Assembly: GCA_048940445.1 (NCBI GenBank)
Contig: JBHLON010000056.1
Coordinates: 1 to 15,554 of the forward strand
DNA length: 15,554 bases
Direction: 5' to 3'
Origin: Promethearchaeota archaeon
GTDB taxonomy: Archaea; Asgardarchaeota; Lokiarchaeia; Sigyniarchaeales; SOKP01
Positions within the stretch are counted from its first letter, which is position 1. Every line of letters starts with the position of its first letter. Below are positions 1 through 15,554 of this stretch, piece by piece. The translations under genes were made by a program, and so were the position numbers. The notes below the pieces were generated by a model that made no database searches, had not been told where the DNA came from, and worked only from the letters and a program-made list of their open reading frames with translations.

Positions 1-308
1 TAAGAGCCATCTATAAATTCGAATAAAACTCTGCTATGTTTTGGTTCATCCTTAATCTCCTTAAAAGCTTCTAGGTAACCAGACATTCCAAAATGGAGAA
101 CAAGGAATTTAGAATTAATTTTTACAAACAGATACTTGCCATGTCTGATGGTTGTTGAAAATTTTTTATTTCTTAAAACGTTCTGGAGTTCTTTTTCAGA
201 GACAATAAGTACTCTGTTGTCTCTTACTTTTACATTTTTAATTTCTTTGTTTAATGAAGTATCATCTAGGTAATTCTTGAATGTTTCAACTTCAGGAAGT
301 TCAGGCAT
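1..308 (-). CDS. mutM: Fpg/Nei family DNA glycosylase (formamidopyrimidine-DNA glycosylase), N-terminal part; gene runs off the left edge
   Basis: Manual translation from ATG at 308-306 gives MPELPEVETFKNYLDD...TIRHGKYLFV...LVLHFGMSGYL...KHSRVLFEF, open to position 1. It has the catalytic N-terminal PELPEVE plus the RxGKYL and HxGMSG motifs. Not in the ORF track because it is truncated. Confidence 0.95.
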   Translation of the reverse strand, partial: MPELPEVETFKNYLDDTSLNKEIKNVKVRDNRVLIVSEKELQNVLRNKKFSTTIRHGKYLFVKINSKFLVLHFGMSGYLEAFKEIKDEPKHSRVLFEFIDGS

Positions 309-348
309 ATTTAATCCTTAGGTTCTTATCAAAAAATTTAAATGAGAA

Positions 349-386
349 ATAAATATATAAAATTTCTATGAAAATTAAAATTTTCA
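349..386. promoter_or_regulatory. Candidate TATA-like box (AAATATATAA, 351-360) followed by a palindrome TGAAAATT-AA-AATTTTCA (369-386) in the divergent mutM/epimerase spacer
   Basis: Perfect 8-bp inverted arms with a 2-nt spacer read directly from the sequence. Position just downstream of a TATA-like element. The AT-rich background lowers significance. Confidence 0.35.
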
Positions 387-417
387 AAAAAAAATCCAAT
401 TTGAGGAGATTTGAGCT

Positions 418-1521
418 ATGACTCTTAAAATTGAGAGTATTGATATTTATAAGATCAATATCCCTATGAAATTTCCATTTAAAATTGCCTTAGGAACTAG
501 TTATGAAGCCAATAATGTTTGGGTCCGAATTAATTCAAATAAAGATATTTATGGGTGGGGTGAGGGATGTTCTTCTCTTACTGTGACAGGAACAACTCAA
601 TCTAATTCTTTTGATGCAGGAATTTTGATTGCAAAAAATCTAAAAGGAAAAGATCCTCTTGCTTTAAATTCAAGAATGTATGATATTGATAAAACTATTG
701 TCGGGCATTCACAAATAAAATCGGCTTTTAATCAAGCTTTATATGATATTTTAGGAAAATTCACAAATCTTCCTTTATATTCACTTTTAGGGGGTGAAAA
801 TCACCGGATTTTAACAGATTATACTTTAGGAATTCAAGATAGTGTTGATATTGCTATTGAAAAGGCACAACAAATCATTGATTGGGGCTTTCAGGCAATT
901 AAAGTAAAAGTTGGTCTGAATAAGGATTTTGACATTGATCTAATTAAAAAAATACGGAATCTAAGTAATAATATATCGATTAGAATCGACGCAAATCAAG
1001 GATGGAACTTGTCTACTGCGATTGAGGTACTTAATAAAATAGAACCATATAACCTTCAATATGCTGAACAACCTTTGCCTTATTGGGATATATTTAATAT
1101 GAAGAGATTAAGAGAAAAAATCAAAATACCTATTTGCGCTGATGAATCAGTATTTGATCATCATGATGCTTTCAAACTTACATCACTTGGAGCATGTGAT
1201 ATCCTAAATATAAAGCTAGGAAAGTCTAAGGGTATTACTACAGCTCTCAAAATAAACTCTATTGCTGAAAGCTGTGGATTAAAATGCATGCTTGGTTGTT
1301 TCAACGAATCTCGTTTAGGTTTGTCTTTTGGGGCACATTTAGCATCTGCGTTAAACAATATCGCTTATGTTGATTTAGACTCGGCATTAATGCATAAAGA
1401 AGATTATGTTATTGGTGGAATCAAATATGAAAATGGGGATATAATTATACCGGGTACTCCTGGACATGGAGCAGATGTCAAAGCAGACTTTTTAGAAAAG
1501 TTAGAAAAAGCAACGATTTAG
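418..1521 (+). CDS. Dipeptide epimerase (L-Ala-D/L-Glu epimerase-like; enolase superfamily, MLE subgroup)
   Basis: KVKVG (KxK), metal ligands in DAN / EQP / DES, second Lys in NIKL, C-terminal DLD (DxD) typical of dipeptide epimerases. GAGGAG Shine-Dalgarno-like sequence upstream (403-408). Confidence 0.9.
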   Translation: MTLKIESIDIYKINIPMKFPFKIALGTSYEANNVWVRINSNKDIYGWGEGCSSLTVTGTTQSNSFDAGILIAKNLKGKDPLALNSRMYDIDKTIVGHSQIKSAFNQALYDILGKFTNLPLYSLLGGENHRILTDYTLGIQDSVDIAIEKAQQIIDWGFQAIKVKVGLNKDFDIDLIKKIRNLSNNISIRIDANQGWNLSTAIEVLNKIEPYNLQYAEQPLPYWDIFNMKRLREKIKIPICADESVFDHHDAFKLTSLGACDILNIKLGKSKGITTALKINSIAESCGLKCMLGCFNESRLGLSFGAHLASALNNIAYVDLDSALMHKEDYVIGGIKYENGDIIIPGTPGHGADVKADFLEKLEKATI

Positions 1522-1688
1522 TAAAGAGTAGAGAAATCTAAAGTTATTCTTCTCTTTATTATTAAAAACATTAAGGATTCATGCTAAAATCTTTTATATA
1601 AAGTCTAAGATTTAGTGTAATATAAAATAAAAATTGATATTTCCTACTAAAAAAAGAATTTGAAAAAGTCAAATGGAATATCGTTATT

Positions 1689-2501
1689 ATGACGAAGATA
1701 AAAGTTAATGATATTAATATATATTATGAACTTCATGGAGATGGGTTCCCCCTTATTTTTATAATGGGACAGAGTGGCACTGTCAGCCATTTTAAGAATT
1801 CTATACTGTTTAATGATTTTGAAAAATATCTTTTTAAAAAATTTAAGACGCTACTTTTCGACAATAGAGGTATTGGACAAACAGATGACGTAGATAAACA
1901 GTATACAATAAAAACATTAGCAGATGACGTAGCAGGATTAATAGATGCCTTAAATCTTAGAAAAGTAAATATTTTAGGATTTAGCATGGGAGGTATGATC
2001 GCTCAAGAATTAATAATCAATTATCCTGAAAAAATAGAAAAATGTGTTATAGGTTCAACCCACTGTGGAAGACCAAAGTGTATTATGCCGTCTAGAGAAA
2101 CATTTTCTGGTCCACCACCTTTCCAGGAAGGAGTTACTCCAGAAGAATTAATTAAATATCAGATTCCCCTTGTATACACTGAAGATTATATCAATAGCAA
2201 CCCTAAAATTATAGATTATATAATCCAAAATCGTATATCTCATCCAGTTCCTCTTAAAGTTTATCAGAAGCAAATTAATGCTGTGCTAAGATTCAAATCA
2301 TATAAAAATTTACCAACTGTTCAAGTACCGATCTTAATTTTGCATGGAAAAGATGATCTTCTTGTACCTCCTCAGAATGCAGAAATATTGGCAGATTTAA
2401 TACCGGAAGCAAAATTGAAAATATTTGAAAATAGTGGACACGGTTTATTAACAGAGCAAACAGAGGCTGTTATGAACACGATTCTGAACTTTTTTGTATA
2501 A
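1689..2501 (+). CDS. Alpha/beta fold hydrolase
   Basis: GFSMGG nucleophile elbow, DNRGIG motif, HGKDD acid region, SGHG catalytic His. Substrate unknown. Confidence 0.92.
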   Translation: MTKIKVNDINIYYELHGDGFPLIFIMGQSGTVSHFKNSILFNDFEKYLFKKFKTLLFDNRGIGQTDDVDKQYTIKTLADDVAGLIDALNLRKVNILGFSMGGMIAQELIINYPEKIEKCVIGSTHCGRPKCIMPSRETFSGPPPFQEGVTPEELIKYQIPLVYTEDYINSNPKIIDYIIQNRISHPVPLKVYQKQINAVLRFKSYKNLPTVQVPILILHGKDDLLVPPQNAEILADLIPEAKLKIFENSGHGLLTEQTEAVMNTILNFFV

Positions 2502-2611
2502 TAAATTTAAAAGATTATTAATAAATGAAAGATTTAAAAGATAATATCTTTATATTTTTATAAAAAGTATGTATGTAATTAACCATCTATCTATAAATGG
2601 ATTGATGAAAA

Positions 2612-3073
2612 TTGGAAATAAACTTTCACAAATCGATTGATTCCTTTTCATTGGGGCATATCATTTATGGATTGATGGTAAATTGCATCTTTACCTTAGT
2701 TTCCCAATTTAATTTTTCTTATATGATAGGAATCTATTTATCACCATTAAGTATTTTTGCATTTATTGGATGGGAAATTCTTGAACATACATTAATTTAT
2801 AAATATATTTATAGTAAAGTTCTAAAGAATTGGTCTGAAACTAAGATGAACTCGATAATGGACATTGTAATTGCAGAAAGCTCTTTTTACATCGGTTTTA
2901 TAATTTTCTACGTTTTAATCCATAATGTATTAATATCAATAGCTAATTTGATTATAACGACTTGTTTAATCCCTATTGTAATTTTTATTTTAGTCAAAAT
3001 AAATAATATTAAGCAAAAAATAATTTTTGACAGGGCTTTGCTTTCAAAAGAAAGCAAGAAAAAAAGTAAATAA
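2612..3073 (+). CDS. Membrane protein, DUF2585-like putative metal-binding membrane protein
   Basis: About 4 hydrophobic segments with polar motifs D-x-FSLGH, WEILE and E-x3-NS-x2-D, resembling the DUF2585 pattern. TTG start. Confidence 0.55.
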   Translation: MEINFHKSIDSFSLGHIIYGLMVNCIFTLVSQFNFSYMIGIYLSPLSIFAFIGWEILEHTLIYKYIYSKVLKNWSETKMNSIMDIVIAESSFYIGFIIFYVLIHNVLISIANLIITTCLIPIVIFILVKINNIKQKIIFDRALLSKESKKKSK

Positions 3074-3098
3074 TTAAGGAATTTATAGATTTATTTCC

Positions 3099-3536
3099 AT
3101 GAAATATTTTAATTTAACACTTAAAATAATCCGGATGAAAAAAGAAGTATATTACCCATTATTTTCAATTTTAGGTACCTTTTTAATATATTGGCTTTTC
3201 ATACTAGCTTTTAATTTTATGAATAGTCAAATTGTCTTTCCTTTTATATTTTTAATTTTAGCTATTATTTTATTTACCTATTGTCTTGATCTACATCTCA
3301 TAATTGAGAATATTAATAATCCTACTTTAAAAAAAGTATTTTTTACTTTACTTTTAGTATCAATTATTATTATATCGAGTATGATAATTTGGTTAATTCT
3401 TTTGATCATTAATAATATTTATTACATTATTCCTATAACGATTCATATAATAATTTCAATTCTAATTTATTATATTCTCAAAAGAGAAGTTATTAAATAT
3501 TATGATATGAAAGCACATAATATTAATAAAAGTTAA
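3099..3536 (+). CDS. Hypothetical membrane protein (about 4 TM)
   Basis: 145-aa ORF, Ile/Leu/Phe rich, closely spaced between co-oriented neighbours. The start may be the ATG at 3135. Confidence 0.7.
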   Translation: MKYFNLTLKIIRMKKEVYYPLFSILGTFLIYWLFILAFNFMNSQIVFPFIFLILAIILFTYCLDLHLIIENINNPTLKKVFFTLLLVSIIIISSMIIWLILLIINNIYYIIPITIHIIISILIYYILKREVIKYYDMKAHNINKS

Positions 3537-3574
3537 AGACTTCTTGCCAAATTATAAAGTATTCGACTATATTC

Positions 3575-4519
3575 ATGCTATTAAAAAAATTAAAGCTTCT
3601 TAAGCAAAATCAAGAACGTTATTATTTAATTTATATTCTTTCTATTTCAATTATAACAATTGTTTTAATAATTCTTAGAATTCTTTTTTATTTCTTCAAA
3701 GAAGAACTATCAGGATTATTCTTCTTTGATTTATTAATAAAAAATCGAGATCTAAATTTTAAAACAAATTACAATCTAATGTATAATGGATTAATTCATT
3801 ATTATGAAGGTAATATTCTAATAAATGAAAATGCTATTTATCTTTACTTTTGGTACTTCATTTTTTACCCTTTTTACAATATACCTCTCAATGTCTCAAT
3901 GTACGTTTGGGACATTTTAAGATTTATTTCAACAATTTATATTGCAATTAATATAAAAAGAATAAGTCAGAATAGGAGAGAACTACTTTACTTTTTTCTT
4001 CTTTCGGGCGTTGGATACTTTTCAGATATGTATTTGAATAATACAAATTGGCTTATTCAATTACTTTTATTTAATTCTTATATTCAATTGAAAAAAGGTA
4101 ATAAATTGTTCTCAGGGATTTTGTTCAGTATTTCTACATTTAAGATAATCCTAATTCTATTTCCTCTAATCTTATTAATAGTTAAAAGAATTAAATTGGC
4201 GGATTTGATTTACTACTACTTACCTTTCGTTATTATAAATATTCCTTATATGATCTTCCCCGAATATTTTTTACAAATGATTTCAAATTGGTTCCAAAGC
4301 GTGAGCCTCTCATTTTCCCTTATCAGTCTTTTCCTTAACATTTGGCGCTTAATTCAGCCCGCCCAGTTAATGTATATAAGTATTATTATTCTTATTATCA
4401 TCGAAAATATAAAAAATAAGGAAAAAAAAAATAAAATTAGTTTTCTCATTTATACAATTGTTTTTATTTTATGGATTTTAATTTGGATAAGCATTTTAGA
4501 AATTGCATTTTTTTTATAA
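3575..4519 (+). CDS. Multipass membrane protein, divergent GT87 (DUF2029)/GT-C-like glycosyltransferase
   Basis: First TM followed by a loop containing an Asp (RDLNF), then YLYFWYFIFYPF (cf. YxYPP...P), DMYLNNTN (cf. GQ/GN motif) and SGILFSISTFK (cf. G...K). Motif order matches GT87-like proteins but similarity is weak. Confidence 0.5.
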   Translation: MLLKKLKLLKQNQERYYLIYILSISIITIVLIILRILFYFFKEELSGLFFFDLLIKNRDLNFKTNYNLMYNGLIHYYEGNILINENAIYLYFWYFIFYPFYNIPLNVSMYVWDILRFISTIYIAINIKRISQNRRELLYFFLLSGVGYFSDMYLNNTNWLIQLLLFNSYIQLKKGNKLFSGILFSISTFKIILILFPLILLIVKRIKLADLIYYYLPFVIINIPYMIFPEYFLQMISNWFQSVSLSFSLISLFLNIWRLIQPAQLMYISIIILIIIENIKNKEKKNKISFLIYTIVFILWILIWISILEIAFFL

Positions 4520-4524
4520 CGAGT

Positions 4525-4935
4525 TTAACCATTTTCATACTGCATGAACAAAATTAAGATATATGATGCAATGATGAATAACATAGTAACAAAGCTATAA
4601 GATGGAGCGAAGCAAGCAAATCCAAATATTCTGACTAAAAACCAAGAATTAATAATAGTACCGATAAGTAGCGATAAAAGTATTGTATACTTATACCATA
4701 TATTTATTTTTTCGAATTTCAAAATAATAACAACAGAAAATAAAAGTAATATAATTCTGATAAACTCAAGGCCTATTAATAATGCGTAAAGTATGAATAA
4801 TAAGTCTTGACTTATAGAAATTATCCCATTTATCAAAGATATTAGAATAACATTGATTAAGAATAAAAGTATTGATATGATGATATTTATGATAATTAGT
4901 TTGAGGATTAATTCATATTTGTAGTTTCTATCCAT
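4525..4935 (-). CDS. Hypothetical membrane protein (about 4 TM)
   Basis: 136-aa hydrophobic ORF filling the gap, convergent with the GT-C-like gene (5 nt between stop codons). Confidence 0.7.
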   Translation of the reverse strand: MDRNYKYELILKLIIINIIISILLFLINVILISLINGIISISQDLLFILYALLIGLEFIRIILLLFSVVIILKFEKINIWYKYTILLSLLIGTIINSWFLVRIFGFACFAPSYSFVTMLFIIASYILILFMQYENG

Positions 4936-5060
4936 TTTCCTAAATTATATGTAAAGCTAATAGAATAAATATTTTTAAATGAATTTTGATTAATAAAAAT
5001 TATTTATCAGAATGAAGTTCAAATCTAATTAAATTAAATTAGGACTCCATGTGAAATTTT

Positions 5061-5702
5061 ATGTCTGGAGAAGATATAGTTTGTGATAAGTGTGGTAAGT
5101 TAACTAAAAGAGATAATGCATATTGTATTCATTGCGGTGCTTATTTAGGAACTCATGAAAAAACACCTTCAGAGGCACCAAAACCAAGTTTTGTTAGTGC
5201 TAAACCACCAAAAACTAAGAAAAAGCTTAACATTGGTTATAAAATATTAATATTCTTTAGCGTAGTTATAGCTGTCAATTTTTTAGTTTCATATTTTGTA
5301 ATGCTAGGGTTTCAGTTGCCTCCAAGTGGTTATTTTCCAGTATTTGGCGGAATGCTCATTTTAGTACTTATAATTGGAGGTGTGATCTGGGGTGCTGCTA
5401 GTTCAGGTAGTATTGATGTGGGTGATATGGAGGGTTGTGGGTATGCGATAGGAATAATTATAGCAATTGTAATAGGTGTTCCAATTTATATTTTTACTGT
5501 TTTAGGATCAATAGTACAAGCGATAGCTCAGTCAATTGGAAATGCAATCAATGATGCGATTAACAGCATGTTTTCCCAACTATTCTCAGGTATTGAAATC
5601 CCCGGTTTTGAGCCACTTTTATTTTTTGGTCTTTTTATGTTATTATCGTTTCTTATTGTATATTCCTATCATCTGAAAGTAAAGAAAATAAAAAAATCAT
5701 AA
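5061..5702 (+). CDS. Zinc-ribbon membrane protein with C-terminal PGF/Loki-CTERM-type sorting signal
   Basis: N-terminal CDKC-x10-CIHC, Pro/Lys linker, three TM segments, then IPGF (aa 180-183, nt 5598-5609) + hydrophobic helix + basic tail KVKKIKKS. Confidence 0.85.
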   Translation: MSGEDIVCDKCGKLTKRDNAYCIHCGAYLGTHEKTPSEAPKPSFVSAKPPKTKKKLNIGYKILIFFSVVIAVNFLVSYFVMLGFQLPPSGYFPVFGGMLILVLIIGGVIWGAASSGSIDVGDMEGCGYAIGIIIAIVIGVPIYIFTVLGSIVQAIAQSIGNAINDAINSMFSQLFSGIEIPGFEPLLFFGLFMLLSFLIVYSYHLKVKKIKKS

Positions 5703-5715
5703 TTTTTTTTCTTTT
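5703..5715 (+). terminator. Oligo-T tract, candidate archaeal-type intrinsic terminator
   Basis: TTTTTTTTCTTTT immediately after the TAA of 5061..5702. Confidence 0.4.
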
Positions 5716-5749
5716 AAATTACAACATTAACATTCTTAGTGAATTAAAG

Positions 5750-6448
5750 GTGAAGCAAAGTCAAAATTACCAGTATAATTCTCAAAGATTAATATTTAAT
5801 TTTAAGGATAAAAAATATACCTTTTCTTTTTCCCAAATTCTAATTTTCCTCGTAGTCAGTCCTTTACTATCAATTCTAATCTATTTATTTCTTAAGTTAA
5901 GAATTAATTATTGGATATATAACCTTACATCTGCTCAGATAGTACTCATCCTAAATGCATTATTTAATCTAAATTCGGAGGTAATTATATCTTCAAATCT
6001 TTCCATATTCCCTTCGATTTTTATACCTAATAATCCTTTTAATGAAAACTATGCGATTACTGCTAATTGTATTGCAGCTCCTGTTTTTAGTATCATGATT
6101 TCAATTATAATTTGCATACCATCATCTAAATTACTATTAGAAAAAAAAGAATTTGTATGGAGAAAAGTAAAAGCTTTAATTGTTTCAATAGGTGGCATCT
6201 ATGTTCTTAATATTTTTCGAATTGTTTTTCTGATCTTTTTTAATTTTAACGGAATTCCATTTGAATTCATTCATGAATCTCTTTTCTTTTTATCTGCTGT
6301 TATTGGTGCTTTATATTTTGTAATCATACTTAAACTATGGTTACCAGAATCCTTTATTTCGATTTATTATTTTTATCGCTTAATTGTAAAAAAGTGGAAA
6401 ACTCGTGGAAGTTTTCAAAAAGAAAACGATAATATAATAAGATATTGA
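5750..6448 (+). CDS. Archaeosortase/exosortase family protein (archaeosortase H-like, divergent)
   Basis: Multipass protein with the family Cys-Arg-His triad in canonical order and context: ITANC107, LN154IFR157IV, FEFIH175. It also has the P...WRK segment between the helices. GTG start uncertain. Confidence 0.85.
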   Translation: MKQSQNYQYNSQRLIFNFKDKKYTFSFSQILIFLVVSPLLSILIYLFLKLRINYWIYNLTSAQIVLILNALFNLNSEVIISSNLSIFPSIFIPNNPFNENYAITANCIAAPVFSIMISIIICIPSSKLLLEKKEFVWRKVKALIVSIGGIYVLNIFRIVFLIFFNFNGIPFEFIHESLFFLSAVIGALYFVIILKLWLPESFISIYYFYRLIVKKWKTRGSFQKENDNIIRY

Positions 6449-6501
6449 ATTTATTTTAAAAATTTTATAAAAAAAAATATAAATTGATATTAGGATTTCA
6501 A

Positions 6502-7299
6502 TTATTTTCTAAAATGATTTATAGCTACAATTATGATTCCAATGATAATTATAATCATCGCTATCAGTGCAGTTATAGCAATTGTTAGATTTAATGGAAG
6601 TTGTTTTAAAAGTATGCCTAGGGAAGCCCACACCACAACAAGACTATAAGCAATATCTTTTCTGAGAAGCAACATTAATAATGTTATTATTACTACAATA
6701 GCAATTACTACAATAGTTAAAATTATTGCTAATAAACTTGGGAAAGTTACTCCATTTGGGACTCCGAAGGTTACTAATAAAGCAGTGACATTTGCAATAG
6801 TGGCAACAGTGATCCATCCAAGATATACGCTAAATGGAATATGTACTGTCCATTTTTCAATTTTTGAAACATCAGCTTTACCAATATTTAATCTAAGGTA
6901 AATCAAGAGTAACATTATCAATATTACCAACATAGCTCCCAGAGATAATGGAATAAGTTGATAATGCCAGAATAAGATCCATGTAAGATTGGCTAAATTA
7001 CTGATAATGAAGAAAACGCTAATCTTTTCTAAATAAGGCATCTCAACCTTATCTGACTTAAAGATGTCTCTAAATTGATATATTGAAAACAAGCCAAGGA
7101 GAATGTATATTATACCCCAGATGGAAAATGTAAGCCCTGCAGGAACGAATAAATTGGGTATAGCATCCGATAGTTCTTGAGTAGTTCCATAACCAAGAGG
7201 TAAACTAATTGCTAAGTAGTTTATAATGACAGCGGCAATAAAAGTACCAAGGTTTAAAATTTGTAGGATTAATTTTGTAGTTTTATTCACATTTTTCAC
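6502..7299 (-). CDS. TspO/MBR-related tryptophan-rich membrane protein (long form)
   Basis: PAGLTFSIWGIIY, NLTWILFW and PFSVYLGWITVATIAN motifs; about 8 TM segments. Confidence 0.8.
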   Translation of the reverse strand: MKNVNKTTKLILQILNLGTFIAAVIINYLAISLPLGYGTTQELSDAIPNLFVPAGLTFSIWGIIYILLGLFSIYQFRDIFKSDKVEMPYLEKISVFFIISNLANLTWILFWHYQLIPLSLGAMLVILIMLLLIYLRLNIGKADVSKIEKWTVHIPFSVYLGWITVATIANVTALLVTFGVPNGVTFPSLLAIILTIVVIAIVVIITLLMLLLRKDIAYSLVVVWASLGILLKQLPLNLTIAITALIAMIIIIIGIIIVAINHFRK

Positions 7300-7444
7300 C
7301 TTTTTAAATTTTTTATGGAATTCGAAATATTTAGTTAATTCAACCTTATAAATTATTTATTTTTTTTATTTCAAATTTATTAATTAGTTAAATTAGAGAA
7401 TATTGAAAAATAAGCCATTTTAATTAAAAAATTATAATTTCAAT

Positions 7445-7474
7445 AAATGAACTTTTTAAAGAAAAAGGTCATTT
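7445..7474. promoter_or_regulatory. Imperfect inverted repeat, candidate transcription-factor operator
   Basis: AAATGAaCTTTTT-aaag-AAAAAGgTCATTT, 12 of 13 arm positions pair. It lies in the divergent TspO-like/BKACE spacer, upstream of a TATA-like GATATAAG near 7492. Confidence 0.45.
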
Positions 7475-7555
7475 TATGAATTTTTGCAATGGATATAAGT
7501 TCCATCTTTGATTCTCTAATATAATTAAAAATTATATAATTTAAAAGTTCTAATC

Positions 7556-8470
7556 ATGAAGATTGACTTAATTTCTGACAATAAAGTGATTATCACTGCT
7601 GCTATAACGGGAGGTATCCATGGAAAATGGGCAAATCCAAATTTACCTATCACTGCAGAAGAACAAGCTCAAGATGCATTTGAATGTTATAAAGCAGGAG
7701 CTTCTATAGTGCATATTCATGTGAGGGGAGAAGATGGTCAGAATACACCTGATCTGAAATATTACAATCAAACAATTAATTTGATAGAAGAAAAATGTCC
7801 TATCATTAGACAAATAGGGAATGGAATAGGTGCTTGGTTAGAAACAACCAAGAGAACGCTGAAATCTGGAAGAAAGCTAGTTCATTCAGAAATTGTACAA
7901 CCTACCCTTGAAGATCGCCTCAATTTATTAAAGATTAATCCGCCCCCTGAAATGCACACTATCAATGCAGGAACGTTTCAGTTTCGAACTCCTTATGGAA
8001 GTGCAACTTTTGAAAATCCTATTGAATTCAATAGAAAATATATTAATAGGTGTAAAAAGAAGGGATTTGGGATTGAGATTGAAGTCTATGATTCAAGTCA
8101 CATAGCTAATGTTATGGAACTGGTTGAGGAAGGATATCTAATACCGCCTTTACATTTTAGTATTGTATTAGGTATTAAAGGTGGGGCACCTGCTACAATA
8201 GAAAACCTATTAAATTTAGTTCATCAAATTCCAGAAGGATCAACATGGCAAGTCGTCACAGTAGGTAAGTTCAACCTTCGAACAACCCTAATAGCAATGA
8301 GTATGGGAGCGAATGTACGAACTGGATTAGAAGATACTATTTATTATCAGAAAGGAGAATTAGTGCAAAGTAATGCTCAATTAGTTGAAAGAATGGTTCG
8401 ATTAGCCAAGGAAATAGGAAGAGAACCCGCTAATGTAGATGAAGCAAAGGAAATCTTAAAATTAAGCTAA
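7556..8470 (+). CDS. BKACE / DUF849 beta-keto acid cleavage family enzyme (3-keto-5-aminohexanoate cleavage protein-like)
   Basis: IITAAITGG, NPNLPIT, AGASIVHIHVR (Zn-binding HxH), EIEVYD, RTGLED, SNAQLV, GREPA motifs. Confidence 0.95.
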   Translation: MKIDLISDNKVIITAAITGGIHGKWANPNLPITAEEQAQDAFECYKAGASIVHIHVRGEDGQNTPDLKYYNQTINLIEEKCPIIRQIGNGIGAWLETTKRTLKSGRKLVHSEIVQPTLEDRLNLLKINPPPEMHTINAGTFQFRTPYGSATFENPIEFNRKYINRCKKKGFGIEIEVYDSSHIANVMELVEEGYLIPPLHFSIVLGIKGGAPATIENLLNLVHQIPEGSTWQVVTVGKFNLRTTLIAMSMGANVRTGLEDTIYYQKGELVQSNAQLVERMVRLAKEIGREPANVDEAKEILKLS

Positions 8471-8502
8471 AAAAAATAAAAAAAAGAAATATTAATATTA
8501 AG

Positions 8503-9951
8503 TTAAGCTAACTCAGGATGTTTTTTTAGTTCTTCTCTCATTTTTTCGAGTTTTTCTCCGTGTAAATCGTAAAATTTAAAGAATAAAATTGAACCTACAA
8601 GCGCTATTGATGGAAATACAAACATTAACGATTTCAAAGCAATTTGAATTAAAAGGGGATCAGTGGGAATAGGCGTATATGAACTCCAACCGGTTCCTGC
8701 AAATAAGGGAGCAATGGTACTAATTCCTAGAATCATTGAAAAGCGATGGATGAATGCATTAACACCATAGTAACTTGCTGCCCTTTTAACTCCGAATTTA
8801 AGCGCGTCCTGGTCAATTACATCTCCATGAATTAGATCTACAAAAAAGAGAGCTGCAGATAGTCCAAAGCCCACCGTAGCAAAGATTACCAAGGATAGCG
8901 TTCTGCTTAAGTCATTATTAGATAAAAAGACTAATGGAAATAGAGTTATAATCCATATTCCCATTCCAAGTATGATCCCTTTACGCGTACCTAGTTTCTT
9001 CCTGATTTTTGATTGAAGAGGCATAAATATGGCAGCAGATAAGAGGGCTATCATTAATGTAACTCCAATCAAAAAAGCACCCTTATCTCTACCGAGCACA
9101 AAAACCGAATAAAGAGGAAATACTGTTAATAAAATATTAAAACAATACCAAATAAGCATGTTTCCAAAAGTAAACTTAATAAACGTTCTATTGGAAAAAG
9201 TTATTTTTAAAGATTCAAAGAATTTCGGTCGTTTCTCAAAGTCGCTGATATCTTCTTCTTTTTCTTTCACGCCTGCAAAAATGAATACTGCTGCTATAAT
9301 TGCTATTAATATACATAAAGTTATACCTGCAAGTATGTATTGAAATCGAATTTTAGAAACTTGTTCTATAAAACCAAGAGGAGAATCTTCATAACTAATC
9401 GTAGGAACTAAAGGAGATATAATAATAGTTGGGACAATTGAAGCCAATATAACAGCGATCATTGTAAACATTTTTGTAAATACATTTACATCTCCTCTCT
9501 GTTTTTCTGTAGGGAACATCTCAGGAAATATAGAGTTCATATTTACTGAAAACATTGTATAAAATAACTCAAATGTAAAGATTACCGCTAAAAAGTACCA
9601 GAACTCAACATCAAACGTAGAAATACTCAATGGACTTCTTAATGGTACAGTAAAAAGAAAGATCATTATCAATGCTAAAGGGACAAATGAAATTATTAAG
9701 TAAAATTTCCTTTTTCCTAATCTTCCTTTCTGTTTAGTTTTTTCACTTAACGCACCAAGCAACGGATCGTTACACATGTTCCAAATTCCCCATGCAACAT
9801 ATCCAACCCACATTTCAAACGTAGTAAGTCCTACCACAGCAAAGTAAAAAGTAAAGACATAAATTGTGAAAGCTTGATAAGTCATTTGATCTGGAAACGC
9901 ATTCAAGCCAAATAGTATTCTTTCTTTTAAAGGTACTTTTCTTTCACTCAT
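8503..9951 (-). CDS. MFS transporter, glycoside-pentoside-hexuronide (MelB/GPH-like) family
   Basis: About 12 TM; WNMCNDPLLGALSEKT...GKRK, FPE...R and GDVIDQD...KR...YYG motifs typical of GPH symporters. Confidence 0.9.
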   Translation of the reverse strand: MSERKVPLKERILFGLNAFPDQMTYQAFTIYVFTFYFAVVGLTTFEMWVGYVAWGIWNMCNDPLLGALSEKTKQKGRLGKRKFYLIISFVPLALIMIFLFTVPLRSPLSISTFDVEFWYFLAVIFTFELFYTMFSVNMNSIFPEMFPTEKQRGDVNVFTKMFTMIAVILASIVPTIIISPLVPTISYEDSPLGFIEQVSKIRFQYILAGITLCILIAIIAAVFIFAGVKEKEEDISDFEKRPKFFESLKITFSNRTFIKFTFGNMLIWYCFNILLTVFPLYSVFVLGRDKGAFLIGVTLMIALLSAAIFMPLQSKIRKKLGTRKGIILGMGIWIITLFPLVFLSNNDLSRTLSLVIFATVGFGLSAALFFVDLIHGDVIDQDALKFGVKRAASYYGVNAFIHRFSMILGISTIAPLFAGTGWSSYTPIPTDPLLIQIALKSLMFVFPSIALVGSILFFKFYDLHGEKLEKMREELKKHPELA

Positions 9952-10146
9952 TTAAAATCCCTAGTATCGATTTATACTTATATTATATTTTAATTAAATG
10001 TATTTAGATTTTGATCTTTTTAAAACTATAGAAAATTTCACGTAAAACAATATCAAATTTTACAATTTTCATTTAATTGGAACTATATTCTTAAATAATT
10101 ATAAATTATCATTAACGATATTAATAGCAAAAAGACTTGATGAAAT

Positions 10147-10731
10147 ATGACGGATTTAAATATAAATGCTATCTATTTTGAGAGAGGAGGTGCCCAAAAT
10201 ACTGATAGAGCATTGGAAATTGCTAAGAAATATGCAGATCAATTAAATATTAGGGATATTATAGTTGCAAGTACAACAGGAATGACAGCAAATAAGGCTA
10301 TTGAAATATTTAATCCTCAAAAATATAATTTGGTGATAATTACTCACTCATATTACTTTGTTGGAACTAGTAAACGGCAAGAATTTCCAGAAGATCAAAT
10401 CCGTAACTTAAAGGAAAAAGGAGCAAGAATTTTCACTGGAACCCATGCCTTAGCTGGACCAGAAAGAAGTCTTCGCATATCTTTAAAACAATGGGGTCCA
10501 ATTGAAATAATGGCGAAATATTTACGGGAGCAATTTAGTCAAGGTACAAAAGTATGCATTGAGATGGCTGCTATGGCATCAGATGCAGGACTTATTGGAG
10601 ATATAGAAAAAGACATCATTTGTTTAGCCGGAACTGGTCGTGGTGCTGATACAGCATGCTTAATCAAACCAGCAACTACAAGCTTGTTTGATAAATTAAG
10701 AGTAAAAGCAATATTATGCAAACCGCTATAA
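10147..10731 (+). CDS. Pyruvate kinase C-terminal-like domain protein (MTH1675-like), function unknown
   Basis: YFE.GG..NT, VASTTG.TA, HALAG.ERS, QG.KVCIE...MA.DAG, GTGRGADTA and terminal CKP motifs. Confidence 0.9.
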   Translation: MTDLNINAIYFERGGAQNTDRALEIAKKYADQLNIRDIIVASTTGMTANKAIEIFNPQKYNLVIITHSYYFVGTSKRQEFPEDQIRNLKEKGARIFTGTHALAGPERSLRISLKQWGPIEIMAKYLREQFSQGTKVCIEMAAMASDAGLIGDIEKDIICLAGTGRGADTACLIKPATTSLFDKLRVKAILCKPL

Positions 10732-10774
10732 TCAGAAAAATTATTTTGAAAATTATAAAAAAAAGAAAATAAAA

Positions 10775-11962
10775 CTATATAATATCTAATTTTTTTCCTA
10801 CTTTTTCAATAGCGCTTAAAGCCATTGTTAAATCTTCTTTAGTAAGTAACGCATTCATTTGTACTCTAATTCGAGATAATTCTCGTGCAACCATTGGAAA
10901 AACTATTGGTGTTCCATATATATTTTCTTCTTCAAAGAGGATTCTAGCTAGTTCTTGGGCTTTTCCGGGATCGCCAATAATCAAAGGAATGATTGGTGTT
11001 TCAGAGTTTCCCGTATTATATCCCATACTTTGAACCTCTTTTTTAAAATAATCTGTATGCTCCCATACTCTTTTTACATGTTCTGGTTCATTTTCAACAA
11101 CTTCAATAGATGCTTTATTTGCAGCCACAACTCCAGGAGGGTGTGCTGTACTTAAAAGATATGTCCTACTCTTATTCGCACAAAATTCAATTAAGTCCTT
11201 TGAGCCTGCTACAGTACCACCAAAAACACCAAATCCTTTGCTCATGGAACCCCCCTCAACATGAACTTTACCTTGTAGTTTGAAATGAGCTACAATACCC
11301 CTCCCTTCTCCAAGCACTCCTTCTCCATGGCAATCATCAACAAAAATCATGGTTCCGAATTCCTCAGCAACTTTAACAATTTTATCTAAAGGAGCTATGT
11401 CTCCATCCATACTGAAAACGCCATCAGTTATAATGCAAATTCTTCTGGCACCCTCTTTTTCAGCTTCCTTTAATTGTGTTTCTAAATCTGCAATATCACG
11501 ATGTTTATAGATAATTCTTTTAGCTCCAGATAATCTTACTCCATCTATGATAGAACCATGATTTAATTCGTCCGAGACAACAATATCGGGTTTTCCCACT
11601 AACATGGGGATGAGTCCTGAATTTACTGCAAATCCTGTTTGACAAAGAAGCGAAGCTTCAACTTCTTTAAATTCAGCAAACTTTTTTTCAAATTGCTTTG
11701 TTAGATCAAAAGAACCTGCGATGACGGGTACTGCCCCCGCTCCAGCACCGTACTTCTTTGTAGCTTCAATAGAAGCTTGGATAACTTTTGGATGTGTTGC
11801 TAAACCAAGATAATTGTTAGTATTAAGCATTAAAACTTTTTTGCCATCGACAGTAGAATGTGGTTTCGAACCTTCTTCAAGATACCGAATTATCCATTCA
11901 AGATTATTTGCTTTTAACTCAGTCATCTCTTCCTTAAGGAAAGCCTCTGGATCTCTTCTCAT
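10775..11962 (-). CDS. kbl: Glycine C-acetyltransferase (2-amino-3-ketobutyrate CoA ligase; PLP-dependent alpha-oxoamine synthase family)
   Basis: NNYLGLA, SDELNHGSIIDGVRL, DGVFSMDGD, DDCHG, SMSK (PLP lysine), RIRVQM. Adjacency to threonine dehydrogenase favours Kbl over BioF. Confidence 0.88.
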   Translation of the reverse strand: MRRDPEAFLKEEMTELKANNLEWIIRYLEEGSKPHSTVDGKKVLMLNTNNYLGLATHPKVIQASIEATKKYGAGAGAVPVIAGSFDLTKQFEKKFAEFKEVEASLLCQTGFAVNSGLIPMLVGKPDIVVSDELNHGSIIDGVRLSGAKRIIYKHRDIADLETQLKEAEKEGARRICIITDGVFSMDGDIAPLDKIVKVAEEFGTMIFVDDCHGEGVLGEGRGIVAHFKLQGKVHVEGGSMSKGFGVFGGTVAGSKDLIEFCANKSRTYLLSTAHPPGVVAANKASIEVVENEPEHVKRVWEHTDYFKKEVQSMGYNTGNSETPIIPLIIGDPGKAQELARILFEEENIYGTPIVFPMVARELSRIRVQMNALLTKEDLTMALSAIEKVGKKLDII

Positions 11963-12142
11963 AAAATCATCTTTTCACTTTAGATTTATTTCTAAAATTA
12001 ATACTTAAAAGGTATTTAGAAAAGTATATTAGTTTTACCCCTATGAAAAGAAGATTCAATCAAAGAAAAAAAGGCATAAAGCTTTTTTAAAAGATTAGAT
12101 TAAAATTAATACTAAAACTCTTAAATTAAATTGCTGATAGAA

Positions 12143-13090
12143 ATGAGAAAAATTTTAGTAATAGGAGCTGCTGGACAGATAGGATCTGAGCTTGTACCTG
12201 CATTAAGAGAAAAATATGGAAATAATAATGTAATTGCCACAGGAAGGAACACACCCTTACCTAAAATAATAACAGAAAATGGACCGGTTATATATTTAGA
12301 TGCAATTGACAAAGAATTGCTTTCAAAAGCATTGTTTGAGTATGATATTAACACAATTTTTCATATGGCTTCAATTCTCTCCGCTACTGGAGAGAAAATG
12401 CCTCAAGTTGCCTGGAATATAAATATTAATGGATTAATAAATGTGTTAGAAGCAGGAAGAAAATACAATATAGATCGTATAATATGGCCAAGTTCAATTG
12501 CAGCTTTTGGACCTTCCACTCCTAGAGAAAGTACCCCCAATGATACAATTCTCCAACCATCTACTATCTATGGTATTACCAAGGTTACAGGTGAACTTCT
12601 AATAGAATATTATTATAAGAAATATGGATTAGATACTAGATCTATGCGACTTCCTGGAATAATTAGTAGTGAAACACTTCCAGGAGGGGGCACCACTGAC
12701 TATGCTGTTGAAATATTTTATGAGGCGATTAAACATAAAACATATACCTGCTTTCTTAAAGAGGATACAGTTTTACCAATGATGTATATGCCGGATTGTT
12801 TAAAAAGCATGATAGATTTATTAGAGGCCGATTCTTCAAAGCTAAAACGACATGTTTATAATGTAACTGGAATGAGCTTTTCTGCTGGAGAACTTGCGAA
12901 GGAAATTCAAAAATTTCTACCTGAATTTAAGATAAAATATGAACCAGATTTTAGGCAAGAGATAGCAGACTCTTGGCCTCGTACAATTGATGATTCACTA
13001 GCTCGTCAAGAATGGGTTTGGAATCCCAGTTATGACTTAAGCTCCATGACTAAGGATATGATTCAAATATTAAGTAAAAAAATAAAATAA
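12143..13090 (+). CDS. tdh: L-threonine 3-dehydrogenase, extended SDR (GalE-like) type
   Basis: GAAGQIG Rossmann motif, LSATGE, PSSIAAFG, YGITK, PGGGTTDYAV, MMYMPD and RQ.IADSWP motifs. ATG at 12143 preferred over TTG at 12131. Confidence 0.92.
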   Translation: MRKILVIGAAGQIGSELVPALREKYGNNNVIATGRNTPLPKIITENGPVIYLDAIDKELLSKALFEYDINTIFHMASILSATGEKMPQVAWNININGLINVLEAGRKYNIDRIIWPSSIAAFGPSTPRESTPNDTILQPSTIYGITKVTGELLIEYYYKKYGLDTRSMRLPGIISSETLPGGGTTDYAVEIFYEAIKHKTYTCFLKEDTVLPMMYMPDCLKSMIDLLEADSSKLKRHVYNVTGMSFSAGELAKEIQKFLPEFKIKYEPDFRQEIADSWPRTIDDSLARQEWVWNPSYDLSSMTKDMIQILSKKIK

Positions 13091-13109
13091 AATTTCAAAA
13101 ATCTTTCCT

Positions 13110-15554
13110 TTATTGGTTCTTTTTTAGTTTGACCCCTATATTATAAGGCGATACTATGAGTTTCTTTTTGATTAATGTATCTAAAGCCTCTAAAACAATA
13201 TCCTTATTTTTTTCATGAATTTGTGCAATTGGAGCCTGTAAACTAAACTCTTTATTTTGTTTGGTTATCGATAATATTACGTTATATAACCGTATCTCCA
13301 TTTTCTTTAATTCACCTGAATTTATAATTGCGTCAACGTAATTTTTATCTTCATTAACATTAAACTTCTTAGCATAGTGAAGAAATAAAAATTGATTTAT
13401 AATAGAAATTATATCATTTTTTATATAGGTGATATTCCCTACAAATGTAATAAATTTCTCACCGTATTGGGAAGTTAAAGCTTTAGTTAGTAAATACAGT
13501 TGTTTTTTAAGCCTTTCAGAGCTTTTTTCCTTTAAAAATAGGAGAAGGCGAAGTGACTCATAATCACAAACAAGCAATTGAAAAATATTAAAATCTAATT
13601 CTATAATATATTTTGAATACTCAGAAAGAGATTCGGTATTTTTATACTTATTAAACTCTTTTTTAATTAGAACTTGACTAAAATTTGTTATTGCTTGAAT
13701 AAATCCTGCTACCATAAAAGAATCATCATCGTTTTCAAAAATTCCTATTTCTTGAGTATATATCGGGAGACCACTCTCTTTTTGGATTAACATCAATGCT
13801 TCGATATTATTAACATCTTTATAAACTTGAATTTTGTCTATTAATTCTGCTTCCTTTTTCCTTCTCTTTGGCAATATAATATAAGATCTTAAACTTAGGA
13901 CTCCTAATACCCCAGCTAGTACAACTAATCCGATTATTATCAATAATGGTAAGAAATTTGGTGATTCGATTTGGTATATTCCAATAATAAATGAAAACGC
14001 TGTAGTTTTATAGATGATATCCTCTTTTGAGACCATTATCTGCATCTGGTAAGTTCCACTACCTTCAGCAGGTAATTTTAACTTTAATTCATAAATCCCA
14101 TTTCCTAATTCATTGAAAAAGTCATTATTATATTTCCAATTATAAGAAACTGTCGCATTTTCAATATAATTTTCAACTCCTTGTTCTGTTATATTCAATC
14201 GTATAGTAATTTGATCCCCAGCGTTTCCATAAATAATATTGTCAAATCCTATCGGTGTTATATGAAATTCAATCTGTTTAACAAAAATTTGAAGAGCAAA
14301 AGTAGTAGTAGTATAATTATTTTGCACAAATCTTAAATAGACATAATTGGGTCCAATTGAAAAAAATGGTGAACTAACAATTATTGATAAATTATACCAA
14401 TAGTCCATAGATTCTGTAAGTTCTATCTCATTTTCACCATTTATGAATGTTATATTTCCGCCGGATAAAAACTGTGCATCAATTTCAGCATAAGCTCTGC
14501 ATGAAAGATTAAATATTTGATTATAAAAGATTTCGAGCAAATAATTTTCTGGGACATTCTGATAATTAATTTGAGTAGTAAGATCTATATTTTGTGCTCG
14601 AATATATAATTGAAAAGCAAAGATTCTAGTACTATAATTTGTTTGTTCAAATCTTAAGAAAATAGTATTTATACCAGAATCAAAATACATCCCGTCTAAA
14701 ACTATGGATTTAGTAAAGTAAGTAGAAGGTGTCTCTGTTAGATTCACCATATAATTGTTGCTTATCAAGGTCATAATCCCCCCAGATAGATATGTGCCTC
14801 CTAAAATAGTGCGGACTCTTGTTGAAATATTGATTTGTTGTTGGAAATAAGCTTCAATTAGAGAATTTTCAAAAATTGGAACTGAGTTAATACTGACTGA
14901 AATATTTACTTCTTTATTATTAATTATAACTATAATATTCTCAAAAGCAGTTTCATAAGAAGCACGCTTAAATGTTATCAAGACGGAGTAATAATCAATA
15001 CTCATGCCCGTAGTATCTAGAGTAATATCAAATTGATTTGATATAGGTGTAATGAAGTAAGAACCTTGCCACAGAACATTGCAATTAGCTCCAGGAATCA
15101 ATTCACCTGAATTTTCATCTGTATAATTTGCCCTTATCTGAACCATAGCACCTTGGTATACTGAAATCAAACTAACATTCACATAAGCGATAGTTGGAAT
15201 GGGATGCACTAAAAGGGTGAGAAATTCATTAGCATCTCCATAGTTTGTCATATTAGCAAAAATTTCAATAGTATAAGATTCAAGATATCCTTGAGTAGGG
15301 ATACTTTCTGTAGAAAAATCTAGTGTATAAGTTCCATTATTGTGATCTGTTACGTTATAAGAATTAAACCAATCAGTTGAGATATTAGCAGGCCATAATA
15401 GAGTTTTAGTAATAGCTCCTCTCACATTTATTCGGCACGAAACAATAGTATTTGCACTCGTTTCAATTACGTTATGGGATAATTCTATCTCTAATGATTG
15501 TGGAATTACTTTTAAATGAATTAAATTATTAATTGTTTGATTTTCATAAAATAA
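13110..15554 (-). CDS. Large single-pass surface protein (5'-truncated): Ig-like beta-rich repeats, TM helix, cytoplasmic longin-like domain and possible winged helix
   Basis: The frame stays open for 43 codons upstream of GTG 15425 to the window edge (LFYENQTINN...CRINV), so the real start is outside. Many N-x-S/T sequons, TM at about 13872-13955 followed by PKRRKK, then LMLIQKESGLPIY...MVAGFIQAITNFS. Confidence 0.85.
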   Translation of the reverse strand, partial: LFYENQTINNLIHLKVIPQSLEIELSHNVIETSANTIVSCRINVRGAITKTLLWPANISTDWFNSYNVTDHNNGTYTLDFSTESIPTQGYLESYTIEIFANMTNYGDANEFLTLLVHPIPTIAYVNVSLISVYQGAMVQIRANYTDENSGELIPGANCNVLWQGSYFITPISNQFDITLDTTGMSIDYYSVLITFKRASYETAFENIIVIINNKEVNISVSINSVPIFENSLIEAYFQQQINISTRVRTILGGTYLSGGIMTLISNNYMVNLTETPSTYFTKSIVLDGMYFDSGINTIFLRFEQTNYSTRIFAFQLYIRAQNIDLTTQINYQNVPENYLLEIFYNQIFNLSCRAYAEIDAQFLSGGNITFINGENEIELTESMDYWYNLSIIVSSPFFSIGPNYVYLRFVQNNYTTTTFALQIFVKQIEFHITPIGFDNIIYGNAGDQITIRLNITEQGVENYIENATVSYNWKYNNDFFNELGNGIYELKLKLPAEGSGTYQMQIMVSKEDIIYKTTAFSFIIGIYQIESPNFLPLLIIIGLVVLAGVLGVLSLRSYIILPKRRKKEAELIDKIQVYKDVNNIEALMLIQKESGLPIYTQEIGIFENDDDSFMVAGFIQAITNFSQVLIKKEFNKYKNTESLSEYSKYIIELDFNIFQLLVCDYESLRLLLFLKEKSSERLKKQLYLLTKALTSQYGEKFITFVGNITYIKNDIISIINQFLFLHYAKKFNVNEDKNYVDAIINSGELKKMEIRLYNVILSITKQNKEFSLQAPIAQIHEKNKDIVLEALDTLIKKKLIVSPYNIGVKLKKNQ
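14274..14915 (-). repeat. Two tandem ~107-aa protein repeats in the ectodomain
   Basis: ENSLIE/ENYLLE, YLSGG/FLSGG (107 aa apart), NLTE/ELTE, F.SG.N...LRFEQTNY/F.IGPN...LRFVQNNY. Confidence 0.8.

Follow-up and report, generated by a model that had tools for sequence, protein, structure and literature searches.

A small archaeosortase paralogue and its putative dedicated substrate in a five-gene cassette of Asgard archaea

In the window analysed here, a stretch of 15,554 nucleotides from a Promethearchaeota genome, two neighbouring genes probably encode an archaeosortase (P0002) and the single target to which it is dedicated (P0001). This in silico reading is supported by an invariant triad in the enzyme and an invariant tail in the target, by strict adjacency of the two genes, and by the tail being single-copy and missed by Loki-CTERM models. 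The P0001–P0002 cassette represents a previously undescribed form of a known system for anchoring proteins. New here are the five-gene unit with a GT87-like glycosyltransferase and two small membrane proteins, a target almost devoid of an ectodomain, and miniature versions of this target of 85 aa. To our knowledge, archaeosortases are known experimentally only from ArtA of haloarchaea, which anchors secreted surface proteins to lipid. No mention of Loki-CTERM was found in the literature searched.

Gene pair and cassette

P0001 (5061–5702, + strand) encodes 213 aa from an ATG start and is the putative dedicated substrate. It is followed by P0002 (5750–6448, + strand; 232 aa, GTG start), a small ArtH-related archaeosortase paralogue and putative Cys transpeptidase. 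The intergenic spacer (5703–5749, assigned to no strand) is 47 nt long, exactly as originally predicted for two genes on the same strand; the corresponding gap in orthologous loci is 72–98 nt. P0001 ends in ...SGIEIPGFEPLLFFGLFMLLSFLIVYSYHLKVKKIKKS, in which the predicted IPGF (IEIPGFEP), transmembrane (TM) helix and basic tail can be read directly. Its zinc ribbon CxxC...CxxC (Cys8, 11, 22 and 25) is encoded at 5082–5135 (+), E179-I-P-G-F-E-P185, the signature motif on the outer edge of the last TM helix, at 5595–5615 (+), and this helix (residues 186–203) with the basic tail KVKKIKKS at 5616–5699 (+). The predicted triad of P0002 is likewise present at the codon level, comprising Cys107 (tgt, 6068–6070, +; within N-C-I-A-A), the putative nucleophile, Arg157 (cga, 6218–6220, +; within N-I-F-R) and His175 (cat, 6272–6274, +; within F-I-H-E-S).

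The GTG start of P0002 aligns with the ATG-encoded Met1 of its orthologues (MKESQ...). The 46 open codons 5' of it overlap the P0001 tail in another frame, and the ArtH protein search extended into them; in orthologous loci this upstream frame is open for only 1–9 codons. A frameshift fusion or remnant N-terminal domain before the GTG was considered and rejected, the stretch holding neither a start codon nor a signal for the ArtH N-terminal domain (NF041739). A scan with bacterial promoter and terminator models, which are not applicable to archaea, returned counts equal to shuffle expectation.

In a search of 300 genomes of the phylum, each of the 14 that carry a P0002 orthologue has an orthologue of P0001 directly upstream of it and co-oriented, and no P0001 orthologue was found elsewhere in the 300. 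A pattern-limited scan of all GTDB species genomes showed a sortase gene directly 3' of the P0001-type gene in 19 of 20 public loci, the exception (L060) being an additional P0001 copy in a MAG that carries two tandem pairs elsewhere. No locus from a cultured Lokiarchaeia genome was among these 20. Duplicated targets accompany duplicated sortases (L054, L062). Owing to kinship among the carrier genomes, 14/14 and 19/20 overstate the independent support; the recurrence nevertheless argues that the arrangement is more than chance. The proposed synteny across Asgard genomes was found in all other genomes carrying both genes. With this linkage and the private single-copy tail described below, the dedicated processing pair of the original prediction is supported in silico.

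The conserved unit comprises five genes: P0048, P0049, P0050, P0001 and P0002. The two-gene module first proposed is therefore sound as a pair but too small as a unit, the three further members being present in 16–17 of the 20 loci. P0048 (3099–3536, + strand; 145 aa) and P0050 (4525–4935, on the opposite, − strand; 136 aa) are small polytopic membrane proteins of no known family, neither having a match in Pfam or NCBIfam. P0048 homologues adjoin the pair at 17/20 loci and stay linked even where the gene order is rearranged (L062, L063); P0050 is present in 16–17/20. Among 70 genomes of the family, P0048 occurs only in cassette carriers and only at the cassette locus, and the same holds for P0050 apart from one degraded copy. 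P0049 (3575–4519, + strand; 314 aa), present in 17/20 loci, is a GT87-like membrane glycosyltransferase of the GT-C fold. It scored 24.1 bits against Pfam GT87 (PF09594), just below the gathering cutoff of 25, and in an Atlas feature search (score 0.99) 28 of the 30 nearest clusters were GT87. Orthologues of this cassette-specific protein (52–65% identity) occur only at the cassette, and paralogues (34–50%) in most family genomes.

P0002 among the archaeosortases

P0002 scored 28.7 bits against the signature HMM TIGR04178 (cutoff 23), which places it in the exosortase/archaeosortase superfamily; its orthologues P0013 and P0030 scored 32.0 and 20.7, the latter just under the cutoff. The predicted structure (pLDDT 79.9; pTM 0.72) resembles Promethearchaeota archaeosortase clusters of the Atlas (TM 0.87 and 0.82), an ArtA cluster (TM 0.68) and an Exosortase_EpsH cluster (TM 0.64; 0.79 by target), so that the sortase-family assignment made from the DNA gains both a profile and a structural match. 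No solved structure of the P0002 family was found in the PDB by family-profile sequence search or by Foldseek of the model. The family consists of 45 clusters at 53–90% identity, and its homologues come from Promethearchaeota (Asgard) MAGs, in line with the suspected Asgard host. C107, R157, H175 and N154 are invariant in 18 P0002 orthologues, in the paralogue on contig C30 of the same genome, in bona fide ArtH and in other small paralogues; the triad, like the PGF motif of the target, thus proved to be conserved in homologues. Predicted topology places His175 in a K/R-free outer loop.

The best-scoring named family was archaeosortase H (ArtH; equivalog NF041736), at 99.5 bits against a cutoff of 200; the true ArtH of sister genomes scored 317–327 bits. 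The score against TIGR04125 (archaeosortase A) was 23.3 bits (cutoff 75). The original comparison with archaeosortase A and PGF-CTERM was therefore correct as to the sortase family, but the nearest named family is archaeosortase H with Loki-CTERM. P0002 shares with ArtH the superfamily fold, the Cys/Arg/His and N-x-x-R motifs and the Promethearchaeota lineage. Unlike ArtH, it lacks the N-terminal domain NF041739, which HMM searches detected as part of ArtH in sister genomes and, at C30, in an ORF of its own, but not in P0002, P0001 or the frame upstream of P0002. In place of C-T-G-[IV]-Q it has C-I-A-A; the divergent C-I-A noted from the DNA is real (N-C-I-A-A as opposed to F-C-T-G in bona fide ArtH). 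Whereas ArtH is near-universal and serves many targets, P0002 is patchy (about 22% of family genomes) and stands one-to-one with an adjacent target. An IQ-TREE phylogeny separates ArtH and C30 from the P0002 family and the other small paralogues (support 98/93). The sub-cutoff score, the absence of the N-terminal domain, C-I-A for C-T-G and the separate clade characterise P0002 as a specialised archaeosortase paralogue rather than archaeosortase H proper. This is as had been suspected, the longer ArtH being present in 63 of 71 family genomes.

P0002 is accessory to ArtH, the housekeeping enzyme, which also occurs in 8 of 10 sampled cassette carriers. The second, housekeeping sortase that had been anticipated thus exists in the family, but in this genome only as a split, ArtH-like variant on C30, which scores below the cutoff and whose N-terminal domain is encoded in an ORF of its own just before the sortase. 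As canonical ArtH (at least 200 bits) was not found in this 93%-complete assembly, P0002 may handle other tails here too. Taken to its extreme, P0002 could be the general Loki-CTERM sortase of this organism and its position beside P0001 functionally meaningless; the 21 ordinary Loki-CTERM proteins of the genome do need a processing enzyme. We give this only a very remote chance. P0002 orthologues are confined to some 15 of 68 family genomes, where P0001 invariably accompanies them, ArtH is widespread and coexists with P0002 in the carriers as stated, C30 encodes another ArtH-like enzyme with its own N-terminal domain, and the adjacency is kept across at least three genera though flanking genes differ.

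The C-terminal tail of P0001

P0001 is predicted to carry its zinc ribbon in the cytoplasm and to have three TM helices, a short amphipathic helix on the outer side and a last TM helix bearing the C-terminal signal. Hydropathy and charge indicate an N-in, C-in topology with outer loops free of K and R. The four zinc-ribbon cysteines are invariant in 14 orthologues, and Pfam zinc-ribbon models match weakly, below cutoff. An Atlas search returned only generic zinc-ribbon membrane proteins (score ≤0.85; structural TM ≤0.35). The structure model (pLDDT 62.6) was used for secondary structure only because of its low confidence, and shows a helix break at residues 176–184.

Conservation is concentrated at the C-terminus, mean pairwise identity being 73% over residues 178–209 vs 45% over 1–177. 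In the orthologue alignment, E179, P181, G182, F183, E184 and P185 of the motif are invariant, as are L187, F188, L191, S196, Y201, Y203, H204 and L205 of the last helix and tail. The PGFEP motif is retained in every divergent and mini form; the mini proteins of 85–86 aa keep only the tail and have lost the zinc ribbon and TM1–3. The tail has the three parts of a sorting signal, namely E-I-P-G-F-E-P, an 18-residue helix and KVKKIKKS, with the motif predicted on the outer face.

An HMM of this tail has a single match in the genome (76.4 bits vs 13.9 for the next best). The tail shares with Loki-CTERM (NF033507; cutoff 19.9 bits) the core IPG[FY] and, behind it, a TM helix and basic end, but this model matched neither P0001 nor its last 49 residues at E values up to 10, while other proteins of the same genome score 25–29.5 bits. 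When the 21 Loki-CTERM tails of this genome were made into an unfiltered HMM, P0001 was again not among the top 45 matches, and the curated PGF-CTERM model did not match the P0001 tail. By these profiles, the tail is apparently a private signal lying outside recognition by the Loki-CTERM model. Its bearer is unlike known archaeosortase substrates in being polytopic, almost without an ectodomain and without a signal peptide.

Because P0001 has no signal peptide, little ectodomain and three further TM helices, cleavage would not obviously alter its attachment to the membrane, and the conservation across the last helix and Y-x-YHL would equally fit a stable, uncleaved interaction. P0001 might then be a partner or regulatory subunit of P0002 (a pseudo-substrate or adaptor), with its tail docked permanently in the substrate groove and its cytoplasmic zinc ribbon making the activity or localisation of a sortase that acts on other proteins depend on an intracellular cue. 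We regard this as unlikely, though deserving some weight: the last helix and Y-x-YHL are conserved unusually strongly for a discarded signal, P0001 carries no ectodomain cargo, P0002 lacks the ArtH N-terminal domain, and the idea of an accessory subunit has a precedent in the same genome, since the domain is a separate ORF upstream of the sortase at C30. However, the zinc ribbon and TM1–3 are dispensable in members of 85–86 aa and of 140–182 aa but the tripartite tail never is, and in both architecture and topology the motif is exactly that of a sorting signal, with the signature abutting the TM helix and a basic tail behind it. Moreover, a sortase that groups with the P0002 clade (locus L025) adjoins a non-homologous protein of conventional secreted type that bears the same PGFEP tail (NFPGFEPF, TM helix, basic tail); each of the other related small paralogues likewise has a neighbour with a PGF-type tail. 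A replacement of the ArtH N-terminal domain by P0001 was rejected, P0001 giving no HMM signal for this domain, and survives only as part of the subunit reading.

The same conservation pattern can be read in another way, in which the released segment of about 28 residues, helix, Y-x-YHL and basic tail, is itself a functional membrane micro-protein or signal and the rest of P0001 only its carrier or scaffold. The freed segment is the best-conserved part of the family, and the N-terminal part is variable and reducible to one helix. This is nonetheless highly unlikely, as recognition by an intramembrane enzyme also predicts conservation of the helix, no precedent was found in the exosortase/archaeosortase literature searched, and the cassette offers nothing suggesting a receptor for such a peptide.

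Proposed processing and related systems

By analogy with ArtA, we infer that P0002 cleaves and anchors P0001; binding, cleavage site, acceptor and the roles of P0048, P0049 and P0050 are part of the same model. P0002 would be a membrane-embedded Cys/Arg/His protease, probably a transpeptidase, with P0001 as its sole cognate substrate. P0001 would insert with its zinc ribbon in the cytoplasm and four membrane helices, which puts E-x-P-G-F-E-P where the last helix begins on the outer side and returns the basic tail to the cytoplasm; Cys107, Arg157 and His175 are likewise predicted to lie on the outer face, together with the PGF. As proposed for ArtA, Cys107 would attack within or beside PGF, freeing the last helix with Y-x-Y-H-L and the basic tail. 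Resolution of the acyl-enzyme onto a membrane acceptor would then leave the new C-terminus of P0001 covalently anchored. P0048, P0049 and P0050 may make or present this acceptor, or act on the matured product.

Complex prediction for P0001 and P0002 lends weak support to their binding (median ipSAE 0.47, runs 0.45–0.61; best control 0.00), the mark being reached by 58/80 solved complexes and 2/110 mismatched pairs, and values of ≤0.60 being found for only 7 of those 80 and for both passing mismatches. Between runs, at least 68% of contacts coincide, and the partner pLDDT is at least 67.

A more far-reaching form of the model, distinctly unlikely in our view, would make the five genes a self-contained pathway of protein-to-glycolipid anchoring in Asgard archaea, functionally GPI-like. 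P0002 would remove the hydrophobic C-terminal signal of P0001 and join the new C-terminus to an outer-leaflet glycolipid built by P0049, with P0048 and P0050 as helpers. Nothing was found that links the cassette to the GPI machinery by descent, and any likeness would lie purely in the logic. If plain lipid anchoring is true, the cassette is a useful but incremental new subfamily.

The model for ArtA of Haloferax volcanii is that of a Cys-dependent peptidase which removes the helix and attaches lipid through an acyl-enzyme (Abdul-Halim et al., 2020; PMC7157517). As in ArtA/PGF-CTERM (TIGR04125), the PGF signature of P0001 abuts a TM helix and basic tail; unlike ArtA, with its many secreted substrates including the S-layer glycoprotein, P0002 is paired with one polytopic zinc-ribbon protein without an ectodomain. 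The putative substrate implies that a protein which crosses the membrane several times, has its zinc ribbon in the cytoplasm and lacks an ectodomain can be a target of sortase-type processing, and because of this architecture suggests membrane-protein remodelling or regulation rather than surface display.

In the exosortase/archaeosortase superfamily Cys, Arg and His are nearly invariant, and where the sorting enzyme is intramembrane, the helix of its signal is expected to contain conserved residues (Haft, 2023; 10.1101/2023.06.07.544157). The same work described dedicated one-to-one sorting systems in silico, such as JDVT-CTERM with MrtJ (Haft, 2023; 10.1101/2023.06.07.544157). P0001–P0002 conforms to this type of system in its adjacency (14/14 and 19/20) and the single tail-HMM match in the genome. 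Like JDVT-CTERM/MrtJ, the pair is adjacent in nearly all genomes, with a signal occurring about once per genome and conserved residues in its TM helix; MrtJ, however, is a CPBP/Rce1-like protease, whereas P0002 is an exosortase/archaeosortase of an archaeal lineage with a multi-pass membrane target. The cassette, from the prokaryotes most closely related to eukaryotes, pairs a single enzyme with a single tiny substrate and its private signal, and so is both compact and testable. The rules by which an archaeosortase recognises its target could be defined on it, and the natural 85-aa mini-substrates, such as that of locus L063, are ideal reporters for this.

Linkage of a sortase gene with acceptor-making enzymes is known from artA-pssA-pssD of Methanosarcina (PMC7157517). 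The enzyme linked to P0002 is in contrast a GT87-like glycosyltransferase, not PssA/PssD, and with a GT-C enzyme so strictly linked to the pair, one may ask what the acceptor is. XrtG-type cassettes also combine a small sortase, a single target and one or more membrane glycosyltransferases in one conserved cassette. Compared by description, their glycosyltransferase is GT2 and their target secreted, whereas here the glycosyltransferase is GT-C/GT87-like and the target not secreted.

Gene pair and family assignment of the enzyme

On contig C19 of the source genome (G000), an ORF of 213 aa (P0001, 5061–5702, +) is followed after a spacer of 47 nt by a co-oriented ORF of 232 aa with a GTG start (P0002, 5750–6448, +). 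P0001 ends in ...SGIEIPGFEP, an 18-residue hydrophobic helix and the basic stretch HLKVKKIKKS. Codons 107, 157 and 175 of P0002 were read from the DNA as Cys (tgt), Arg (cga) and His (cat), these three amino acids forming the exosortase/archaeosortase triad (Haft 2023, bioRxiv 10.1101/2023.06.07.544157). All of the features on which the original prediction of a dedicated archaeosortase beside an IPGF-CTERM target was built can thus be read from the sequence.

The GTG start is backed by alignment, orthologues starting with M-K-E-S-Q at the same position. The P0002 frame is open for 46 codons 5′ of the GTG (5612–5749, +), overlapping the P0001 tail in another frame and giving a hydrophobic reading. 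No start codon, no signal of the N-terminal domain of archaeosortase H (ArtH) and no conservation in orthologous loci were found in this stretch, which is probably a chance feature of T-rich membrane-coding DNA. Between the two genes (5700–5749) a T run (TTTTTTTTCTTTT) lies immediately 3′ of the P0001 stop codon and TTTAAAT about 30 nt 5′ of the GTG. These could represent a terminator and a TATA box of archaeal type, by which substrate and enzyme would be expressed at different levels, and may equally be due to chance in a window of 29% G+C.

P0002 belongs to the exosortase/archaeosortase superfamily, passing the TIGR04178 signature with 28.7 bits (cutoff 23). Among named families ArtH (NF041736) scored highest with 99.5 bits, far below the 200-bit equivalog cutoff, and the model for archaeosortase A (ArtA; TIGR04125) gave 23.3 bits against a cutoff of 75. 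The system resembles a dedicated archaeosortase with a single putative target; P0002 fails every membership test for ArtH proper and for ArtA. An AlphaFold model computed from 19 sequences (pLDDT 79.9, pTM 0.72) was closest in the ESM-Atlas to two Promethearchaeota exosortase/archaeosortase clusters (TM 0.87 and 0.82), followed by an archaeosortase A cluster (TM 0.68) and an Exosortase_EpsH cluster (TM 0.64, or 0.79 by target); a search of solved structures returned no relatives. Forty-five clusters of about 220 aa (53–90% identity) make up the P0002 family, those named being Promethearchaeota, ‘Odinarchaeota’ or ‘Hermodarchaeota’ MAGs. Across 18 orthologues and all paralogue classes examined, Cys107, Arg157, His175 and Asn154 do not vary. 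The divergence predicted for the Cys motif holds in the alignment, the P0002 family (N-C-[IVLF]-A-[AGV]-H) having A where bona fide ArtH (F-C-T-G-[IV]-Q) and a second archaeosortase of G000, encoded on contig C30 (G-C-T-G-F), have G. No curated Pfam or NCBIfam model exists for P0001, its tail or the P0002 subfamily.

Housekeeping sortases and the specificity of the tail signal

Of 71 genomes of the taxonomic family, 63 encode bona fide ArtH scoring above the cutoff (317–327 bits, 345–446 aa, with the N-terminal domain NF041739). Within a 70-genome sample of this family it co-occurs with the gene cassette described below in 8 of 10 carriers, the exceptions being G000 and genome G077. A maximum-likelihood tree separates ArtH and the C30 variant from the P0002 family and the other small paralogues (support 98/93), with the P0002 family as a clade of its own (100/99). 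From the presence of ArtH in most carriers and this split, P0002 is, as judged by sequence relationships, an accessory, specialised paralogue, and the separate housekeeping sortase that was looked for exists in most genomes of the family. Within G000 this expectation stands in part: a second archaeosortase is present, but a canonical ArtH was not found in the assembly (93.4% complete). The C30 enzyme (~23600–24775; locus L005:1243–2418) is a split ArtH variant made up of two ORFs, the upstream one of 78 aa representing the NF041739 domain (79 bits, cutoff 55) and the sortase ORF directly 3′ of it (308 aa, C-T-G motif) scoring 136–137 bits against the cutoff of 200. The latter is extended at its C-terminus by about 90 aa. 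Similar forms of 310–330 aa occur in genomes G077, G065 and G246.

G000 encodes 21 convincing proteins with a signal peptide, (G)IPG[YF], a TM helix and a basic tail, several of which pass the Loki-CTERM sorting domain model NF033507 (25–29.5 bits, cutoff 19.9); no mention of Loki-CTERM was found in the literature searched. P0001 also has a tripartite tail with PGF, but NF033507 did not recognise it, neither as the whole protein nor as the isolated tail. Similarly, P0001 was not among the best 45 matches of an unfiltered HMM built from the 21 tails. Conversely, an HMM of the P0001-family tail run on the G000 ORFs gave 76.4 bits for P0001 and 13.9 bits for the next ORF. These searches indicate a single protein with this signal in G000, adjoining the sole enzyme of the P0002 subfamily. 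That P0002 would be the general Loki-CTERM sortase of a genome with 21 such tails and no canonical ArtH found is very improbable.

Conservation of the pair and the five-gene cassette

Of 300 genomes sampled from the phylum, 14 have a P0002 orthologue (59–64% identity); they belong to three genera of one taxonomic family. P0001 orthologues occur in exactly these genomes, always on the contig and strand of the sortase and 72–98 nt upstream. When all GTDB species genomes were scanned for the pattern of the P0001 alignment, 20 loci came up, mostly labelled Promethearchaeota or Promethearchaeia, with a few other or generic labels. A P0002-type gene is directly downstream except at L060, where the MAG has a third copy of P0001 in addition to two tandem pairs on contig L062. 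The synteny of the pair was thus recovered in 14/14 phylum carriers and 19/20 scan loci, counts that are not independent trials, given overlapping samples and relatedness among the carriers. Genes flanking the cassette vary, being DnaK/GrpE-like at some loci and of the enolase superfamily at others. Tandem duplications of the pair were seen at L054, L062 and G228:C214; the upstream sortase copy is shortened to about 106 aa in L054 and G228, and both L062 targets lack the zinc ribbon.

The pair had been proposed as a two-gene module. It is conserved as such, but the conserved unit consists of five genes, homologues of three more lying beside it in 16–17 of the 20 scan loci. These encode P0048 (3099–3536, +; 145 aa) and P0050 (4525–4935, −; 136 aa), small polytopic proteins with no family match in Pfam or NCBIfam, and the GT87-like glycosyltransferase P0049 (3575–4519, +; 314 aa). 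The latter scored 24.1 bits with Pfam GT87, just under the 25-bit cutoff, and had an Atlas feature score of 0.99, 28 of its 30 nearest clusters being GT87. In L062 and L063 the gene order is rearranged, yet the three homologues are still linked. Within the 70-genome family sample, P0048 and P0050 are restricted to cassette carriers and there to the cassette locus; close P0049 orthologues (52–65%) are likewise found only at the cassette, while distant paralogues (34–50%) occur in most genomes. ORF 2612–3073 upstream of the cassette and the genes downstream of it do not share its conservation in the 20 loci. One of the latter (6502–7299, −; 265 aa, no Pfam or NCBIfam family) has homologues of 66–75% identity in only 3 of 20 related loci and is thus placed outside the cassette. 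A large ORF (13110–15554, −; 771–814 aa) extends past the window end. The G+C content falls to 20–24% in 2500–4500 (P0048, P0049 and ORF 2612–3073) versus 29–37% elsewhere in the window, consistent with either I/L/F/N/K-rich membrane proteins or a horizontally moving cassette.

Architecture and putative processing of the proposed substrate

The topology of P0001 was predicted from hydropathy and charge. A K/R-rich N-terminus (12 K/R), predicted to be cytoplasmic, precedes TM helices at ~62–80, 94–112, 127–148 and 185–203; the outer loops 81–93 and 149–181 contain no K/R and the basic tail is predicted to be cytoplasmic, which puts PGF where the last helix meets the outer face. A low-confidence model (pLDDT 62.6) agrees in its helices and shows a break at 176–184. 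Relatives are labelled ‘zinc-ribbon domain-containing protein’ by NCBI. The Pfam matches of P0001 itself are limited to sub-threshold zinc-ribbon hits at residues 6–27. Invariant in 14 orthologues are the four zinc-ribbon Cys, Cys126, E179, P181-G-F-E-P185, L187, F188, L191, S196, Y201, Y203, H204 and L205, and mean pairwise identity is 73% over residues 178–209 versus 45% over 1–177. A profile search run exhaustively over 1.84 billion representatives yielded only about a dozen full-length clusters, all other matches covering the zinc ribbon alone. Natural short forms (85–86, 140–145 and 182 aa) have neither the ribbon nor TM1–3 but retain [IV]-E-[IV]-P-G-F-E-[PL], the helix and Y-x-Y-H, so that the conserved core of the family is a short outer helix plus the tripartite tail. 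Residues 5–150, i.e. the ribbon and the first three TM helices, match the N-termini of ~790-aa proteins of other Asgard families (E 3e-9 to 3e-7; G280:C17, G196:C67, G262:C22) and may constitute a reusable membrane module.

Consecutive genes and conserved residues within the signal helix are the marks of a dedicated one-to-one system (Haft 2023, bioRxiv 10.1101/2023.06.07.544157). According to the ArtA model, an acyl-enzyme is formed on the active-site Cys with loss of the C-terminal helix, and an amine of archaetidylethanolamine resolves this intermediate; Methanosarcina artA clusters with the acceptor-making pssA and pssD (Abdul-Halim 2020, PMC7157517). By analogy, P0002 would most likely process P0001 by cutting at or next to PGF, on the outer side of the membrane, and transferring the new C-terminus to a membrane acceptor; we infer binding, cleavage, cut site and acceptor alike. 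The GT87-like enzyme and the two small membrane proteins may make or present this acceptor, or act together with the mature product. That the released helix would itself be the functional product seems hardly probable.

Complex prediction for P0001 and P0002 gave a median ipSAE of 0.47 (three runs, 0.45–0.61; best control 0.00), the runs sharing at least 68% of contacts at a partner pLDDT of at least 67. Of 80 solved complexes 58 attained the ipSAE mark, as did 2 of 110 mismatches; scores ≤0.60 were found in only 7 of those 80 and in both mismatches that passed. The modelling thus lends weak support to the pairing. That P0001 is a stable, uncleaved partner that regulates the sortase is considered unlikely, and processing by P0002 is the preferred reading. 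The system is unusual in its polytopic zinc-ribbon ‘cargo’ with almost no ectodomain, its private PGFEP...Y-x-YH signal and its strict linkage to a GT-C-type glycosyltransferase, and would gain in interest should the acceptor turn out to be a glycolipid.

Five distant P0002-like sortases (39–42% identity; loci L022–L026, genomes G125, G040, G279, G270 and G204) each adjoin a non-homologous protein with a PGF-type tail, the signatures being NIPGFDF... (L022, L023), RIPVYNP... (L024), NFPGFEPF... (L025) and YYPGFPP... (L026). The L025 sortase is placed with the P0002 clade, though on a long branch, and lies next to a 298-aa secreted-type protein that has the same PGFEP signature as P0001, which argues, at the sequence level, that the enzyme clade follows the signal rather than the cargo. 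One of the five targets is a 125-aa mini membrane protein, the L026 sortase copy is broken by stop codons, and an ArsR-like wHTH gene lies near the L022 and L023 pairs.

Follow-up and report, generated by a model that had tools for sequence, protein, structure and literature searches.

A zinc-ribbon membrane protein with a private PGFEP sorting tail as the candidate dedicated substrate of an adjacent archaeosortase in Promethearchaeota

Sortase, exosortase, archaeosortase, rhombosortase, and myxosortase systems are understood as holding exported proteins on the cell surface. In the archaeosortase A (ArtA)/PGF-CTERM system of Haloferax volcanii, the enzyme is a polytopic exosortase/archaeosortase family member of the Cys/Arg/His type. 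It acts on numerous exported glycoproteins, which bear signal peptides and are not chromosomally linked to it. The C-terminal signal is tripartite, with P-G-F abutting a hydrophobic helix that is followed by a basic tail, and ArtA is expected to remove the helix and attach a lipid. Closer to the locus described here, and from the same lineage, is archaeosortase H (NF041736), the nearest named sortase model, which is paired in a one-to-many relation with Loki-CTERM proteins (NF033507) bearing a related IPG[YF] signature. Dedicated one-to-one systems encoded by consecutive genes, such as JDVT-CTERM/myxosortase, have also been described (Haft 2023, bioRxiv 10.1101/2023.06.07.544157). The same work reads conserved residues of the tail helix as contacts with an intramembrane enzyme and expects proteins with sorting signals to carry N-terminal signal peptides.

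We analyzed a membrane protein gene (here called the target) and the archaeosortase gene that begins 48 bp downstream of it. The window, meaning the whole stretch of DNA analyzed, is the 15,554-nt contig JBHLON010000056.1 of Promethearchaeota archaeon (assembly GCA_048940445.1), read on the forward strand; the genome bin to which it belongs, as contig C19, comprises 3.6 Mb at about 29% G+C. Organisms with homologues of the target are named in the sources as Promethearchaeota, a Loki-type Asgard group. The features of the window that are discussed below are as follows.

3099..3536, plus strand: conserved membrane protein of 145 aa, located upstream of the glycosyltransferase in 16/22 loci and after the sortase in 2 more
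3575..4519, plus strand: GT87-like (GT-C type) membrane glycosyltransferase, matching PF09594 at 24.1 bits, below the cutoff of 25
4525..4935, minus strand: conserved membrane protein of 136 aa, flanked by the glycosyltransferase and the target in about 20 loci
5061..5702, plus strand: target gene, an open frame of 213 aa for a membrane protein with a zinc ribbon, four helices, and a private PGFEP sorting tail
5076..5141, plus strand: predicted cytoplasmic zinc ribbon of the target, residues 6 to 27 (conserved Cys, subthreshold Pfam matches, AlphaFold2)
5232..5510, plus strand: three predicted membrane helices, residues 58 to 84, 88 to 115, and 125 to 150 (hydropathy, AlphaFold2)
5511..5588, plus strand: predicted acidic amphipathic outer segment, residues 151 to 176, with four-residue repeats of the A-I-x-N type (hydropathy, helical moment)
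5595..5615, plus strand: signature motif E-I-P-G-F-E-P, residues 179 to 185 (conservation, co-fold interface)
5616..5699, plus strand: fourth helix, residues 186 to 203, then His204 and a Lys-rich tail (conservation, co-fold)
5750..6448, plus strand: private archaeosortase of 232 aa with a GTG start (TIGR04178 match, conserved catalytic residues)
6068-6070, 6218-6220, and 6272-6274, plus strand: sortase catalytic residues Cys107, Arg157, and His175, respectively

The pair shares with ArtA/PGF-CTERM both the tripartite C-terminal signal and the polytopic Cys/Arg/His enzyme. In contrast to the many unlinked glycoproteins served by ArtA, the target is one multi-pass protein with neither signal peptide nor ectodomain, encoded beside the enzyme. 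The PGF-CTERM model TIGR04126 matched neither the target (E ≤ 1) nor anything else in the genome, and the sortase scored 23.3 bits against the ArtA model TIGR04125, under its cutoff of 75. With archaeosortase H, the sortase has more in common (99.5 bits to NF041736), but it stays below the equivalog cutoff of 200 and falls in a separate clade. The target tail likewise departs from Loki-CTERM through additional invariant positions, namely E-P after PGF, helix residues, and Y-x-Y-H, and the relation of target to sortase is one-to-one. In this respect, the locus resembles JDVT-CTERM/myxosortase, which also has one target per genome beside its enzyme and conserved residues inside the tail helix; the enzyme families, however, are unrelated (CPBP/Rce1-like there, exosortase-like here). 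Unlike the signal proteins considered by Haft 2023, the target is multi-pass and has no N-terminal signal peptide. Its amino-terminal half recalls membrane proteins matched by PF13240, PF13248, and PF12773, in which a cytoplasmic CxxC...CxxC ribbon is joined by a basic linker to membrane helices, yet none of the nearest clusters in the ESM Atlas was reported with a sortase signal, and the ribbon is optional in the present family. Taken singly, the exosortase/archaeosortase family, the Loki-CTERM class, and zinc-ribbon membrane proteins are known components. The literature searched contained no report of their combination, namely, a private sortase clade, a private tail, a cargo-free multi-pass or hairpin target, and a linked GT-C enzyme, and searches on archaeosortases in Asgard/Lokiarchaeota and on archaeosortase H yielded no description of the pair.

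Sequence searches retrieved target homologues of 45 to 89% identity, and an alignment of 30 sequences (23 to 89% identical overall) was used for conservation analysis and for AlphaFold2. Column conservation was highest in the signature motif (0.84), followed by the last helix (0.75), with values of 0.40 to 0.64 elsewhere in the protein. E179, P181, G182, F183, and E184 are invariant among the 30 sequences, as are L187, S196, Y201, and H204, and P185 is conserved in at least 90%; the conserved residues of the fourth helix are L187, L191, F192, S196, I199, Y201, and Y203. The first-pass annotation of this DNA, made from sequence alone, had recognized an IPGF-helix-basic tail, which corresponds to I180-P-G-F183, the hydrophobic helix, and a basic end from His204, in which five of the last eight residues are Lys. 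It had also named homologues lacking PGF or PGY as an observation that would count against its reading; no relative without PGF was present among the 30 aligned. Motif, hydrophobic helix, and basic cluster lie at the very C terminus, as Haft 2023 describes for sorting signals, and this layout is the same in all relatives.

The target is not the sole PGF-like tail in its genome, a possibility that we considered and rejected, as 20 exported Loki-CTERM proteins carry IPG[YF]. A regular-expression scan of all six-frame ORFs returned 22 other IPG[YF]-helix-basic proteins; one, on contig C20, is a multi-pass false positive, leaving 21, most of which are 166 to 1341 aa long with ordinary N-terminal signal peptides. 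NF033507 placed 20 tails above its cutoff of 19.9 bits, and these were the same proteins as in the scan. The target tail gave no match to this model at E ≤ 1 (hmmscan) and was absent from the 23 matches in the genome at E ≤ 0.1. A profile of the target-type tail, run against the genome ORFs, matched nothing else (next best E = 0.05). Judged by these profiles, the genome has a general, catalogued sorting class and one separate, private variant.

These data bear on whether the target is an ordinary Loki-CTERM substrate of a housekeeping archaeosortase, with its position next to another sortase being incidental, which we regard as very improbable. The two kinds of tail are alike in plan ([IV]-P-G-[FY], a polar or acidic residue, helix, basic tail), and an alignment of Loki-CTERM tails weakly matched the tail of one target homologue (18.1 bits, E = 0.0098). 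The failure of NF033507 to match the target tail speaks against such membership, as does the rarity of the tail, which was found in only 20 clusters among 1.84 billion representative proteins, all of them small (76 to 257 aa). The strict co-occurrence and adjacency of the target and a private sortase clade, described next, largely refute it.

A full-length or near full-length target homologue with the same architecture was present in 22/400 sampled genomes of the phylum, including this one, and a further fragment was found at a contig end. All but one of these genomes belong to the family of the source genome, and the exception is in the same order. An orthologous sortase lies immediately downstream on the same strand in 21/22 other loci with a target homologue; target and sortase are therefore consecutive genes of the kind by which dedicated systems are recognized (Haft 2023). 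When the tail alone was searched against one genome for each of 185,579 species, 22 loci were retrieved, in 20 of which the sortase again directly follows the target; all are labeled as Asgard bins, except for one contig under a bacterial name. Within the genus, the other genomes with the high-scoring sortase type (≥58% identity) are precisely the eight that bear the target, and a ninth genome has a truncated sortase remnant and no target. By comparison, a longer sortase paralog (30 to 37% identity) is found in 39/41 genomes of the genus.

The sortase itself belongs to the exosortase/archaeosortase family (TIGR04178, 28.7 bits, cutoff 23), and in a phylogenetic tree the PGFEP-adjacent sortases group in a single clade (support 100/98), which a long branch divides from the core type. 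C107, R138, N154, R157, and H175 show no variation among four clades of Asgard paralogs, and by these residues the enzyme looks active. Its AlphaFold2 model has a pLDDT of 80.4 and a pTM of 0.73. Lys and Arg cluster at residues 49 to 51, at 127 to 141, and after 213, and there are none in the loop at 73 to 109, which ends in Cys107, or in the loop at 167 to 170 before His175; this distribution suggests that the catalytic residues are directed toward the outer face. The only second sortase found in the genome, on contig C30, is of a divergent third type (137 bits to NF041736), and the common core type was not found in this genome. The adjacent sortase may for this reason also serve the Loki-CTERM proteins here.

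Access of the sortase to the target tail depends on topology. The N terminus of the target is a polar, putative zinc ribbon with the pattern CxxC-x10-CxxC (Cys8, Cys11, Cys22, and Cys25), each Cys being at least 90% conserved among 30 relatives. Pfam zinc-ribbon models scored 16 to 17 bits against the target, under their cutoffs of 25 to 29, a precomputed PF13240 match exists for three relatives, and AlphaFold2 modeled the ribbon as two short strands. A proline- and lysine-rich linker connects it to the first hydrophobic segment, which begins near residue 58. No hydrophobic segment was found at the N terminus by hydropathy, so the target has no signal peptide, and entry into the membrane is by way of internal helices. 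Kyte-Doolittle peaks were located at residues 62 to 80, 94 to 112, 130 to 148, and 182 to 200. AlphaFold2 placed helices at 58 to 84, 88 to 115, 125 to 175, and 184 to 212 with modest confidence (pLDDT 68.8, pTM 0.39). Residues 149 to 175 combine low hydropathy (0.1 to 0.5) with a high helical moment (about 1.8), which indicates an amphipathic stretch rather than a membrane span. The first-pass annotation had proposed each of these elements, i.e., the absence of a signal peptide, a Cys4 zinc ribbon, three transmembrane segments at about 60 to 84, 92 to 113, and 128 to 152, and an amphipathic stretch after the third, and all of them are present in the sequence where it had put them, with the three segments fitting both the modeled helices and the hydropathy peaks.

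The orientation proposed there (N terminus inside, IPGF outside, Lys tail inside) also gained support. Across the family, a sequence has on average 9.4 Lys plus Arg before the first helix and 3.0 in the C-terminal tail, compared to about 0 in each of the two loops, and the segment preceding PGF is acidic. By the positive-inside rule, this distribution indicates four spans with both termini inside and PGF outside. Among relatives found by the tail-only profile, every complete representative has either three helices or one before the motif. Two apparent counts of two helices derive from gene calls that start inside the first helix, and one 172-aa representative, in which the motif is preceded by no helix, may likewise lack part of its N terminus. 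An even number of segments ahead of IPGF, which the first-pass annotation had given as evidence that would place the motif in the cytoplasm, was therefore not seen. In the five shortest relatives, the single helix is separated from PGF by 13 to 27 residues (4/5) or 36 residues (the fifth), a spacing too small for a further span. We thus infer that the PGF motif of the target lies on the outer face, the side toward which the sortase catalytic residues are also predicted to point.

Whether the tail could be accommodated by the sortase was addressed by co-folding. Alignments of target residues 125 to 213 and of the sortase served as input for three co-folding runs, which gave a median score of 0.65 (0.48, 0.67, and 0.65) compared to 0.00 for the best control. 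Among solved complexes, 58/80 reach this mark, as do 2/110 mismatched pairs. The runs shared at least 79% of contacts, the partner pLDDT was at least 64, and two of the three runs contained 92 to 94 confident contacts. The confident interface joined target residues 175 to 204 with sortase residues 99 to 115 (including Cys107), 154, 157, 175, and 179 to 209. Within it, the fourth helix of the target contacted sortase residues 112 to 115 and 183 to 206, and the tail helix ran parallel to the sortase helix at 171 to 197. The pass does not stem from a remembered structure, as the PDB contains no sequence relative of the sortase. The co-fold supports binding of the tail beside the catalytic residues; the docking of PGF at Cys107 that had been suggested from sequence is consistent with this model, in which residues 175 to 185 and Cys107 belong to the confident interface.

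On this evidence, the target is probably the single dedicated substrate of the adjacent archaeosortase in a one-to-one system. Favoring this assignment are the conservation of the tail, the synteny, the co-occurrence within the genus, and the separate sortase clade, together with the lack of a competing matching tail, the invariant catalytic residues, the co-fold, and the topology. It is weakened by the missing N-terminal signal peptide, by the modest AlphaFold2 confidence for the target (pLDDT 68.8), by two target paralogs in one genome that have no adjacent sortase, and by the core sortase type not having been found in this genome. Cleavage, the attached group, and the physiological role are what we infer beyond this assignment. 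The zinc ribbon and Lys-rich linker would remain cytoplasmic, and insertion of three helices would bring the acidic amphipathic segment and E-I-P-G-F-E-P to the outer face, with the fourth helix returning the Lys-rich tail to the cytoplasm. The motif and fourth helix would then dock in the sortase beside Cys107, Arg157, and His175. By analogy to archaeosortase A of H. volcanii, a cut at or near PGF would remove the last helix and tail, and the new C terminus would probably be linked either to a membrane lipid or to something made by the neighboring GT-C-type glycosyltransferase. What results would be a membrane protein of three helices with a short outer segment held to the membrane at both ends, in effect a membrane-resident protein-lipid conjugate with no anchored ectodomain.

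The same co-fold would also suit a target that is never cut and instead occupies the sortase groove as a stable partner or pseudosubstrate, acting as an adaptor or regulator; for example, the zinc ribbon might couple a cytoplasmic input to sortase activity on other proteins. We consider this unlikely, though it is the alternative to which we give most weight. The strong conservation of the last helix and of the cytoplasmic Y-x-Y-H, which goes far beyond that of general Loki-CTERM tails, fits a stable partner as well as a dedicated substrate, and the co-fold interface is extensive. In addition, the minimal outer segment leaves no cargo to deliver, and the genome yielded no sortase of the common core type. 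Against an uncut partner, the sortase retains all catalytic residues, the target is the only matching tail in the genome, and the zinc ribbon is missing in relatives that keep both tail and sortase. Complete genomes without the pair, moreover, have just as many Loki-CTERM proteins (5 to 15 matches to Loki-CTERM-like tails in four such genomes versus 11 in one with the pair).

Variants of the locus define what the family retains. In one genome, target and sortase occur as tandem duplicates in which the targets have no zinc ribbon; the two paralogs without an adjacent sortase are encoded in this same genome and bear the ribbon. In another, a sister-clade sortase gene is convergent with that of a 92-aa protein in which a Thr/Pro/Asp-rich linker connects one N-terminal hydrophobic segment to the same tail. 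In metagenomic representatives of 76 to 86 aa, a single helix that starts with a cysteine cluster is joined to the tail by a short acidic stretch, and a 143-aa form combines the zinc ribbon with one helix. The distance from the last helix to PGF varies from 13 to 72 residues in membrane-anchored relatives and is longer only in the two representatives that have a small domain (about 110 residues) before the tail. At the level of sequence, the conserved unit is a membrane hairpin in which a short acidic segment and then E-[IV]-P-G-F-E-P lie between two helices, the second of them followed by Y-x-Y-H and a basic tail; to this unit, the zinc ribbon, absent in several relatives keeping tail and sortase, is a dispensable, optional addition. 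Signaling centered on the zinc ribbon is consequently unlikely to be the core function. Anchoring of an exported domain cannot be the purpose either, as the exposed part of the target amounts to only about 30 residues and is smaller still in the mini forms. The first-pass description of an atypical sorting-signal protein that is already embedded in the membrane is strengthened by the single-helix relatives of 76 to 92 aa.

The first-pass annotation had suggested that processing of such a protein could be regulatory, and cleavage could in principle serve signaling, either because loss of the fourth helix switches the state or location of the target or because the released Y-x-Y-H helix is the active product. 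The tail being the best-conserved part of the target agrees with this, and a protein already embedded in the membrane does not need anchoring. However, three helices would stay in place after the cut, so that the zinc ribbon would not be freed, and the ribbon is in any case dispensable in relatives. The genes inherited alongside are for a glycosyltransferase and small membrane proteins, and neither Pfam nor NCBIfam revealed a recognizable regulator among them. We judge a regulatory role of the cut to be quite unlikely.

Five genes make up the conserved cassette: those for the 145-aa membrane protein, the GT87-like glycosyltransferase, the 136-aa membrane protein, the target, and the sortase. 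All five occur in order in 16/22 loci and are rearranged in two more. The glycosyltransferase orthologue (58 to 65% identity) is restricted within the genus to genomes bearing the pair, apart from one additional copy at a contig end, and a paralog of 35 to 42% identity is widespread. The 136-aa and 145-aa proteins belong to no known family, the former having neither a Pfam nor an NCBIfam match. The target family is co-inherited with a glycosyltransferase whose fold class is the one that serves in lipid-linked sugar transfer. One can imagine the cassette as a pathway of protein-lipid or protein-glycolipid conjugation in which the conjugate itself is the product, a logic like that of the GPI anchor but with no cargo domain; we offer this as a speculative and rather doubtful extension of the dedicated-substrate assignment. 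The sortase would turn a hairpin of one or three helices, acidic segment, and tail into a peptide stapled to the outer leaflet, and the acceptor would be made or decorated by the co-inherited glycosyltransferase, perhaps for shaping or marking the membrane.

Of a sorting system, this family retains enzyme, signal, and the required topology but has no exported domain, its smallest members being little beyond a helix and the tail. Should the tail be cut, the reason must be sought in the membrane-embedded product or in the attached group, which makes these proteins a simple system in which to ask which group archaeosortases attach and to what end. The envelope and membrane biology of Loki-type Asgard archaea also bears on the origin of eukaryotic cells.

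Database searches with the individual proteins returned little beyond the zinc ribbon. In the ESM Atlas, only generic zinc-ribbon membrane clusters were retrieved, with values of at most 0.85 for the target and 0.89 for the neighboring 136-aa protein, under the level of 0.9 taken as a lead. A PDB sequence search with the target gave only weak zinc-ribbon matches and chance-level matches to unrelated membrane helices, and it gave no relatives of the sortase or the glycosyltransferase. All that is known of the hosts comes from metagenome bins of sediment and mangrove; DNA of the locus is present in sediment and mangrove metagenomes from several studies, with no RNA data set among those listed. 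Finally, a 78-aa ORF upstream of the sortase paralog on contig C30 was considered as a second mini-substrate and rejected, as it aligns with the fused N-terminal membrane extension of core sortases from sister genomes.

Besides the private sortase encoded directly downstream of the zinc-ribbon target (P0001), the window's own genome (G000) encodes a single archaeosortase paralog, on contig C30, together with a set of proteins carrying the general exported-protein sorting tail.

Contig C30, 23600-24772 (L001:1243-2415): second archaeosortase paralog, 308 aa, matched by the archaeosortase H (ArtH) model at 137 bits
Contigs C2, C32, C96, C104, C134 and others (L033-L052): Loki-CTERM (NF033507) proteins, n = 20

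The C30 paralog has a C-terminal cytoplasmic extension of ~90 aa. Ahead of it lies a distinct 78-aa open reading frame with two helices, the counterpart of the N-terminal membrane extension that is fused to the core sortases in sister genomes (345 to 360 aa). In G000 itself, the common core sortase type was not found. Most of the 20 Loki-CTERM proteins possess classical signal peptides, several exceed 1000 aa, and three lie in tandem on contig C32. These proteins presumably make up the surface proteome that a housekeeping archaeosortase serves.

Variants of the target-sortase pair were retrieved from three other genomes.

L061:1750-2954 (genome G250, contig C30): sister-clade sortase and 92-aa tail protein, convergent
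L063:1981-4768, L064:2194-2955 and L065:4828-5559 (genome G155): expanded target family
L062:1867-2304 (genome G271, contig C85): N-terminally truncated private sortase copy, 146 aa

The sister-clade sortase of G250 (300 aa) shares 40% identity with the window's sortase, and its 92-aa neighbor consists of one N-terminal hydrophobic segment and a Thr/Pro/Asp-rich linker, followed by the same PGFEP tail. Genome G155 contains two target-sortase units in tandem, in which both targets lack the zinc ribbon and the second sortase is shortened; two further target paralogs of this genome, of 254 and 244 aa, do carry the ribbon, and in these the outer segment is longer and a neighboring sortase is lacking. 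The truncated copy in G271, where the upstream target gene is absent, probably represents what is left of a cassette in decay. All five genes of the Asgard cassette are also present at L070 on contig DATKTW010000007.1, which is filed under a Nanopelagicaceae bacterium bin and is probably mis-binned.

Cysteines at the start of the pre-motif helix, on its predicted cytoplasmic side, occur in the metagenomic representatives P0067, P0068, P0069, and P0070 as well as in P0001. The mini-proteins (short relatives with the tail) cluster three to five cysteines at this position, while P0001 has a single, mostly conserved Cys126 (residues 125-127, window 5433-5441).

The remainder of the window encodes the following.

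6502-7299 (-): multi-pass membrane protein, 265 aa, downstream of the sortase
13110-15554 (-): large protein running past the window end
3-308, 418-2501 and 7556-13090: ordinary metabolic neighbors, namely an Fpg-type DNA glycosylase N-terminus, an enolase-superfamily enzyme, an alpha/beta hydrolase, a beta-keto acid cleavage enzyme, an MFS_2 transporter, a class I/II aminotransferase-fold enzyme adjoining an NAD-dependent epimerase/dehydratase-family protein, and a protein with a pyruvate-kinase C-terminal-like domain

The 265-aa protein has no family match and probably lies outside the cassette, because no loci other than the two closest, L073 and L075, keep it at the same place. The large protein, for which no significant Pfam or NCBIfam match was obtained, has a single membrane helix between its outer region and a cytoplasmic domain of ~280 aa.
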